64,000 bases of DNA, taken from positions 72,474 through 136,473 of the forward strand of contig CAIYWC010000189.1 of assembly GCA_903929795.1 (NCBI GenBank), written 5' to 3'. Below are positions 1-64,000 of the stretch, one piece after another. The stretch comes from an uncultured Myxococcales bacterium. Its GTDB lineage: Bacteria > Myxococcota_A > UBA9042. Made by a program: the position numbers and the translations under genes. A model generated the notes under the pieces. It did no database searches and had not been told where the DNA came from. It was given only the letters and a program-made list of their open reading frames with translations. Within the stretch, counting starts at the first letter, position 1. Each line of letters begins with the position of its first letter.

Positions 1-1135
1 GCTGCTTGTCGTCAAACTTGACGCCGTCCGCCATGGCATCGCTGAAAAACGGCAGCTTTTCCATGACATCGCGCAGGCTGCCCATCTTTTTCAGCATGCG
101 GATCTGGTCCAGAAAGTCGCCCAGCGTGAACTTGCCGGACAGCATCTTCTTGGCGTCGCGCTCGGCCTGCTTTTCGTCGACGACCTTCTCGAAATCCTGC
201 ATCAGGCCGACGATGTCGCCCATGCCCAGGATGCGGCTCGCCATGCCCTCCGCGCGAAACGGCTCCAGCTTGTCCAGGCCTTCGCCCATGCCGGCAAACT
301 TGATGGGCGCGCCGGTCACGACCTTGACCGACACCGCCGCGCCGCCGCGCGCATCGCCGTCCAGCTTGGTCAGCACCACGCCGTCAATGCCAACTTTCTC
401 GTTGAATGCCTTGGCCGTCGTCACGGCGTCCTGACCGATCATCGCGTCAATGACCAGCAGCGTGTGGTCGATCGCCACCAGCGAGCGGATCTTGCCCAGC
501 TCGTCCATCAGCGCCTGGTCGATCGTCAGCCGGCCCGCGGTGTCAAGAATCACCACGTTGCGCCCGGTCTGCTTGGCCTGAAGCAAGCCTTTTTCGCACA
601 GTTCCGGCGGCAGCATCCCTGGCACGCTAAAGACCGGCACGTCCAGCCGCTCGCCCAGCACTTTGAGCTGGTCAATGGCCGCCGGTCGGTAGATGTCAGC
701 GGCGACCAGCAGCGGCCGATGTCCCTGGGACTTAAACAAATTCGCTAGCTTGCCGGCGGTGGTCGTCTTGCCGGAGCCCTGCAGGCCAACCATCATCACG
801 ACCGTAATCCCGGTCTTCTTGATGGCCAAGCCCGGCTCGCCCGGGTCCATCAGGCGGATCAGCTCGTCGTGGCAGATCTTGACGAAGTGATCCTGCGGCG
901 AAACTTTGACGGTCTTGCCCTTGTCGTCGGTCGCCTTGACGCGGACGACTTCGCCCAGCGCCTTTTGCTTCACGTCGGCCAAAAACTGTTTGACTACGCC
1001 AAATTCCACGTCAGCTTCCAGCAGCGACGTGCGAATGTCCGCGAGCACCTCATCCAGCGTCTCCTCGTCCAGCTCGCGGTAGCCCTGCAGGCGATGGCGC
1101 GCGGAACGAAAGCCTTTGGTAATTGTTTCAAGCAT
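1..1135 (-). CDS. ffh: Signal recognition particle protein Ffh (SRP54); N-terminal start at 1135, C-terminus runs off the window start
   Basis: Minus-strand translation from ATG at 1133-1135 reads MLETITKGFRSARHRLQGYRELDEETLDEVLADIRTSLLEADV...GLQGSGKTTTAGKLA, which aligns with E. coli Ffh N and G domains (P-loop GSGKTT). No stop before position 1. Confidence 0.9.
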   Translation of the reverse strand, partial: MLETITKGFRSARHRLQGYRELDEETLDEVLADIRTSLLEADVEFGVVKQFLADVKQKALGEVVRVKATDDKGKTVKVSPQDHFVKICHDELIRLMDPGEPGLAIKKTGITVVMMVGLQGSGKTTTAGKLANLFKSQGHRPLLVAADIYRPAAIDQLKVLGERLDVPVFSVPGMLPPELCEKGLLQAKQTGRNVVILDTAGRLTIDQALMDELGKIRSLVAIDHTLLVIDAMIGQDAVTTAKAFNEKVGIDGVVLTKLDGDARGGAAVSVKVVTGAPIKFAGMGEGLDKLEPFRAEGMASRILGMGDIVGLMQDFEKVVDEKQAERDAKKMLSGKFTLGDFLDQIRMLKKMGSLRDVMEKLPFFSDAMADGVKFDDKQ

Positions 1136-1213
1136 CTGGGCCTCGTGCGTGTGGTGCGCTGCGGGGAGCGCGGGCGCGGCAGGTTAGAACCGCTGCGTTT
1201 GCATTTCAAGCTG

Positions 1214-1243
1214 TTGACCTTCCAATGCGAGATAGCGTGCAAT
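1214..1243 (+). promoter_or_regulatory. Candidate sigma70-type promoter (TTGACC-18-TGCAAT) in the ffh/FrzS-like divergent intergenic region
   Basis: TTGACC at 1214-1219 and TGCAAT at 1238-1243, about 45 nt upstream of the ATG at 1289. Found by eye only. Confidence 0.25.
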
Positions 1244-1288
1244 ACGAGCCCCAGCCTGTTTGTCGGCCACCAGCGCCCGGAGCACACC

Positions 1289-2371
1289 ATGTCGCAAGTT
1301 TGTCTCATCCTCGGCGGTACCAACGTGCTCGAGCGCAGCATCCAATCCGCGCTTGGCGCCGCGCCGATCGTGGTTGGCAGCGCCGAAGAGGTCACGGCGC
1401 AGCTGGTCCATCACCCGGATGCAATCGTCGTGCTGGGACCGACCTTTCGCCGCGCGCTGGCGGCCGTCGCGCAGATTCGCCCGGAAGGCCAGACGCAGCC
1501 GCCGATCCTCGTGGTGTTTCGCGATGATCAGAAAGACGAAGTGAAGCGGCACCAAAAAGGCAAGGCGGTCGCGGACAAGTACGTGCAGCAGTCGCGCGCG
1601 GCCAAAGAGCTGGAACCGGCGCTGCAGGCGCTGATGGCGGCGCTGGTGGAGGAGATCGACGCCGTGGAGCTGGAAGAAGAAGTGACCGAGGAGCTGATTG
1701 CGGAGCTGGACGCCGCGGGCTTGGAAGCGCTGGAGGACGACGCCGAGGAGATGACCGCGGACGACCTGGAAGCGCTGGAAGACGACGACGAGCCGCTGAC
1801 GCCGATCGTGCTGATGGACGTCGTGACGCTCACCGTGGACGCGCTGGAGGAGGAGCCGACGACGCCGATGCCGGGCCGCGCGACCGCGCACAACGAAGTG
1901 CTGGGCGAGCTGGACGTGGAAGAGCTGGAGGGCGACGAGATCGTCGAGTCGCTGGAGCCGGAGGCGATTGAGCTGACCGAGGACGGCGACGACTTGGAGT
2001 CGCTGGAAGAAGTCCTGGACGAGGCCGTCATCGAAGAGGAGACGGAGGCGGAGGACGAGGCGCAAGCGCTGGATGCCGACGACCTGCACGAGGAGACGGC
2101 GCACGAGCACGACGGTGCGCTGCTGGCCGAGATGCAGGGGCTGCGCGACAAGCTGCAGATCGCCGCGGATTTGGCGGCGCAAGGCGAGAGCCACAACGCC
2201 GAACTGCAGGGCAAGCTGGCCAAGCAGAACGCCGAGATCGCAGCGCTGCAAGAGCAGCTCAAAGCCGCGCGGGGGCAGGTCGCCGCGCTGCAGACCCGGA
2301 TGATCGACTGCCGGATTCAGGCGGAAGAAGCCGCGGGGATCGTCAAGGCACTGGCCGGCAAGCTGGGCTAG
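1289..2371 (+). CDS. FrzS/AglZ-like protein with an N-terminal pseudo-receiver (CheY-like) domain, a highly acidic repeat linker (LEALEDD...) and a C-terminal coiled coil
   Basis: ATG at 1289 is preceded by GGAGC. The N-terminus CLILGGTNVLERS...PDAIVVLGPT...PPILVVFRDD...KGKAVADKYVQQ parallels the Myxococcus FrzS receiver (ILIVESD...PDLVVLAVDL...VPIVIIGNPD...LKAHADEYVAKP) but lacks the phospho-acceptor Asp. The middle is about 45% Asp/Glu with repeated ELEEE/LEALEDD units. The C-terminus has heptad-like LQGKLAKQNAEIAALQEQLKAARGQVAALQ. The upstream part of ORF 869..2371 overlaps ffh antisense and was rejected. Confidence 0.7.
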   Translation: MSQVCLILGGTNVLERSIQSALGAAPIVVGSAEEVTAQLVHHPDAIVVLGPTFRRALAAVAQIRPEGQTQPPILVVFRDDQKDEVKRHQKGKAVADKYVQQSRAAKELEPALQALMAALVEEIDAVELEEEVTEELIAELDAAGLEALEDDAEEMTADDLEALEDDDEPLTPIVLMDVVTLTVDALEEEPTTPMPGRATAHNEVLGELDVEELEGDEIVESLEPEAIELTEDGDDLESLEEVLDEAVIEEETEAEDEAQALDADDLHEETAHEHDGALLAEMQGLRDKLQIAADLAAQGESHNAELQGKLAKQNAEIAALQEQLKAARGQVAALQTRMIDCRIQAEEAAGIVKALAGKLG

Positions 2372-2387
2372 ACCCAATGCCAGTCAC

Positions 2388-2616
2388 TTGGCGTAAAACA
2401 CGATGAAATCGCTGCGCATTGTGGCGATCAGATTTCGGAACGCTCACGTCTGTCGGAACACTCGCCGGGGAAAAACGGCGACGCGATCCGGCCGGCTCAT
2501 GGCGCGCCTTGCGGACTTCCGTCCGCTCTTGGCGGACCTGCGGTCCGTGGCGCGCCCGTCCGGGCGCGAAATGGCTGCAACTAGCTGTTTGTCTGATGAT
2601 TTGGCTAATTGATCGG
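2388..2616 (+). repeat. Copy A of a roughly 230-bp structured intergenic repeat (three consecutive GC-rich hairpins); candidate sRNA, 3'-UTR or REP/MITE-like element
   Basis: Collinear with 10518..10748 at about 75-80% identity. Shared blocks: TTGGCGyAAA..ATGAAAT, GATTTCGGAACGCTCACGTC, TTGCGGACTTmCGTCCGCTCTTkGCGGACCTGCGGTCCG, GCGCCCGTCyGGGCGCG, ...GATCGG. Hairpins at 2511-2526, 2533-2547 and 2552-2567. It starts 16 nt after the stop of the plus-strand gene and fills the convergent gap. Confidence 0.6.
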
Positions 2617-2630
2617 CACAGGGGCCAGAC

Positions 2631-5600
2631 CTACCAGCCGCTCACCGGGACGCCGGAGACGACGCCGTTGCTGTCGTCGCCAAAGCACTGGACGGCCTTG
2701 CTTGTCAGCACGCCGCACACGACGTTTTCGCCCGCGCCGACCGAGAGCCACTTGCTGCCGGCGGGCGGCGTCGACGAGCCGGACGCGGTCGTGGTCCAGC
2801 AGGCCAGCGTGTTGTCTGCCTGGACGGCGCACGCCATGCTGCCCGCTGCAATGCCGATAAAGCTGCCGGTGGCGGGCGCCTTGGACACCGCGAACACCGA
2901 GTCGTCGCCCCAGCACGTGATGCCGCCGCCGGACTTGCGGATGCCGCACGTAAAGTTGTCGCCAGCGCTGATTTGGCTGAACGTCGCGCCGCCGGGCACC
3001 GTGGTCTGGCCGTATGTGTTCGTGCCCCAGCAGGCGACGGTGCCGTCCGCGCGCAACGCGCAGCTATGGTTTTGGCCGCAGCTGACCTGGACGAACGCGC
3101 CGGTGGGCGTACCGGTTGTCTGCGCGGAGCCGCTGTAATTCCAGCACTGCAGCGTGCCGTCGGTCTTGACCACGCAGGCGTGCGGTTTGCCGACGGAGAC
3201 CTGGGCGATGCCCGTTTGCGTCGACGTCAGCGCGGTCGGCGTGTTGGCGCCCCAGCACTGCATCTGGTTGCTGGCGTTCACGACACACGCGAAATAGTAG
3301 CCGGCGGAGACCTGGGTGAACGTGCCGGTCGGCGGCGTGGCGGCGCTGCCCCAGGCCAGCAGCTTGCCGGCGGCGTTCAGGCCCTCGGCGTAGGTGCTGC
3401 CGGGGTCGGCGAACGGCAAGGTCGCGCATGTTTGCGTGTGCGTGCAGCCGCTCGCGGGCACGCAGGCGTCGGTGGTGCAGGCGTTGCCGTCGTCGCAGCT
3501 CAGGGTCGTGCCCTTGCACGCGCCGGCGGTGCAGACGTCACCGCTGGTGCATGCGCTGCCGTCGCTGCACACGAGCGCGTTGTTGGCATGGCTGCAGCCG
3601 CTCGCGGGCACACAGCTGTCGGTGGTGCAGACGTTGGCATCATCGCAGCTGAGCGTTGCGCCGCTCTTGCAGGTGCCTGACGTGCACGAGTCGCCGCTGG
3701 TGCAGGCGTTGCCGTCGCTACACGCGCCGGTCGTGGGCGCGTGCGTGCAGCCGCTCGCGGACGCGCAGGCGTCGGCCGTGCAGGCGTTGCCGTCATCGCA
3801 GCTCACTGCCATGCCGACGCACGTGCCGGTGGCGCAGCTGTCGCCGGTCGTGCAGGCGTTGCCGTCGTTGCACGCGCTGGTCGTCGGGACGTGGTTGCAG
3901 CCGCTGCCGGGCACGCAGCTGTCGGTCGTGCAGGCGTTGCCGTCATCGCACAAGCCGTCGTCGGTCAGGCCATTACAGTCGTTGTCCACGCCGTCGCAGA
4001 TTTCGATGGCGCCGGGGTGAATCGCGGCGTTGCCGTCGTTGCAATCCAGCTTGTTGGTCACAAAAGTCGCCACCGGCGTGCAGCTCTGGACAAAGACCAG
4101 CGGGTTGCCGTAGCCATCGCCGTCGCCGTCGGCGTAGTAGAACGTGCCGGCGCCGTTGTCGATCTGCCCGTCGCAGTTGTCGTCCACGCCATTGCAGACC
4201 TCCGTGGCGCCCGGGTGGATCGCGCCGTTGGCATCGTTGCAGTCGCCGGGCACGGTCGCGCTCCACAGGCCGCTGCCGGCGCACAGGCACTTGACCTGAA
4301 TCAGCGCGTTGCCATAGCCGTCCGCGTCGCCGTCGTAGAAGAAGTTTGTGCAGGTGTCCAGGTTCGGCGGATCGGTGATCCCGTCGCAGTTGTCATCGAT
4401 TCCGTTGCAGATTTCCTTGGCTCCGGGGTGCACGTTCGGGTTCGTGTCGTCGCAGTCGGTGGCGTCCAGCGTGTGGTAGATCGGGTCGGCGGCGCAGGCG
4501 CACTTCACGTCCTTGCCGCCGTAGCCGTCGCCGTCCGCGTCGGGGTGAAAGCTGCTGCAGCCCTGCGCGCCCAGCTCATCGGTCTGGCCGTTGCAGTTGT
4601 CATCGATCTGGTTGCAGATTTCGGTCGCGCCGGGGTGGACAGCGCTCGACGCATCGTTGCAGTCGCCGCCGATGGTCACTGTGTGGACCGCGTCGGCCGC
4701 GCATAGGCAGGCCATGTCCGTGCCGCCGTAGCCGTCCTTGTCCTTGTCCGCGTAGAAATCCGTGCAGTCGACCGGCGGGCCGTCGTCCGTCAGACCGTTG
4801 CAGTTGTCGTCGATGTTATTGCACAGCTCCGGCGCGCCTGGGTGGATGCTCGCGGCAGCGTCGTTGCAGTCGCCGCCCTTGCTGGCGGTGTGACTCGCGT
4901 CCGCGACGCACAAGCAGACGCCCGCGCCGATGCCGTAGCCGTCGCCGTCGCCGTCGACATACCAGAGCGTGCAGCCCACGCCGGCGCCTTCGTCCGTCTG
5001 GCCGTTGCAGTTGTCGTCCACGCCGTTGCCGCAGATTTCCTGGGCGTTGGGGTGCACGCTGGCGTTCTTGTCGTCGCAGTCGCCGGCCTTGCTGGCGGTG
5101 TACGCGCCTTCGGGCCCGCACGCGCATTGGCTGGCGCCGGTGCCGTAGCCGTCGCCGTCCGCGTCCAGGTAGAACGCCGTGCAGCCCGGCCCGCCGATGC
5201 CGACGTCGGTGGTGCCATCGCAGTCGTCATCGACGCCGTTGCCGCAGATCTCGGGCTGGCCCGGATGGACGGCGGCGCTGGCGTCGTTGCAGTCGCCGCC
5301 ACCGAACGGGCAGACCTTGGGCTTGCCGACAACCGTCGCCGTCGCGGCGCACCAGCCGTCGCCGTCGCCATCGCAGCCTTCGTCCGTCACGCCATTGCAG
5401 TTGTCGTCGGCATCGTTGCACAGCTCTGGCGCGCCGGGGTAGACAGCGGCGTTGTTGTCGTCGCAATCCGTGCCGCTGGCGGACAGACCGGTGCCCGCGG
5501 CGCTGCACAAGCAGACCGGGCTGCCGGCGCCAAAGCCGTCGCCGTCCTTGTCCGGGTAAAACGGCGTGCAGCCCAGGGCGTTGGCGCCGTCCGTGATGCC

Positions 5601-6350
5601 GTCGCAGTTGTCGTCCACGCCGTTGCAGGCCTCCGTGGTGGCGCTGGGCGCGTCGCAGGCCGACAGACCGCTGGCCAGGCACGTGCGCACGCCCGGGCAG
5701 GTGCCCAGCGCGTTCTTGTTGCTGCACGGCGTCTTCGCACCGTCGGCGATGGCCTGCTGCGAACACGGGCACACGCCATTCTTGCGCAGGCACTGCTTGC
5801 TGGCCGCGGGTCCGCCGCTACCTTCCGCGTCGGCGCAGGCGTAGCCGGTGGGGCAATCGGCGTCCGCCTTGCAGCCGCTGCCGCAAAAGCTGCCGCTGGC
5901 GCCGTAGGCGATGCAGACCGCCGCGAGGTTGAGCTTCTGGCACTCGCTGTCCAGCCCGCATGGCCGGCAGAGCGCGGGCGGGCCATCGTCGACGGGCGCC
6001 GTCACATCCACAGCGGCGTCCGCAGCGGCATCCGGCGCCTCATCGCTGTCCCCGGTCGCCGTCGCGTCGCTGCCATCCGGGACTGCGGCATCCGCGGCGG
6101 GGACGTCGGCCGCGGTATCGGCGATCTCGCTGGCTGCATCCGGCACCGCATCGCCTTTGCCGGCGGCGTCTGCAGCCGCATCGGCGGGCTTGCCGCTGTC
6201 ATACGCCGCGACGTCGCCCTTGTTCACAAAACCAAGCTCGTCGCCAAAAACATCGTCGCTTGGCGCGTCGGCAATCGGCGTGCCACAGCTGGCGAACAGC
6301 ATCAGGAGCAAAAATCGCAGCGCAACGGCGCGACACAGCAGGGATTTCAC
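2631..6350 (-). CDS. Giant secreted lipoprotein (1239 aa) built from about 9 DGDGYG...C..DC.D.N..V.PGA.E.CNG.DDNC.G.TDEG repeats (putative metal-binding motif), about 6 Myxococcus cysteine-rich repeats (CDDGNACTTD.C....GC) and C-terminal RCC1-like propeller repeats (..CWG..)
   Basis: GTG start at 6350 with AGGAG 5 nt upstream. Signal peptide plus lipobox is MKSLLCRAVALRFLLLMLFASC|G. Repeat units were read directly from the translation. RCC1-like blades are QCWGANTP, LQCWNYSG, VACWGTNTYGQ, ITCWGDDS, LACWTTT and VQCFGDDS. Confidence 0.85.
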   Translation of the reverse strand: MKSLLCRAVALRFLLLMLFASCGTPIADAPSDDVFGDELGFVNKGDVAAYDSGKPADAAADAAGKGDAVPDAASEIADTAADVPAADAAVPDGSDATATGDSDEAPDAAADAAVDVTAPVDDGPPALCRPCGLDSECQKLNLAAVCIAYGASGSFCGSGCKADADCPTGYACADAEGSGGPAASKQCLRKNGVCPCSQQAIADGAKTPCSNKNALGTCPGVRTCLASGLSACDAPSATTEACNGVDDNCDGITDGANALGCTPFYPDKDGDGFGAGSPVCLCSAAGTGLSASGTDCDDNNAAVYPGAPELCNDADDNCNGVTDEGCDGDGDGWCAATATVVGKPKVCPFGGGDCNDASAAVHPGQPEICGNGVDDDCDGTTDVGIGGPGCTAFYLDADGDGYGTGASQCACGPEGAYTASKAGDCDDKNASVHPNAQEICGNGVDDNCNGQTDEGAGVGCTLWYVDGDGDGYGIGAGVCLCVADASHTASKGGDCNDAAASIHPGAPELCNNIDDNCNGLTDDGPPVDCTDFYADKDKDGYGGTDMACLCAADAVHTVTIGGDCNDASSAVHPGATEICNQIDDNCNGQTDELGAQGCSSFHPDADGDGYGGKDVKCACAADPIYHTLDATDCDDTNPNVHPGAKEICNGIDDNCDGITDPPNLDTCTNFFYDGDADGYGNALIQVKCLCAGSGLWSATVPGDCNDANGAIHPGATEVCNGVDDNCDGQIDNGAGTFYYADGDGDGYGNPLVFVQSCTPVATFVTNKLDCNDGNAAIHPGAIEICDGVDNDCNGLTDDGLCDDGNACTTDSCVPGSGCNHVPTTSACNDGNACTTGDSCATGTCVGMAVSCDDGNACTADACASASGCTHAPTTGACSDGNACTSGDSCTSGTCKSGATLSCDDANVCTTDSCVPASGCSHANNALVCSDGSACTSGDVCTAGACKGTTLSCDDGNACTTDACVPASGCTHTQTCATLPFADPGSTYAEGLNAAGKLLAWGSAATPPTGTFTQVSAGYYFACVVNASNQMQCWGANTPTALTSTQTGIAQVSVGKPHACVVKTDGTLQCWNYSGSAQTTGTPTGAFVQVSCGQNHSCALRADGTVACWGTNTYGQTTVPGGATFSQISAGDNFTCGIRKSGGGITCWGDDSVFAVSKAPATGSFIGIAAGSMACAVQADNTLACWTTTASGSSTPPAGSKWLSVGAGENVVCGVLTSKAVQCFGDDSNGVVSGVPVSGW

Positions 6351-6392
6351 ACGGCTCCTGTCCAGCTGGGCGCGGCGCCTCTCCCGGCCGCG

Positions 6393-6998
6393 TCAGGATT
6401 GTTCGCGGTGGTTCTCGCGCATGAGCGCAAGGAGCGCACACGCCAGCAGGAAGCGAGTATCGACATTCCTGCCCTCAGCCGCCACCGTCAAACGGTATTC
6501 TTTCACAAAAAACCGGAACACCTGATCGACTTTGGCCACCTCGCTGGTCCCCAGCAGCACGCGCCAGTGGCCCAGCAGGATCGGAAAGATCCGCCGCAGC
6601 CAGGACAGCCCGACCTCTTCCAGGATGCCCTGGGGCTGCTCGCTCTGGTCCAGCAATTCCCAGGTGTCGCGCACCATCGACTTCAGCCCACGCGAGCGCA
6701 GCGTGCCGATCCAGCCGCCCGTCTGCGCCGCCGTCACGTCGTAGACCCGATTCAGCGCCACGATCTGCCGCGACTGGATGGTCGCCAGTGGCTGCTGCAT
6801 GGCCTCGTCGGCGAAAATCTGGAACTGCTCGCGCATACGCATGACCGGGTGGCGCACGAAGGCGACGAGCTGGCCGCTGCCGTCCGTCACGCGAAACGTG
6901 CGGTTGAAAAACGATAGCCACGGCCGGCGGATGGTGTAAACGCCGTCGGGCACGGACTGAACAAGCGCGCTGCGCGGCGGAGCATAGGCAGTTTCCAT
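6393..6998 (-). CDS. Hypothetical protein of about 200 aa, possibly a tubby/scramblase/LURP-one-like fold (C-terminal hydrophobic helix FLLACALLALM)
   Basis: ATG at 6996-6998 (METAYAPPRS...) with GGAGAG 8 nt upstream. The longer ORF start at 7139 lies in the GH92 reading-frame region and was rejected. Family assignment is only an impression. Confidence 0.55.
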   Translation of the reverse strand: METAYAPPRSALVQSVPDGVYTIRRPWLSFFNRTFRVTDGSGQLVAFVRHPVMRMREQFQIFADEAMQQPLATIQSRQIVALNRVYDVTAAQTGGWIGTLRSRGLKSMVRDTWELLDQSEQPQGILEEVGLSWLRRIFPILLGHWRVLLGTSEVAKVDQVFRFFVKEYRLTVAAEGRNVDTRFLLACALLALMRENHREQS

Positions 6999-7018
6999 GG
7001 TCAAACCTCTCCAATTCG

Positions 7019-9361
7019 TTAGGGACAGGCGTTGGCACCCCAGGTGCTGTCGCCGGAAGTGAGCGTCAACTCGAGAAAGCCGCCCTGGGCGAGCGCGCTG
7101 TGCGCGATGCGCGGTTCCGTCAGCGGCTGGCCATTCCATTTCGCGCTGGCGATGTGCGTGGCGGCCGGCGCGCCCGGCGCTTCGATGCGCACGGTCTTGC
7201 CGCCGACGTCGATCTCGGCGCGGGCAAAAAGCGGTGCGGTCAGGGTGTAGTAGCCATCGCCCGGCGACACGGGATAGAGCCCCACCGAGGCAAAGACCAG
7301 CCAGCCGGACATGGCGCCGGCGTCGTCGTTACCCGGCAAGCCATTGGGATTCGCGCTGAATTGCCCAGCCAGCAGCGCGTGCACGCGGTCGCTTGCCAAA
7401 TCCGGCCGGCCCACGTCCACGTACAGCCACGGCGCGTGAAAATCCGGCTCGTTGCCCATGTCAAAATGGCCGCCGTCAAAGAAGTCGTTCAGGCGCTGCA
7501 GCGTCGCCGGCTTGCCGCCGATCTGCGCCACCAGCCCGCAGCGGTCCTGCGGGACGAGCCACTCGTAAATCCACGCCGTCGCTTCGGTAAAACCGACGGT
7601 GCCCGCGGGGTCAAACGGCTCCAGCCACGTACCGTCCTCCGCGCGCAACTGCGGGTAATTGTGCGGCCCCCATGTGTTGCGCCAATTGTTCGCGCGCGGC
7701 GCCATCTGCTTGGCCAAATCCTCGTTGCCGAGCGCGTGCGCATACTGGCCCAGACACCAATCCGAGTAGCTGTGCTCCAGGGTCATCGACGCGCCTTGAG
7801 TCAGATCACATTCCTGCGGAACCCAGCCATTTTGCACGTAAAACGGTGGCGAGCCTTGGTTGAAATAGCCGCATACGCCGTCCTGGTACGGGTTGACCGA
7901 ATCGGTCATCGCGCCGTGCTGCATCACCGTCATCGCCGTCGCCGTGTCAAAGTCGTGCAGGCCTTTTACGACCGCGTCCGCCATCACGCAGAAGGTGAAA
8001 TTTCCTGTCATTACACGGGAATCCCCGGTTGCCTGCCACGAGCACTTCGACAAGTAGCCCTCGGGTCCGACAATCCACAGCATCGACTGCAGCATGTCGC
8101 CCACGACCTCCGGCTGGATCAGCGTCAGCAGCGGGTGCACCGTGCGCGTCGTGTCCCAGATGCACCAATCGTCGGTGTAGAAGTGCTTGCCGCCGGTCGA
8201 CTGCACTGCCGCCACTTCCTTGGAATTATTCATGAACTGGCCGTCTTCGCTGTAATCCGCCGGCTGCAGCAGGGCGTGGTAGAGCGCCGAATAGAACCGC
8301 GTCCGCGCCACAGCGTCGGTGGTCTCGATGCGGATGCGCCCCAGCAGCTGATTCCACTCGGTCCCCGCGGCTTGCCACAGCTGGTCGATGGTGTGGTTTT
8401 GCAGCTCGTCCTGCTGGTGCTTGTGCGCCAGATCCGCGGAGATCAGCGACAAGCAGACCTGCGCGTCGATCGTCTGCGTCGCGTCGGACGGCCACTCCAG
8501 CCACGCGCCGGCGTTCGCGCCATCAGCGGCCAAGCCCGTGGTTTCCTTGCGGTCCTGCCACACGCCGGCGGCCGTCGGCGGCGCGCTGAACACGATCTGG
8601 GCGAAGACGGACGACAAGCCGACAATCGGCGTTTTGTCCTGCAAAATCCCGCTGATCAGCGGATCGACGTTGTAATCGCCGCGGCCCGTCACCGTGCTGC
8701 CGCTGACTTCCACATGGCCACCGACGCTTTTGCCGCGCGTGTGGCCAAAATCGACGAGCACGCGCGCGGTGCCCGGCGGAAATGTGTAGCGGTGCCAGCC
8801 ACAATGGCGCGTCGCCGCCAAATCGACGTGAATTCCGTGGTCGGTCAGCTGCACGCCGTAGTGGATCGGCGTGGCGATCTGCGTCGGCCGGTCGTAGGCG
8901 GTCGCATACTCGTCCTCGATGACCGTACGCGTGCCCATGGTCGGCAGCAGCGCGATCTGGCTATAGCCGTACGCGCTACCGCCCGGGCCATCCAGGTGCG
9001 TGTGTGAAAAGCCCTGAATCTTAGGCGAATTCCACTGGTAGCCTTTGATGTCCTGCGTGCCGTTGTCGGTGTCCGGACCCAGCTTGATCATGCCGTGCGG
9101 CAAGGTCACGCCAAAAAACGTGTTGCCGCCGCCATCGGTGCCGATGCGCGGATCGACAATCGCCGTCGGATCGGCAGCGGGCGCCAGCGCGGGCAAGTCC
9201 GGCTGGTACGGCGGCAGCTCCGGGCCCGTATCGCCCGCGTCCAGGGCCGCGTCCCCACTGGCATCCACGGCGTCGTCCGGCGTCGCCGGCTGGGAGGCGG
9301 TCTGCGCGCACGCCGTGAGCACAAGGACCAGAAGCGTCAGAACCGTGTGAAGAACTTTCAT
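7019..9361 (-). CDS. Glycoside hydrolase family 92 (alpha-1,2-mannosidase-like) lipoprotein
   Basis: Start ATG 9359-9361 (MKVLHTVLTLLVLVLTAC|AQ, lipobox). GH92-type motifs GTDGGGNTFFG, FSHTHLDGPGG and GNEPDFHAPWLY are present. The 139 aa upstream of this Met in ORF 7019..9775 have no signal peptide and were rejected. Confidence 0.85.
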   Translation of the reverse strand: MKVLHTVLTLLVLVLTACAQTASQPATPDDAVDASGDAALDAGDTGPELPPYQPDLPALAPAADPTAIVDPRIGTDGGGNTFFGVTLPHGMIKLGPDTDNGTQDIKGYQWNSPKIQGFSHTHLDGPGGSAYGYSQIALLPTMGTRTVIEDEYATAYDRPTQIATPIHYGVQLTDHGIHVDLAATRHCGWHRYTFPPGTARVLVDFGHTRGKSVGGHVEVSGSTVTGRGDYNVDPLISGILQDKTPIVGLSSVFAQIVFSAPPTAAGVWQDRKETTGLAADGANAGAWLEWPSDATQTIDAQVCLSLISADLAHKHQQDELQNHTIDQLWQAAGTEWNQLLGRIRIETTDAVARTRFYSALYHALLQPADYSEDGQFMNNSKEVAAVQSTGGKHFYTDDWCIWDTTRTVHPLLTLIQPEVVGDMLQSMLWIVGPEGYLSKCSWQATGDSRVMTGNFTFCVMADAVVKGLHDFDTATAMTVMQHGAMTDSVNPYQDGVCGYFNQGSPPFYVQNGWVPQECDLTQGASMTLEHSYSDWCLGQYAHALGNEDLAKQMAPRANNWRNTWGPHNYPQLRAEDGTWLEPFDPAGTVGFTEATAWIYEWLVPQDRCGLVAQIGGKPATLQRLNDFFDGGHFDMGNEPDFHAPWLYVDVGRPDLASDRVHALLAGQFSANPNGLPGNDDAGAMSGWLVFASVGLYPVSPGDGYYTLTAPLFARAEIDVGGKTVRIEAPGAPAATHIASAKWNGQPLTEPRIAHSALAQGGFLELTLTSGDSTWGANACP

Positions 9362-9467
9362 GACTCTATGGTTTCCCGTGTCGCGCGTCTTGGCAAGTGG
9401 CGGCTGCGGCAACAACAGGTTATCCTCGGCGCCGAGACGCGTCAGCCTAAGAAATAGAAGAGGAACC

Positions 9468-10211
9468 ATGTACTTGCGTATTTCGGTCGTCGGCATCACG
9501 GCAAGCGTCCTGCTGGGCGGCGGCTGTAGCGCCACGGTGGGCGGCGGCGGCGCGATCGTCGCCAAGGACGCGAGCGGCGACAGCGGCACGAGCCCCAGCG
9601 ACACGTACGCAGCGCCCAAAGGCGACAGCACCGGCAGCGACGCCACGGCCAAGGACGCCGACAGCGCGGATTCCGGGGGCATGAGCGCCCTGCTCGGCTG
9701 CTTGCAGGCCCAATGCGCGAGCCAAATGACGGCGTGCCAAAACAGCGCGGTCTGCGGCACTGCGCTGGCGTGCATCTACGCGTGCCCGGTCGCCGACAAC
9801 GTCTGCCCCAACACGTGCATGGATCCGCTCAAGAGCGACCTCGGCGCGCTGGCGGCCATCGACGCCGTCAGCAAGTGCGAGCAGGCCAACTGCGAAACGA
9901 CCTCGCTGCCCGCCAACACGTGCGGCAACGGCAAGTGCGAGGGCAGCGAGAGCACGTGGTGCTCGCTGGACTGCGACAGCACCATCAAGAGCCTGGCCTA
10001 CTGCAGCGAGGGCAAGTGCACGGCGACGGCGGACGCGTGCATCCTCGACGCCGACTGCAACACCGCCATGAACTGCGTGATGGAATGCACCGACCCGAGC
10101 TGCTGGGGCAATTGCCCGCCCAGCGCCAGTGCAAGCCTCGCGTTGTACAACGCCATGTGGAACTGCACGCAGTCGCTCTGCACGCTCTACCTGCCCGCGG
10201 GTTCGCCATGA
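9468..10211 (+). CDS. Cys-rich secreted lipoprotein (hypothetical; about 30 Cys in 247 aa)
   Basis: ATG 9468 preceded by GAGGAA. Signal peptide MYLRISVVGITASVLLGGGC|SA. The stop overlaps the next start (ATGA). Confidence 0.7.
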   Translation: MYLRISVVGITASVLLGGGCSATVGGGGAIVAKDASGDSGTSPSDTYAAPKGDSTGSDATAKDADSADSGGMSALLGCLQAQCASQMTACQNSAVCGTALACIYACPVADNVCPNTCMDPLKSDLGALAAIDAVSKCEQANCETTSLPANTCGNGKCEGSESTWCSLDCDSTIKSLAYCSEGKCTATADACILDADCNTAMNCVMECTDPSCWGNCPPSASASLALYNAMWNCTQSLCTLYLPAGSP

Positions 10212-10501
10212 AGGACGCCGCTGCCAACGCTTGCCGCGCGCCGAGGCTGGTGGTGCCGGTCATCAACCGCAACAAGTGCGAAGGCAAGGAAGATTGCGTG
10301 CGCGTCTGCCCCCACGACGTGTTCACCATGGCGACCCTGACGGAGCGGGACAAGGCGACGCTGTCGCTCATCGGCCGCCTGCGCGCGCGTGTCCACGGCA
10401 GCCGTCAGGCTTTTCTGGTGGATGTGGACGCCTGCCACGCGTGCGGACTGTGCGTGACGTCGTGTCCGGAAGGCGCGATTCGCTTGGTGAAAGTGCCGTA
10501 G
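10208..10501 (+). CDS. 4Fe-4S dicluster ferredoxin (about 97 aa)
   Basis: Two CxxCxxCxxxCP motifs (CEGKEDCVRVCP and CHACGLCVTSCP). ATG at 10208 overlaps the upstream stop 10209-10211. Confidence 0.8.
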   Translation: MKDAAANACRAPRLVVPVINRNKCEGKEDCVRVCPHDVFTMATLTERDKATLSLIGRLRARVHGSRQAFLVDVDACHACGLCVTSCPEGAIRLVKVP

Positions 10502-10517
10502 CTGCGACGCCCGCCAG

Positions 10518-10748
10518 TTGGCGCAAACAGCATGAAATTGTTGTGCATGATGCGGATTTGATTTCGGAACGCTCACGTCCGATGGCGCGCTCGCAGAGAC
10601 AAACGACGGCGCGATTCGCAAGGCTCGGGGCGCGCGGTGCGGACTTACGTCCGCTCTTTGCGGACCTGCGGTCCGAGGCGGTGCGCCCGTCTGGGCGCGG
10701 ACCGGTTGCAAGCGGCGAGTGATTCGAGTGAATCGCCGCACGGATCGG
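10518..10748 (+). repeat. Copy B of the roughly 230-bp structured repeat (see 2388..2616)
   Basis: Begins TTGGCGCAAACAGCATGAAAT 16 nt after the ferredoxin stop. Hairpins at 10639-10654 (GCGGACTTACGTCCGC), 10661-10675 (CGGACCTGCGGTCCG) and 10683-10698 (GCGCCCGTCTGGGCGC). The stems are conserved and the loops differ from copy A. The ATGAAAT-initiated frame stops after 9 codons here, whereas copy A runs 69 codons, so the element is not coding. Confidence 0.6.
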
Positions 10749-10762
10749 CATTGACCTGAGCG

Positions 10763-10918
10763 GCTATTCGCGTTCCAAGTGTTCGCGCGGCGGGATGCCG
10801 TCTGGTCTTTGCTAGCGCGGGCCCGCTATTCGCGTTCCAAGTGTTCGCGCGGCGGGATGCCGTCTGGTCTTTGCTAGCGCGGGCCCGCTATTCGCGTTCC
10901 AAGTGTTCGCGCGGCGGG
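10763..10918. repeat. Tandem direct repeat, 62-bp unit x 2.5 (GCTATTCGCGTTCCAAGTGTTCGCGCGGCGGGATGCCGTCTGGTCTTTGCTAGCGCGGGCCC)
   Basis: Exact copies begin at 10763, 10825 and 10887. The third copy is truncated 3 nt before the OmpA-family stop codon (10922-10924). Confidence 0.7.
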
Positions 10919-10921
10919 CCC

Positions 10922-12034
10922 TTACTTATCCGGCGGCAGGAAGTTGAACTCGACGCGGCGATTCTTCTCGTACGCCGCCTTGTTCTTGGCCGGATCAAGC
11001 GGCCGGTCCGGCCCGAAGCCCACGGGCACCAGCCGGCTGCGGCCAATGCCCCGTTCCACCAGCGCCGCCACCACGGAGTTGGCGCGAGCCTGCGACAACT
11101 TCTTGTTCTTCTTGGCGTTTCCGGTCGAATCCGTGTGACCTTCCACCTGCACGCGGACTTCGCTCTTGTCCTTGAGCGCCGCCGTGCATTCGTCCAGGAT
11201 CTTCATGCTCACTTCGCCAACGATCGTCGCCTTGTTCACCGCGAACTGGATCTGCTTCTTGAACACGATCTTGTCGTTCTCGACCTCGATCGTGTCGTAC
11301 TTCTTGGGCTCCGGCGGCGGCGGCGGCAGCTCGTCCGGGCAGCCGTCTTCGTCGTCCAGCCCGTTGAACGTCTCCGGCTTGTCCGGGCATTTGTCCAGGT
11401 GCTGCGGGTAGTCGATGATGCCGTCGCCATCGTTGTCGACGTCCGGGCAGCCGTCCTGGTCCTCGTAGCCGTCCTTGTCTTCCGCGTAGTTGGGGCACTT
11501 GTCCTTGACGTCGAGGATGCCGTCGTTGTCGTTGTCCGGATCCGGGCAGCCATCCTCGTCCAAAAAGCCGTCCTTGTCCTCGGGCTGGTCGGGGCAGCGG
11601 TCGAACTGGTCCTTGATGCCGTCGTTGTCGCGGTCGTATTCCGGGCAGCCGTCGTCGTCTTCGTCGTTGTCGTAGTCTTCCGGATCGTCAGGGCATTTGT
11701 CGTCCGCGTCGCAGATCCGGTCGCCGTCGCGGTCCGGGCAGCAGCCTTTTTGGTCCTTGACCGCAGCCGCCTTCTCCGTGTGTTCCTTGGCGATGTTCAG
11801 GTTATGCCCGGCGCTCAGCATGTCGCCGTAGCTCGACTCCAAATTGGCAAAATCGAGAAACGCTTCCGCCAGCGCGAGGTCCTTGGGCGCACAATAATAC
11901 GCCGGCACTTTGACCTGACGGATCGTCTCGCTCAGCTTGGCGGATTCTTCCTGGACTTCGCTGCCAGTGGCGCAGGCGGTCGCCAGCAGGCAAACCAGCA
12001 CGCAAAACACAATGCGGTGGAGGCGCATGCTCAT
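10922..12034 (-). CDS. OmpA-family lipoprotein with thrombospondin type-3 Ca-binding repeats (D.D.DG..D..D.CPD)
   Basis: Lipobox LLATAC. About 8 TSP3-like Asp-rich repeats. C-terminal OmpA domain ...VEGHTDSTGNAKKNKKLSQARANSVVAALVERG...NRRVEF. Confidence 0.9.
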   Translation of the reverse strand: MSMRLHRIVFCVLVCLLATACATGSEVQEESAKLSETIRQVKVPAYYCAPKDLALAEAFLDFANLESSYGDMLSAGHNLNIAKEHTEKAAAVKDQKGCCPDRDGDRICDADDKCPDDPEDYDNDEDDDGCPEYDRDNDGIKDQFDRCPDQPEDKDGFLDEDGCPDPDNDNDGILDVKDKCPNYAEDKDGYEDQDGCPDVDNDGDGIIDYPQHLDKCPDKPETFNGLDDEDGCPDELPPPPPEPKKYDTIEVENDKIVFKKQIQFAVNKATIVGEVSMKILDECTAALKDKSEVRVQVEGHTDSTGNAKKNKKLSQARANSVVAALVERGIGRSRLVPVGFGPDRPLDPAKNKAAYEKNRRVEFNFLPPDK

Positions 12035-12510
12035 TTGCCCCCCTGCGGCGCCGGCGGTGCGGGTGCGGCGGGCGCCTTGGGTGCGGCGGGCTCCTTGGGC
12101 GCGAACTTCTGCAGCCGCAGCTTGCGTTCTTTGCCCAGCCGCGCGACGTCCTGGGCCTTCTCGGCCGCCAGCTGCGCGAGCTTGGCGTACTCAGCCGCTT
12201 GCTCAAACATGCCTTCACCGGTCAGCTTTTTGGCCTTCTGGAAGTAGGAAGTTGCCCGCGTGTATTCGTACGGCGCGAATTCTTCGCCCTCAAGCTTGCG
12301 GGCCTCGTCGATTTGCTTTTGCGCGTCGCCCAGCGACTGCTGCGTGGAAACTGCGCCGCAGCCCAGCGCCGAAAGCACCAGCGCGGCGCCCACGAGCGCA
12401 CGAGTCAACGCGGTATTTTGCAACCTGTTTTTGCGGGCAACGGCTGGCCGAACGGTGGCGTCCAAGATGGTTCTCCGCGCGAGGTTGAGCGCGCCCATGG
12501 CCAGCGGCAT
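12031..12510 (-). CDS. DUF4398-like lipoprotein, commonly paired upstream of OmpA-family genes; start uncertain
   Basis: Overlaps the OmpA start (ATGA). Signal peptide with lipobox LSALGC. C-terminal Pro/Ala-rich tail. Start chosen at ATG 12508-12510; ATG 12498 or TTG 12513 are also possible. Confidence 0.65.
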   Translation of the reverse strand: MPLAMGALNLARRTILDATVRPAVARKNRLQNTALTRALVGAALVLSALGCGAVSTQQSLGDAQKQIDEARKLEGEEFAPYEYTRATSYFQKAKKLTGEGMFEQAAEYAKLAQLAAEKAQDVARLGKERKLRLQKFAPKEPAAPKAPAAPAPPAPQGGK

Positions 12511-12663
12511 CAAGCTCCAGGCTCGCTACTTTCACCGCCGGTCGCCGCCATGTCAAGCTGACCGCCCGTTTCCATGGCGGATGCGCCCGCGGAACGCACT
12601 TGTCAGCAAGCCATGCGGTGCGCCAAGATGCGCGTGCTGCGGCGTTGCCCGGCGCGGAGATTC

Positions 12664-13257
12664 ATGGCGCACCCGTTCCCTTTTCGCCTGCGCGTGCTGA
12701 TCACGGTGAGCGCCCTCGTGGCGTTGTCGCTCGGCGGAGGTTGCAAAAAAATCCAGGCAGATCGCGAACTTACTGCAGCCGAGAAGCAGGCAAATGCCGC
12801 GATCGAGAAATACTCCGCCGCGTCCGCTGAGGCCAATGCCGCGCACCAGGCCGTGCTGCAGAGCTTTGAGCAGGCCAATCACGCCAGCGACCTGACGCTG
12901 TACAAGCAAGCGCTGCGCGAGAAAGTGCTGCCGGCGATGGGCGCTTTTGTCGAGCGCTTGCAAAAGATGCCGACCGGGACGCCGGAATTGAAGCGAATTC
13001 ACGGCGAGCTGCTGGAGTCCTACCAGCAGGCGCGCGGCGAGATCGAGGCTTTTGAGCGCGACCTGCAGGGTGTGGACGGGTTGGCGCGGTTTGGCGATAT
13101 CCGCAGCCGCTTGCAGACCGGCGTGCGCAACTACCGGGAAGCGCTCGCGGCGTATTACGCTGCCAACAAACGCCAGCTGAAGTTGGATGCGCGCGCCGAA
13201 ACCGCGGCTCCCGCGGCGGTCACCGAAGCCACAAGCGCATCGACGACGGTCCAGTGA
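12664..13257 (+). CDS. Hypothetical lipoprotein (helical, Ala/Gln-rich)
   Basis: ATG 12664: MAHPFPFRLRVLITVSALVALSLGGGC|KK. The upstream part of ORF 12574.. lacks a signal peptide. Confidence 0.6.
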   Translation: MAHPFPFRLRVLITVSALVALSLGGGCKKIQADRELTAAEKQANAAIEKYSAASAEANAAHQAVLQSFEQANHASDLTLYKQALREKVLPAMGAFVERLQKMPTGTPELKRIHGELLESYQQARGEIEAFERDLQGVDGLARFGDIRSRLQTGVRNYREALAAYYAANKRQLKLDARAETAAPAAVTEATSASTTVQ

Positions 13258-13276
13258 CCCCCACCTTGGAAAGCCC

Positions 13277-14251
13277 GTGACCGAACATTTGCCCGCCAAG
13301 TTGCCGCAGCAGGAGTCGGCGAAACCACCGATCGTCGCGGAGCTTCAGGCGCTGTGGCAGACAATGCGGCCGCACCAGTGGGTCAAGAACGTGTTCGTCA
13401 TCGTGCCGCTGATTTTTGGCGGGCCGGAGCTGCTGGCGCAGCACAAGCTGACGGCGGTGCTGGTGGCGCGCGTGGCGCTGGCGGCCTTGTGCTTTTGTCT
13501 TGCATCCAGCGCGACTTACGTGCTGAACGACCTCCTGGACGCCGAGGCGGATCGCGCGCATCCGGTCAAGCGCCTGCGACCCATCGCCGCCGGGCTGCTG
13601 ACCGAGGCGCGGGCCAAGCGTTGGCTGGTCACGCTGCTGCTGCTGGACGCGATGCTGACGGCGGCGATCGCGCTGTGGGTCGGCGAGACGGGGACAGTTT
13701 TCGCCCTGGCGATCGGCGGCTATTTCATCCAGAACCTGGCGTATTCGTTGGGTCTCAAAAGAGTGGCGTACGTGGACGCGGCGATTATTGCCACCGGTTT
13801 CTTGCTGCGCGTGCTGGCGGGCGCGGCGGCGGCGCCGGTGGCGGCCTCGCATTGGATGCTGGCCTGCACGGCGCTGCTGGCCATGTTCCTGGCGCTGGGC
13901 AAACGCAAACATGAGGTGCTGACGTCCGACGTCAAGCACCGCGCCAACCTGAAAGTCTACCGGCTGGCGCACCTGAACTTTGCGCTGGGGCTCCTGGCGC
14001 TGCTGACGTCCGCGGCGTACCTGCTGTACACGCTGGACCCGGACACGGTGCAGCGGTTCCATACGGCGCGGCTGCCGTGGACGACGCCGTTTGGCATCTT
14101 TGGCCTGTGGCGCTTTTCCCGGCTGCTGGACGCCCGCGACACCGCACACAGCCCGACGGAGCGAATGCTGCACGACCCGGCGTTCCTGCTGAACCTGGTA
14201 GCGGGCGCGCTGGCGGTCGGGCTGCTTATCTACGGCGTGCTGCCGCAATGA
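13277..14251 (+). CDS. UbiA-family prenyltransferase, resembling decaprenyl-phosphate phosphoribosyltransferase
   Basis: GTG 13277 preceded by GGAAAG. Motifs RPHQWVKN and NDLLDAEADRAHPVKRLRPIAAG. About 8 predicted TM segments. Confidence 0.8.
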   Translation: MTEHLPAKLPQQESAKPPIVAELQALWQTMRPHQWVKNVFVIVPLIFGGPELLAQHKLTAVLVARVALAALCFCLASSATYVLNDLLDAEADRAHPVKRLRPIAAGLLTEARAKRWLVTLLLLDAMLTAAIALWVGETGTVFALAIGGYFIQNLAYSLGLKRVAYVDAAIIATGFLLRVLAGAAAAPVAASHWMLACTALLAMFLALGKRKHEVLTSDVKHRANLKVYRLAHLNFALGLLALLTSAAYLLYTLDPDTVQRFHTARLPWTTPFGIFGLWRFSRLLDARDTAHSPTERMLHDPAFLLNLVAGALAVGLLIYGVLPQ

Positions 14252-14637
14252 AGCGCGGCTGGGTCGGCGTTCTGGCGTGCGCGTTGGCCGCGTGTGGCGC
14301 AGCCGAGCCCGTCGCCTCCGAAAACCCGCTGCGTGCCGCCCTGGAGGAGTCCATTGCCGGGTTGGAAGCCCAGCAGCCGCTTGTCCTGCGCTACAACCCG
14401 GCGGCGTGCGCGTGTCCGCCGGCTGAGCTGCGGCTGGGCGGTCAATGGCTGCGCGCCGAACTGACGGGAGGCGCTGTGGTGCAGACCTGGCTTGCTGCCG
14501 CGGCGCGGACGCCGCCCGAGCGTCTGCCAGTGCCGTTGCAGGCGATTGGCCGGGTCGACCCGGAAGTGCTGCGGACACCACAAGGCAGCTACGCCGTGCG
14601 GATCGACGTGGCGAAAATCCTGGCGGCCGCGCCTTGA
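14248..14637 (+). CDS. Hypothetical small lipoprotein
   Basis: ATG overlaps the UbiA stop (ATGA). MKRGWVGVLACALAAC|GA. Confidence 0.6.
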   Translation: MKRGWVGVLACALAACGAAEPVASENPLRAALEESIAGLEAQQPLVLRYNPAACACPPAELRLGGQWLRAELTGGAVVQTWLAAAARTPPERLPVPLQAIGRVDPEVLRTPQGSYAVRIDVAKILAAAP

Positions 14638-14727
14638 CGCGCGAAAATGGCCAGAAATATTGACGGCGCGGTCAAGCCTGACCACAGTTGCGCGCGCGCG
14701 GTTCTGCCGCCGTTGCCGAGGTATTTC

Positions 14728-15534
14728 GTGAAGAAACCGCTGCTGATCGTGCTGCTCGTTGCTGGCTTGTTCCCCCACGCGCTGGCGATCGGCGCGCCCG
14801 CACCGAAGCCCGACGCGCTGGAGCTGCACGTATCGCTCAACGACAAAAAGGTCGGCACCGAGACGCTGCGCACGCAATCCGGCCAGGAAGGCCGCTACGA
14901 TTCGCTGGAGGCGGCGCTGCAGGACAAGGTCAACAAAGTGTGGAAGTCCTTTCAGCAACGCGCAACGCTGGACAGCCAAGCGGACGGCACCATCAAGAGC
15001 TACCGCCGCGGCATTTACGTCACCGGCGCTACGATCAACACGAACTTGTTCGCGTACAACGGCGGCTGGCGCATCGGCGCGCAGGCGGACGCGGGCGGCA
15101 AGCCCAAGGTCACGGATCTCAAGCTGAAAGCGCCGTTCGTGGTGCTGGATGAGCGCAGCGTCGCGCTTGTGGTGCTGGCGGCGGAGCGGCTGGCCAAGCT
15201 GGGCGACGCGGACTACGTGCGGGTGGACAATGCGACGACGGGCCACTTGACGCTGACCTCGGAGACGCTGGCTGCAGAAGGCAAGCACTGGACGCGGCTG
15301 CACCTGAAGGACGGCAAGTCGGTGAATCTGGAGGTGCTCAAGGGTCCAGGCGGGCAGGTCGTCGCGGTCAAAGGTCTGGACGGCTGGACGGGTGTGACCG
15401 CGGGCCAAAAAGTGCCGGCCAACCTGACGCCCGTGGCGCACGAGAGCAAGGACGCCAAGCCCGCGGAATTGCCCGCCGCCGTGACCCCCGCACAGCCGCC
15501 GCACCCGGCCAACCCGCCAGCGCCGCAACGGTGA
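14728..15534 (+). CDS. Hypothetical secreted protein
   Basis: GTG 14728: VKKPLLIVLLVAGLFPHALA|IGAP signal peptide. Pro-rich C-terminus. Confidence 0.55.
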   Translation: MKKPLLIVLLVAGLFPHALAIGAPAPKPDALELHVSLNDKKVGTETLRTQSGQEGRYDSLEAALQDKVNKVWKSFQQRATLDSQADGTIKSYRRGIYVTGATINTNLFAYNGGWRIGAQADAGGKPKVTDLKLKAPFVVLDERSVALVVLAAERLAKLGDADYVRVDNATTGHLTLTSETLAAEGKHWTRLHLKDGKSVNLEVLKGPGGQVVAVKGLDGWTGVTAGQKVPANLTPVAHESKDAKPAELPAAVTPAQPPHPANPPAPQR

Positions 15535-15640
15535 AATCCCGGTGACAGTTCGCGCTTGATTCTGTGGGCGGATCGCCTACGCTTATGAGACGTCGGCGTC
15601 GACCTGCACCCAGCGGGCGGAGACCGGCACGGAGGGTCCC

Positions 15641-16039
15641 ATGCGCCGGCAAATGTTCAAGTCCAAGCTGCACCGCGTGACCGTGACGCAAGCGGATTTG
15701 GAATACGAAGGTTCCGTCACGCTCGACCAGAACCTCATGGAAGCCGCCGATATCATTGAACATGAAGCCGTGCACATCTGGAATGTCACCCAGGGCACGC
15801 GCTTGCAGACGTACGCGCTGCGCGGACCGCGCGGTTCGGGCGTCTGCTGCGTCAATGGCGCCGCGGCGCACCTGTGCAACCCGGGCGACAAGGTGATCAT
15901 CGCCACGTTCACGGAGCTGGAGGACGCCGAGGCGCGCCTGCACGTGCCGACCGTGGTGCTGCTGGGCGATGGCAATCGGATCCTGGATGCGCACGCGACG
16001 GAAGTGCCGGGACCGCTCAAGCGCGCGGCGTGGGTGTAG
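15641..16039 (+). CDS. panD: Aspartate 1-decarboxylase
   Basis: [26 protein letters not shown]...IWNVTQG.R..TYAL aligns with E. coli PanD, including the Gly-Ser self-cleavage region. Confidence 0.9.
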
Positions 16040-16111
16040 CCGCCGCATTCGCTTGAATCCCGCGATAACCTGCACCATGCTGCGCGCTGAACAGTTCGGC
16101 GAGGTACGGTC

Positions 16112-16690
16112 ATGGCGATTCCCACAGGTCCCGCGGGGCGCGGCAAGCCCAGAAAGCCCCAGCCGATGCCGGAAGAAACGCGTCCGCCGGTGAGCTCGAC
16201 AGCGCGGCGGACGACGGACCGCCTGAGCCCGGAAGACCTCGCGCGCGCACGCGCGGCGGCTGAGCGCGCGGAGGCCCGTGGCCTGCAAGACCGCGCGCCG
16301 ACGGACTTTTCCGCCCGGCAGGACGCCGTCTCGCCAGCCGTGATGACGCTGACATTGGCGGATTTCTTTGACCTGTTCTACCAAAACCGCATCAGTGCGC
16401 CCGACATCACGCTGCACGAGTTGCTGCAGATGCGCGACAACGGCGACTGGCCGGAAACGTTCACCGCGGGCGATCCGCGCACGCTCTTTACCGAGGCGAT
16501 GTGCCGCCGCGGCGAATTCGTGCCGCTGGCTTGGCATGAAAGCGGCCTCTATTTCGCAACTTGCAAGGACGACGCCGCGCAAGATGAGCTGATTCGCGCG
16601 CTGGATCTGCTGGTGCGCGCCGAAGTGACGCTGTTCACCGCGACGCCGGAAGTGCTGGACGCGGCGATCGCCTGGCTGTATCGGCGGTAG
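16112..16690 (+). CDS. Hypothetical protein (Arg/Pro-rich N-terminus, helical C-terminus)
   Basis: ATG 16112. No family recognised. Confidence 0.5.
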   Translation: MAIPTGPAGRGKPRKPQPMPEETRPPVSSTARRTTDRLSPEDLARARAAAERAEARGLQDRAPTDFSARQDAVSPAVMTLTLADFFDLFYQNRISAPDITLHELLQMRDNGDWPETFTAGDPRTLFTEAMCRRGEFVPLAWHESGLYFATCKDDAAQDELIRALDLLVRAEVTLFTATPEVLDAAIAWLYRR

Positions 16691-16692
16691 CT

Positions 16693-18516
16693 TTGAAATT
16701 CCTTGTCTTTCTCGCGGTTTTCGCACCCACGTCCGTCCTCGCCGCAGCGCCGACTTCGCTCAGCCAAATCGCGATCGACCACTTGAAGGACGCTTCCGGC
16801 CTCAAGCTGACGTCGGTCGGCGATCGCACGCTGATCGCAGTTCAGGCGCCCGAGGGCGACGACAAGGGCGCGTTCTGGTACGGCGTCGACCCGGGCATGG
16901 ATGCGGCGACCGCGCGCGTGGTCTGGACAAGCCGCGTGGCATGCCCGTTGCCCACTGTCGGCGAAGTCCTGGCGACGCCAAGCTTGGTGCTCTGCCGCAC
17001 GGACCACGACGTGTTCGCGCTGGCGCCGCAAGATGGCGGTGTGCGCTGGCGTTTTCGCCACAAGAAGCCGCTCGCTCTGATGGCGACGGTGGGCGAGCGC
17101 GTGGCCGTGAATGTCGACAACGAAGAGCTGGTGGTGCTCGAGCTCGCGACGGGCCGCGTGCTGCGGCGTTTCGCTTTGCTGGGCGCGCCGTTGCAGGCCG
17201 TGGGTGAGTCGCCCAACGGGCCGCTGGCGCTAATTGTCGCGAAAGCCGCGGACGGCGCGCCCGCCGGTCAGACCCATGAGATCGTCGCGCAGCCGTTGTC
17301 CGAAGCCGCCAGCACGACCAACGCCCAGCTGGAACCGCTGGCGCCGCTGTGGCGTACGCCGTTTGGCGGCGCGGATTACCGCTTGGTGCCAAGCCAAACG
17401 ACGGTCGTGGCGACGCCAGTGCCGGGCGTTATCGATGCCCGCGACCTGGCGACCGGCAAAGTGCTGTGGGCCGAGCCGGTGCCGCTGCTGCCGACGCTGG
17501 AGCCGCTGACGGACGGGCTGGCGGTCGGCGGGATTCGTCCGGACGGCCTGCGCTGGGTCGGCATCGCGAATACCGGCACGAAAATAACGGTTTGGCGGCG
17601 CGCATGGCCGTTTGGCGCGCTGCATGGCGTGGGCCTGGACAACGGCCACGTCGTCTTCCTGGGCGATGGCGGCTGGCTGGTGGCGCGCGCCAAGGACGGT
17701 CAACTGGAAGCGACGGGCGAGGTCAGCGATGCCGGCGAAGTGATCGCGGTTCAGGCGGCCGACCACGTGCTGACGCTGCTGACTTCGCAAGGTCGGGCCG
17801 GGGCGACGTGGCAGCAGGTCGCGCTCAGCCCGACCGAGGCGCCGCCCCCGCTGCCACCGCCGCCGCCGGTCGATTGGTTGGCCGCCGGGCGGCAGCTGCA
17901 ATTCCTGGACTTTCCGCACGGCGGACGCGATCCCAGGACGCTGTTGCCCGGCGACGGCGCGATGCTGGCGGTGACGGTGTGGCCGTTGAAGTCGGCCCAA
18001 GGCTGGGCGTTTGAATTCCGCCGCCAGGACGCCAAGGGCGAGGGCCAAAATGGCACGCGAACGATGACTGCGGAGGCCTTGGAGTCGGCGGCGCGCTTCG
18101 ATCTCGACTTGGCAGCGGCGGGTGCGGCGGTGGCGAATCGGACGGCGCTGCGCCTGAGCAAGGGGCTGTGGCGCGCGCTGCTGGACACGGGCCGGGCCGA
18201 GCTGACGCTGGACGGCGCGCAGCTGGCGCTGCACCTGGACGGATTGGCCTCGACTCGTCTGCAAGTACGTGATGAAGCTGGCGTTTTTCATTGGGCCGAC
18301 GTGGACGTCCAGGTCGCCAGCAATGAGGACGGCAGCGTACGGCTGTGGCTGCTGCCCTATGGCGACGCCGCGATCGCAGCGCGCGCGGAGCTGCCGCATC
18401 TCACGTGGGCGCTGATGAGCGTGGACTGGCGCCCGCACGGGGCTGCGGAGCCGACGAGTGCCGACGGCAATGCGCCACCGAAGTCCAAGAAACTGAAACT
18501 TCACAAGAAAAATTGA
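16693..18516 (+). CDS. Secreted PQQ-like beta-propeller repeat protein (hypothetical)
   Basis: TTG start 2 nt after the upstream stop. Signal peptide MKFLVFLAVFAPTSVLA|AAP. Repeated D..TG..LW/RW motifs. A PPPLPPPPP linker. Confidence 0.6.
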   Translation: MKFLVFLAVFAPTSVLAAAPTSLSQIAIDHLKDASGLKLTSVGDRTLIAVQAPEGDDKGAFWYGVDPGMDAATARVVWTSRVACPLPTVGEVLATPSLVLCRTDHDVFALAPQDGGVRWRFRHKKPLALMATVGERVAVNVDNEELVVLELATGRVLRRFALLGAPLQAVGESPNGPLALIVAKAADGAPAGQTHEIVAQPLSEAASTTNAQLEPLAPLWRTPFGGADYRLVPSQTTVVATPVPGVIDARDLATGKVLWAEPVPLLPTLEPLTDGLAVGGIRPDGLRWVGIANTGTKITVWRRAWPFGALHGVGLDNGHVVFLGDGGWLVARAKDGQLEATGEVSDAGEVIAVQAADHVLTLLTSQGRAGATWQQVALSPTEAPPPLPPPPPVDWLAAGRQLQFLDFPHGGRDPRTLLPGDGAMLAVTVWPLKSAQGWAFEFRRQDAKGEGQNGTRTMTAEALESAARFDLDLAAAGAAVANRTALRLSKGLWRALLDTGRAELTLDGAQLALHLDGLASTRLQVRDEAGVFHWADVDVQVASNEDGSVRLWLLPYGDAAIAARAELPHLTWALMSVDWRPHGAAEPTSADGNAPPKSKKLKLHKKN

Positions 18517-18530
18517 CCCAGGAGATCCCG

Positions 18531-19109
18531 ATGGCAGCTGCCAAACCAACCAAGCCTCGCGAGCCAGACGCGCCGACGATCGGTGCCTGGCTGAGCGCGC
18601 ACGTGACGCAGGACGCGCGCGCGCTGGCCTGGTTTGACCACGCCGGCGCGGAGGACCGCATCGCGCGGGCCTATCGCCAGCTGTTGGCGGGCTATGACAA
18701 GGACCCGGCGGCGGTGCTGAAGACGACGCGCAAGGTCGACGGTGAGCACCATGGCCACGTGACGGTGCGGGACATCAACTATTTTTCGATCTGCGCGCAC
18801 CATTTTTTGCCGTTTTTCGGCCAGGCGGCGATCTCGTATGTGCCGGGCGACCGCATCATCGGCTTGGGCAAGCTGCCGCGGCTGGTGCAAATCTACGCGC
18901 AGCGGTTCCAGATTCAGGAGGATCTGGTCAAGGAGATTGCGGAGGCCATGATGGCCCATGGCGGCGCGCGCGGCGTGCTCGTGACCGCAAACGGCCGCCA
19001 CATGTGCATGTGCAGCCGCGGGCCATCGGACCAGACGGCGGTGACGGACACGTCGTATTCGCTGGGCAGCTTGCGGGGCATCACACGCCACGCGGATGTG
19101 CGGGTATGA
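18531..19109 (+). CDS. folE: GTP cyclohydrolase I
   Basis: Motifs CAHHFLPFFG and the His/Cys zinc site ...GRHMCMCSRG. Confidence 0.9.
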   Translation: MAAAKPTKPREPDAPTIGAWLSAHVTQDARALAWFDHAGAEDRIARAYRQLLAGYDKDPAAVLKTTRKVDGEHHGHVTVRDINYFSICAHHFLPFFGQAAISYVPGDRIIGLGKLPRLVQIYAQRFQIQEDLVKEIAEAMMAHGGARGVLVTANGRHMCMCSRGPSDQTAVTDTSYSLGSLRGITRHADVRV

Positions 19110-19921
19110 AGCGCACGCTGCTGATCGCGGCGTTCTTGGCCGCCTGCAAGTCGCAGCCGACGGCGCTCGTGGCGTTCGCCGACCGCGCAAACAACACGAC
19201 CAAGCTCGACGTGGCGGTAGAGTCCGGCAAGGTCCACGCGGAGGCCGTGACCGTCTATGAGCCGTATGAGCTGCGCGACGTGACGTTTCGCGGCGTGCCG
19301 GCGCAGGCGGTGCTCGACAGCGCGTACGGTGAAAAATGGCGAAAATCTGAAGTGATTTCGCTGGTTGCACTGGACGGATACACGACGACCGTGCCTGTCA
19401 GCCGCCTGCTGGCGCACAAGGCCTGGTTCGCGTTTGCCCGGACCGACCGTACGGATTTCGTGCTGGACAAGAAAGTGCCCAAGGCGGAGACCGTCGCCAT
19501 CGCGCCGGTGTACCTGGTGTGGGACAGCGTCCACGACGCCGCGATTCGCGCGGAGGGCGACTACGGCTGGCCGTACCAGCTCGCCAGCGTCAGGCTGACC
19601 ACGTTTGCCCAAGCCTTTCCCGGTCTTGCGCCGCCGGAGCACGGCACGTCGGAGGCCGCGGAGGGCTTTGCGCTCTTCACGCGCTACTGCGCGACCTGCC
19701 ATAGCCTCGACGGGCACGGCGGCAAGGTCGGTCCGGAGCTGAATGCGCCGCACAACGTCACCGAGTACTGGCAGCCGCAGTGGCTGCACCAGTGGATCGA
19801 TAATCCGCAGTCAATTCGCAAAGGTACAGCCATGCCGGGGATGCCGGCGCAGGTGCCACAGCGGCAAAAAGCCATCGCCGCCGTGATCGCCTACCTACAG
19901 GCGATGACTCACGGGCCGTAG
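19106..19921 (+). CDS. c-type cytochrome lipoprotein (CATCH haem-binding motif)
   Basis: ATG overlaps the folE stop (ATGA). Lipobox LAAC. A single CxxCH with Met ligand region TAMPGMP. Confidence 0.8.
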   Translation: MKRTLLIAAFLAACKSQPTALVAFADRANNTTKLDVAVESGKVHAEAVTVYEPYELRDVTFRGVPAQAVLDSAYGEKWRKSEVISLVALDGYTTTVPVSRLLAHKAWFAFARTDRTDFVLDKKVPKAETVAIAPVYLVWDSVHDAAIRAEGDYGWPYQLASVRLTTFAQAFPGLAPPEHGTSEAAEGFALFTRYCATCHSLDGHGGKVGPELNAPHNVTEYWQPQWLHQWIDNPQSIRKGTAMPGMPAQVPQRQKAIAAVIAYLQAMTHGP

Positions 19922-20596
19922 CGGCAGCTGCCACGCGTCCATCGGCGCGCGCCACACCGCGAATGCGAGAAAAACCCCGTAATACAAGGTGTTCGGCACA
20001 AGCCGCAGCGCGTAGCCGGCCTCCTGGCCCGCCGCCGTCCCGTCCAAAATGAGCATATCGGCCAGCGGCCACAGCGCGTACTGGGCCATCTCGAAATACG
20101 TCAGCTCATACAGCCACTTCCGCGTCATGAGCGGCACCTTCGCCAGACGCCGCGGCAGGACCGCCCCGCGCCACAGGATCGCAAGCGCCAAAAAGAGCAG
20201 CTCGTACACGACAAAAGTGTGGCGCGGCGTTGGGAAGCCCAGCGGGAAAATCGCGATCGCCGCGGCTTGCGCAACCGGCACGATGAGCGCAAAGCCCAGC
20301 GATGCCAGCCATGCCCGCCGTCCCGGGGCGCGAAACTGCTCCGTCAGCAGGAAGAAGCGCCAGTCGCCCAGCACCACGAATGCGATCGCCAGCGGCTGGT
20401 TGAGCGGCGACGTGGACGGCAGCGGGTTCCACGCGCCGGTCAGGAGGTTGTCGAGGCACAACTGCAGCGCGAACACTGTCAGCATCGTCCGCAGCCAGCC
20501 CGTGGGCCGGTTGCCAAGCCACAGCAGCGTCGCCGCGGTCAGCAGCGTGCCGGCGATCGGCTGGTTGAATGGGCCGTCGTACAGGTGCTGCCACAT
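19895..20596 (-). CDS. Hypothetical integral membrane protein (about 6 TM)
   Basis: Hydrophobic throughout. Overlaps the cytochrome c gene's 3' end by 27 nt (convergent). Confidence 0.5.
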   Translation of the reverse strand: MWQHLYDGPFNQPIAGTLLTAATLLWLGNRPTGWLRTMLTVFALQLCLDNLLTGAWNPLPSTSPLNQPLAIAFVVLGDWRFFLLTEQFRAPGRRAWLASLGFALIVPVAQAAAIAIFPLGFPTPRHTFVVYELLFLALAILWRGAVLPRRLAKVPLMTRKWLYELTYFEMAQYALWPLADMLILDGTAAGQEAGYALRLVPNTLYYGVFLAFAVWRAPMDAWQLPLRPVSHRL

Positions 20597-20599
20597 GCG

Positions 20600-22033
20600 T
20601 CACGCGTCCAGTTTGCGCGTCAACAGCGCGGAGATCGCCTTGGCATCGGCCTTGCCGGCCAGCTGGCGCATGACCTGCCCGACAAAGAAACCGCTCAGCT
20701 GCTTTTGCCCCGCGCGGTACTTGGCGACTTCGCTGGGGAATTTCGCCAGCACCGCATCCACGACCGGCTCAAGCACGCCGTCGTCGCGCACCACCGCACC
20801 CGCCTGCGCCTCTGCGTGCGCGAGCGCGTCCGCCAGCCCGCGCGCGGTGTCGGCAAAGGCCAGTTGGAGCAGCTCCGCCAACATCTGGTTGGACAGCTGC
20901 CCGGCGCGCCACTTGCCGCAAATCCGCAGCAAATCCGCCATGGCCGCGGCCAGTTCCGGCCACGGGCGCTCATGGCGCTGCAGTTGAGCTTGGACCTGTG
21001 TCATCAGGAATGCGGCAAAAGCAGCCGCCAGCGCAGGCGAATCCGCGATCGCGCGGTCAAAAGCGTCGGCGCGCGGCGGCTCTTCCGCCAGCCAGTTGGA
21101 CGTCCGCGTCTCCAGAGAAAATTCCTGTTGATACCGAATCTTGCGCGCCGCCGGAAGCTCCGGCAGATCCACGCTTTGGGCGTCCAGCCACGCGTCGTCC
21201 AGCTGCAGCGGCGGCAGGTCCGGGTCGGGAAAATACCGGTAGTCCGCGGCCTCTTCCTTGGAGCGCATCGACTCGGTGCGCGCCAAATCCATGCTCCAGA
21301 GCCGGGTTTCCTGCCGGACCCGCTCGCCGTCGGCGATCACGCCCACCTGCCGGTCAACTTCGTACACGATCGCTTCGCGCACGCTGCGAAACGAGTTCAT
21401 GTTCTTGATTTCGACCCGCGTGCCCAACGCCGTCTGGCCGACCGGCCGCACGGAGACGTTGGCGTCGCAGCGCAAGGAGCCTTCCTCCATGTTGCCGTCG
21501 CAGACGCCCAGCGTCATCAGAATTCCCCGCAATTCCCGGAGGTACGCGACGGCCTCGTCCGCAGTGCGCAGGTCGGGATGGCCGACAATCTCGATGAGCG
21601 GCGTCCCCGCCCGGTTCAGGTCGACGCGGGTGCCAGCGTCGCCGTGGCTCGACTTGCCCGCGTCCTCTTCCAGATGAATCCGCTGAATGCGTGCGACCTT
21701 GCCATCGTCCAGGGTCAGCTGACCGTCCAGACAAATCGGCAGCTCGGCTTGGGTGATCTGGTAGCCTTTGGGCAGGTCCGGGTAGAAATAGTTCTTGCGG
21801 GCAAAAACCGACATTCGCTGGATCGCACACTGCGTGCCCAAACCCGCGCGCACGGCCAGCCGGACCACTTCCGCATTCAGCACCGGCAGCGCGCCGGGCA
21901 AGCCGAGGCAGACCGGACACGTGCGCGCATTGGGTGGCCCGCCGACCGCGACGGCACAGCCGCAGAAGATCTTGGTGCGCGTCAGCAGTTGCGCGTGGAC
22001 TTCCAGGCCGATGATCGCCTCGAACGCGCTCAT
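20600..22033 (-). CDS. gatB: Asp-tRNA(Asn)/Glu-tRNA(Gln) amidotransferase subunit B
   Basis: MSAFEAIIGLEVHAQL..KIFCGC start at 22033 with GGAGG upstream. C-terminal YqeY-like tail. The longer ORF start at 22345 was rejected. Confidence 0.92.
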   Translation of the reverse strand: MSAFEAIIGLEVHAQLLTRTKIFCGCAVAVGGPPNARTCPVCLGLPGALPVLNAEVVRLAVRAGLGTQCAIQRMSVFARKNYFYPDLPKGYQITQAELPICLDGQLTLDDGKVARIQRIHLEEDAGKSSHGDAGTRVDLNRAGTPLIEIVGHPDLRTADEAVAYLRELRGILMTLGVCDGNMEEGSLRCDANVSVRPVGQTALGTRVEIKNMNSFRSVREAIVYEVDRQVGVIADGERVRQETRLWSMDLARTESMRSKEEAADYRYFPDPDLPPLQLDDAWLDAQSVDLPELPAARKIRYQQEFSLETRTSNWLAEEPPRADAFDRAIADSPALAAAFAAFLMTQVQAQLQRHERPWPELAAAMADLLRICGKWRAGQLSNQMLAELLQLAFADTARGLADALAHAEAQAGAVVRDDGVLEPVVDAVLAKFPSEVAKYRAGQKQLSGFFVGQVMRQLAGKADAKAISALLTRKLDA

Positions 22034-23412
22034 GTGGCCTCCGGGGCAAAAGCGCGCTGCAGCACGTCGCCGACCGCCAGGATCATCGCTTCCTGGAACG
22101 GCTGGCCGACCAGCTGCGCGCCAATCGGCAGCTGCTGGGCATCCACGCCGACCGGCACCGACAACGCCGGCAAACCCGCCAGGCTCGGACCGACGGTGAA
22201 CGCGTCCATCAAGTACATCGCCAGCGGGTCCGCGGTCATCTGGCCCAGCAGCCAAGGCGGCACCGGCGACGTGGGCCCCAGCAGCACGTCGCACGATCGC
22301 CAGGCTGTCTGGAAATCCTCTGCGATCTTGCGGCGTACGCGGCATGCCTTCTGGTAAAACGCGTCCTGGAAGCCGGCCGACAGCGCGAATGTACCCAACA
22401 GGATGCGCCGCTGCACTTCACGCCCCAGGGACGCCGCGCGGCTGTGTGTATAGAGCGCGTCCAGGGTCGCCGGGTTTGGCGCACGCGCGCCATAGCGCAG
22501 GCCGTCGTAGCGGGACAGGTTGGCCGACGCCTCCGCCGTCGCGACCAGGTAATACGCCGCGATGCCATGGCGCGTGTGCGGCAGCGAGATGGGCACCAGC
22601 ACGGCCCCACGCGCGCGCAGGGCGTCCAGCGCGGCGTGAATGCGCGCCTGGATCTGGCTGTCCAGGCCGACGGCGTCATCCAGGTGCTCGCGCGCCACGC
22701 CCACGCGCAGGCCGGCAAGGTCGTCGCGCCACTGTACGGGCTGTACCGGCTGAACCGCCGAAGTCGCGTCCAACGCATCGTGACCGGCAAGCACGGCGTA
22801 GACCCGCGCCACGTCGCGCACGGTTTTCGCCAGCGGCCCGACCTGGTCGAGTGAGGACGCGTAGGCCACCACGCCCGAACGCGAGACGCGGCCGTAAGTC
22901 GGCTTGAGGCCTGCGAGACCGCAGAATGCCGCTGGCTGGCGAATCGAGCCTCCCGTGTCCGTACCCAGCGCCGCCCACGCCATGTCGGCTGCGATCGCCG
23001 CTGCTGAACCGCCGGAGCTGCCACCGGGCACGCGCGCCAAGTCCAGCGGATTGCGGGTCGGCGCGAAGCCGGAGAGCTCCGTGGACGACCCCATGCCAAA
23101 CTCGTCCAGGTTCGTCTTGCCGATCAGCACCGCGCCCGCCGCCAGCAGCCGCGTCACGACGGTCGCATCGCGCGCCGGCACGTAGCCCGCCAGCATCCGC
23201 GAGCCGGCTGTCAGCGGCTGGCCAGCCACGGCGATGTTGTCCTTGACCGCGATCGTCAGGCCGTGCAGCGGCGCGGACCCGTCCGCTCGCGCATCCAGCC
23301 AGGCCGCCCGTTGGCGCGCCCCGGCGGCATCGACATGCAGGAACGCGGCAACTTCGCCGTCGCGCGCGGCAATCTGCGCCAGGCAGGCCTCGACATGCGC
23401 GGTCGCGGTCAT
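22030..23412 (-). CDS. gatA: Glutamyl-tRNA(Gln) amidotransferase subunit A (amidase signature)
   Basis: Amidase motifs GGSSGGSAAAIA and ...GTDTGGSIRQPA. Overlaps the gatB start (ATGA). Confidence 0.92.
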   Translation of the reverse strand: MTATAHVEACLAQIAARDGEVAAFLHVDAAGARQRAAWLDARADGSAPLHGLTIAVKDNIAVAGQPLTAGSRMLAGYVPARDATVVTRLLAAGAVLIGKTNLDEFGMGSSTELSGFAPTRNPLDLARVPGGSSGGSAAAIAADMAWAALGTDTGGSIRQPAAFCGLAGLKPTYGRVSRSGVVAYASSLDQVGPLAKTVRDVARVYAVLAGHDALDATSAVQPVQPVQWRDDLAGLRVGVAREHLDDAVGLDSQIQARIHAALDALRARGAVLVPISLPHTRHGIAAYYLVATAEASANLSRYDGLRYGARAPNPATLDALYTHSRAASLGREVQRRILLGTFALSAGFQDAFYQKACRVRRKIAEDFQTAWRSCDVLLGPTSPVPPWLLGQMTADPLAMYLMDAFTVGPSLAGLPALSVPVGVDAQQLPIGAQLVGQPFQEAMILAVGDVLQRAFAPEAT

Positions 23413-23702
23413 CCGATCACCCGCGGCGTCAGAAAACAGCCATCCAGCTGCGCGGGCGCGTTCGCGAGGGCCTCCGCTTGGCTCAAGCCCGGTTGCGGCA
23501 CGTCAGGTCGCGTCATCAGGCCCTGTTCATGGGGGTGCACCAAGGGCGCCACGTCCGTCACGTCGATTTCATCCAGCACTGCGACGAGCGCCAGCACACG
23601 CTCCAAATCACGGGCGAGGTCGGGCAGCTCACCGTCGGCAACAGACAGCTTCGCCAGCTTGGCGACCTGACGCACCGCCTCGACGTCGACGTGCACCGCC
23701 AT
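23409..23702 (-). CDS. gatC: Glu-tRNA(Gln) amidotransferase subunit C
   Basis: 97-aa MAVHVDVEAVRQVAKLAKL... immediately upstream of gatA, overlapping its start. The longer 183-aa ORF was rejected as an Arg-rich artefact. Confidence 0.85.
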   Translation of the reverse strand: MAVHVDVEAVRQVAKLAKLSVADGELPDLARDLERVLALVAVLDEIDVTDVAPLVHPHEQGLMTRPDVPQPGLSQAEALANAPAQLDGCFLTPRVIG

Positions 23703-25087
23703 CAGTGGGCTCCGGGCGCGATTGCGCGGCCGGCGGCGACTTCGATCGCCGAGGTCAGCTCCGCGCGAATGCGGTCGCGCGCCTGCGGGGACGTCGCTTC
23801 GCACCGCAGCACAAGCACCGGTCCCGTGTTTGACGCACGCACAAGGCCCCAGCCATCGCTGAATTTCACGCGTACGCCGTCGATGTCGATGACGTCGTTG
23901 GTCGCGCGGAATTGCTCGGTCACGGCGGCGACGACGCCGAATTTGATCTCGTCCGGACATTCCAGCCGCAACTCCGGCGTCGCGAATGTCTGCGGCACAC
24001 CGGCCAGCAGGCTGGACAGCGGGCCCTCGTGACGGCTGAGGATCTCCAGCAGGCGGCAGGACGTGTAGGTCGCGTCGTCGTAGCCGAAGTATCGGTGTTT
24101 GTAGAAGATATGCCCGCTCATTTCGCCCGCCAGCAGCGCGTGCTCCTGTTTCATGCGGTCCTTGATCAGCGAATGGCCGACCCTGGACATGACCGGCCGA
24201 CCGCCGTGCGCCGCGATGTCGTCAAAAAGCGTTTGGCTGCACTTCACTTCGCCGACAATCGCCACGCCGGGCTCGACGGCCAGCAGTGCGCGCGACAGGA
24301 TAATCATCAGCTGGTCGCCCCAGAGCACGTGGCCTTGCTCGTCCAGCACGCCGATCCGGTCGCCATCGCCGTCGTACGCGATGCCCACGTCGGCGTGTTC
24401 CGCAAGCACGGCTTGGCGCAGGTCCAGCAGGTTCGCTTCCACGGTCGGATCCGGGTGGTGGTTGGGAAAGCGGCCGTCGGGCTCCGTGAATAAGCCAGTG
24501 ACCGACGCGCCCAGCCGCGCGAGGATCTGCGGCGAGATCGGCCCCGTTGGCCCGTTGCCGCAATCGACGACGACGCGCAGCTTGCGCGGCCCCAGGTCGA
24601 TGTGGCTCACCAGCCAGTCCGCATACGGCGTGTGGATGTCGACTTGCGTGACCACACCGGGCGCTGCCGCCACCGCGTAATCCGCGCTTTCCGTCAGGGC
24701 GCGCAGCTCCTGGATGTCCGCGCCATGGAGCGTGCCCAAGCCGAGCATGACCTTGCAGCCGTTATCTTCGGCCGGATTGTGGCTGCCAGTGATCATCGCG
24801 CCGCCGCCGACGCCCAGCGTGTGAACGGCGAAGTAGAGCATCGGCGTCGCGACCACGCCGATGTCGCGGACGGCGAGGCCGGTGGAAGTCAGGCCCTCGA
24901 CAAACGCGGCGTGGATGCGTGGACTGGACAGGCGCGCGTCGCGCCCCAGCGCGAACAAGGGCGGGCAGCCGCGGCGAATCGCCAGCGTACCGATCGCGCG
25001 CGCGATGGCGAAAGCGTCAGGCGAGGTCAAATCGCGGTCGGCAACGCCCCGGATGTCGTAGGCGCGGAAGATATTCGGGTTCATCAA
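23702..25087 (-). CDS. Phosphomannomutase/phosphoglucomutase (alpha-D-phosphohexomutase)
   Basis: Active-site loop TGSHNP, metal loop DGDGDR and sugar loop GEMSGH. Confidence 0.9.
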   Translation of the reverse strand: MMNPNIFRAYDIRGVADRDLTSPDAFAIARAIGTLAIRRGCPPLFALGRDARLSSPRIHAAFVEGLTSTGLAVRDIGVVATPMLYFAVHTLGVGGGAMITGSHNPAEDNGCKVMLGLGTLHGADIQELRALTESADYAVAAAPGVVTQVDIHTPYADWLVSHIDLGPRKLRVVVDCGNGPTGPISPQILARLGASVTGLFTEPDGRFPNHHPDPTVEANLLDLRQAVLAEHADVGIAYDGDGDRIGVLDEQGHVLWGDQLMIILSRALLAVEPGVAIVGEVKCSQTLFDDIAAHGGRPVMSRVGHSLIKDRMKQEHALLAGEMSGHIFYKHRYFGYDDATYTSCRLLEILSRHEGPLSSLLAGVPQTFATPELRLECPDEIKFGVVAAVTEQFRATNDVIDIDGVRVKFSDGWGLVRASNTGPVLVLRCEATSPQARDRIRAELTSAIEVAAGRAIAPGAH

Positions 25088-25164
25088 GCGTCCTGTCGGC
25101 CACGCGGCCGCGGCGCATGGTAAGTCGGCGATCGCGCTCGGGCAAGGCGATCGGCATGTTTTGT

Positions 25165-26664
25165 CAGGGCGATCGCAAGCTCCCGAACCCCTCGCAAAAT
25201 TGACGAAACCGCTCGCGCCTGATCTGCTGCATCACCACGGACTCGTGATCCGCGGTGATCATCATGAACGACCTCGACGGATATCGGCAACTTTACAGGC
25301 TTTCTGCGCAGATCCCCGACTGGCGGAGCGATCTCGGCAAGCTGCACAGGCTGACCGAAGTTCTCTTCATCATGGTGGTGGCGCTCATCGCCGGCGCGCA
25401 AGACTGCGAGGACATCCACGGTTTCGGCGACGAGAACGAACACTGGCTGCGGCAGCTCCTGACGCTCAAGCACGGAATCCCGCATCACGACATGTACTTG
25501 CGGACGCTGGCCGCAGTGCCGGCGGAGCAGTTCGAGGCGCTCGTGCGGGCGTGGACGGCCGCGCTGCGCGAGCCTGACGCGCTGAAGATCGACGGCCATC
25601 AGGTGGCTTTCGACGGCCAATCGCTGCGGGCAAGCGTGGATCGCTCGCTTGGCTCACTGCCGGTGCACATGGTTTCGGCATACCTGATCGAGGCTGGCTT
25701 CACTTTGGGCTCGAAGCGTGTGGACGAGAAATCCAACGAAATCATGGCAATTCCGGACCTGATGCGTTCGCTGAACCTGCGCGGCGCGACGGTGACCATC
25801 GATGCTATGGGCTGTCAGCGCGAGATTGCGGCGACTGCGCGGGAGGTGGGCGCGCACTACCAGCTGCAGGTCAAGGAGAACCAGCCGACGCTGCTGCAAA
25901 ACATCAAGACTTCCATGGTGGAAGCGACGCGGCGGCGACGTCCGGGTGAGGCGCCAGCCAAGCTGGAGCGGCACAAGGACGTCGACAAGGGGCACGGCAG
26001 GATCGAGACGCGCGCCTGCATTTTGTCCCGTGATCTCAGTGGTATCGAGAAACGCGACGACTGGCGCGACCTCTCAGGCATCGCCAGCGTGATGCGCGAG
26101 CGGACGGACGCCATCTCCGGCAAAACGTCACAGGAAATAGGCTATTACATCGTGAGTGATCCCTCAGCTACCGCAGCCGACGTGGCACGGCTCGCGCGGG
26201 GCCACTGGGGCATCGAGAACGGCCTGCACTGGTCGCTGGACGTCGTGTGGGGCTCGGACGCGCACGCGATCCGCGACCGCAATGCGGCGGAAAACATGGC
26301 GAGGCTGCGGCGGTTTTGCGCCGGCATGGTCAAGCAAAGCGTGGGATGGGGGATGAGCGGCAAGCGCGTGCGCAAGCTCGCCGGCTGGAATCCGAACAAC
26401 ATCCTGCGCGTCTTGGCCGGCGAGGTCATCGCCAAGAAACGAACCAAGGTCGCGCCGGTGAAGTACCGCAAGGCGCAGGAGGCGGCCAAGGCTGTCGCGA
26501 AGAAAAAGTAGCGACAGAAAAATCAGCCGGCATCGAGCGTGGACGGCAACCCGTCACGTCCGCTCGGGATTCGCCGGTGCGTCAAGAGCGGTCGACGCGT
26601 GGCGAAGGTTTGGAGGGACGGGCGACGTCAGGGCTGCGGGCGGGTCGAGCTTGCGACGGCCCTG
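25165..26664 (+). mobile_element. Complete ISAs1-family insertion sequence (1500 bp) with 18-bp imperfect terminal inverted repeats and a 10-bp target-site duplication CATGTTTTGT
   Basis: Left inverted repeat CAGGGCGATCGCAAGCTC (25165-25182). The right inverted repeat reverse-complements to CAGGGCCGTCGCAAGCTC (26647-26664), a 16/18 match. Direct repeats CATGTTTTGT at 25155-25164 and 26665-26674. One intact transposase ORF inside. Confidence 0.8.
25264..26511 (+). CDS. ISAs1-family (H-repeat-associated) DDE transposase
   Basis: Aligns along its length with E. coli YhhI/H-repeat protein: GAQDCEDIHGFG, SNEIMAIPDLM, TIDAMGCQREIA and HWGIENGLHWSLDVV. Confidence 0.9.
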   Translation: MNDLDGYRQLYRLSAQIPDWRSDLGKLHRLTEVLFIMVVALIAGAQDCEDIHGFGDENEHWLRQLLTLKHGIPHHDMYLRTLAAVPAEQFEALVRAWTAALREPDALKIDGHQVAFDGQSLRASVDRSLGSLPVHMVSAYLIEAGFTLGSKRVDEKSNEIMAIPDLMRSLNLRGATVTIDAMGCQREIAATAREVGAHYQLQVKENQPTLLQNIKTSMVEATRRRRPGEAPAKLERHKDVDKGHGRIETRACILSRDLSGIEKRDDWRDLSGIASVMRERTDAISGKTSQEIGYYIVSDPSATAADVARLARGHWGIENGLHWSLDVVWGSDAHAIRDRNAAENMARLRRFCAGMVKQSVGWGMSGKRVRKLAGWNPNNILRVLAGEVIAKKRTKVAPVKYRKAQEAAKAVAKKK

Positions 26665-27024
26665 CATGTTTTGTGGTTGATCAGACGCGGTTCGGCCTTC
26701 GCGCCGGGCCTCCACGCGGCCCGACAAAAGCCTCCCCCACTGGCGCCTGGCAAGCGCCAGACGCACCACCACCAAAGCGGCCCCGCGGCCTTGCGGCTGC
26801 GTCCGCCCCTCCGTTGTCAGCTGCCGGCTTCGCGCTGGCAACTGCCCGGAAGCCAGGTTGTGGGCCCGCGCACCATCGCCGCCCGTACGCGCGGTGGGTC
26901 CGTGGACAGGAGGCCCAGCTCGCCCCCCAGAACAGTATTCGCTCGGCGCTGGATTCTGCCGCGGACTCGAGCCAAGAAAAGTTCGCGTTCCGCGCATGTT
27001 CGCGTCGGAACAAGACGGTCCCAG

Positions 27025-27819
27025 CTACCGCCGCTCGCCCGCCACCCGGTCCAGCCGCAGCCGCTCGCGGTCGTCGGTCAGCTGGCGCAGCGTGCCCATC
27101 ACGGCCAGAAAAACCGCCAGCGCCGTCGCACCCGCCACGAGCAGGATAATCATCATCTGGTACTTGATCGCCTCCTGCGGCGATTGCCCGGTCAGGATCT
27201 GGCCGGTCATCATGCCCGGAATCATCACCAGCCCGGTCGCCGCCATGAGGTTGAGCGTCGGCAGCAGCGCCGTCCGCATCGCGCGTTGGAGGTGCGTGCG
27301 CATCGCTTGCTCAAAACGTTGGCCGAGCACGAGCTGCGCCTCGATGTTCACCCGCTCCCGCAGCGCGTTCTGCGTCAGGTTGTCGATGCCCAGCGCGACC
27401 GCGTTCATCACACTGCCCAGGATCATGCCGAGGATCGGGACCGCATAGCGCGGCGCGTACCAAGGCTTGGGCGAGAGCTGCGTCAGCAGCGCGTAGCCGA
27501 GCGTCGTCAGCCCCGCGACCGCGATGGCCGCGCCGGGCACCAAGAAGCCGTTGCGACCTGCCAGCGGCCGACCGATGCGCCGCCAGGTCTCCCACGCGGC
27601 AAAACCCAGCATGACGAGCACCGTCAACGCCGTCGCCAGCGCCGATTCCGTGTCAAAAAGCCACTGCAACACGACGGCCAGCAGGCTCAACTGCACGACC
27701 ATCCGCACAGCCGCGATCGCCAGCGGGCGCGCGAGCTTGAGCTGGAACCGAATCGACAGCCCCGCGTGCACAAGGAGCAGCAGGCTGGCCAGCGCGATGT
27801 CGACATACGTCAGATGCAT
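27025..27819 (-). CDS. fetB: FetB/YbbM-like (UPF0014) ABC-exporter permease
   Basis: About 8 TM. N-terminus HLTYVDIALASLLLL resembles E. coli FetB HNITNESLALALMLV. Start could also be ATG 27834. Confidence 0.75.
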   Translation of the reverse strand: MHLTYVDIALASLLLLVHAGLSIRFQLKLARPLAIAAVRMVVQLSLLAVVLQWLFDTESALATALTVLVMLGFAAWETWRRIGRPLAGRNGFLVPGAAIAVAGLTTLGYALLTQLSPKPWYAPRYAVPILGMILGSVMNAVALGIDNLTQNALRERVNIEAQLVLGQRFEQAMRTHLQRAMRTALLPTLNLMAATGLVMIPGMMTGQILTGQSPQEAIKYQMMIILLVAGATALAVFLAVMGTLRQLTDDRERLRLDRVAGERR

Positions 27820-27826
27820 CGCGCCG

Positions 27827-28438
27827 TCAGGCATGGCCGGCCTCCTGCAAGCCCGTGTGCTCCAGCACGAGCCGGTGGTCCGCGACGCGCTGGGCCTGGG
27901 CGGCGTCGTGCGTGACCCAAATCAGCGTCACGTCCGCCTGCTTGCGGGCCAGCAGCCAGTTCTCGGCGGCCAGCGCGGTCTCAGCATCCAGGTTGGCCGT
28001 CGGCTCGTCCAGCAGGAGCACCGGAGATTGGCACGCCACGGCGCGCAGCAGCGACAGCCGCTGACGTTCGCCGCTGGACAGGCGCGCGACCGGCCAGGTC
28101 CCGCAGTCCGCCGGCAAGCCCAGCGCGGTCAAATCCGCAGTCAGCGCGGCGATGTCGGTGAAATGCTCGGCCACGGTCTCCGCCCACCAGCCTGCCGCCG
28201 CCGGAACGTAGATCACTTGGCGCCGCCAGTCGTGCGGCGGACAGTCCGCTTGGCGCAGCGCGCCGAGGAACACGTCCCCACGGTGCGGATCCAGGTCGGC
28301 CAGCGCCCGCAGCAGCAGCGACTTGCCCACGCCCGACGGACCCATGATCGTCAGGCAGCGGCCGGGTTCAGCGACAAACGTGAACGGCCCACCGGCGGCG
28401 GTATGGACGTTTTCGCAGCGAAACCTGGGGACCGTCAT
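27827..28438 (-). CDS. fetA: FetA/YbbL-like ABC-transporter ATP-binding protein
   Basis: Walker A GPSGVGKS, signature LSSGERQR and Walker B LLLDEPT. Collinear with E. coli YbbL. Confidence 0.8.
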   Translation of the reverse strand: MTVPRFRCENVHTAAGGPFTFVAEPGRCLTIMGPSGVGKSLLLRALADLDPHRGDVFLGALRQADCPPHDWRRQVIYVPAAAGWWAETVAEHFTDIAALTADLTALGLPADCGTWPVARLSSGERQRLSLLRAVACQSPVLLLDEPTANLDAETALAAENWLLARKQADVTLIWVTHDAAQAQRVADHRLVLEHTGLQEAGHA

Positions 28439-28522
28439 GGGTGCGCCTCGCGCGTCAAGCGACTGCGGTGTGGCCGCGTGTGGCGGTGCGCGCGTGCGAT
28501 CGAACCAACCACCGCACCCTGC

Positions 28523-29611
28523 TTATAACAGGTCCGCGCGCCCCAGCTTGCTCAATTCCGCCACGACCAGGCGCACGTCCTGCGACCGGTCCAGCGGCAC
28601 CACCAGCGTCGCGTCGTCCGTGGCCACGACGGCCATGTTGCGCAAGCCCACGGCGGCCAGGTACGGCCCTTTGGAGATCAGCACGCTGTGGTGCGTGTCC
28701 ACCGCCAGCACGGGGCCGTGCACGAAATTGTGCTCGCCGTCCGGCCGCAAACCCAGCACGCTGTGCCAAGTGCCCACGTCCGACCAGCCCGCGTCCAGCC
28801 GCACGCAGCGGATGTCCGGCTCATGCTCCGCCACGCCGTAGTCGATGCTGACGTTCGGACAATTCGGGAACGTCACGCGCAGCAGTGCCTCGAAGGCGTC
28901 GCCGTCGTAGCGGTGCTTGTTGTCGCGCAACTCATGGAGAACACGCCCAATTTCTGGAACATGCGCGTCCAGCGCGCGCAACGCCTTGTCCGCCCGCAGG
29001 ACAAACACGCCGGCGTTCCACAAGTGCTTGCCGCCCAACAGGTATTGCTCGGCGGTCTCCAGGCTCGGCTTCTCGACAAAACGTTCGACCGCGTAACCCG
29101 CCGCGTCCAGCGATTCGCCCAGTTGGATGTAGCCGTAACCCGTTTCCGGCGTCGTCGGCTGGATGCCCAGCGTCACGATATGGCCGCGATCCGCATGCAC
29201 GGCCGCCCGCACGATCGCCTCCCGGAATGCCGCCGCGTCCGCGACGAAATGGTCGGACGGCAGCAGCACCAGGATCGCATCTTCGACCAACTGCTCCGCG
29301 ACGATCGCGGCGATCGCCATGCACGGCGCCGTGTTCCGCGGCGCGGGCTCGGCCAGGATCTGCCCCGGTCCGAGCTCCGGCAGCACGGCTTGGACGGCGT
29401 CCCGCAGGTGCCCAGCGGTCACGCACAGCTGCCGCTCCGGCGGGCACAGCGCCGCGATGCGGTCCATCGTGACCCGCAGCAGCGTCTTGTCGCCAAAAAA
29501 CTGCAGCAGCTGCTTGGGCTCGTGTTTGCGGCTCAGTGGCCAAAAGCGCGTGCCCGAACCGCCGGCCATGACCGCGCAAACGATGCGATCTTCAAGCGAT
29601 TTCGTCGTCAC
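28523..29611 (-). CDS. manC: Mannose-1-phosphate guanylyltransferase (GDP-mannose pyrophosphorylase)
   Basis: N-terminal nucleotidyltransferase motif VMAGGSGTRFWPLS. Confidence 0.85.
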   Translation of the reverse strand: MTTKSLEDRIVCAVMAGGSGTRFWPLSRKHEPKQLLQFFGDKTLLRVTMDRIAALCPPERQLCVTAGHLRDAVQAVLPELGPGQILAEPAPRNTAPCMAIAAIVAEQLVEDAILVLLPSDHFVADAAAFREAIVRAAVHADRGHIVTLGIQPTTPETGYGYIQLGESLDAAGYAVERFVEKPSLETAEQYLLGGKHLWNAGVFVLRADKALRALDAHVPEIGRVLHELRDNKHRYDGDAFEALLRVTFPNCPNVSIDYGVAEHEPDIRCVRLDAGWSDVGTWHSVLGLRPDGEHNFVHGPVLAVDTHHSVLISKGPYLAAVGLRNMAVVATDDATLVVPLDRSQDVRLVVAELSKLGRADLL

Positions 29612-30283
29612 TCAGGCCTCCGCGCCGGAGACGGCCAGCTTGCGCAGCTGGGCCGCGACGCGCATCGGCGCGCCGGTCAGGCGGAGCACTTCTTCCACGC
29701 TTGTGTCGTCGGCGATCTCGATCAGCTCCAAGCCCGTCGGCGTCACGTCGATGACGGCCAAGTCCGTGACGATGCGGTTCACACACGTGCGGCCCGTCAG
29801 CGGCAGCGTGCATTCGGCAAGAATCTTTGGTTCACCTGTCTTTTCACAGTGTTGCATCGTCACGACTACGCGCCGCGCGCCCGCCACCAGATCCATCGCG
29901 CCGCCCATGCCCTTGACCATCTTGCCCGGCACGACCCAGTTCGCCAGATCGCCGCGCGCCGACACCTGCAGCGCGCCCAGCACCGTGATGTCCACATGGC
30001 CGCCGCGGATCATCGCGAATGATTCCGCAGAGCTGAAGTACGACGCACCCGGCATCTCGGTAATCGTCTGCTTGCCCGCGTTGATGAGATCCGGATCCTC
30101 GTCGCCTTCATACGGAAACGGTCCGACGCCCAACATACCGTTTTCACTCTGCAAAATCACGTCGATGCCCGTCGGAATGTAGTTCGCGACAAGCGTCGGA
30201 ATCCCGATGCCGAGGTTGACGTAATAGCCGTCGCGCAGCTCCTCGGCGACCCGGGCGGCGATTTCAAGGCGTGAGAGCGGCAT
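29612..30283 (-). CDS. scoB: 3-oxoacid CoA-transferase subunit B (ScoB/AtoA family); no A subunit adjacent
   Basis: Conserved ...SENG..GVGP...[28 protein letters not shown] core. Flanked by manC and a HEAT-repeat gene, not by an A subunit. Confidence 0.8.
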
Positions 30284-30307
30284 CTTTCCTCCAACAACGA
30301 CAGGCAG

Positions 30308-31531
30308 TTACGGCTTAACCGGCTTCTTGGGATTGTCCTTGTGATCCAGCCCGGCGTATTCGCGCCACGGCTTCTCGTCGGAGCCATAGTGCATGCCGGT
30401 CAGGTTCTCCAAGGCGAAAACCACGTGATTGACCAGCGATTTACTGTCCAGCCGCAGCAGCGGCACCAGTTCCGGCACGATCGTCTTGTCGCCCAAGGAC
30501 GGCAGCATGCGCAGGATGCGCACGGCCTCGTCGGGTTCACCACTCAGCGGCAGCGCCTGCAGCCGCTTGAGCAACACCACCGATGCGCCCGACGGCTTGA
30601 GCGCGACAACCGCCGCCTGCAGGGCAATCCGCTCGTCGGGCTCGATGTCGTCGCGCACCGCCGTGGCAAGCACGCGCAGGCCCGCCGAGCTCATCTTCAG
30701 CGCGACGAGCGCCTGCGCCGCCTCCGCCCGCGCGCCCGGCGTGTCCAGCCCCGCCAGCGCGGCGTTGTCCGCCCACGGTGTCGGCACCGCCGCGAGCACG
30801 CGCAGCGCTGCCCGGGCGACTTCCCGCGGCGTCGCGTCCACCAGCATCGTCGCGAGCGGCACCGCCGACTGCGCGCGCAGCGCCGCGAGCGCGTCCAGCG
30901 CCGGCGCCCGCACCATCGACAGCGTCCGTGGCGCGGCGGCGAGCGCCAGCAGCTCCGGTTCGGCGTCCGCGTTGCCGATCATGCCCAGCGCGTGGGCCGT
31001 GGCCGCCTGAACCCGCGGCGCGCCGGCCGACAACAACTGCCGCAGCGGCGCGACCGCAGCCTGAAACCGCAGCAGCCCGAGGGCCCCCGCGGCCAGAATT
31101 TGCGCCCGCTGGTCGGTGCCTCCCAGCATCTTCAGGAGCGCCGGTGCGGCGCGCGCATCACCCAAGCGCGCCTGGGCCGAGCGAATATCCGCGGTGGACG
31201 GGTCATCGGACAGGCTCGCGCCCGCAGCGTCCAGCGCATCCACCTCCGTGCGCGCGTCCAGCAGGCTGAGCGCCAGCGCGATCTTGCCGGCATCGCGCGG
31301 TGTCGCGCCCTTGAGCTGCGCGGCCAGGGCCTTCGCGACGTCATCGCGGCTCGCGAGCGCCGCGCTCAGCGCGGGACAGGTGCCAAACGCCAGGCTGTCG
31401 CATAGCAGCAAATCCTTGGCAATTTCAGGCGCATCGGCGGCCGGCGCCGGCGCCGGGGCCGGGGCCGGGGCTTGGGCAAAAGCAGGCGACGTCAGGGCGG
31501 CGACCAGGAACACGAGCAGGGCACGGGTCAT
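30308..31531 (-). CDS. Secreted HEAT/ARM-like repeat protein
   Basis: ATG 31531. Signal peptide MTRALLVFLVAALTSPAFA followed by (AP)5. Repeated helical ~35-aa units with LLxxL...ALG patterns. Confidence 0.6.
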   Translation of the reverse strand: MTRALLVFLVAALTSPAFAQAPAPAPAPAPAADAPEIAKDLLLCDSLAFGTCPALSAALASRDDVAKALAAQLKGATPRDAGKIALALSLLDARTEVDALDAAGASLSDDPSTADIRSAQARLGDARAAPALLKMLGGTDQRAQILAAGALGLLRFQAAVAPLRQLLSAGAPRVQAATAHALGMIGNADAEPELLALAAAPRTLSMVRAPALDALAALRAQSAVPLATMLVDATPREVARAALRVLAAVPTPWADNAALAGLDTPGARAEAAQALVALKMSSAGLRVLATAVRDDIEPDERIALQAAVVALKPSGASVVLLKRLQALPLSGEPDEAVRILRMLPSLGDKTIVPELVPLLRLDSKSLVNHVVFALENLTGMHYGSDEKPWREYAGLDHKDNPKKPVKP

Positions 31532-31756
31532 CAGAACCTCCGGGACGCTGGACACGCTGACCGCAATCGAAGCGCGCAGTCTGCCGGACCGCGGCACCCC
31601 ACCGGAGGCGCACGCGCGCGGTCCAGCCGGAAACGCCACAGGTCTACCCGACAACGCTTGGGTTCGTCCCAAGTCAGCGTGCATAGTCTGCGGCCGCGGC
31701 GCGCGCGTGTCGAGTCAGAAGCGGGGCAAAATCACCGTGGACACGGGTCGGCGCCG

Positions 31757-32707
31757 TCATTTGCGCCGCCAGGCGGTCACCGCGACCCCGCAGAAGATCA
31801 AGCCCGCGGCCGTCAGGACCTGCCAGCCGGGACGCAGGCCCAGCACGCGCCCTGCCGCGACGCCGGTCACCAGCGGCTGCAGGTAGACAAAAACCGCGAC
31901 GGTCGAGGCGCTGACGAACCGCAACCCGTACGCGTTGAGCAGGTAAGCCGCCACCGACGCGCCGAGCACGATGTAGGCGATGCCGCCCCAGACGCCAATC
32001 GGCAGCGCGCGCCAATCGACGAGCAGCAGCGCAGGCAGGCTGAACGGCAGGACCTCGAGCGCCGACCAGCCGAACGTCCAGCCGGTCACAGCCAGCGCGC
32101 CGTGTTTGGCGACCAGCGGCCGCGACAGCACCAGGTAAAAGCTGTACAGCAGCGTGTTGGCGCACAGGGCGAGGTTGCCCCACAGCCGGTCGACGCCGAA
32201 ATCCAGGCGTTCCGCGCCCACCAGCCACAGCGCCCCGGCCAGCGCGAGCAGCACGCCGACCATGCGCCGTGGGTCATAGCGCTCCTGGCGCAGCACGACG
32301 GCGATCAAGAGCGTGTAGCACGGAATCAGGCAGCCCAGCACCGCGGCATTGATGGGCGTGGAGCGTGCCAGGCCTTCGATGAACAACGCTTGGTTCGCGA
32401 CCACGCCGAGCAGCGACAGCCAAGCGCAGGAAAAGACCTCGCGACGCGTCATGGCCGAGCGCCACGGCCGGGTCGCGAAGAACAGCAGCGGACCGGCGAG
32501 GCAGACGCGCGTGCCGACGAGCGCGCGCGCCGGCAGGTACGGCAGCACGAGCTTGCCGACGACCGGCCAGATGCCAAAGACCACCTGGGCCAGCGCCAGC
32601 GCCACCAACGCGCGCAGGACGCGACGCGCTTGGAGTTCCTGGCTCAGGGCGGTTTCGATCACGCGCAAATCCGGGGCCAGACGCGGCCGGGGCGCGGAGG
32701 TCACCAC
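31757..32707 (-). CDS. EamA/DMT-family transporter
   Basis: 10 TM with two EamA-like halves. GTG start at 32707; start uncertain. Confidence 0.7.
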   Translation of the reverse strand: MVTSAPRPRLAPDLRVIETALSQELQARRVLRALVALALAQVVFGIWPVVGKLVLPYLPARALVGTRVCLAGPLLFFATRPWRSAMTRREVFSCAWLSLLGVVANQALFIEGLARSTPINAAVLGCLIPCYTLLIAVVLRQERYDPRRMVGVLLALAGALWLVGAERLDFGVDRLWGNLALCANTLLYSFYLVLSRPLVAKHGALAVTGWTFGWSALEVLPFSLPALLLVDWRALPIGVWGGIAYIVLGASVAAYLLNAYGLRFVSASTVAVFVYLQPLVTGVAAGRVLGLRPGWQVLTAAGLIFCGVAVTAWRRK

Positions 32708-32743
32708 GGTTTGCCGGCGATGGCAAGCGCGAGGCGGGAGCGC

Positions 32744-34588
32744 CTACCGCACACGACGGCGACGCCACGACAGCACCAGCCCCGCGAGCACGAGGCCCAG
32801 CAGCCCGGAGGCCGCGCCCCGCCCCGCCGTGCAACCGCCCGTCGTCGTGGAGGCGTTCACGTCCGGCAGCGTCACGGTCGGCTGGTCCGGGTTCCAGGTG
32901 ACGGGCGGCAACGCCGCGACAAAATCCGCCGGCAGGCTCGGCTGGCCCACCTTGGCGTTGTTCAGCTCCGCGTCGACCTGGTCGGCAAAGGTCTGGTCAA
33001 TCTCGATCGGCGGGCCGCTCTCGTCCAGCACCTCGATCTTTTCGGCGGGCTGGCCGCCTTCCGCCACGATCGGGCCCTTGCCGTCGTTGGTCGTCGAGAA
33101 GCCGTACGGCCCGTAGCAGTCATTCGGGCTCGTCGGCGCGGGCAGCGGCACCTCCACGGATGTCCCGTCGGCCAGGGCGATCTGCGCGCGCACGGCATCG
33201 GTCGTGCCCGCCGCGCAAATCGGCGTCGCCGTCGCGGTGTGCTGGGCGCTGACGGTCGGCAGGTCGTTGTTCCAGGCGAAAATCGGGTCCTTGTTCATCT
33301 CGTCCGGCGACACGAGCGTCATCAGGCGCGTCAGATACGCCGTCTTGGCATAGGCTACCTGCACGTCTGCCAGCGGTTGCACGACGCCATCGCCGATCGC
33401 TTGCGTCATCGCCGCCGGGTCAAACGGCTGCGCAGCCACGGCTTGCTTGATCGCCGCGCAGTCGCTGGCACATGCGTACTGGGTGCCACACGCGCCCGTG
33501 TAGCAGCAATCCTGTTGCAGGCAGCTGTAGAACGCCTGGTCCGTCGTGGCTGCAAAGGCCATCGGCTTGGGAATGTACTTCTGGATGATCGGCTGTAGCG
33601 TCTTGGACTGGCCATTGCCGATCGCCTGCAGCAGCGCGTTCAGGTACGCACCGGGCGCCGCAATCGCAGTCAGCGCCGCCGCATTCCAGCCCGTCAGCGC
33701 GAATTGCAGCTTCAGGTCCGCGGCCTTTTGCGCGAGCTCGGTCGTAAACGCGTGACCGGACGCCTGGTCAATCGCCTTCGCCGCGACGGTCAGGTAGTTG
33801 CCACCGGCCGTCAGCCAGTCGATCGTCTTCAGGTTCAGCACGACGTGCAGCCAGTTCTTGGGCACCGCACGCGCCGGCCCCATCGTCCAGATGATCACCG
33901 GCATGTCCGGGTTCGCCGCCAGCTGCGTCAGGCGAATCGGCAGGCACGGCGACGCCTCCTGTAGCTGCAGCACGATCGGCACCAGATCGCCGTCCGACTT
34001 GTCCTTTTGCAGCCTCAGTGCGAGGAACACAAAGCCCTGCTTGGCATACGCGTCCAGCAGTCCCGCCGTCGCCGGGGGCTGATCATAGCCGTTGTCGCTC
34101 AGCCACTTCTGCAGGTCCGCACCGCTGTCGCCCTGAATCACCTTGGTGTCGTACGGCCCAACATTCTCCGACGCCAGCACCGTCACACCCCCGCCCGGGG
34201 ACGTCGTCTGCGTCTTGTCGTTTGCCACGCCACCGTCCATCGCGTACGCGCAGTACGGAAAATGGCAATTCGGGTCGTTGTTCGCGTAGTTCAGATTGAA
34301 CGTCGGCCGCGTCGCGGCGTCCAGGACCGTGAAGATGCTGTCCGAGCCGGTCTTCAGGGTCGGCACGCTCTGCACCGGCAGGACCCAGCTGAAATTCTGC
34401 GAGGGCCCCTGATAGCTGATTTGGATGTGGACCGTGATCTGCGGCCCGTCCTGCACGTAGAGCACGCGCTCGGCGGCCTGATTGACCGGGCTCTGGAGGT
34501 TGCAGAAAAAGCCGCCGCAAGCCCAAGCGGGCGCAGCGAACAACAGGCCGGCGATGACGAGCATGGACCCATGGAAACGCGTAAACAT
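32744..34588 (-). CDS. DUF2330-type secreted protein with a C-terminal MYXO-CTERM sorting signal
   Basis: ATG 34588 with AGGAG upstream. N-terminus ...AAPAWACGGFFC (DUF2330 hallmark). C-terminus TTGGCTAGRGAASGLLGLVLAGLVLSWRRRRVR (Gly-Gly-Cys, hydrophobic stretch, Arg cluster). Confidence 0.75.
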   Translation of the reverse strand: MFTRFHGSMLVIAGLLFAAPAWACGGFFCNLQSPVNQAAERVLYVQDGPQITVHIQISYQGPSQNFSWVLPVQSVPTLKTGSDSIFTVLDAATRPTFNLNYANNDPNCHFPYCAYAMDGGVANDKTQTTSPGGGVTVLASENVGPYDTKVIQGDSGADLQKWLSDNGYDQPPATAGLLDAYAKQGFVFLALRLQKDKSDGDLVPIVLQLQEASPCLPIRLTQLAANPDMPVIIWTMGPARAVPKNWLHVVLNLKTIDWLTAGGNYLTVAAKAIDQASGHAFTTELAQKAADLKLQFALTGWNAAALTAIAAPGAYLNALLQAIGNGQSKTLQPIIQKYIPKPMAFAATTDQAFYSCLQQDCCYTGACGTQYACASDCAAIKQAVAAQPFDPAAMTQAIGDGVVQPLADVQVAYAKTAYLTRLMTLVSPDEMNKDPIFAWNNDLPTVSAQHTATATPICAAGTTDAVRAQIALADGTSVEVPLPAPTSPNDCYGPYGFSTTNDGKGPIVAEGGQPAEKIEVLDESGPPIEIDQTFADQVDAELNNAKVGQPSLPADFVAALPPVTWNPDQPTVTLPDVNASTTTGGCTAGRGAASGLLGLVLAGLVLSWRRRRVR

Positions 34589-34741
34589 CGGGAGACTCCT
34601 GGGCAAAAAATCCGCGGCAAGCCAGCGCGCTGGCGCTTGGATGCGCTGGTTGTCAGTGAACCGGGTGGACGCCCGGCCAAGGAGTCTGGCAGGCTCACGC
34701 TAATGACGGCGCGGCGACGTGTCAAGAAGGATCCGCAACCC

Positions 34742-35215
34742 ATGAACCTGACGCCACGGATGCCGCAACGTCTGCCGGACGACTGCCTTCTGCCAGGGTC
34801 GCGTCACACGCGCGCGGGCGGCGTCTCGACGCGCTACACCTGGCGGGCGCTGGAACGCGTGGTGTGCGGCGAACTCGATTTTGGCGCCGACGCGGAAGGG
34901 CTGCCGGGTTACGTCCACGGCGGCGCGCTGTCGGCGATTGCCGACGAGGCGATGGGGTTCGCCTGCTGGTGTGAAGGCCATTGCGCACCGGGCGCGCAAG
35001 TGGACGTCACGTTCCTGCAGCCCGTGCGCGCCGGCGATCACGGGCAAGTGCGCGCGTCGCTGGTCGAGAGCCAGGGGCGCAAGCTGCACTGCCAAGCCGA
35101 TATTCGCGTCGCGGACGTGCTCGTCGCGCGCGCCACGGGCCTCTTCATCGCCACACCCTTGCAGGATCCCGCGCCGTTCGCCCAGTGGCCCGGCGTCGAC
35201 CGCTTCCGGTCGTAG
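34742..35215 (+). CDS. PaaI-family hotdog-fold thioesterase
   Basis: Motif GYVHGGALSAIADEAMG. Start at ATG 34742 or 34703; the long ORF from 34007 overlaps the DUF2330 antisense strand and was rejected. Confidence 0.65.
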   Translation: MNLTPRMPQRLPDDCLLPGSRHTRAGGVSTRYTWRALERVVCGELDFGADAEGLPGYVHGGALSAIADEAMGFACWCEGHCAPGAQVDVTFLQPVRAGDHGQVRASLVESQGRKLHCQADIRVADVLVARATGLFIATPLQDPAPFAQWPGVDRFRS

Positions 35216-35220
35216 CCGGC

Positions 35221-35259
35221 AAAAACGCCGACGCCGACGAAGTTTCCCTCGTCGGCGTC
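35221..35259 (-). terminator. Intrinsic terminator for the minus-strand metzincin gene (11-bp perfect stem GACGCCGACGA/TCGTCGGCGTC, 8-nt loop, then U5 on the minus-strand transcript)
   Basis: Stem 35230-35240/35249-35259. A5 at 35221-35225 on the plus strand reads as TTTTT on the minus strand. Lies 23 nt past the stop at 35282-35284. Confidence 0.5.
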
Positions 35260-35281
35260 AGCCAATCGCATCCGCTTGCGC

Positions 35282-38200
35282 TTACGGGTACAGGCCCTTG
35301 GACGCCGGCGTCAGATCCAGACCGTACGCGCTCACCGCCTCGCGGAGGTAGTACGGGATGGTCAGGTACTGCTGCAGCGTCATGCACGCGTGGTTGTCCG
35401 CGCACGTGCAACCGGAGTTGTTGGTCGCGTTGCAGTTCGGCGTACCGCCACCCGTCGTGACCGGCTGCATCGCCGCGTCATACTTGACCAGCGCCACGCC
35501 CGTCTTCGGGTCGGTCGCGGGCAGGTACCACTCCGGCGTGCCATCGCCATCCAGGTCCGGACCCGGCGTCGTCACATAGGCATCCTTGAGCAGGCTGTTG
35601 GCGTATTCAAGCACGCGCGCCGCGATGCCTTGCTGGACACTCTTGCCAAAGATCGTCTCTTTGCCAAAGTACCGGGCGACGTAAATCTTGCCATCCGCAG
35701 AGTGGAATTCCATGCGGTTGGTGCCGATGTTCGGATCCGCGTCCACGCCGAGCTCCCACAGCCGCATCTGGTCGAGCCAGTTCTGCTGCTGATTCTCCAT
35801 CAGGTAGAGCATGGTCCACGCAATGAAGAACTTCTGCTGCTCGTAGCCCTGCTGCGGGTCGATCACACCGACGGCCGTCGGCTGCACCGCGCCAAACGGC
35901 GTGGTGTTGTCCTGACCGTACGCGCGGCAAATGGTCGAACCAGCGCCCGGAAAGCAGGAGACCGGGGTCGCGCCATACCAGGAGGTGAAGCCGAGGCCCT
36001 TGGTCGGATACTGTTCCGCGTCCACTTCCGGATCGCCGCCAGCAGCCTTCAACGAGACGCGCGCGCCCTTGATGAAGTCGTCGCCCGTCAGCGTGTTGGC
36101 GATAAAGCGCCGGTAGCCTTCCGGGAACAGGTCGGCGATGGAGACGGAGCGATACCGCGCGTCCTCAAAGTCGCCCAGCGTCGAGCTGATGAAGTTGTCA
36201 ACCGACTCGGTCAGCAGCATCGAAGCGCCCGCCTTCTCGTAGTACGAACCGGCATTCAGGGTGTATTCGACGTTGTAATCCGGACCTTCGTTGGTCGCCA
36301 GCGCGTTCTCCACGGGCTTGCCGCCGAAGCTGACGGTCTCGAGCAGACCCGTCGCGCCGTTGGGCACGATCAGCTTGGTCGCCGGCGGCGTGTTCGAATT
36401 CGAGCCCGCCGTTGCGCGCAGGATCCCCGCCGTATCCGCATAGTGCGCACCGGCTTCTGGACGCGCCGCGATCATCGTGAAGTGATCGAACACCATCGAC
36501 GCACCGAGCACGGCATCCGGGAAGAAGTTCTGCGCCGCGTAATTCCACAGGTCGTCCGGGTTGAGGTTCTGGCTCAACGCGATGTCCCGGTAGATGTTGC
36601 GGTACAGACCCAGACCCTTGGCACCGTCGCGCATCTTCTCGTAGTAGCGCGTCAGCGAGCGGTTGTACGCGTTGCGGATCGCGAACGTCTTGCGGCCGCG
36701 GCGGTAGTTGTCAAAGATGTGGTTCACTTCCGGCTGCGTGATCATGAAGTTGAAGATCTCATAGTTATCCGCGCCGTTGTCGTGGCGGTAGACGCTGGCA
36801 TTGCCCAGATCCGCCCAGGTGTCCGTCGCGAAACCGTACGGCACGCGCGTGCGGCCGTCCTTGTCGATGTCCGGTCCGCCCTCGTAGTACTGCACGTTGG
36901 CGTCCTGCGTCGCGTTGGGCAGGGTCAGCTCCTGCCACTTGACGTAGTCGACGGGCTGCGCGCGGCAACGCGTGTAGCCGTTGTCGCCCTGCACAAGCAG
37001 ACCGTCCAGCAGCGGATTGAACTGACCGTCCCGCGTGTTGTCCCAGCGACCCGGCTTCCAGTTGATCGGGTCGCTGATCGCCGCGCAATTACCGATCAGC
37101 GCGTAATTCTTCTGGTATTCCGAATAGTGAATGTTGGTCGTCGCGCCCTTTGTCGCGCCGATGACCGGCTGCAGACCCAAGATACCGCCAAAGCCGTCCA
37201 TCTTGGAGAGCACGCCCGTGCCGCGCTTTTGGCCGACGTTATACGACGGGTCCTGGTAGACGGCGGAGGCGTCGCCGTAGAACATCGACGGCGCGTGGAA
37301 GTCGTACGCGCCCAAGCCGAGCAGGTCCTGCGTCGTCTCACCCGCGTAGTCCATCACCGACGACTGCATCCACATCCAAATCAGGTTGTCGCGCTCCGTC
37401 TTGGTGACCGGGTCAAAGTAGCGCGCGCCCACGCAGGTCTCGGCGTTGGCGACGGTCTGCAGGTTCGTGCACTTCTTGGTGACCGAACCGTCCTTGGTGC
37501 GGAGCTGCCAGTACTGCGGGCGGTAGTTGAACGCGTCCGCCGACGAGATGAAGTTGTGGCGCAGGCCGACCGAGTGACCCATTTCGTGAATCACGACGGC
37601 ATAGTGCACGCGACGGGCCAGGTAGAGGCGCATGGCCTCGGCGCGGGCCTGCTTGCGGGCGGTGAACGCCTCGTCGGTCATGTTCGGATCGGGCTTGGTC
37701 GTCTCGAAGCTGCCGAACTTGGCCTGCAGCACGTCGCCCAGACCGGCGATCGACAGCGGCGCATCGGCCATCTCCATTTCGCACGCGCCGCGCGACGCCA
37801 TCGCCAGCTCCTTGAGCTGCGTGAAGTTGCGCTGCACCGCCGGGTTGCCACCACGCAGCGGCGAGACCATGTCCATCAGCCCGGACGTCAGCTGCAGACC
37901 GGCGACGCCGAAGAACTGCTGCATCATCGGGGTCATCAGGTCCATCTCGAACTGCGTATTCGCCGCAGCCTGACGCCGCGCCATGTACGACGGCGAGTTG
38001 ACCGACGGCGCCCCCTGCTGCGCGGTCACGCCGGCGAGCTTGGCCGCAACGCCCGCCACCAGCGACGCCGCCTCCGGGTGCTGCTGCGCGAACTGCTGGG
38101 CGCGTTCCGGGTTGATCTGCACGCCGCTGGAACCCGTCCGCCGCGCGTACTGATCGGCGTTCACGCCGCCGGCCAGACCGCTGGTCGAAGCCGCTTCCGC

Positions 38201-40171
38201 CGCAGCCGCCCAGTTCTTGATGTACTTGCCTTCCGTGATGTCGGCAGCCTGCAGTTCGCCCGCGGCGTAGCGCGCCATGTCGACGGTGCCTTGGCTCCAC
38301 AGCTCGTTGATGTAGGTCCAGACGTTGATGCTGGCGGAGACTTTTTCGCCATTGGTCGGGTCCGAGCCATCGACCATGATGCCCCACGGCGACGGCGTGG
38401 CGGGTTCCACGATGCCGTTCACCTGGTGGTAGCGCAAGTCGCCGCGGCGCACGTGCGTCGCAGCGTTGCAGGTCGCGATGGTGGCCAGGTCGCCGGCGGT
38501 GTGGGCGTTGAAGCAAGCCTCGGCCGTCAAGGACGCGGGCAGGCGCTTGTCAGCCGGCGCGCAAATGGCGGGGTCGCCCGCTTCGACCGGGCTGTGGCAA
38601 AGTACAACCATTTCCGGCAGCTTGGCGATCGCGATCACGCCCGGCGCCAAGTTGCGCTTGGCGCTACCGCCAACGTCGTCAGCGATCGCGGTGCACGCGT
38701 TTTCGTCGCGGTTCTTGTCCTTGTACGCGAGGCCGTGGCGGCAGTCGTCGACTTCCTTGGCCAGCGCGATGGCGTCTTCGTTGTCGTCCTGCTGGCCAAA
38801 GTAGACCGGGAACTGCGCCAGGCACGTCGCCGGATCCGTGCCGGCGCTCTTGCATTCCGCGTACTTGGCTTCCTGGGCAGCGGCGCGCAAGGCGACGTCC
38901 CATTCATGCGTGGCGTCTTCGGTCGGCTGGAAGTAGTCGGGATTGCTGCCGTCCGCATAGTACCAAGCGATCGGCTTGGCCGTGCGCTTTTGGTACGGCA
39001 GGGTGCAGCGCTGGCGGAACGTGTCGCACTGCGAACCGCCGACGCCGGTCAGCTTGGTGACGCTGGCGCACTCGTCTTCCGTGCCGTCGCCGTCGGTGTC
39101 GCGGTGCGGATCTTCGCCGTACGGCGTGGTCGAGCCCGTGTAGCAGGTGACTTCGCCGGACATGGCGACCGGATCGGCGTAGTAGTGGCTGCGCTCCCAG
39201 ATGTTGTAGCGCTCCAGGAAGCGGTGCCACAGCTGGTCCGTCATGCCGTAGTCGCGCGAATAGCCGAGGCGATCAGTCGTGAAGCCGCCGGCCGAGGCGA
39301 AGCGAAAGCCGTCCCATTCCTTGGGCTCGTAGTCGCTGTCGACGACCTTGCGGAAGGAGTGGCGCAGCGTCAGCTCAACCGGATTGCACGTGGCGGCCGG
39401 CGCCTGGCCACCGGAGAAATCGGCGTCGAGAAAGCAGGACGGATACTCCTTGATGCCCCAACCCAGCGAAGACAGGTCGATCATGCCGGGCCGCGCGAAC
39501 GACTTGGTCGTGACGTCGAAGTACGTGCCATCGTCGGCGAAGTACGGCGCATCTTCCGAGCTTGGATCGACGATCTGGTAGGTCAGCGGTTCGTACGTGA
39601 TGCCACCGATGACGCCCATCATCGACAGCGTGTCGAAGTCATAGCTGTCTGTATTCAGGTTCTTGGACCAGTCGACGCGCATGTAGTCCCGCGCGTACCA
39701 CGGCCGATCGACGGTGTTCTCGCCGACGACGTTGTACTGCTCGCCCGTCGAGGCGTTGTAGTCGCGCTTGATGTCGAAGTGCGACTGAATGGCGAACGCG
39801 GCGACGATGACGCCGTCTTCGGTCGTCTTGCCCAAGCCCTTGCCGTCCGAGCTCACGATGCGCTCGTAGGAAAGGCGCGCAATCAGCAAGCTTTCGGTGA
39901 TCTGCCACTTGACGCGCGACAGCGGCTGCGCATAGGTCGACGTGAACAGGCCGTCTTGTGCCGCGCCGTATCCGACGTCAGTGACCGTCGTGCGGGCCCA
40001 GAATTCCGGATCGTCCGCCGTGCTGATGTAGTCAGCGCCGACAAAGAACGTCTTCTGCAGGGCATCCGGCTGGACGCGGTTGATCGGCGCACGTTCCTGG
40101 GCGCAACCGCTGACGATCGCAGCGATAAGCAAGCAGGGAAGAACGAGCGGGGTAAAACGACGGAGGTTCAT
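35282..40171 (-). CDS. Giant (1629 aa) secreted metzincin-type zinc metalloprotease lipoprotein
   Basis: ATG 40171: MNLRRFTPLVLPCLLIAAIVSGC|AQ lipobox. HEMGHSVGLRH (HExxHxxGxxH) and Met-turn SSVMDY about 40 aa downstream. DxDGDG Ca-loop-like motifs. The 102 aa upstream of this Met in the ORF were rejected. Confidence 0.85.
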   Translation of the reverse strand: MNLRRFTPLVLPCLLIAAIVSGCAQERAPINRVQPDALQKTFFVGADYISTADDPEFWARTTVTDVGYGAAQDGLFTSTYAQPLSRVKWQITESLLIARLSYERIVSSDGKGLGKTTEDGVIVAAFAIQSHFDIKRDYNASTGEQYNVVGENTVDRPWYARDYMRVDWSKNLNTDSYDFDTLSMMGVIGGITYEPLTYQIVDPSSEDAPYFADDGTYFDVTTKSFARPGMIDLSSLGWGIKEYPSCFLDADFSGGQAPAATCNPVELTLRHSFRKVVDSDYEPKEWDGFRFASAGGFTTDRLGYSRDYGMTDQLWHRFLERYNIWERSHYYADPVAMSGEVTCYTGSTTPYGEDPHRDTDGDGTEDECASVTKLTGVGGSQCDTFRQRCTLPYQKRTAKPIAWYYADGSNPDYFQPTEDATHEWDVALRAAAQEAKYAECKSAGTDPATCLAQFPVYFGQQDDNEDAIALAKEVDDCRHGLAYKDKNRDENACTAIADDVGGSAKRNLAPGVIAIAKLPEMVVLCHSPVEAGDPAICAPADKRLPASLTAEACFNAHTAGDLATIATCNAATHVRRGDLRYHQVNGIVEPATPSPWGIMVDGSDPTNGEKVSASINVWTYINELWSQGTVDMARYAAGELQAADITEGKYIKNWAAAAEAASTSGLAGGVNADQYARRTGSSGVQINPERAQQFAQQHPEAASLVAGVAAKLAGVTAQQGAPSVNSPSYMARRQAAANTQFEMDLMTPMMQQFFGVAGLQLTSGLMDMVSPLRGGNPAVQRNFTQLKELAMASRGACEMEMADAPLSIAGLGDVLQAKFGSFETTKPDPNMTDEAFTARKQARAEAMRLYLARRVHYAVVIHEMGHSVGLRHNFISSADAFNYRPQYWQLRTKDGSVTKKCTNLQTVANAETCVGARYFDPVTKTERDNLIWMWMQSSVMDYAGETTQDLLGLGAYDFHAPSMFYGDASAVYQDPSYNVGQKRGTGVLSKMDGFGGILGLQPVIGATKGATTNIHYSEYQKNYALIGNCAAISDPINWKPGRWDNTRDGQFNPLLDGLLVQGDNGYTRCRAQPVDYVKWQELTLPNATQDANVQYYEGGPDIDKDGRTRVPYGFATDTWADLGNASVYRHDNGADNYEIFNFMITQPEVNHIFDNYRRGRKTFAIRNAYNRSLTRYYEKMRDGAKGLGLYRNIYRDIALSQNLNPDDLWNYAAQNFFPDAVLGASMVFDHFTMIAARPEAGAHYADTAGILRATAGSNSNTPPATKLIVPNGATGLLETVSFGGKPVENALATNEGPDYNVEYTLNAGSYYEKAGASMLLTESVDNFISSTLGDFEDARYRSVSIADLFPEGYRRFIANTLTGDDFIKGARVSLKAAGGDPEVDAEQYPTKGLGFTSWYGATPVSCFPGAGSTICRAYGQDNTTPFGAVQPTAVGVIDPQQGYEQQKFFIAWTMLYLMENQQQNWLDQMRLWELGVDADPNIGTNRMEFHSADGKIYVARYFGKETIFGKSVQQGIAARVLEYANSLLKDAYVTTPGPDLDGDGTPEWYLPATDPKTGVALVKYDAAMQPVTTGGGTPNCNATNNSGCTCADNHACMTLQQYLTIPYYLREAVSAYGLDLTPASKGLYP

Positions 40172-40277
40172 GGCATTCCTCTGGGTGAACAATCGGGCGG
40201 TCAACATCAAGGGGGCGGACGTCAAGTGAGCGGTCCGTCTGAGCATTTCAAACAACACGAGCATTTCGAACAAGAAA

Positions 40278-41564
40278 CTAATGGGGCAGACCATCCAGCG
40301 CGAGCGACAGTTCCAAATAGGCCGTCGTGTAGCGGTTGATCCCGGGGGTTTCATAGGTGGAGTCCAGCTTGAGCTGCGCGTTGTACGTCTCCAGCCCGAT
40401 GCCGGCGCCGAGCCAGGCGAAGACCGCGTAGTCGATGCCCGCGCCCCAATACATGATGGCGCGGAAATTCTGGTCATCGCCCGGCGTCAGCTGCACCGGC
40501 GCGCCGCCCGTCACCGAGATGGTCGTCGCGGCGAGTGAGGGCAGCCAATCCATGATTTCGCCGCCGGAAATCGAGGCGCTCAGCTTTTCCGTAAACGAGT
40601 AGCTCAGCGAGCCGATGGCGAGAATGCGGTTCTGTGCGGAGCGCACGCCGGTCGTTTGCAGCGAAGGGTCGCAACCGAACGCGTCGCCCGTGCAAGTGGT
40701 GATCGGCTGCGCATTGAACTGCCCTTCCGTGGACTTGTAGAAGCTGTGCTGAAAGCGGGACGTCAGGCTGACCGTCAAGTCGCGCCACGAGAAACGGCCG
40801 CTCAGGCCAATACCGGGCGCCATGTACAGCTGCTTGGCCTGCGAGGCCTTGGACGTCGGCAGGCCAACGATACCCTGCAGCGTCAGGCTGAAACCCGTCG
40901 GCGGCCTCTCGGTCTTTTCGACCTTCAAGATGCCGGCCGCTGTATTCAGCACGGTCCAGCCGAAGCTCACCATGGTGTCCGAGAGTTGCGGCTCGCGGTA
41001 ATAGGTCGTGTTGCCGGTGTTGGTCAGCTCCACCGTGGAGTACTGCCACAGCCCGATGCTCATCGTGTCGTTGAGCATGTAGCGCGGCGCGATCATCAGG
41101 CCCAAGCCCTCGTAAGGCGCGTAGGTCTGCTCGTAGTCGGGCACAAAAAGCGTGGTGCTCGTCAGGTTGCGAAAGGCGATAATTCCGCGCCAAGGCCATG
41201 CTTTCTTGTCGGTCGCTGCGGCTTGAGCGGTAGCGACGGGCAGCGTCGTGGTCGTGCCAGCGTCGGTTGTCGGCGTCGCAGCTTGAGCGGGCGCGAGCGC
41301 AGCAGGAGCCGCCAAGCTCGCGGGGACAGCGTTCGTGTCGGGTGCGGGTGGTTGGGCTGCCGGTGGCTGCGCCGGAGGTGCGGGCGTGTCGGCGAGGGGC
41401 GTCGGCGCGGGCGGAGCAGATGCTTCCGGCACTTCTTGGGCATCTGCGGCGCGGGCGCTTGCAAGCGACAGTGCGAACATGCCGGCGAGCACGCAGGCGA
41501 GCGCAGCAGCAGACGCCGGGACGAACTGGGCGCGCAAACGAAGCAAAGCGGCAAACCTGAACAT
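40278..41564 (-). CDS. Hypothetical secreted beta-rich protein (possible outer-membrane beta-barrel) with a Pro/Ala-rich linker
   Basis: ATG 41564 with GGGAG upstream. Signal peptide MFRFAALLRLRAQFVPASAAALACVLAGMFALSLASARA|ADA. Alternating hydrophobic beta-strand pattern in the C-terminal 300 aa. Confidence 0.6.
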   Translation of the reverse strand: MFRFAALLRLRAQFVPASAAALACVLAGMFALSLASARAADAQEVPEASAPPAPTPLADTPAPPAQPPAAQPPAPDTNAVPASLAAPAALAPAQAATPTTDAGTTTTLPVATAQAAATDKKAWPWRGIIAFRNLTSTTLFVPDYEQTYAPYEGLGLMIAPRYMLNDTMSIGLWQYSTVELTNTGNTTYYREPQLSDTMVSFGWTVLNTAAGILKVEKTERPPTGFSLTLQGIVGLPTSKASQAKQLYMAPGIGLSGRFSWRDLTVSLTSRFQHSFYKSTEGQFNAQPITTCTGDAFGCDPSLQTTGVRSAQNRILAIGSLSYSFTEKLSASISGGEIMDWLPSLAATTISVTGGAPVQLTPGDDQNFRAIMYWGAGIDYAVFAWLGAGIGLETYNAQLKLDSTYETPGINRYTTAYLELSLALDGLPH

Positions 41565-41725
41565 GGACTCCCGAAACCTTCGATCGACCGCGCGAGAGCC
41601 GACGACACCGAAACTTGCCACAACAGCACACCACCCGGAGCCCTGCGCTTCGGAGCCGCCGAATGTAGCACGCTCAGAAACGGCCGTGCAAGCCTTCTGT
41701 TTCGGAGACGTTAAGGCTTGGTAAA

Positions 41726-44233
41726 TTACCCGAGCCACGCGAGCCCATCCACCCCAGCGTGCGCCGCGAGCGTCAGCGTTTCGCCGTTCGCGCCTTCAGC
41801 GCCTTGCAGCGTCAATGTCACCTGCCACACGCCGGGGGACGGCGCGTGCAACGCACAGGCGTCGGCGAGGCGGCTCCGGTGGTCAAAAACCAGCGTACCG
41901 TCGATTTCTACAGCCTGTTTCCAGGCCACCAGGCGCTCCGCGGTCCACGCAATCCCTTCGGCATCGGGCTGTAGCATCGCCGCGGCGTCGTCCAGCGCGC
42001 CCGCCGCGATCGCCTGCAGCAGCGCCAGCGCTTCGACCCGCGCACGCGCCTTGAGTGCCTTGTCCGCGGCGCGTGGATCCACTGGCATATCGGGAACTTC
42101 ACTCACAACGTCTACGCCCGTTCGCAGCCGCTGCCATTCATCCAACAGGGACCGGTCCACGCGCGCGAGCACCGCCCGCAGCCACGCCACCAGCTCCAGC
42201 AGCGGGTCGCTTTGCAGATCCCCCGGTACGTTTTGCACAAGCACCTTGTAGACCTGCATCAGGTAGCGCAGCAGCACGCCCTCCACCGTTTGCAGGCCCA
42301 GTTCGCGCACGTATTCGTCAAAGGTACACCAAGCCTCCGCCATCTCGCGCACCACGCCCTTGGGCCGGATTGCGGTGTGCGCGACCCAGGGGTGATGTTC
42401 GCTAAACTTCTCAAAATTCGCATAGATCCAGTCCGCCAGCGGCTTGGGCCAGGTCACGGCGTCGACCAACTCCTTGCGCTCTTCATACGGCACCCCGTCG
42501 TTTTTCAGCTCCGCCAGCAGCTGCTGCTTTTCGCGTTGAGCTTGGGCTTTGAGGACTTGCGACGGGTTGTCGAGGATCGCCTCGCACAGCGCCAGGATCT
42601 CCAGCGGGTCCGTCGGCCGGCCCTCCGCAGTCGTCTGCGCGTCCAGATCGTCCAGCGCCTGCACCAGCCAGAGCGACAGCGCGTGGTGCAGCGAGAAATC
42701 GCGCTGCAGCCCGACGGCCAGCCGCGCGATCCGGCCGCGCTTGTGGTCCGGGCGCGCCACCAGGTCCACGATGCCGTGCCGCCAGAGCGCCCGGAACAGC
42801 CGCGCAAGATCGCGCTGATGCTGGAGTTTTTGCGCCGGGCGCTCGTGACTGTGGCGGATCAGCGCCACGACGTCGCGCAGGCCGCCCTGGCCCAGCTCGT
42901 CTTCCGATCGCGGCAGCATCGCCAGGATCAACCCTTCGTCAACGCGAAAGATCGACGTCAGCGCCTCGGGTTTGCCACTTTGCAGCCGCTCGAAGCTTTC
43001 GGCGTTCCACGGCACGTAGCCAAATTCCGGCGGTTTGGCCTTCACGAACGGCTTGGAGCGGCCGTGCTGGTCGATTTTCGCCTCCATCCGCCGGTTGTAA
43101 ATCACGTGTTCCGGCGCCTGTGCGACCACCCAGCCGACGTCGTCAAAGCCCTTGCGACCGGCGCGACCGGCGAGCTGGTGGAACTCGCGCACGCTCCAAA
43201 GTCGCGTATTTTCGCCGTCATAGCGACACAGCTTGGTGAACACGACGGTTTTGATCGGCAAGTTGATGCCCACGCCCAGCGTGTCCGTCCCGCAAATCAC
43301 CGGCAACAGCCCCTGCTGTGCCAGTTTTTCGCACAGCAGCCGGTAGCGCGGCAGCAAGCCGGCGTGGTGCAGGCCGATACCGTGCCGCAGCAAGCGCTGG
43401 ACGTCCTTGCCGTACGGGCTGGGAAAGCGTTGACCTTCCAAGACTTGGGCGATCCGCCGCTTCTGGTCCTTGCTGCACAGCTCCATCGACGCCAGGGCAC
43501 CGGCCGCCTCGCCCGCCTCGCGCTGGCTCGCGTGAACCAGGTACACCGGCGCGCGCCCGGATTTCAGCAAATCGTCCAGCGTCTCCGTGATCGGCGTCTC
43601 GCGGTACTCAAACTGCAACGGCACCGGCCGCTCGGTGGCGCTGACCAGCTTCACGGCGCGTCCGGTCAGCGCCACCAGTGCGTCAGCGATGCCGGTCGTG
43701 TCGCCCAACGTCGCGGAAATCAGCAGGAATCGCGCGTGTGGCAGGGTCAGCAGCGGCGTCTGCCAGGCCATCCCGCGGTCCTTGTCCGCGTAGTAGTGGA
43801 ACTCGTCCATGGCGATATCAGCGTTTTGAATGGATTTTTCACCGCGGAGCGCGAGCTGCGCCAGGACCTCCGCGGTGCAGCACAGCACCGGCGCGTCCGT
43901 GTGCACCGAGGCATCGCCCGTCGCCAGGCCCACGCGGTCTGCGCCCAGCCGCTCGCACAGCGCAAAGAACTTTTCGCTGACCAACGCCTTGATCGGACTG
44001 GTGTAAACCGACCGCCGGCCGGCCGCCAGCGCCAGCACGTGCAGCCCTTCTGCCACCAGCGACTTGCCCGAGCCCGTCGGCGTCGCCAGGATGACGTGGT
44101 GGCCCGCGGCCAGCTCCAGCAGCGCCTCTTCCTGCGCCGGATAGAGCCGCCGGCCGTCCGCCGTCACCGCATCGACAAACGCCAGAACCGCGTCGTCCGG
44201 CGCCATGGCATCCTGCAAGAATTCCAGCGCCAT
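41726..44233 (-). CDS. DEAD/DEAH-box (Ski2-like) helicase with a C-terminal DUF3516-like extension
   Basis: Motif I TPTGSGKS, motif II DEFH, motif III SAT and motif VI QLAGRAGRKG. Confidence 0.85.
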   Translation of the reverse strand: MALEFLQDAMAPDDAVLAFVDAVTADGRRLYPAQEEALLELAAGHHVILATPTGSGKSLVAEGLHVLALAAGRRSVYTSPIKALVSEKFFALCERLGADRVGLATGDASVHTDAPVLCCTAEVLAQLALRGEKSIQNADIAMDEFHYYADKDRGMAWQTPLLTLPHARFLLISATLGDTTGIADALVALTGRAVKLVSATERPVPLQFEYRETPITETLDDLLKSGRAPVYLVHASQREAGEAAGALASMELCSKDQKRRIAQVLEGQRFPSPYGKDVQRLLRHGIGLHHAGLLPRYRLLCEKLAQQGLLPVICGTDTLGVGINLPIKTVVFTKLCRYDGENTRLWSVREFHQLAGRAGRKGFDDVGWVVAQAPEHVIYNRRMEAKIDQHGRSKPFVKAKPPEFGYVPWNAESFERLQSGKPEALTSIFRVDEGLILAMLPRSEDELGQGGLRDVVALIRHSHERPAQKLQHQRDLARLFRALWRHGIVDLVARPDHKRGRIARLAVGLQRDFSLHHALSLWLVQALDDLDAQTTAEGRPTDPLEILALCEAILDNPSQVLKAQAQREKQQLLAELKNDGVPYEERKELVDAVTWPKPLADWIYANFEKFSEHHPWVAHTAIRPKGVVREMAEAWCTFDEYVRELGLQTVEGVLLRYLMQVYKVLVQNVPGDLQSDPLLELVAWLRAVLARVDRSLLDEWQRLRTGVDVVSEVPDMPVDPRAADKALKARARVEALALLQAIAAGALDDAAAMLQPDAEGIAWTAERLVAWKQAVEIDGTLVFDHRSRLADACALHAPSPGVWQVTLTLQGAEGANGETLTLAAHAGVDGLAWLG

Positions 44234-44248
44234 GTGCGACTCCTGTGG

Positions 44249-45607
44249 TCAATCCGCCGTGTGCGGCAAGGTCACGATGAACTGCGCGCCGCGGCCCGGT
44301 TCGCTCACGACCCGCACGTGACCCCCGTGACGCTGCACGACATCGCGGACAATCGCCAGCCCCAAGCCGCTGCCAACGCCGCGTTTGTCCGGCCGGTGGA
44401 ACGGCTCAAAGATCGCCTCAGCCTGTTCCGGCGGCACGCCCGGGCCATCGTCCGCCACCCGCAGCGACCAGGAATGCGCGAGTTGAATCACTTGAATTTC
44501 AATATGTTGGTCAGCAAACCGGACCGCGTTGGCCAGCAAATTGTCCACGACCTGCCGCAGCGCCGCGCCGTCCACCGCCGCCTCCAGGACGGACGGGCCG
44601 CCGATCGCAATCTGCACGCCTCGCTCCGCCGCCGTCGCCGCGACCGTTTCGCGTGCCTCGCGCACGATCGCCACGATATCCTGACGCGCAACCAGCCATT
44701 TGGCCTGACGAATCGCCGCGAGATCCAATAGCCGACTCGCCAGATCCGCCAGGCGGTCCACCTCCCCGCGCGTCCGCTCGAGGGTCTCGCGCAGCTCCGC
44801 TGACGTGCGATCGCGCCGCAGGGTCACGTCGATGTCGGTCCGCATCGCGGCCAGCGGCGTGCGCAATTCGTGCGCGGCATCGGCAAAGAGCCGCTCCTTC
44901 TCGTCGCGCGCCGTCCGCAGTCGGTCAGTCGCCTCGGCGATCGCATCGCGCAGCTCGGTCAGCACGTCGTTCTGGTCGTCCGGCTCCGGGGCGCTCTTGA
45001 GGTCGCCCGCGTGCAAGCGCTGCATGTGGGCGTACAGGCGCATCACGCGGCCGTGGAGCGCGCGCGCGTGGCGCAGTTGCAGCGCGAACAGACCGAGCGC
45101 GACCAGCAGCGCCGTCAGGCTCGCGACCCTCAGATAGGCCAGCACTGTCTGGCGGTTGTGTGCCAGGGACGCCGCCAGTCGCAGCACGTGGGGCCGACCA
45201 TCCGGCGCGCGCACGGCGATCAGCAGCTCGCGGACGGGCTTGTCGCGATCGCGCGCGGTCTGCAGGTGCGGCTCAGCGTCCGGCGCCACCCACTGCAGCG
45301 TCGGCGGCACGACGGCATCGGCGGGCTCGTGCGCCAGCAGCCGACCGTCGGGACCGTACAGCGCGCCGGTCGCCGAGGTCAGCCGCACCGACTCCGGCAG
45401 CGGCGAGCGGTCGAGGTGCAGGTGCGGCGCGTGGTCCATGCGGTCAAACAGGCTCACCGACTCCACCGCGGCCTGCGCCAGCAGCGCGTGATCGACGCTG
45501 ACCTGCAGCTCGCGGTCCAGCAGGACGCCGACGAGCCCAAACGCCGCAACCAGCAGCAGCGAAGGCACCAGCGCGCCGTACAGCCACAGCCGCGTCGACA
45601 GCTTCAC
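44249..45607 (-). CDS. Two-component sensor histidine kinase (CusS/CzcS-like, periplasmic sensor domain)
   Basis: Two TM segments flank a ~150-aa periplasmic domain. H-box AAHELRTPLAAM. ATPase G-boxes. Confidence 0.85.
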   Translation of the reverse strand: MKLSTRLWLYGALVPSLLLVAAFGLVGVLLDRELQVSVDHALLAQAAVESVSLFDRMDHAPHLHLDRSPLPESVRLTSATGALYGPDGRLLAHEPADAVVPPTLQWVAPDAEPHLQTARDRDKPVRELLIAVRAPDGRPHVLRLAASLAHNRQTVLAYLRVASLTALLVALGLFALQLRHARALHGRVMRLYAHMQRLHAGDLKSAPEPDDQNDVLTELRDAIAEATDRLRTARDEKERLFADAAHELRTPLAAMRTDIDVTLRRDRTSAELRETLERTRGEVDRLADLASRLLDLAAIRQAKWLVARQDIVAIVREARETVAATAAERGVQIAIGGPSVLEAAVDGAALRQVVDNLLANAVRFADQHIEIQVIQLAHSWSLRVADDGPGVPPEQAEAIFEPFHRPDKRGVGSGLGLAIVRDVVQRHGGHVRVVSEPGRGAQFIVTLPHTAD

Positions 45608-46275
45608 GGCCGCGCCTCCAGGCGAAAGCCAATCCCGCGCACGGTGGCGATGCTCAGACGATCCGTATGCAACTCGTTGAGTTTCTTACGTAAATAACCG
45701 ACGTAGACGTCAACAACGTTGGCCTCGCCGTCAAATGCGGTGCCCCAGACGCCGCTCAGCAGCTCCGTGCGCGTGCAGGCGTCGCCGACGCGTTCGAACA
45801 GCAGGCGCATCAGGGCAAATTCCCGCGCTGTCAAAGGCACTTCCACGCCCGCGCGCGCCAGCACCCGCCGATTGGCGTCCAGCTCCACATCACCCGCGCG
45901 CAACGCGCCAACGGTCGTGGAGCGACGGTGCAGCGCCTCCAAGCGCGCGAGCAATTCCTCAAAATCAAATGGTTTTACCAAGTAGTCATCCGCGCCTGCC
46001 CGCAGACCGGCGATCCGCTCTGGCACGCTGGACCGCGCCGTGAGCATCAGCACCGGCATCGTGCAGCCGCGCGCCCGCCACGCGCGCAGGACGGTCAGCC
46101 CGTCGGCGTCCGGCAGCGACCAGTCGAGGATCGCCACGTCGTAATCCAGCGCCAGACCCTGATCGATCGCGTCCGTGCCACGCTCGCAGGCGTCCACGGT
46201 GTGGCCTTCTTCGGTCAGGCCGCGCGCAATCACCCGCGCCAAGCGCGTCTCGTCCTCCACAAGCAGCAGTTTCAT
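45604..46275 (-). CDS. OmpR-family response regulator (CusR/CzcR-like)
   Basis: MKLLLVEDE start at 46275 with GGAGAAAAACC upstream. Winged-helix C-terminus. Overlaps the HK start and the czcA stop by 4 nt each. The 399-aa ORF extension was rejected. Confidence 0.9.
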   Translation of the reverse strand: MKLLLVEDETRLARVIARGLTEEGHTVDACERGTDAIDQGLALDYDVAILDWSLPDADGLTVLRAWRARGCTMPVLMLTARSSVPERIAGLRAGADDYLVKPFDFEELLARLEALHRRSTTVGALRAGDVELDANRRVLARAGVEVPLTAREFALMRLLFERVGDACTRTELLSGVWGTAFDGEANVVDVYVGYLRKKLNELHTDRLSIATVRGIGFRLEARP

Positions 46276-49200
46276 TTGGTTTTTCTCCGCCCAAGCCACG
46301 CAACCAGGCTCGGCAACACAAGCAGTGTCAGCGCCGTCGACGTCACGAGGCCGCCGACCACCACAGTCGCCAGCGGTCTCTGCACCTCCGCGCCCGGGCC
46401 CGTCGCCAGCATCATCGGCACAAAGCCCAGCATCGCGACCATCGCCGTCATCAGCACCGGCCGCAGCCGGCCCGCAGCCGCTTCGCGCGCGGAATTCACC
46501 GCGTCCATGCCGCTTTCCTGCAGCTTGAGGACCTGCGCCATCAGCACCACGCCGTTGAGCACCGCGATGCCGGACAGCGCGATGAAGCCGATCGCCGCCG
46601 ACATCGACACCGGCAGGCCGCGCAGCGCCAATGCCATCATGCCGCCCACGCCGGCGAACGGCACGTTGAGCAGGATCAGCAGCGCCGGACCCACGCGGCC
46701 GAACGTGAAAATCAGCACGCCGATGATGAGCAGCAGCACGATCGGGATCACGACCGCCATCCGCGCCCGGGCGTCCTGGTACGTGCGCCACTGGCCGCCC
46801 CACTCCAGCCGCAGCCCGATCGGCAGCTTGACCTGCGCGACGGCCGTTTGCGCCGCCGTCACCACGTCGCCCAGCTCAGCGCCGCGCACGTTGAAACCCA
46901 CGACCAGCCGGCGCTCACCGGCGTTGCGGCTGACCAAGCCAGGCGTCTCCTGCAGGTCCACGTGTGCGATCTTCGCCAACGCAATCAGGTCGCCCGCGCT
47001 GTTGGGCAGCGGCATCTCGCGCAGCGTAAACGCCGTCGGCGTCTGGGCCATGCGCACCCGCACCGGGATGCGCACCGGGCCGTCGTAGGTCATGCCCACC
47101 GGCACGCCGGTCTTGACGGCCTGCACCACGTCCAGGATGTCCGCCGCCGAAAAGCCCTGCTGCGCCGCGCCCAGCGCGTCCGGAATCACCTGCATGGTCG
47201 CCACGGCCGGCGGCGCGAGAATCCGCACATCTTCCGCGCCCTTGGCTTGGCGGATCGCCGCGGCGACGTGCTCGGCCACGGTGCGCAGCGCAGTCAGATC
47301 ATCGCCGTACACGCTGACGTCCACGTCGGTCACCGAGCCGCCCAGCAGCTCGTTGAAGCGCATCTGGATCGGCTGCGTAAACGCCGCGTCGCTGCCCGGA
47401 TCGCGGCGCTTGAGCACGGCCGCCATGTCGGCGATCAACGCGTCGCGATCCAGCCCCGGCCGCCACTGCGCCTTGGGTTTGAGGCGCACGAACACATCCG
47501 CTTGCTCCAAGCCCATGATATCCGTAGCGACTTCCGGGCTGCCCACGCGCGACACGACTTGCGCGACCTCCGGCACGTGCGTCAGGAGGGCCTGCTCCAT
47601 GCGCGTCGAGGCGTCCACCGCGGTCTCCAGCGACACGTCCGGCGAGCGCGTCGTCTGCACCACCAGATCGCCTTCGTCCAGCTGCGGCACAAACGAGGAG
47701 CCCGCGCGCAGCACCAGCCACAGCCCCAGCGCGAGCAGCCCGAGCGCACCGGCAAAGACGACGAGCGGGTGGGCAATCGCCCGGTGCAGCACCGGCAGGT
47801 ACAGCTGGTGGGCGGTGCGCAGCAAGAAGGGCTCGCGCTTGGGCACGTCGCGGGACCGCAGTAGCAGGCTCGCCGCCGCGGGGATGAACGTCAGCGACAG
47901 TAGCAGCGCGCCGGCCAGCGCAAAGATCACGGTCGCCGCCATCGGCCGGAACATCTTGCCGTCGACGCCCTGCAGCGACAGCACCGGCACGTAGACCAGC
48001 AGGATCACCAGCACGCTGAAGAACACCGGCCTGGCCACGCCAACCGCGCAATCTTCCATGCGTTCCTGTAGCGGCCGGGTGTCGTCGCGCGCCTGCAGCA
48101 CGTGGAACAGCCCTTCCACCATGACCACGGCGCCGTCGACCAGCAGGCCAAAATCGATGGCGCCGAGGCTCATCAGGTTGCCGGCAATGTCGCCCCAGAC
48201 CATCCCCGCCGCGGCGACCACCATGCTCAGCGGAATGCACAGCGCCACCAGCAGCCCAGCGCGCAGGCTGCCCAGCAACAGCAGCAGCACCGCGACGACC
48301 AGCAGCCCGCCCTCCAACAGGTTCTTGCCGACGGTCCGCAGCGTCTTGCCAACCAGCTCCGCGCGGTCGTAGATCAGGTCCAGGCGCACGTCCGGCGGCA
48401 GGATCGCCCGTACTTTGGGCATCTGCGCGCGCACGCCGTGGGTCACTTCCAGGGCGTTGGCGTCGCGCAGCATCTGGACCATCACGTACACCGTCTCGCC
48501 CTGGCCGTTCGCCGTCGCCGAGCCGATCCGCGGCAGCGCGCCCTCCACAACGTCCGCAACGTCGCTCACCCGCACGGACGTCGGCTCGCCCGGCTGCGGT
48601 GCGCGGACAATCGCCGCCGCCAGCTGCGCCGGCTGGGTCGGCCAGGCCACCGCCCGCAGCAGCACCTGACCACCGCCCGCGGCCACCGACGCCCCCGGCG
48701 ACGCGCCGATCGCCTTGTGCAGCGCGCCGATCAAGTCCGCCACGGTCAGGTGCAGCCGCGCCAAATCCGCTGGCCGCGCCAGCACTTCCAGGCTGCGCCG
48801 CTCGCCGCCCCACCAATTCACTTCGACCACGCCCGGCACCTGCCGCAGCAGCGGCGCGATGCGCAGCTGCACCAACTCCAGCAGTTCCGCCTTGGTTCGC
48901 TCCGGCGAGCGCACGGCAAAGTGGTAGATTTCGCCCAGACCGCCGGTCAGCGGACCCAGCTCCGGCGGCTCCACGCCCACCGGCAGGTCCGCCGTCACCA
49001 GGTTCAGCCGCTCCTGGACGACCTGACGGGCGCGGTAACCATCGACATCGTCAGCAAAAACTGCCGTGACCGACGACAAGCCGTAGCGCGACAGGCTGCG
49101 CTGCGCCACCATGCCCGGCACGCCGCCCAGCGCCGTCTCGATCGGCCGCGTGACCAGACGCTCCACCTCGACCGGCACCAGCCCCGGCGCGCGCGTCAGC

Positions 49201-49346
49201 ACCAGCACTTGGTTCGACGTGACGTCCGGCAGCGCGTCCAGCCGCAGCCGCACGCCGTAAAAGGCCGCCAGCCCGACCAGCATCGCCGTCAGCACCAGTA
49301 CGAAACCGCGGTGATGCAGGGACCAGCGTGTCAGCGCCTCGATCAT
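46272..49346 (-). CDS. czcA: CusA/CzcA-family heavy-metal efflux RND pump
   Basis: 1024 aa with 12 TM. Start MIEALTRWSLHHRGFVLVLTAML at 49346. Confidence 0.9.
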   Translation of the reverse strand: MIEALTRWSLHHRGFVLVLTAMLVGLAAFYGVRLRLDALPDVTSNQVLVLTRAPGLVPVEVERLVTRPIETALGGVPGMVAQRSLSRYGLSSVTAVFADDVDGYRARQVVQERLNLVTADLPVGVEPPELGPLTGGLGEIYHFAVRSPERTKAELLELVQLRIAPLLRQVPGVVEVNWWGGERRSLEVLARPADLARLHLTVADLIGALHKAIGASPGASVAAGGGQVLLRAVAWPTQPAQLAAAIVRAPQPGEPTSVRVSDVADVVEGALPRIGSATANGQGETVYVMVQMLRDANALEVTHGVRAQMPKVRAILPPDVRLDLIYDRAELVGKTLRTVGKNLLEGGLLVVAVLLLLLGSLRAGLLVALCIPLSMVVAAAGMVWGDIAGNLMSLGAIDFGLLVDGAVVMVEGLFHVLQARDDTRPLQERMEDCAVGVARPVFFSVLVILLVYVPVLSLQGVDGKMFRPMAATVIFALAGALLLSLTFIPAAASLLLRSRDVPKREPFLLRTAHQLYLPVLHRAIAHPLVVFAGALGLLALGLWLVLRAGSSFVPQLDEGDLVVQTTRSPDVSLETAVDASTRMEQALLTHVPEVAQVVSRVGSPEVATDIMGLEQADVFVRLKPKAQWRPGLDRDALIADMAAVLKRRDPGSDAAFTQPIQMRFNELLGGSVTDVDVSVYGDDLTALRTVAEHVAAAIRQAKGAEDVRILAPPAVATMQVIPDALGAAQQGFSAADILDVVQAVKTGVPVGMTYDGPVRIPVRVRMAQTPTAFTLREMPLPNSAGDLIALAKIAHVDLQETPGLVSRNAGERRLVVGFNVRGAELGDVVTAAQTAVAQVKLPIGLRLEWGGQWRTYQDARARMAVVIPIVLLLIIGVLIFTFGRVGPALLILLNVPFAGVGGMMALALRGLPVSMSAAIGFIALSGIAVLNGVVLMAQVLKLQESGMDAVNSAREAAAGRLRPVLMTAMVAMLGFVPMMLATGPGAEVQRPLATVVVGGLVTSTALTLLVLPSLVAWLGRRKTK

Positions 49347-49347
49347 G

Positions 49348-50409
49348 TCACTGCCCCGCTTCCGGCGGCCGGGCGAGCGGCGACCGATCGGCCTGAGCGG
49401 CGATGACATCCGCTTTTTGCACACCGCGCACGATCGCGGATGTGCCTGAAACGGCAAGGACTTCCACGTGGCGGAACACGGCGTGATCGCCCTGCTTGAG
49501 CACGACCGCCGCGCCGTCCGGCCGCTGCACCAGCGCGCGCGCCGGCACCTGGAACGCATCCTGCGGCAGCGACGCGACGACGAGCCGCCCGCGCAGGTTG
49601 GTCGGCAGGTCCATTGGCACCGCGGGCTCAAACCAGCGCACCACGCTGCCGTCCTGGGGGTCGATGGCGGTCGCCGTCACGGCATCCTGCAACGCAATCG
49701 CGGCACCAACCGTCGGCTCAAACCGCACGCGCACGCCCGCGGGTAGCGCCTGGTGCAAGTGCGCCTCGATTCGCGCCGCGCGATCGGCCACGAGCTGCAC
49801 CAGCGGCGGCGCGCCCGGCTCCGCCAGACCGCCCAGTTCCGCCGTCACGGCCCGCACAACGCCGGCAATCGGCGCCCGCAGCGTCCACAGGCCCGACTGC
49901 TGGACCTCGTTGGCCGCCTGATCGTCCAGCCCCGCGCCGCGCAGGATCGCCTCGGCGGCCGCTTTTTGCCCTTGGATATCCGCCAATTGCGCCTGCGCCT
50001 CGAACAGGTCCGCGGTGCGCAGCAGACCGTCCTTGCGCAGCGCGGTCAGCTCCTTGACGTGGGCTTCATAGGCAACTTGGCGTTTTTGCGCGGAATTGCG
50101 CGCCGAAAGCGCGGCAATGAGCTCCGGCGCGCGCAGGCGCACGAGCGCATCGCCTTCGCGCACGCGATCGCCCGGGCGGGTCAGCACGCGCTCGATCCGC
50201 CCGCGCACCGTCGTCGTCAGCAGCGCGACGCCGCCCGGTGCAGCCACCGTCCACGCGGTCGCCTCCAGAATCGCCTGATCCGTCGCGGGCGTCACGGTCA
50301 GCCAACGCGTCTCCACGCTGGAGGCGCCGGTCGCCGCAGCTTCAGGCACAGGCGGGGGCGACGTATTGCCGCAGCCTATCAGCGCGACACAGAACCAAAA
50401 GGACCTCAC
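49348..50409 (-). CDS. Efflux RND periplasmic adaptor (membrane fusion protein, CzcB/CusB-like)
   Basis: GTG 50409 with GGAGG 7 nt upstream. Lipobox ALIGC. Beta-barrel/lipoyl/hairpin pattern. Confidence 0.8.
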   Translation of the reverse strand: MRSFWFCVALIGCGNTSPPPVPEAAATGASSVETRWLTVTPATDQAILEATAWTVAAPGGVALLTTTVRGRIERVLTRPGDRVREGDALVRLRAPELIAALSARNSAQKRQVAYEAHVKELTALRKDGLLRTADLFEAQAQLADIQGQKAAAEAILRGAGLDDQAANEVQQSGLWTLRAPIAGVVRAVTAELGGLAEPGAPPLVQLVADRAARIEAHLHQALPAGVRVRFEPTVGAAIALQDAVTATAIDPQDGSVVRWFEPAVPMDLPTNLRGRLVVASLPQDAFQVPARALVQRPDGAAVVLKQGDHAVFRHVEVLAVSGTSAIVRGVQKADVIAAQADRSPLARPPEAGQ

Positions 50410-51650
50410 GGCTGGCCTCCACTGCTGGGTTCGGCGCGCTCGGTGAGCGCCGCGTGCAACAGCCACGCCTTGATTTCAGCCCACCGGCGATCGGTCTCAG
50501 CCTCGGTCAGGCGCCGGTTGGCCTCGCTGCGGTCGCGTCGGGCCCGCAGGACCTCAAAAACCGTCGCCGCGCCCCGGGCAAACGCCTCCTCGCGCAGCCG
50601 CACAAGCTCCTCGACCGCTGGTACAATCTTGAGCCGCAGCACGGCCTCCCGCTCCCGGCTGTGCGCCACCTCGTGCCACGCCATCGCGAGCGCGTGCGCG
50701 CCTTCATGGCTCGCCTGCGCCGCTTCGCCTTCTGCGCGCGCCGCCTGCTCCGACGCCACCGCCGTCGCGCGCTGACCGGAGTCAAACGCCGCCCAGCGGA
50801 TACCAACCGTCGCCAGCGCCTGCATGTCGCCCGCCGCGTCGCGCTGCAAGAGCCCGCCCAGCTGCAGTGTCGAGGCGTGCATCGCCCGGGTCTCCGCCAT
50901 CCGCGCGCGTTCCGCGTCCGCCTGCAGCTGCCGCGTGCGCGCTTCCGGCAGCGCGGCGGACTGCGCGACCAACTGCTGCCACTGCGCGGGATCCGGCAGC
51001 GTCACTTGGGGCGGCTGACCGGTCGCCTGCGGCAGCGGGTCCGGCGGCAAGGCACACTGGCGCGCCAGCTCAGCGGCGCGGTCGTGGACTTCGCCTTCGT
51101 AAAACACCGCGCGCAGCTCCGCTTCACCCGTGAATGCACGCGCTTCCGCCGCATCGGCCGCCGTGAGCGCACCGTGTTGCGCGGCCTTTTGCGTCACGGC
51201 TTGAAGCGCCGCCGCGAGCCCCTGCTCCGCCTGCGCGGCCTGCAAAAGCTTTTGAGCCTCAGCGACTTGCAGCCATGCGTGCGCCGCATCGAGCTTCAGG
51301 CGGAGTTGGCGCGCCCGGACGTCCGCCAGCAGCACCGCGCGCTCGGCCCGGGCCGCGTCCTCGCGCGTTTGGCCCAGATTGCCCAAGTTCCAGGACTGCG
51401 CGAGCATGAGCTGCACCGCCGGGCCTGTGCCGCTGGGTCCAAAACCGATGCCCGGGCCGAGCATCGCCTCCGGGTTACCCGAGACAGCCGGCAGCGCGCG
51501 ATCCAAATCGGTGCGAATCTGCAAGGCTTTTTGTGCGGCCTGCAGCTGCGGCAAGTGGGACGTCAGGCCGATTGCCGCGTCAAAGTCCAGCGCGTGCGCG
51601 GGTGGCGCAAGCAGCAAAGTGGCGAGGAGGGCGTGCCTGAAGATCCGCAT
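50406..51650 (-). CDS. TolC-family outer-membrane efflux protein (CzcC-like)
   Basis: Signal peptide MRIFRHALLATLLLAPPAHA|LD. Two ~200-aa coiled-coil repeats. Confidence 0.8.
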   Translation of the reverse strand: MRIFRHALLATLLLAPPAHALDFDAAIGLTSHLPQLQAAQKALQIRTDLDRALPAVSGNPEAMLGPGIGFGPSGTGPAVQLMLAQSWNLGNLGQTREDAARAERAVLLADVRARQLRLKLDAAHAWLQVAEAQKLLQAAQAEQGLAAALQAVTQKAAQHGALTAADAAEARAFTGEAELRAVFYEGEVHDRAAELARQCALPPDPLPQATGQPPQVTLPDPAQWQQLVAQSAALPEARTRQLQADAERARMAETRAMHASTLQLGGLLQRDAAGDMQALATVGIRWAAFDSGQRATAVASEQAARAEGEAAQASHEGAHALAMAWHEVAHSREREAVLRLKIVPAVEELVRLREEAFARGAATVFEVLRARRDRSEANRRLTEAETDRRWAEIKAWLLHAALTERAEPSSGGQP

Positions 51651-51697
51651 CGGTGGCCATGATGGCGCAAAAACCGCGACCGGTCTTGTGAGTTGTT

Positions 51698-51715
51698 TAA
51701 GATTCTTCTCAGAAT
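51698..51715. promoter_or_regulatory. Perfect 7-4-7 palindrome AGATTCTtctcAGAATCT in an AT-rich island of the czcC/msrB divergent promoter region; candidate operator
   Basis: Lies in a ~30-bp AT-rich patch (GTTGTTTAAGATTCTTCTCAGAATCTG). It is 65 nt upstream of the czcC start and 114 nt upstream of the msrB start. Confidence 0.35.
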
Positions 51716-51828
51716 CTGCGGCGCTTCGACAGCCAACCGCTTGGAATCTCCGGAAATCGCCGGATCCGCGCTTGCGCACGCGCCCGCCAGCCGCGAGACT
51801 TGGCCCGTCGATACCTTTGCGGAGCCCC

Positions 51829-52296
51829 ATGACCCGTCACCTCAGCGCTTCCGGACACGATCTGACCCCGTTGACGCCCGGGCAGATCGCACACTTGGCC
51901 GCGCAGCTGACCCCGCGCCAACGCGCGATCCTGCTGAACGCAGCAACCGAGGCGCCGTTTTGCAGCGGCCTGCTGGAGAACAAAGGCCCGGGCGTGTACG
52001 TCTGCGCGCTGGGCGGCCTACCGCTCTTTCGCGCCAGCGCCAAGTTCGAGAGCGGCACGGGCTGGCCGAGCTTTTTTGCGCCCTACGATCCGGAGCATAT
52101 CGTCGAGCGCGTGGACCTGAGCCACGGGATGCGCCGGGTCGAGATCCTGGACGCGCGTTCAGGCGGCCACCTGGGGCACCTGTTTGACGATGGGCCGGCG
52201 CCGACGGGCCGCCGCTACTGCTTGAACGGTGAGGCGCTCGTCTTCATCCCTGACGGCGCGCCGCTGCCGCCCGAGTCCCAGCCTGCACGGGAGTAG
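51829..52296 (+). CDS. msrB: Peptide-methionine (R)-S-oxide reductase
   Basis: SelR core ...FESGTGWPSF... and RYCLNGEAL. Cys pairs CSGLL/CALGG. Confidence 0.9.
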   Translation: MTRHLSASGHDLTPLTPGQIAHLAAQLTPRQRAILLNAATEAPFCSGLLENKGPGVYVCALGGLPLFRASAKFESGTGWPSFFAPYDPEHIVERVDLSHGMRRVEILDARSGGHLGHLFDDGPAPTGRRYCLNGEALVFIPDGAPLPPESQPARE

Positions 52297-52299
52297 CGG

Positions 52300-52803
52300 A
52301 TGTTTGCTGTGCAACCGGGCGATTTTGCCGATAAAACAGCGCGTTATGCTGATCTGCTTGTCCAGCTGGACGCGCTTGTGAGCGACGATCGCGACGGGCT
52401 GGCGAATCTGGCAAACGCGTCCGCGCTGCTGGTGCAACTGCTGCCGGATCTGAACTGGGTGGGTTTTTACCTGGTGCGCGACGGCGCGCTGCGGCTGGGG
52501 CCGTTCCAAGGGCGCGTGGCGTGCGTGCACATCGCGTTCGGCCAAGGCGTTTGTGGGACGGCCGTGGCGGAACGGCGGACGGTCGTCGTCCCGGATGTGC
52601 GCGCATTTGCTGGGCATATTGCCTGTGACGCCGCGTCGCGGGCCGAGATTGTCGTGCCGCTGCTGGCCGGCGACCGGCTGCTGGGCGTGCTGGACTTGGA
52701 CAGCCCGCAGCTGGGGCGCTTTGACGACGCCGACGCCCATGGCCTCGAGCAGGTCGCGCGGCTTCTGGCGAGTCGGTCAGATTGGTCGCGCCTTGTCAGC
52801 TGA
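52300..52803 (+). CDS. msrC: GAF-domain free methionine-(R)-sulfoxide reductase (fRMsr/YebR family)
   Basis: Aligns throughout with E. coli YebR: NWVGFYLVRDGALRLGPFQGRVACVHIAFGQGVCGTAVAERRTVVVPDV..FAGHIACDAASRAEIVVPL. Confidence 0.8.
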   Translation: MFAVQPGDFADKTARYADLLVQLDALVSDDRDGLANLANASALLVQLLPDLNWVGFYLVRDGALRLGPFQGRVACVHIAFGQGVCGTAVAERRTVVVPDVRAFAGHIACDAASRAEIVVPLLAGDRLLGVLDLDSPQLGRFDDADAHGLEQVARLLASRSDWSRLVS

Positions 52804-52805
52804 AT

Positions 52806-55800
52806 TCACTGCGTAATCAGCAAAATTCCTGGCCAACCCATCGGCAACCACAGGCCAGTCGCCGTCTCCAGCACGTCGTAGGTCTGGCCTTGTACCGACC
52901 AGAACGCCTGGAACTGCGGCGCCAGTGGAGTGGTCACCTGCCACGTCTGCACGCCCGCGCCCCAGCCAATCGTCGCCAGCAACGTCTTGCCGTGCAGGCT
53001 CATGGCGCCGATCGGCGCGCCAGGATTCAGCGCCGCAACCACCGTGGGGGCATCCGGCAGGCTCACGTCCAGCACGAACAGCTGCGTCTGCGGCGTCGCC
53101 GCGGCGCCCGTCGCGGTTTTGGCGAGCCAAGTGTATTGCCAAGCCGCGACGTAGAGCGCAGCGCCGTTGACCACGACCGCGCCCGCAGAACCCGGCAGCA
53201 GCGTCTGGCCGGTCAGAAAAGCCTTGTCGCCCTCCAGGCTGAGCACGTCCAGCAGGCTCTGGATCTGGCCGTCCTGTGGCTGCGTCCCGGCTTGGGGCTG
53301 CCAGTCGAGGGCATACGCCTGTCCGCCATCCGCCGAGAAGCCGACGATCCAGCCCGGTACGTTGACCTTGCTCGCCAGCACCGGCGTCTGGGCGTCGGCC
53401 ACGTTCACGCGGTCCAGGTAGTATTTGCCATACCACGTCCCGTCCGCGCCTTGGGCCGATTCATAGTGCGTCAGCCACAGCGTATCGCCGGTGATCTGCG
53501 CGCCCCACGCCCACGCGGCATCCGGCAGCGACACCGAACCCTTGGGCGCCGGCTGGTCCGGATTGCTCAAGTCCAGCGCGGTGAGCGTCGTCGTGTACTG
53601 CCATGAAACGATGCAATTTTGCAACGGAATCCCGGCATCAACGTCCGTCTTGCTGTCGCCATCCGCTTGGGCGATTGCGTCGGCATCGGTCGCCGGAGCC
53701 GCGTCGGCATCGACGCCCGGCTTGCCCGGCTGGCTCGACGCGCCATCGGTGGACGGCACCGCGCAGGCATCCGCATCGCCATAAGTCGGCAGGGACTGGT
53801 AGCTGACCATCCAGAGCACGCTGGCGTTTTGCACCGCGCTGGACAGGTCATACCACTGGTTGTTCGCCGCCGTTGCCGTCCACGTGCCGCGCGCTTTGGG
53901 CTGCAGCGGATCGGTGAAATCAAAAGCACGCACGGCCTGACTGCCGATGAACCAGACGATGTTGCCCACGACTGACAGGCGGCCATAGGCCTCTGGCACC
54001 GTCAGTGTGGCGTCAAAATGCTGTTCATCGGTGCTGCCTTGCGTCAATGTCCGCAGCTGCGCGGTGTTCGACTGCCAATCCACCACCAGCGCGACCACGC
54101 GGCCGCTCACGCTCGCCAACGCCGTCACCTGCGCCGCCAACTCCAGCGTCGCCAGCGGCTTGGGATGATCGAGGTCGGCGATATCGATGCTCTCCAGCGC
54201 CTGATTGCCGACCCGCCACAGCTTGCTGCCCGCTGCCAAGCTGCGCAGCTGCCACCACGAGACGAGGTTGGAGCCAAACGTCCCGCGCGGCGTCAGCTTG
54301 CCGGCCGCGTCGAAGCTGACAATCTTCAAGGCATTCAGGCTTTTGCCATCGGCGCTTTGCATGGCGGCCAGGATCACGCCCGCGGCCGGCAGCACTTCCG
54401 TGCCCGCGCCCCACCACGCGTAGCCGCCATCAACCGTCGCGGAGCCCAACAGCTGCGGCTTCTTCGGATCGGCCAGCGACAGCATCTGGAGCGTCGTCTG
54501 CGCCGTGCCCGTCGCGCTGGTCTGCACGCCGCTCAACAGCCACAGGCCGGGCGTCGTCTGGCTCAGCGACGTCGCGAGCACCGGCTGCGTGCTGCCCGGC
54601 AGCGTGATGGCGGCCGTCTCGGTCGGCGCGGCGGTCAAATCGAGCACATGCAGCGTCGTCGGCATCGCCGTGCCACTCTTGGCTTCCCAACCGCCTTCAC
54701 TGACCAGCGCGACTGAACCGTCAAAGCGCACGTCCCACCAACCTTGCGGCGCGTTCGCTTGCCACACGCCCAGATCGGTCCACTGGCCGCCGACAACCTT
54801 GCGGTGCAGCACCTGTACGCCCACCGTCGGCGGCGTTCCATCCTGGTAGGTCGACGAGGTCACCGCCAGCTCGCCCGTCCCCAGCGCCGTCGCACTGCGC
54901 AAACCGGCGTACCAAATGTCATTGCCCGTCAGCGTCTGCGTGTCCGCCGCGGCGATCTTGACGGAACCATCCGCCGCCACAGCGATTTGCTGCGTCCGAT
55001 CCACGCGCTGCGACGTGTTGCCCACGGTTTGCCACTCCGAGCCGAGCACGATGACTTCGCCGGGTTGGATGACCGCCAGCGCGACGCCGCCGGCAAACTG
55101 CACGCTGCCCAAGAGCTTGGGATTCTTGGCATCTTGCTGATCGATGACGCTGACGCGGCCGCTTGGGGCCCATGCGCCGTAGCCGTAGCCAGCCCACGGC
55201 CACCACAGGCTCGCCGGGCCGGCGATGCTGGACACGGCGCCGCCGGTCGCGGTGCCTGTCGCGACATTGGACGCGCTGGCCATGCACGCGTAGGGGCCCC
55301 AGCACCAGCCCCACCACGGCGTTTGGCCGACGTCAGCGGTCACGACGATCAAGCGGTTGTCGATGCGGCGGCTGGCGACGACCCAGCCGGGCAAGTCAAT
55401 GCTCGCGGCGGTTTGCATCGCGCTTGGCGTGGCCAAGTCGACGACCTGCACCTGGCTGCCGATCGTCGATTGCAGCTGGCCGGGGCTGGTGCTCGTGAAC
55501 GCGTAGTGTTCGCTGAGGAGCACGGTCGCGACGCTGTTGGCGACATACATTTCCCGCGGCGTGCCTTGCGCCGCGACCCGACTCAACAGTTTTGGCGCCA
55601 GCGGGTCGCTGACATCGACGGCCTGAAGACCGCGAAATGCGTTGAGAACATAGAGCTTGTTGCCGTCCAGCCGGACCACGTCGCTGTCCTCGATCGAGAC
55701 GGTGGCGGTGTTGCTGCCATCGGGGCTTGCGGATTCTGCGCTGCCGGATTTGGCACTGCCGGTGCTGCCGGGTTTGAGCGACGTGAAGTCGGACTGGCGT

Positions 55801-55889
55801 GTGTCCGTAGCGCTTTTGGTGCCGCATGCGCTGGTTATCACGCACAAGCCCAGCACGAAAACTCCGCCCATCGCAAAAATTGCACGCAT
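52806..55889 (-). CDS. Large (1027 aa) beta-propeller-domain lipoprotein (hypothetical)
   Basis: ATG 55889 with GGGAGG upstream. MRAIFAMGGVFVLGLCVITSAC|GT lipobox. Repeated beta-strand-rich units. The 339 aa upstream in the ORF were rejected. Confidence 0.75.
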   Translation of the reverse strand: MRAIFAMGGVFVLGLCVITSACGTKSATDTRQSDFTSLKPGSTGSAKSGSAESASPDGSNTATVSIEDSDVVRLDGNKLYVLNAFRGLQAVDVSDPLAPKLLSRVAAQGTPREMYVANSVATVLLSEHYAFTSTSPGQLQSTIGSQVQVVDLATPSAMQTAASIDLPGWVVASRRIDNRLIVVTADVGQTPWWGWCWGPYACMASASNVATGTATGGAVSSIAGPASLWWPWAGYGYGAWAPSGRVSVIDQQDAKNPKLLGSVQFAGGVALAVIQPGEVIVLGSEWQTVGNTSQRVDRTQQIAVAADGSVKIAAADTQTLTGNDIWYAGLRSATALGTGELAVTSSTYQDGTPPTVGVQVLHRKVVGGQWTDLGVWQANAPQGWWDVRFDGSVALVSEGGWEAKSGTAMPTTLHVLDLTAAPTETAAITLPGSTQPVLATSLSQTTPGLWLLSGVQTSATGTAQTTLQMLSLADPKKPQLLGSATVDGGYAWWGAGTEVLPAAGVILAAMQSADGKSLNALKIVSFDAAGKLTPRGTFGSNLVSWWQLRSLAAGSKLWRVGNQALESIDIADLDHPKPLATLELAAQVTALASVSGRVVALVVDWQSNTAQLRTLTQGSTDEQHFDATLTVPEAYGRLSVVGNIVWFIGSQAVRAFDFTDPLQPKARGTWTATAANNQWYDLSSAVQNASVLWMVSYQSLPTYGDADACAVPSTDGASSQPGKPGVDADAAPATDADAIAQADGDSKTDVDAGIPLQNCIVSWQYTTTLTALDLSNPDQPAPKGSVSLPDAAWAWGAQITGDTLWLTHYESAQGADGTWYGKYYLDRVNVADAQTPVLASKVNVPGWIVGFSADGGQAYALDWQPQAGTQPQDGQIQSLLDVLSLEGDKAFLTGQTLLPGSAGAVVVNGAALYVAAWQYTWLAKTATGAAATPQTQLFVLDVSLPDAPTVVAALNPGAPIGAMSLHGKTLLATIGWGAGVQTWQVTTPLAPQFQAFWSVQGQTYDVLETATGLWLPMGWPGILLITQ

Positions 55890-56057
55890 GCCAACCTCCC
55901 TGCGGCAGTCTCCCGCCGGCCAGAACAGGCAAGGTGTCCGCGGCGGCGCTGTGTCACGGAATTGCCACAGAATCCTATGCAATGCACAGTTTGGGTGATT
56001 TCGCGTGTTTGTTGCTACCATGCGCCCGGTCCAGCAGGATGACCACAGGAGAAATCG

Positions 56058-56807
56058 ATGCAACTCTCTGATTTGAAAATTATTGTTACCGGCGCGGGCA
56101 AAGGCATGGGCGCGCATTTTGCAACGCGGCTGTCCCAAGCCGGCGCTCAGGTCTGCGCGGGCGACATCGACGAAGCGGCGATGGAAAAGCACCTGCCGGC
56201 GGGCGTGCACAAACGGCGGCTGGATGTGAGCGTGGAGGCCGATGTCGCCGCATTTGTCCAGTGGGCCAACGGCCAGATGGGCGGGCTGAACGGCCTGATC
56301 AACAACGCCGGCATCATCGCGGACGGGCTGCTGGTCAAGAAGGACCGCGCGACGGGCGAAGTGCTGCGGTTTCCGACCGCCAAGTGGCACGCGCTGCTGG
56401 GCATCAACCTGACCGGCGCGATGTGGATGGTGCGGGAAGTCGTCGGTACGATGGCAGAAACGGACCAGAAGCCGGGCGTGATCGTGAACATGAGTTCGAT
56501 CGCACGACACGGCAACCGAGGCCAGTCCAACTACGTGGCGAGCAAAGCGGCGCTGGCGGCAAATACCGTGACCTGGAGCCGAGAATTCGCGCCTTTTGGC
56601 ATCCGCGTGTGCTGCGTCGCGCCGGGCATGGTCGAGACGCCGATGACCGCGGGCATGAACCAAAAAGCCCTGGAAGCCTTTGTCGCGACGATCCCGGTGG
56701 GCCGGGTTGGACAGCCGGAAGATCTGTGGCTGGCGGTGAAATTCTGCCTGGAATGCGATTATTTCAACGGCAGGACGATCGACGTGGACGGCGGCATCGC
56801 GTTTTGA
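56058..56807 (+). CDS. SDR-family oxidoreductase (3-oxoacyl-ACP reductase-like)
   Basis: TGAGKGMG Rossmann motif, NNAG, and S...YxxxK catalytic triad (SSIARHGNRGQSNYVASKAA). Confidence 0.88.
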   Translation: MQLSDLKIIVTGAGKGMGAHFATRLSQAGAQVCAGDIDEAAMEKHLPAGVHKRRLDVSVEADVAAFVQWANGQMGGLNGLINNAGIIADGLLVKKDRATGEVLRFPTAKWHALLGINLTGAMWMVREVVGTMAETDQKPGVIVNMSSIARHGNRGQSNYVASKAALAANTVTWSREFAPFGIRVCCVAPGMVETPMTAGMNQKALEAFVATIPVGRVGQPEDLWLAVKFCLECDYFNGRTIDVDGGIAF

Positions 56808-57268
56808 TCGTCGCGATCGGAACGCTCCCTTGATTTCGGCGCACCCAGACGGCGACACGCGCTCGTGACACTTCTTGCGCGCTGCTACGAGCAGGTAGGC
56901 CCGCATGACGCGCCGGGCGTGTGCTGACCTGCGACTTCAATCGTCGCAGATCAAACATTTTCACGGCGGTCCGCGGCAGAATCGCCAAACATTCGAATAC
57001 CAAGTCGAGGGCGATGTCGGCGCCTTCGTTCGCGGCGAGGCTTGGCGTACGGCAAGTCGAGGCGAGGACCCACATACCATTGCCGGGCTGCCACGGGGAC
57101 CAGGACTCCCAACGGGCGGCCGAAGGCTGGCCGGGCAGCGAAAGCTGGGTTCCCGGGTGTGGATGGGTGTGTCTGGCGAGTGCCAGCCCCCCTTCGGCGG
57201 GGCGGCAAAAGCTGGGCGGGCGGCCCCGGCGCGAAGGGCATACCAGGTCTTGCCCAAACATCATTGAA

Positions 57269-57288
57269 TACTGAACATGTGTTCAGTA
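57269..57288 (+). promoter_or_regulatory. LexA (SOS) box of the Myxococcus type: TACTGAACATGTGTTCAGTA (core CTGAACATGTGTTCAG)
   Basis: Perfect 20-bp palindrome in an AT-rich patch 12 nt upstream of the imuA ATG. Matches the CTRHAMRYBYGTTCAGS consensus at 16/17 positions. It is the only such site in the window. Confidence 0.7.
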
Positions 57289-57299
57289 TTCTGTAGCAC

Positions 57300-57989
57300 A
57301 TGAAGCCCCTGCCGCATAACTTGTTCTTCGCACATATCAACCGTGTTTCCAGAACGTTGCCTGTTCCCGTCTCCGCCAGAGGCCTTGGTCATCAGCGCCT
57401 GAACTGGCCGGACTTGGTCGGTCGGTTAGTCGAGATCGTCGGCGGTCCACGGTCACTGCGGCTGGCGTGGCTGGCGCAGCTGACAACGCAGGTTCAGGCG
57501 GCGGGCGACATCGCGGTGTGGCTCCAAACTACCGAAAGTACGCCATTTCCTCCTGATTTGCTGCGCGCGGGGATCGCGCTGGATCGCCTGCCGGTGCTAC
57601 GTCTCGCCGACTTTCCGGCGCAGTTGCGGGCAGCGGATGTGCTGCTGCGATCGGGCGCGTTTGGCCTGTGCGCGATCGACGCTACGGCGGCGAGCCAGCG
57701 CGCCTTGGATACCTCGCGGTCGCTGGACAGCGCGCTGGGACGGCTGCTGGGACTGTGCCAAAAGCACGCGTCCGCACTGGTATTTTTGACGCCCGAAACG
57801 CCTAATCTGGCCATTCAGCAAGAAAACGCAGGATTTTTGCAGACTTCGCTGATTTCTCTCCGCCTGACGGCAGCACGCGATCGCGAGGTGTCGCGGCGGG
57901 TGCGGCTGGAGGTGAAAAAAGACAAGCGGCGCGGACCAGCGACGCTGCGGTCGGAAGTCAACGGAGGGCCCGATGGCCTTGAATTCTGA
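57300..57989 (+). CDS. imuA: ImuA-like (SulA/RecA-fold) translesion-synthesis accessory protein
   Basis: Assigned mainly from its position as first gene of the LexA-box/imuB/dnaE2 cassette and its size of about 230 aa. A RecA-like remnant is present. Confidence 0.65.
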   Translation: MKPLPHNLFFAHINRVSRTLPVPVSARGLGHQRLNWPDLVGRLVEIVGGPRSLRLAWLAQLTTQVQAAGDIAVWLQTTESTPFPPDLLRAGIALDRLPVLRLADFPAQLRAADVLLRSGAFGLCAIDATAASQRALDTSRSLDSALGRLLGLCQKHASALVFLTPETPNLAIQQENAGFLQTSLISLRLTAARDREVSRRVRLEVKKDKRRGPATLRSEVNGGPDGLEF

Positions 57990-59550
57990 GGACAAACGTC
58001 TGGCATGCGTCGACATTCCCGCGCTGCCGCTGCAGTGCCTGGTGCGGCGCGAACCGGCGCTGGCGACGCTGCCGGCGGTGATTGTCGACGAGCTGCATCC
58101 GCAAGGGCGGGTGCTGTGGACCAACCGCGCGGCGCGGCTCGCGGGCGTGCGGGCGGGCGCGCGCTACGGTCACGCGCTGAGCCTGTGTGCGCAACTGCGC
58201 GCAGGGCTCGTGCCGGACGCGGAACAACAGGCGGCAATTACTGAAATTGCTGAACTTTTGCGCACCTTTACTCCGCTGGTTGAGCCCGCGCGCCAGGAGC
58301 CAGGCGTGTTCTGGCTGGACGCCAATGGCCTCTCGCGCTTTTATGCCGACTTGCCGCTGCCGGACATCCACGCGCGCTGGAGCGAGGAAATTCGCCAGAA
58401 ATTGCGCGCTGTGGGATGGCACGCCGCAGTGGTGCTGGGTTTTGACCGGTTGGCGACCTACGCGATTGCCCGGCATTTTCACGGCGTGCGGGTGCTCGGC
58501 GATCCGGCACAGGAGGCCCACGCCTGCGCGCGCGTGAAGCTGGCGAGCCTGGGCGCGACCTGGGGCATCGCGCCGAACGTGCGCGATGATCTGGAGCGGC
58601 TGGGCGTCGCGACGTTGGGTGACCTGGCTGCGCTGCCAGAGACCGCGCTGCGCGAGCGCCTGGGGCTGCAGGTCGCGCTGCTGCGGCGGCGGCTGGCGCA
58701 CGACGTGCCGATGCCGCTGGCGCCCGAGCTGCCGCTGCCAGAGCCGGTGGCCGCGCGCGACTTCGAGCCGCCGGATAACAACGCAGAACGCCTGCTGTTT
58801 GCCGCCAAGGGCCTGCTTGGGCAGTTGCTGCCGCTGCTGGTGGCGCGCCGCCAGGCGGTGGCCACGCTGGAGGTGCTGCTGGTGCTCGATCACGCGCCGA
58901 GCCAGCTGCTGCCGCTGCAGCCCGCCGAGCCTACCCTCCAGGAGCCGCAGCTGCTGGATCTGGTGCGCCTGGCGCTCGATCGCACACCGCTCCCGGCGGC
59001 CGTCCAGACGCTGCGCCTCGCACTGCACGGCGTCCCGGCGACGGCGGGGCAACTGGCGCTGTGGCAGCTGCAGGGCCAGCGCGACCCGCAGGCGGCGGCG
59101 CTGGCGCTGGCACGGCTGCGCGCGCTTTTTGGTGAGGACGCGGTAGTGGTGGCGACGCCGCGGTCAGGCTGGCTGCCGGAGGCGCAGTTTACCTGGCAGC
59201 CGCTGCGCAAGTTGTTGATTCACAAGGCGCCCGCCGTGGAGGAACCGGCCAATGTCATCCACCTGCCGCAGCAGCCGCCGGTGCGCATGGTGCGTCGGCT
59301 GCTGAGCCAGCCCGTGCGCCTGCCGCCGCGACCGGCAGATGGTCGGCCGTGGCGTCTCGCGCCGTATTCTCCTGAAACTGTTGTGCATTTTGACGGGCCT
59401 TACCGCCTCGCCGGCGGCTGGTGGCGCACCACCGACCAAACCGACCGCTGCCGCGACTACGGCTACGCCACGACGGACCGCGGCACAGTGCTCTGGGTCT
59501 TTTGCGAACCAGCACGCAACCGCTGGTTCTGCCATGGATTTGTCGAATGA
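57973..59550 (+). CDS. imuB: ImuB, a Y-family DNA polymerase-like protein (catalytically inactive type)
   Basis: N-terminal UmuC-like region LACVDIPALPLQ...LWTNRAARLAGVRAGARYGHALSLCAQL and HhH region LGVATLGDLAALPETAL. Overlaps imuA by 17 nt and dnaE2 by 4 nt. Confidence 0.85.
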   Translation: MALNSEDKRLACVDIPALPLQCLVRREPALATLPAVIVDELHPQGRVLWTNRAARLAGVRAGARYGHALSLCAQLRAGLVPDAEQQAAITEIAELLRTFTPLVEPARQEPGVFWLDANGLSRFYADLPLPDIHARWSEEIRQKLRAVGWHAAVVLGFDRLATYAIARHFHGVRVLGDPAQEAHACARVKLASLGATWGIAPNVRDDLERLGVATLGDLAALPETALRERLGLQVALLRRRLAHDVPMPLAPELPLPEPVAARDFEPPDNNAERLLFAAKGLLGQLLPLLVARRQAVATLEVLLVLDHAPSQLLPLQPAEPTLQEPQLLDLVRLALDRTPLPAAVQTLRLALHGVPATAGQLALWQLQGQRDPQAAALALARLRALFGEDAVVVATPRSGWLPEAQFTWQPLRKLLIHKAPAVEEPANVIHLPQQPPVRMVRRLLSQPVRLPPRPADGRPWRLAPYSPETVVHFDGPYRLAGGWWRTTDQTDRCRDYGYATTDRGTVLWVFCEPARNRWFCHGFVE

Positions 59551-62500
59551 CGCCGCCCTATGTGCCGCTGTGGGTCAAGACGCATTTCAGCTTTCTGGAA
59601 GGCGCCTCGCGGCCAGATGAGCTCGTCGAGCGCGCACATGCGCTGGGCCTGCCGGCGCTGGCGGTGACGGATCGCGACGGCGTGCCGGGCATCGTGCGCG
59701 CGCACGAGGCGGCAAAAGACCTGAATCTGAAACTGCTTTTTGGCTCCCAGCTGACGGTGGCCGACGCGCTGCCCGGGCGGCGACAGAGCACCGCCGCGAC
59801 GCTCCTGACCCCGGAAGACGTGGCGACCGTCCAACCGATGACGCCGGTGCTGCTGGCGATGAACCGCGCGGGTTATGCCAACCTGTGCCGTCTGGCGACG
59901 CTGGGGCGGCGGCGGTGCCAAAAAGGCGTGGCGCTCAACACCTGGCAGGAGCTTGCCGCGCACGCGCAGGGGCTCATCGTGCTGCTGCACCAGCCGCCGG
60001 ACGACCTGCACGCGCCCTGGCTGGCGGACATCGCGGCGGCGTTTGGCGATCGCGCGTATGGGCTGTGCGCGCGCCACGGCGAGGAGGCGGACAAGCCACG
60101 CGAACGGCAACTGCGTAAACTCATGGCCCATTACGGCTGGCGCGGCGTGGCGGGGCGCGAGGTGCTGTACCACGACGCGACGCGGCGGCGGCTGCAGGAC
60201 GTGCTGACCTGCATCCGGCTGGGCCTGACGCTGGACAGCGCGGGCCAGCGCCTCAAGCCGAACGCGGCGCACGACCTGCCGACGCCGATCGACTTTGCAC
60301 AGCTGTTTGCCGACCAGCCCGACTGGCTGCAGCAGACGCTGGAAGTCGCTGATCGCTGTACCTTTTCTCTCAAGGAGCTGCGCTACGTCTACCCGCTGGC
60401 GCGGCTGCCGGATGGAACGACGACGGCGCAGCACTTTGACCGGCTGACCTGGGCGGGCGCGGCGTGGCGCTATCCGCAGGGCGTGCCGGACGACGTCCGC
60501 GCGCAGCTGGCCAAGGAGCTGGCGCTGATCCACCAGCTGGATTACGCCGGCTACTTTTTGACCATGTGGGAGATCGTGCAGTTCTGCAACGCTCAAGGCA
60601 TTCTTTGTCAAGGCCGTGGATCGGCTGCGAATTCCACGGTCTGCTATGTGCTGGGCATCACGGCGATCGATCCTGTCCGGATGGGCCTGCTGTTTGAGCG
60701 CTTCTTGTCGCTGGAGCGCGCAGAGCCGCCAGACATCGATCTGGACATCGAGCATGAGCGGCGCGAGGAGGTGATCCAGCACGTCTACGGCCGCTACGAT
60801 CCGCTGCATCCGGCGGCCAAAAATGCCGACGATCCGGCAGCTTGTGTGCAAACCGGGCGGAGTCACGCGGCAATGGTCTGCAACGTCATCCGCTTTCGCG
60901 GCAAGTCGGCGCTGCGCGAGGTCGGCAAGGTGCTGGGCATTCCGGAGACGGATTTGGACCGCGCGTCGCGCTTTGTCTCGTCGTGGGGCGAGGACATCGA
61001 CGCGGCGCAACTGCAAACGGCGGGGTTTGCCCTGGAGTCGCAGTCGCACCGGCTCCTGCTGGAGTTTGCCAATGCAATTCAGGACTTTCCGCGGCATCTG
61101 GGCATCCATCCCGGCGGTTTTCTCTTGGGCCACGAGCCGATCGACACCCTGGTGCCGATTGAAAACGCCACGATGGAGGCGCGCACGGTCATCCAGTGGG
61201 ACAAAAATGACGTGGAGGCGCTGGGGCTGTTCAAGGTCGACCTCCTGGGCCTGGGGATGCTGAGCCAGGTGCACCGCTGTCTGGATTTACTCAAGCTCAC
61301 CAAGGGGTTGACGCTGACGATGGCGACCGTTCCGGCGGAGGACCCGGCGACGTACCAGATGATCAGCCGCGGCGACACGGTCGGCGTGTTCCAAATCGAG
61401 AGCCGCGCGCAGATGGCGATGCTGCCGCGCCTGCAGCCGCGGACGTTCTACGACCTGGTGGTGGAGGTGGCGATCGTGCGCCCGGGGCCGATTACCGGCG
61501 GCATGGTGCATCCGTACCTGCGGCGGCGCCAGGGCAAGGAACCTGTTGAATATCCGCACGAATGCCTGCGACCGGTGCTGGCCAAGACGCTCGGTGTGCC
61601 GCTGTTTCAGGAGCAGGTTATGCGGCTGGCGATGGTCGCCGCGGACTACACGCCGGGCGAGGCGGACCAGCTGCGGCGCGACATGGCGGCGTGGAAGCGG
61701 TCGGGCGCGATGGAAAAGCACCACGAGAAGCTGACGACGCGGATGGTGCAAAAGGGCATCGCACTGGAGTTTGCCGAGCGAGTTTTCCAGCAAATTCGCG
61801 GCTTTGGCGAGTACGGTTTTCCGGAAAGCCACGCCGCGTCGTTCGCGCTGATCTCCTACGTGACGGCGTGGCTGAAGTGCCACCACCCGGCGGAATTCAC
61901 CTGCGCGCTGCTCAATGCCTGGCCGATGGGCTTCTATTCGCCCGCAACGCTGGTCGAGGACGCCAAGCGCCACGGGCTCCGCATTTTGCCGATCGACGTC
62001 CAGCGTTCGACCTGGGAATGCGCAATGGAGCGCGGCGCGGTGCGGATGGGCGTGAAATTCGTACATGGTCTCAGCGTATTGCACCGCGCGCGACTGGAGA
62101 TGGCGCCGCCGCCATACCTCAACCTGGACGACTTTGTGCGGCGCACGCGGCTGGACAAGCGGGCGCTCGACGCGCTGGCCGAGGTAGGCGCGCTGGACAG
62201 CCTGAGCGTGGACCGGCGTCAGGCGCTGTGGCAGGTCCGCGCGCTGGCGCATCGCACGCGCGAGCCGCTGCTGTTGCCGCAGGATGAGACACTGCCGCTG
62301 TTTGCCGCGCTGGGTCTGGGCGGCACGATCGGCTGGGATTATCGCCGCAGCGGGCTGTCGACCCGCGGCCACCCACTGACGCCGCTGCGACCCGCGCTCG
62401 CGGAACGACGCCTGCCAACCGCCTGCGAAATCAACCAGATGCGCGGCGGCAAGCGCGTGCGATTTGTCGGCCTGGTGATCTGCCGTCAGAGCCCGGGAAC

Positions 62501-62732
62501 CGCAAGCGGCGTGACGTTTTTCACGCTTGAGGACGAGACCGGGTTTTGCAATCTGGTGGTCTGGAAGGACATCATGGCGCGTTTCCGCGTTATCGCCCGT
62601 ACCGCGCAACTGCTCGGCGTCACGGGCAAAATCCAAGCCGAAGACGGCGTGGTCCACCTGATCGCCGAGACGCTCTGGACGCCCGAACTCAGCCAGCCGG
62701 TGCCACTGCCCGCAAGTCGGGATTTTCATTAG
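59547..62732 (+). CDS. dnaE2: Error-prone DNA polymerase III alpha paralogue DnaE2 (ImuC)
   Basis: PHP domain start YVPLWVKTHFSFLEGAS, the pol III alpha catalytic region, and an OB-fold C-terminus. 1061 aa. Confidence 0.92.
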   Translation: MTPPYVPLWVKTHFSFLEGASRPDELVERAHALGLPALAVTDRDGVPGIVRAHEAAKDLNLKLLFGSQLTVADALPGRRQSTAATLLTPEDVATVQPMTPVLLAMNRAGYANLCRLATLGRRRCQKGVALNTWQELAAHAQGLIVLLHQPPDDLHAPWLADIAAAFGDRAYGLCARHGEEADKPRERQLRKLMAHYGWRGVAGREVLYHDATRRRLQDVLTCIRLGLTLDSAGQRLKPNAAHDLPTPIDFAQLFADQPDWLQQTLEVADRCTFSLKELRYVYPLARLPDGTTTAQHFDRLTWAGAAWRYPQGVPDDVRAQLAKELALIHQLDYAGYFLTMWEIVQFCNAQGILCQGRGSAANSTVCYVLGITAIDPVRMGLLFERFLSLERAEPPDIDLDIEHERREEVIQHVYGRYDPLHPAAKNADDPAACVQTGRSHAAMVCNVIRFRGKSALREVGKVLGIPETDLDRASRFVSSWGEDIDAAQLQTAGFALESQSHRLLLEFANAIQDFPRHLGIHPGGFLLGHEPIDTLVPIENATMEARTVIQWDKNDVEALGLFKVDLLGLGMLSQVHRCLDLLKLTKGLTLTMATVPAEDPATYQMISRGDTVGVFQIESRAQMAMLPRLQPRTFYDLVVEVAIVRPGPITGGMVHPYLRRRQGKEPVEYPHECLRPVLAKTLGVPLFQEQVMRLAMVAADYTPGEADQLRRDMAAWKRSGAMEKHHEKLTTRMVQKGIALEFAERVFQQIRGFGEYGFPESHAASFALISYVTAWLKCHHPAEFTCALLNAWPMGFYSPATLVEDAKRHGLRILPIDVQRSTWECAMERGAVRMGVKFVHGLSVLHRARLEMAPPPYLNLDDFVRRTRLDKRALDALAEVGALDSLSVDRRQALWQVRALAHRTREPLLLPQDETLPLFAALGLGGTIGWDYRRSGLSTRGHPLTPLRPALAERRLPTACEINQMRGGKRVRFVGLVICRQSPGTASGVTFFTLEDETGFCNLVVWKDIMARFRVIARTAQLLGVTGKIQAEDGVVHLIAETLWTPELSQPVPLPASRDFH

Positions 62733-62865
62733 GCTCGACTCCGGCTACCGATTTGGGATGCAGTGCAAGGCGGAGCGAGGCGATGGCGCGAAGGCGACCT
62801 TACGATCACTGACTGCCGCAGCCCAAGCTAATCCGCTCCAAGAATTCGCGGGCCTGGGCCTTGCC

Positions 62866-62941
62866 GGTCGGGGAGACAGGATTCGAACCTGCGACATCCT
62901 GCTCCCAAAGCAGGCGCGCTACCGGACTGCGCTACTCCCCG
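62866..62941 (-). tRNA. tRNA-Pro (anticodon UGG)
   Basis: Reverse complement reads CGGGGAG-TA-GCGC-AGTCCGGTA-GCGC-G-CCTGC-TTTGGGA-GCAGG-...GGTTCGAATCC...-CTCCCCG-ACC. It has a 7-bp acceptor stem, D and T arms, and anticodon-loop TTTGGGA giving UGG. CCA is not encoded. Confidence 0.85.
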
Positions 62942-63054
62942 AATTTGCCTCGCCAAGCAAGGGCGCGAAGCATGGCCGACACCGGGGGCCAGCGTCAAGC
63001 GAAACCGCCGCTGACACGCAGCATGCGCGCGACAGCGGCGGCGTCGCGGCTTCC

Positions 63055-64000
63055 CTACAGACCCGTGCGGCCCAGCTCGTTGTGGAGGCCCGTCAACGCC
63101 GGCGGATACACGCCGTTGGACACTTCCAGCGTATAAGGCGCACACACGGTGGCGTTGGTACCCGCCGCCCGGTAGATGTGGATGGCGTACCAAGCGCTGT
63201 CATCCTGGCAGCGGTGGAGGTCGTAGCCGCCCGGGAACGGTCCATGGGCGGCATAGCCAACACCCGCAGGCGTCGCACCGGCCAGCCAGCCTTGGGCGAC
63301 CCACTCCAGGCCGCCCGTCGGGTAGGCACCCGTGTAGGTGGTGCCGTAGGAGCCCGCACCGGCGGCCGACTGGAAGTCCGTGGTGTCGAACGTGTCGCCT
63401 ACGCCGCCATTGCATCCCCACTCACCATACTCGCTGTTGACGTTGCTCGGCTGGTTGGTCGGCGACCCCGGAACCCGGCGGTTGGAGGTATACGACGTGT
63501 ACCACATGAACTCCGAGTCGCCGCAGCAAACCGCATTAAAGCCCGTCGGTTGCGACGACGACGGCGTGCTGTAACCGTTCGGCACTGCGCCCAAGGGCGA
63601 CCAGTTGGGCTTGCCCGCAGCCGCCGTTTGTCCCGCGCCGCCAAGCGTAAGGGCACCCGGGTTCGCGGTGTTCTGGTACTGCACCACCGAGGCCGGCGTT
63701 GTGCCTGGGCACAAGTTGGCTGTGCTCGAGCCGCGGTAGACCTCCATCACAGCGCCAGTCGGATTGGACGGGAAGAAGGCGCGAATCGTGTACAGGTCGT
63801 TGCTGTTGTTCACGCCAACGTCGGCCGCATCCGCGCCGTAGAAGTAGAACCAATCGTGATCCGTGCCGAGAATCAGCGAGCCCGAAATCGTCACCTTCTG
63901 CCCTGTGTTGCCCAAGCCAAGGCCCGAGGTGCCAATGTCGGTCAGCGTGTTGTTGAGGTTGAGGGTGCCCGGGATGAGCGGTACGCCAGGGCACGTGTTG
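63055..64000 (-). CDS. Hypothetical secreted Gly/Thr/Tyr-rich protein, C-terminal part only (N-terminus beyond the window end)
   Basis: The open frame continues to position 64000. Composition is like the other exported proteins here. No domain recognised. Confidence 0.5.
   Translation of the reverse strand, partial: NTCPGVPLIPGTLNLNNTLTDIGTSGLGLGNTGQKVTISGSLILGTDHDWFYFYGADAADVGVNNSNDLYTIRAFFPSNPTGAVMEVYRGSSTANLCPGTTPASVVQYQNTANPGALTLGGAGQTAAAGKPNWSPLGAVPNGYSTPSSSQPTGFNAVCCGDSEFMWYTSYTSNRRVPGSPTNQPSNVNSEYGEWGCNGGVGDTFDTTDFQSAAGAGSYGTTYTGAYPTGGLEWVAQGWLAGATPAGVGYAAHGPFPGGYDLHRCQDDSAWYAIHIYRAAGTNATVCAPYTLEVSNGVYPPALTGLHNELGRTGL

Follow-up and report, generated by a model that had tools for sequence, protein, structure and literature searches.

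The question raised by this locus is whether a palindrome ahead of three overlapping genes is the LexA (SOS) operator of an imuA-imuB-dnaE2 mutagenesis cassette, and whether that cassette is part of an acquired island. The locus lies in a 64-kb stretch of DNA (hereafter the window) from an uncultured freshwater Myxococcota bacterium, and very probably constitutes a damage-inducible, LexA-repressed mutasome operon that would be translationally coupled and probably leaderless. As an instance of a well-known system it is clean but unremarkable. The features of the locus, along with the metagenome matches to its palindrome, are collected in Table 1.

Table 1. Features of the putative mutasome operon in the window, and metagenome loci carrying the same palindrome.
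Feature	Position or locus	Strand	Description
Putative -35 hexamer TTGAAT	57264-57269	+	Inferred; weak here; 17 nt before the -10 hexamer
Inverted repeat GAATACTGAACA-TG-TGTTCAGTATTC	57266-57291	.	12-nt perfect arms; non-symmetric central TG
Putative LexA (SOS) box, conserved core ACTGAAC-N4-GTTCAGT(A)	57270-57288		Based on arm conservation and consensus match
Putative -10 hexamer TATTCT	57287-57292	+	Overlaps right box arm; ends 7 nt before ATG
imuA-like	57300-57989	+	229 aa; RecA-core paralogue without Walker A P-loop and without RecA C-terminal domain
imuB	57973-59550	+	525 aa; Y-family polymerase homologue; QLALW at residue 360; ImuB-C domain
dnaE2 / imuC	59547-62732	+	1061 aa; error-prone C-family polymerase; start overlaps imuB stop in ATGA
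tRNA-Pro(tgg)	62866-62941	-	
Metagenome boxes upstream of lexA	L107, L166, L179		
Metagenome boxes upstream of recA	L114, L163		
Metagenome box upstream of umuD	L135		
Metagenome box upstream of uvrA	L109		
Metagenome boxes upstream of imu genes	L108, L118, L162, L174, L183		
TetR loci with the palindrome	L130, L176, L182, L191, L197		High-GC metagenome contigs

The genes imuA-like, imuB, and dnaE2 formed one unit, in this order and all on the same strand, which is the arrangement by which the cassette is recognized. Independent public gene calls gave the same three products (229, 525, and 1061 aa) with the same boundaries. The preliminary description had reported gene overlaps of 17 nt and 4 nt and a start codon 12 nt downstream of the palindrome; both overlaps (57973-57989 and the ATGA at 59547-59550) were confirmed, and the ATG at 57300 does start 12 nt after the 20-mer TACTGAACATGTGTTCAGTA, with a stop codon at 57294-57296 closing the frame upstream of it. 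Among 80 related loci from many phyla, approximately 60 had an imuA-like gene adjoining imuB, often followed by dnaE2. The proposed assignments as ImuA-like, ImuB, and DnaE2 all hold, according to profile searches, alignment, and predicted fold.

DnaE2 scored 1278.7 bits against the NF004225 model ‘error-prone DNA polymerase’ (cut-off 939), with the match beginning at residue 43 of a longer GTG ORF; for NF004226, which models the replicative DnaE, the score of 625.6 bits fell short of the cut-off (1002). The protein contained PHP, DNA_pol3_alpha, finger, HHH_6, and OB domains (Pfam) as well as the DIDLD active-site motif. ImuB matched PF00817 with 38.8 bits (cut-off 23.2). The catalytic residues of ImuB, which the preliminary description had singled out for inspection, were aligned to E. 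coli Pol IV: D8 was kept, the D103/E104 dyad was not conserved, a variable segment (RQE-PG in this protein) standing in its place, and P took the position of the steric gate F13. Judging from this alignment, ImuB is probably catalytically inactive. Conserved in ImuB were a clamp-binding-like QLxL(W/F) motif and a C-terminal GGWW...LWV...RRWF domain. The clamp-binding motif of M. tuberculosis ImuB is QLPLWG.

For the first gene, where an ImuA- or SulA-like fold had been the point to be checked, a RecA-core fold was found. RecA and ImuA profiles matched the imuA-like protein weakly, and a phmmer comparison with RecA structures gave E = 7e-5. Its AlphaFold model (pLDDT 81.6) had top Foldseek matches that were all RecA (E = 1e-12, TM about 0.63). 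The P-loop was absent: RecA GPESSGKT aligned with GGPRSLRL, and the motif was missing across the family. The Walker B aspartate was kept as a nearly invariant D127, aligned to RecA D144. ImuA as previously described is homologous to RecA but has neither the ATPase site nor the RecA C-terminal domain, and it has lost the Walker B aspartate as well (PMC6511836); the protein here lacks the same site and domain, but retains the aspartate. Against the NCBIfam equivalog NF033429 (ImuA), the imuA-like protein scored 15 bits (E = 0.018), far below the cut-off of 150, and is therefore regarded as a divergent ImuA-like paralogue. Close relatives scored 18-31 bits, and 26 of 27 family members matched the model at E <= 0.01. 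On these comparisons, the imuA-like protein is homologous to ImuA but outside the curated family.

Inspection of the sequence located the palindrome at 57269-57288. It had been called a perfect 20-bp palindrome, yet is only near-perfect: the 20-mer is built as 9+2+9 with a central TG that is not self-complementary and breaks the symmetry, though the arms extend outward to 12 nt. The Myxococcus consensus CTRHAMRYBYGTTCAGS was matched, as had been proposed, at all of its 17 positions except the final one, which is T where the consensus has S; matches at this level are expected approximately 0.18 times per 64-kb window. The accompanying claim that the palindrome is not of the Bacillus type was too strong because the box contains an exact GAAC-N4-GTTC core (Gram-positive type). 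As classified by its core, the box is a member of the GAAC-N4-GTTC class and not distinct from it. Compared with the Cheo box CGAACRNRYGTTYC of Firmicutes and Actinobacteria (PMC4951493), the core is exact and the dyad spacing is the same, with 12 of 14 positions shared; the outer C/G are replaced by T/A, giving flanks of (T)ACT...AGT(A) rather than C...G, and the host is a Myxococcota. The window contained one other inverted repeat with arms of >=10 nt (block shuffles, mean 1.7). A long-armed repeat alone is thus not rare here, and the significance of this one lies in its motif content, position, and conservation.

Exact ACTGAAC-N4-GTTCAGT was found in the window and at 17 sites in related loci, all just upstream of an imuA-like, imuB, or dnaE2 start, against an estimated chance expectation of approximately 0.003 sites in roughly 0.8 Mb. 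In related Myxococcota the arms ACTGAAC and GTTCAGT were invariant while the 4-nt spacer drifted (GTTT, ATGC, ATAC, GTAT, ACCT, and others). The intergenic DNA around the box was otherwise unalignable among relatives, and nucleotide homology to the relatives L001-L005 restarted exactly at 57270. In split gene arrangements the box was repeated ahead of imuB (L007, L010) or dnaE2 (L008), and degenerate versions with one mismatch preceded imuB in L070 and L077.

The putative LexA-type operator sits within the operon promoter, the box taking up the interval that separates the -35 hexamer from the -10 hexamer. A promoter scan called promoters enclosing the box in two relatives: TAGACA-16-TATACT in L001 (10/12) and TGGACA-16-TATCCT in L004 (9/12), each with the ATG 7 nt after the -10 hexamer. 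TTGAAT occupies the position of TAGACA and TGGACA in the window, whose own -35/-10 pair matched at 7-8 of 12 positions and was not called by the scan. Across the 18 imuA-like promoters of box-bearing Myxococcota loci, window included, TAnnnT directly followed GTTCAG and the distance from box to ATG was 11-12 nt in nearly all. With the -10 hexamer ending 7 nt before the ATG, the mRNA is therefore probably leaderless, as predicted from promoter position. Invariant arms, a free spacer, a site embedded in a promoter, and recurrence at split genes together support the palindrome as a probable operator.

An SOS link was suggested by the genes that the palindrome precedes elsewhere. Among 120 exact box matches in metagenomes, 12 were directly upstream of SOS or imu genes (Table 1), and the SOS-gene matches belonged to other phyla: Kiritimatiellia, Elusimicrobia. 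The lexA gene was immediately upstream of a homologous imuA-like gene in 33 of the 80 loci, and most of the lexA promoters in these 33 loci carried palindromes of the same 8+4+8 TAC...GTA design approximately 35 nt before lexA. None of lexA, recA, or other SOS genes was found within the 64-kb window. In M. xanthus, the SOS box CTRHAMRYBYGTTCAGS was found at lexA and recA2 (PMC9705874), and the dnaE2 and imuB promoters were reported with the same box (bioRxiv 10.1101/2020.12.14.422803). Among bacteria, imuA-imuB-dnaE2 cassettes under LexA control are widespread (PMC6511836, PMC4951493). From these associations we infer that LexA is the protein binding the box.

The same palindrome could instead be the operator of another repressor encoded elsewhere in the genome, of the TetR/AcrR family or an XRE type such as DdiA. 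Five homologous TetR_N + TetR_C_25 genes (Table 1) begin 0-13 nt downstream of an exact TACTGAAC-N4-GTTCAGT, so the DNA word is not uniquely diagnostic of LexA. In M. xanthus, moreover, dnaE2 expression depends on the XRE regulator DdiA and deletion of lexA does not derepress ImuB (PMC12288472); mutasome control in Myxococcota is accordingly not always simple LexA repression. This reading is nonetheless unlikely. A TetR of that family was absent from the window and from all 80 cassette loci, and TetR operators normally adjoin their own gene. The box tracks imuA-like, imuB, and dnaE2 separately, the same word occurs ahead of lexA, recA, uvrA, and umuD in other phyla, and 16 of 17 positions agree with the SOS-box consensus of M. 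xanthus (PMC9705874). As for DdiA, the published description is of a dnaE2 activator, whereas a site that occupies the -35/-10 spacer is placed as a repressor site would be. That the inverted repeat is a hairpin in RNA or DNA (an upstream terminator, or a 5' stem-loop for translation or stability) and not a protein operator is less probable still, to the point of being hardly credible. A terminator scan did flag the repeat on the minus strand, with an 11-pair stem followed by AATGATGTTT, but that position is not the end of any minus-strand gene, the ORFs upstream of it (56808-57264) look non-coding (flat GC1/GC2/GC3), and the plus strand has no T-run at the repeat. A stem kept for its structure should accumulate compensatory changes, whereas the arms do not vary among relatives and drift is confined to the spacer. 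Transcription of the repeat is itself improbable, because promoter hexamers flank it and the ATG is 7 nt after the -10 hexamer.

The gene neighborhood had raised the question of a recently acquired genomic island. The cassette does adjoin, as noted in the preliminary description, a tRNA-Pro and stress and efflux genes: MsrB, OEP, and HlyD-type genes are upstream, and the tRNA lies 134 nt beyond the dnaE2 stop. The relative L004 carries the cassette in a different context, and the cassette type has been called ‘dispersed’ across the bacterial domain (Erill et al. 2006, NAR 34:66, as cited in PMC4951493 and PMC11002988). Against these points, four of the five species-level relatives were collinear with the window on both flanks, at approximately 77-88% nucleotide identity, over a beta-propeller gene, an SDR gene, the tRNA-Pro, and a downstream ORF. 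Cassette GC (0.64-0.73) was within the local range, with GC3 like that of neighboring genes. No att-like direct repeats of the tRNA were found, and the flanking ORFs that were tested gave no integrase match. With its flanks conserved, its GC normal, and att repeats absent, the cassette does not look recently acquired; the question is answered in the negative, and an island is very unlikely.

For the LexA-controlled operon, the genes, overlaps, operator conservation, and promoter geometry observed here may be joined in the following scheme. In undamaged cells, a LexA dimer would sit on ACTGAAC-N4-GTTCAGT and would exclude RNA polymerase, since the site fills the -35/-10 spacer and overlaps both hexamers. 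Upon DNA damage, RecA filaments would induce LexA self-cleavage and the promoter would open. The transcript would probably begin with, or next to, the first base of the start codon at 57300 and so be leaderless, and this single message would carry the three translationally coupled genes. The protein contacts are modeled on work in Mycobacterium, Caulobacter, and M. xanthus: ImuB, as an inactive member of the Y family, would serve as a scaffold, attaching to the beta clamp via QLALW and to its partners via the C-terminal region, the ATPase-dead RecA-like ImuA-type subunit would bind ImuB, and DnaE2 would be recruited by ImuB for error-prone lesion bypass.

The operon resembles the LexA-regulated imuABC cassette of Caulobacter crescentus and Pseudomonas (Galhardo 2005 and Erill 2006, as cited in PMC6511836 and PMC4951493). 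Shared with that cassette are the three gene types, their order and strand, a palindromic SOS-type promoter box, and the division of roles (catalytic DnaE2, ImuB as an inactive Y-family scaffold, and ImuA as a RecA homologue without the ATPase site). The first protein here, however, is far from the curated ImuA equivalog, and the operator is of the myxobacterial, GAAC-N4-GTTC type rather than alphaproteobacterial GTTC-N7-GTTC or gammaproteobacterial CTGT-N8-ACAG. Within the same phylum, Myxococcus xanthus DK1622 has its box at the imuB, dnaE2, lexA, and recA2 promoters (bioRxiv 10.1101/2020.12.14.422803; PMC9705874), and the Myxococcaceae ImuA homologue L020 falls in the same RecA-like family as the imuA-like protein. 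The DK1622 genes are split, with dnaE2 6.57 kb away, a promoter for each, and imuA without a box; the M. xanthus consensus is an imperfect palindrome and dnaE2 also needs DdiA (PMC12288472). The window, in contrast, has one compact overlapping operon behind a box with perfect 12-nt arms.

The mycobacterial imuA'-imuB/dnaE2 system (Warner 2010; PMC10421592; PMC11791113) likewise has a small RecA-like accessory protein without an ATPase site encoded just upstream of imuB, an ImuB with a clamp-binding motif (QLALW here) and a C-terminal partner-binding region, and an operator of the GAAC-N4-GTTC type. Mycobacterial dnaE2 is unlinked whereas it is linked here, and the likeness of the first gene to ImuA' lies in its RecA-like type and its place ahead of imuB. 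E. coli umuDC (Pol V) is a functional analogue, being a LexA-repressed, RecA-dependent translesion mutasome around a Y-family protein. Synthesis by Pol V is the work of its Y-family subunit, with UmuD' as accessory; here the Y-family protein appears inactive and the C-family polymerase would carry out synthesis.

Of 450 candidate stretches in species-representative genomes, 390 carried the imuA-like gene, with Myxococcota, Binatia, Acidobacteriota, Gemmatimonadota, Planctomycetota, and other groups represented. Its promoter recurs as a portable module consisting of the box, TAnnnT, 6-7 nt, and the ATG. At the homologous promoter position there were at least three operator dialects, TACTGAAC, TACTGAAA, and TACCAGAC, each an N4-spaced palindrome. 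It is conceivable, though rather doubtful, that the imuA-like genes form a large, mis-annotated third branch within the ImuA/ImuA'/RecA family, with portable, leaderless-looking promoters whose operator dialects swap between lineages. If so, the dialects would offer a natural series for tracing the evolution of LexA binding specificity, and the CCAGAC-N4-GTCTGG type might be a LexA motif not described before.

The window contains a textbook SOS mutagenesis operon: a putative LexA operator, here called the box, followed by an imuA-like gene (ORF1), imuB (ORF2) and dnaE2 (ORF3), with LexA binding predicted. The overlaps of 17 nt and 4 nt (ATGA) between the cassette genes are as first described. 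ATG 57300 is the earliest possible ORF1 start because a stop codon at 57294-57296 closes the frame. Independent public annotations of further contigs from this species list products of 229, 525 and 1061 aa. Bacteria without Pol V rely mainly on the imuA-imuB-dnaE2 cassette for SOS mutagenesis; its presence therefore predicts damage-induced mutability in this uncultured freshwater myxobacterium. The worth of the finding lies in annotation, not new biology.

Features of the SOS mutagenesis operon, its flanks and related loci (L numbers, fetched loci or metagenome contigs)
Feature	Location	Strand	Sequence or remark
imuA-like gene (ORF1)	window 57300-57989	+	
imuB (ORF2)	window 57973-59550	+	
dnaE2 (ORF3)	window 59547-62732	+	
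Box, inverted repeat	window 57266-57291		GAATACTGAACA TG TGTTCAGTATTC; 12-nt arms
Other inverted repeat, perfect 10-nt arms	window 35231-35258		ACGCCGACGA-AGTTTCCC-TCGTCGGCGT
Consensus match inside msrB (SelR)	window 52146-52163	both	CCTGGACGCGCGTTCAGG
Rejected box candidate	window 56486		GAACATGAGTTC
Intergenic stretch, SDR gene to box	window 56808-57269		462 nt
Half-degenerate site	L020 5879-5900		TACTGTATTTCTGTTCAGTA
tRNA-Pro(tgg)	window 62866-62941	-	
tRNA-Pro(tgg)	L001 11471-11546	+	
tRNA-Pro(tgg)	L002 11460-11536	-	
tRNA-Pro(tgg)	L003 11456-11531	-	
tRNA-Pro(tgg)	L005 11514-11591	+	
ACTGAACNNNNGTTCAGTA before lexA	L107, L166, L179		
ACTGAACNNNNGTTCAGTA before umuD	L135		S24-only umuD
ACTGAACNNNNGTTCAGTA before recA	L114, L163		
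ACTGAACNNNNGTTCAGTA before uvrA	L109		
ACTGAACNNNNGTTCAGTA before imu genes	L108, L118, L162, L174, L183		
TACTGAAA-N4-TTTCAGTA in lexA promoter	L012, L028, L029, L054, L059, L065-L067, L072, L073		Binatia and others
(T)ACCAGAC-N4-GTCTGGT(A) in lexA promoter	L013, L016, L019, L024, L035, L039, L048, L049, L057, L061, L074		
TetR-family genes	L130:847-1351, L176:557-1196, L182:327-777, L191:2497-3166, L197:67-712		

ORF3, read from ATG 59547, was confirmed as DnaE2: it scored 1278.7 bits against the curated error-prone DNA polymerase model NF004225 (cut-off 939), and scored under the replicative DnaE cut-off. Its domains were PHP, polymerase, finger, HhH and OB, and the catalytic motif DIDLD was present. 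ORF2 was likewise ImuB, with a Y-family IMS domain, a clamp-type motif and a C-terminal domain. Its catalytic residues were read from an alignment with E. coli Pol IV and 15 orthologues. Relative to E. coli Pol IV the first catalytic Asp was retained, Pro stood in place of the steric-gate Phe and the D103/E104 dyad position fell in a stretch that is variable and not conserved, so the proposed inactivity of this Y-family protein appears probable from its residues. The QLxL(W/F) motif (here QLALW at residue 360) and the C-terminal domain were conserved. These features are ImuB hallmarks (PMC6511836; PMC10421592). The protein contacts of the mutasome would be those of studied homologues, by analogy.

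ORF1 matched profiles weakly (RecA, E = 0.0085; the curated ImuA model NF033429, 15 bits against a cut-off of 150). A phmmer search against structures found RecA at E = 7e-5, and the top Foldseek matches to its AlphaFold model (pLDDT 81.6) were all RecA (E = 1e-12). NF033429 was matched by 26 of 27 ORF1 family members at E <= 0.01. From the weak ImuA score, the RecA fold and the family-wide ImuA matches it follows that ORF1 is a divergent ImuA-like protein outside the curated ImuA equivalog; the name given to the first gene thus stands as to RecA-type fold and ImuA-model homology, and the score stays below the curated cut-off. The RecA P-loop GPESSGKT reads GGPRSLRL in ORF1 and is missing across the whole family, while the Walker B Asp is kept. 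ImuA has been described as an ATPase-dead RecA paralogue that lost the Walker B Asp (PMC6511836); ORF1 is alike as a RecA paralogue without an ATPase site and differs in retaining this residue.

Homologues of ORF1 (P0017, P0022, P0024, P0032 and others) bear the public names “recombinase A,” “recombination protein RecA” or “hypothetical protein.” Since the curated ImuA model gave them no more than 15-31 bits, annotation of the family is systematically wrong or absent, and ORF1 itself is labelled in the same manner. Species-representative genomes, scanned by pattern, yielded 390 loci that encode an ORF1 relative; 80 of them were fetched. The closest relatives (77-80% identity) came from uncultured freshwater “Myxococcales” MAGs, and a protein identical to ORF1 was present in lake metagenomes. 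In about 60 of the 80 fetched loci imuB started directly after the imuA-like gene, often with dnaE2 next; lexA was immediately upstream on the same strand in 33.

The preliminary description had presented the 20-mer at 57269-57288 as a perfect palindrome. It is near-perfect (9+2+9) because the central TG is not self-complementary, and the symmetry reaches beyond it to the 12-nt arms. Inverted repeats with arms of at least 10 nt comprised the box and one other in the window, against a block-shuffle mean of 1.7, and a long-armed inverted repeat by itself is not beyond chance. A terminator reading of the palindrome was rejected. The reported resemblance to the M. xanthus SOS consensus CTRHAMRYBYGTTCAGS (PMC9705874) was upheld at 16 of 17 positions, a level expected about 0.18 times per window. 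The claim that the box is not of the Bacillus type went too far: it contains the exact Gram-positive core GAAC-N4-GTTC and therefore falls inside that motif class rather than apart from it.

Besides the operon box, the only further consensus match in the window had one mismatch on either strand. Situated within msrB coding sequence and altered at synonymous positions in L001, it was rejected as a second SOS box, being most likely a coincidence. The candidate at 56486 was also set aside, as it falls within the SDR gene.

In about 0.8 Mb of related loci, exact ACTGAAC-N4-GTTCAGT occurred at 17 sites (chance expectation about 0.003 by our estimate), all 17 a short distance upstream of the start of an imuA-like, imuB or dnaE2 gene. 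Between the window and its species-level relatives L001-L005 the box arms were invariant, the 4-nt spacer was different in each genome, and the remaining intergenic DNA was unalignable, with nucleotide homology restarting exactly at 57270. Split-gene loci repeated the box, before imuB in L007 and L010 and before dnaE2 in L008; L070 and L077 had a degenerate box with one mismatch before imuB. This agrees with M. xanthus, in which the box occurs in the imuB and dnaE2 promoters (bioRxiv 10.1101/2020.12.14.422803). The M. xanthus genes are separated and DdiA takes part in their control, unlike those of the window lineage, which has a compact single operon and a fully symmetric box. In L020, a Myxococcaceae MAG, the site before the imuA-like gene has an intact right half-site and a degenerate left one, recalling the M. 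xanthus consensus, which is reported to be an imperfect palindrome.

Promoters were called by scan in L001 (TAGACA-16-TATACT, 10/12) and L004 (TGGACA-16-TATCCT, 9/12). In both, the box occupies the -35/-10 spacer and overlaps both hexamers, with 7 nt from -10 to ATG. The window hexamers (TTGAAT-17-TATTCT, 8/12) were weaker and were not called. Among 18 imuA-like promoters of box-bearing Myxococcota loci, window included, nearly all had TAnnnT straight after GTTCAG and a box-to-ATG distance of 11-12 nt, and a consistent Shine-Dalgarno sequence was absent. This fixed distance suggests a promoter occluded by LexA, in which bound repressor would block synthesis of a leaderless transcript. Myxococcota SOS genes could be sought with this pattern.

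Neither lexA nor recA was found within the 64-kb window, and the binder was judged from other loci. A metagenome-contig scan for ACTGAACNNNNGTTCAGTA gave at least 120 matches; most of those listed lie in low-GC DNA and presumably arose by chance, and 12 among those listed were directly upstream of SOS genes. The SOS-gene contigs came from other phyla (Kiritimatiellia, Elusimicrobia) and establish the box word as a general SOS box rather than as one of this lineage in particular. Genes divergent from the boxes in metagenome contigs gave nothing informative. The lexA-linked cassettes carried 8+4+8 TAC...GTA palindromes about 35 nt before lexA, of the same design as the box and of the type TACTGAAA-N4-TTTCAGTA or TACCAGAC-N4-GTCTGGTA. 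Hosts of (T)ACCAGAC-N4-GTCTGGT(A), which may be an undescribed LexA motif, were Acidobacteriota, Gemmatimonadota, Latescibacterota, Krumholzibacteriia and one Polyangiales.

A caution is that the box could be the operator of another regulator, of TetR type or DdiA. Five homologous TetR_N + TetR_C_25 (“AcrR family”) genes on high-GC metagenome contigs each start 0-13 nt after exact TACTGAAC-(A/G)TG(A/C)-GTTCAGT, and the box word is apparently also the operator of this unrelated repressor family, but no such gene lies near any cassette. Deleting lexA in M. xanthus does not derepress ImuB, and dnaE2 requires DdiA in that species (PMC12288472). Taken together, the SOS-gene boxes of other phyla, the lexA-linked palindromes and the published consensus (PMC9705874) make LexA by far the likeliest binder of the window box, judging from sequence.

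The possibility that the cassette belongs to an acquired island was rejected. The flanks (beta-propeller gene, SDR gene, tRNA-Pro(tgg) and downstream ORF) were collinear in four of five relatives, GC content and GC3 were typical, and the search turned up neither att-like repeats nor, in the flanking ORFs tested, an integrase. Inheritance of the cassette within the clade looks vertical. The exception, L004 (CAIYBN010000039.1), shares the box and cassette (about 81% nucleotide identity) but has unrelated flanks on both sides and no tRNA-Pro nearby, which suggests rearrangement or relocation in that lineage.

Only this species has the long stretch that separates the SDR gene from the box; L001-L003 have about 25 nt between SDR stop and box. 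The ORFs of the stretch had no Pfam or Rfam match, repeats or similarity elsewhere, and codon-position GC was flat; it was therefore treated as non-coding, despite a minus-strand ORF placed there by public gene callers. An Rfam search found the tRNA alone. This tRNA-Pro(tgg), which closely follows dnaE2, is kept in the relatives with flips in orientation, which amount to a small inversion confined to the tRNA gene.
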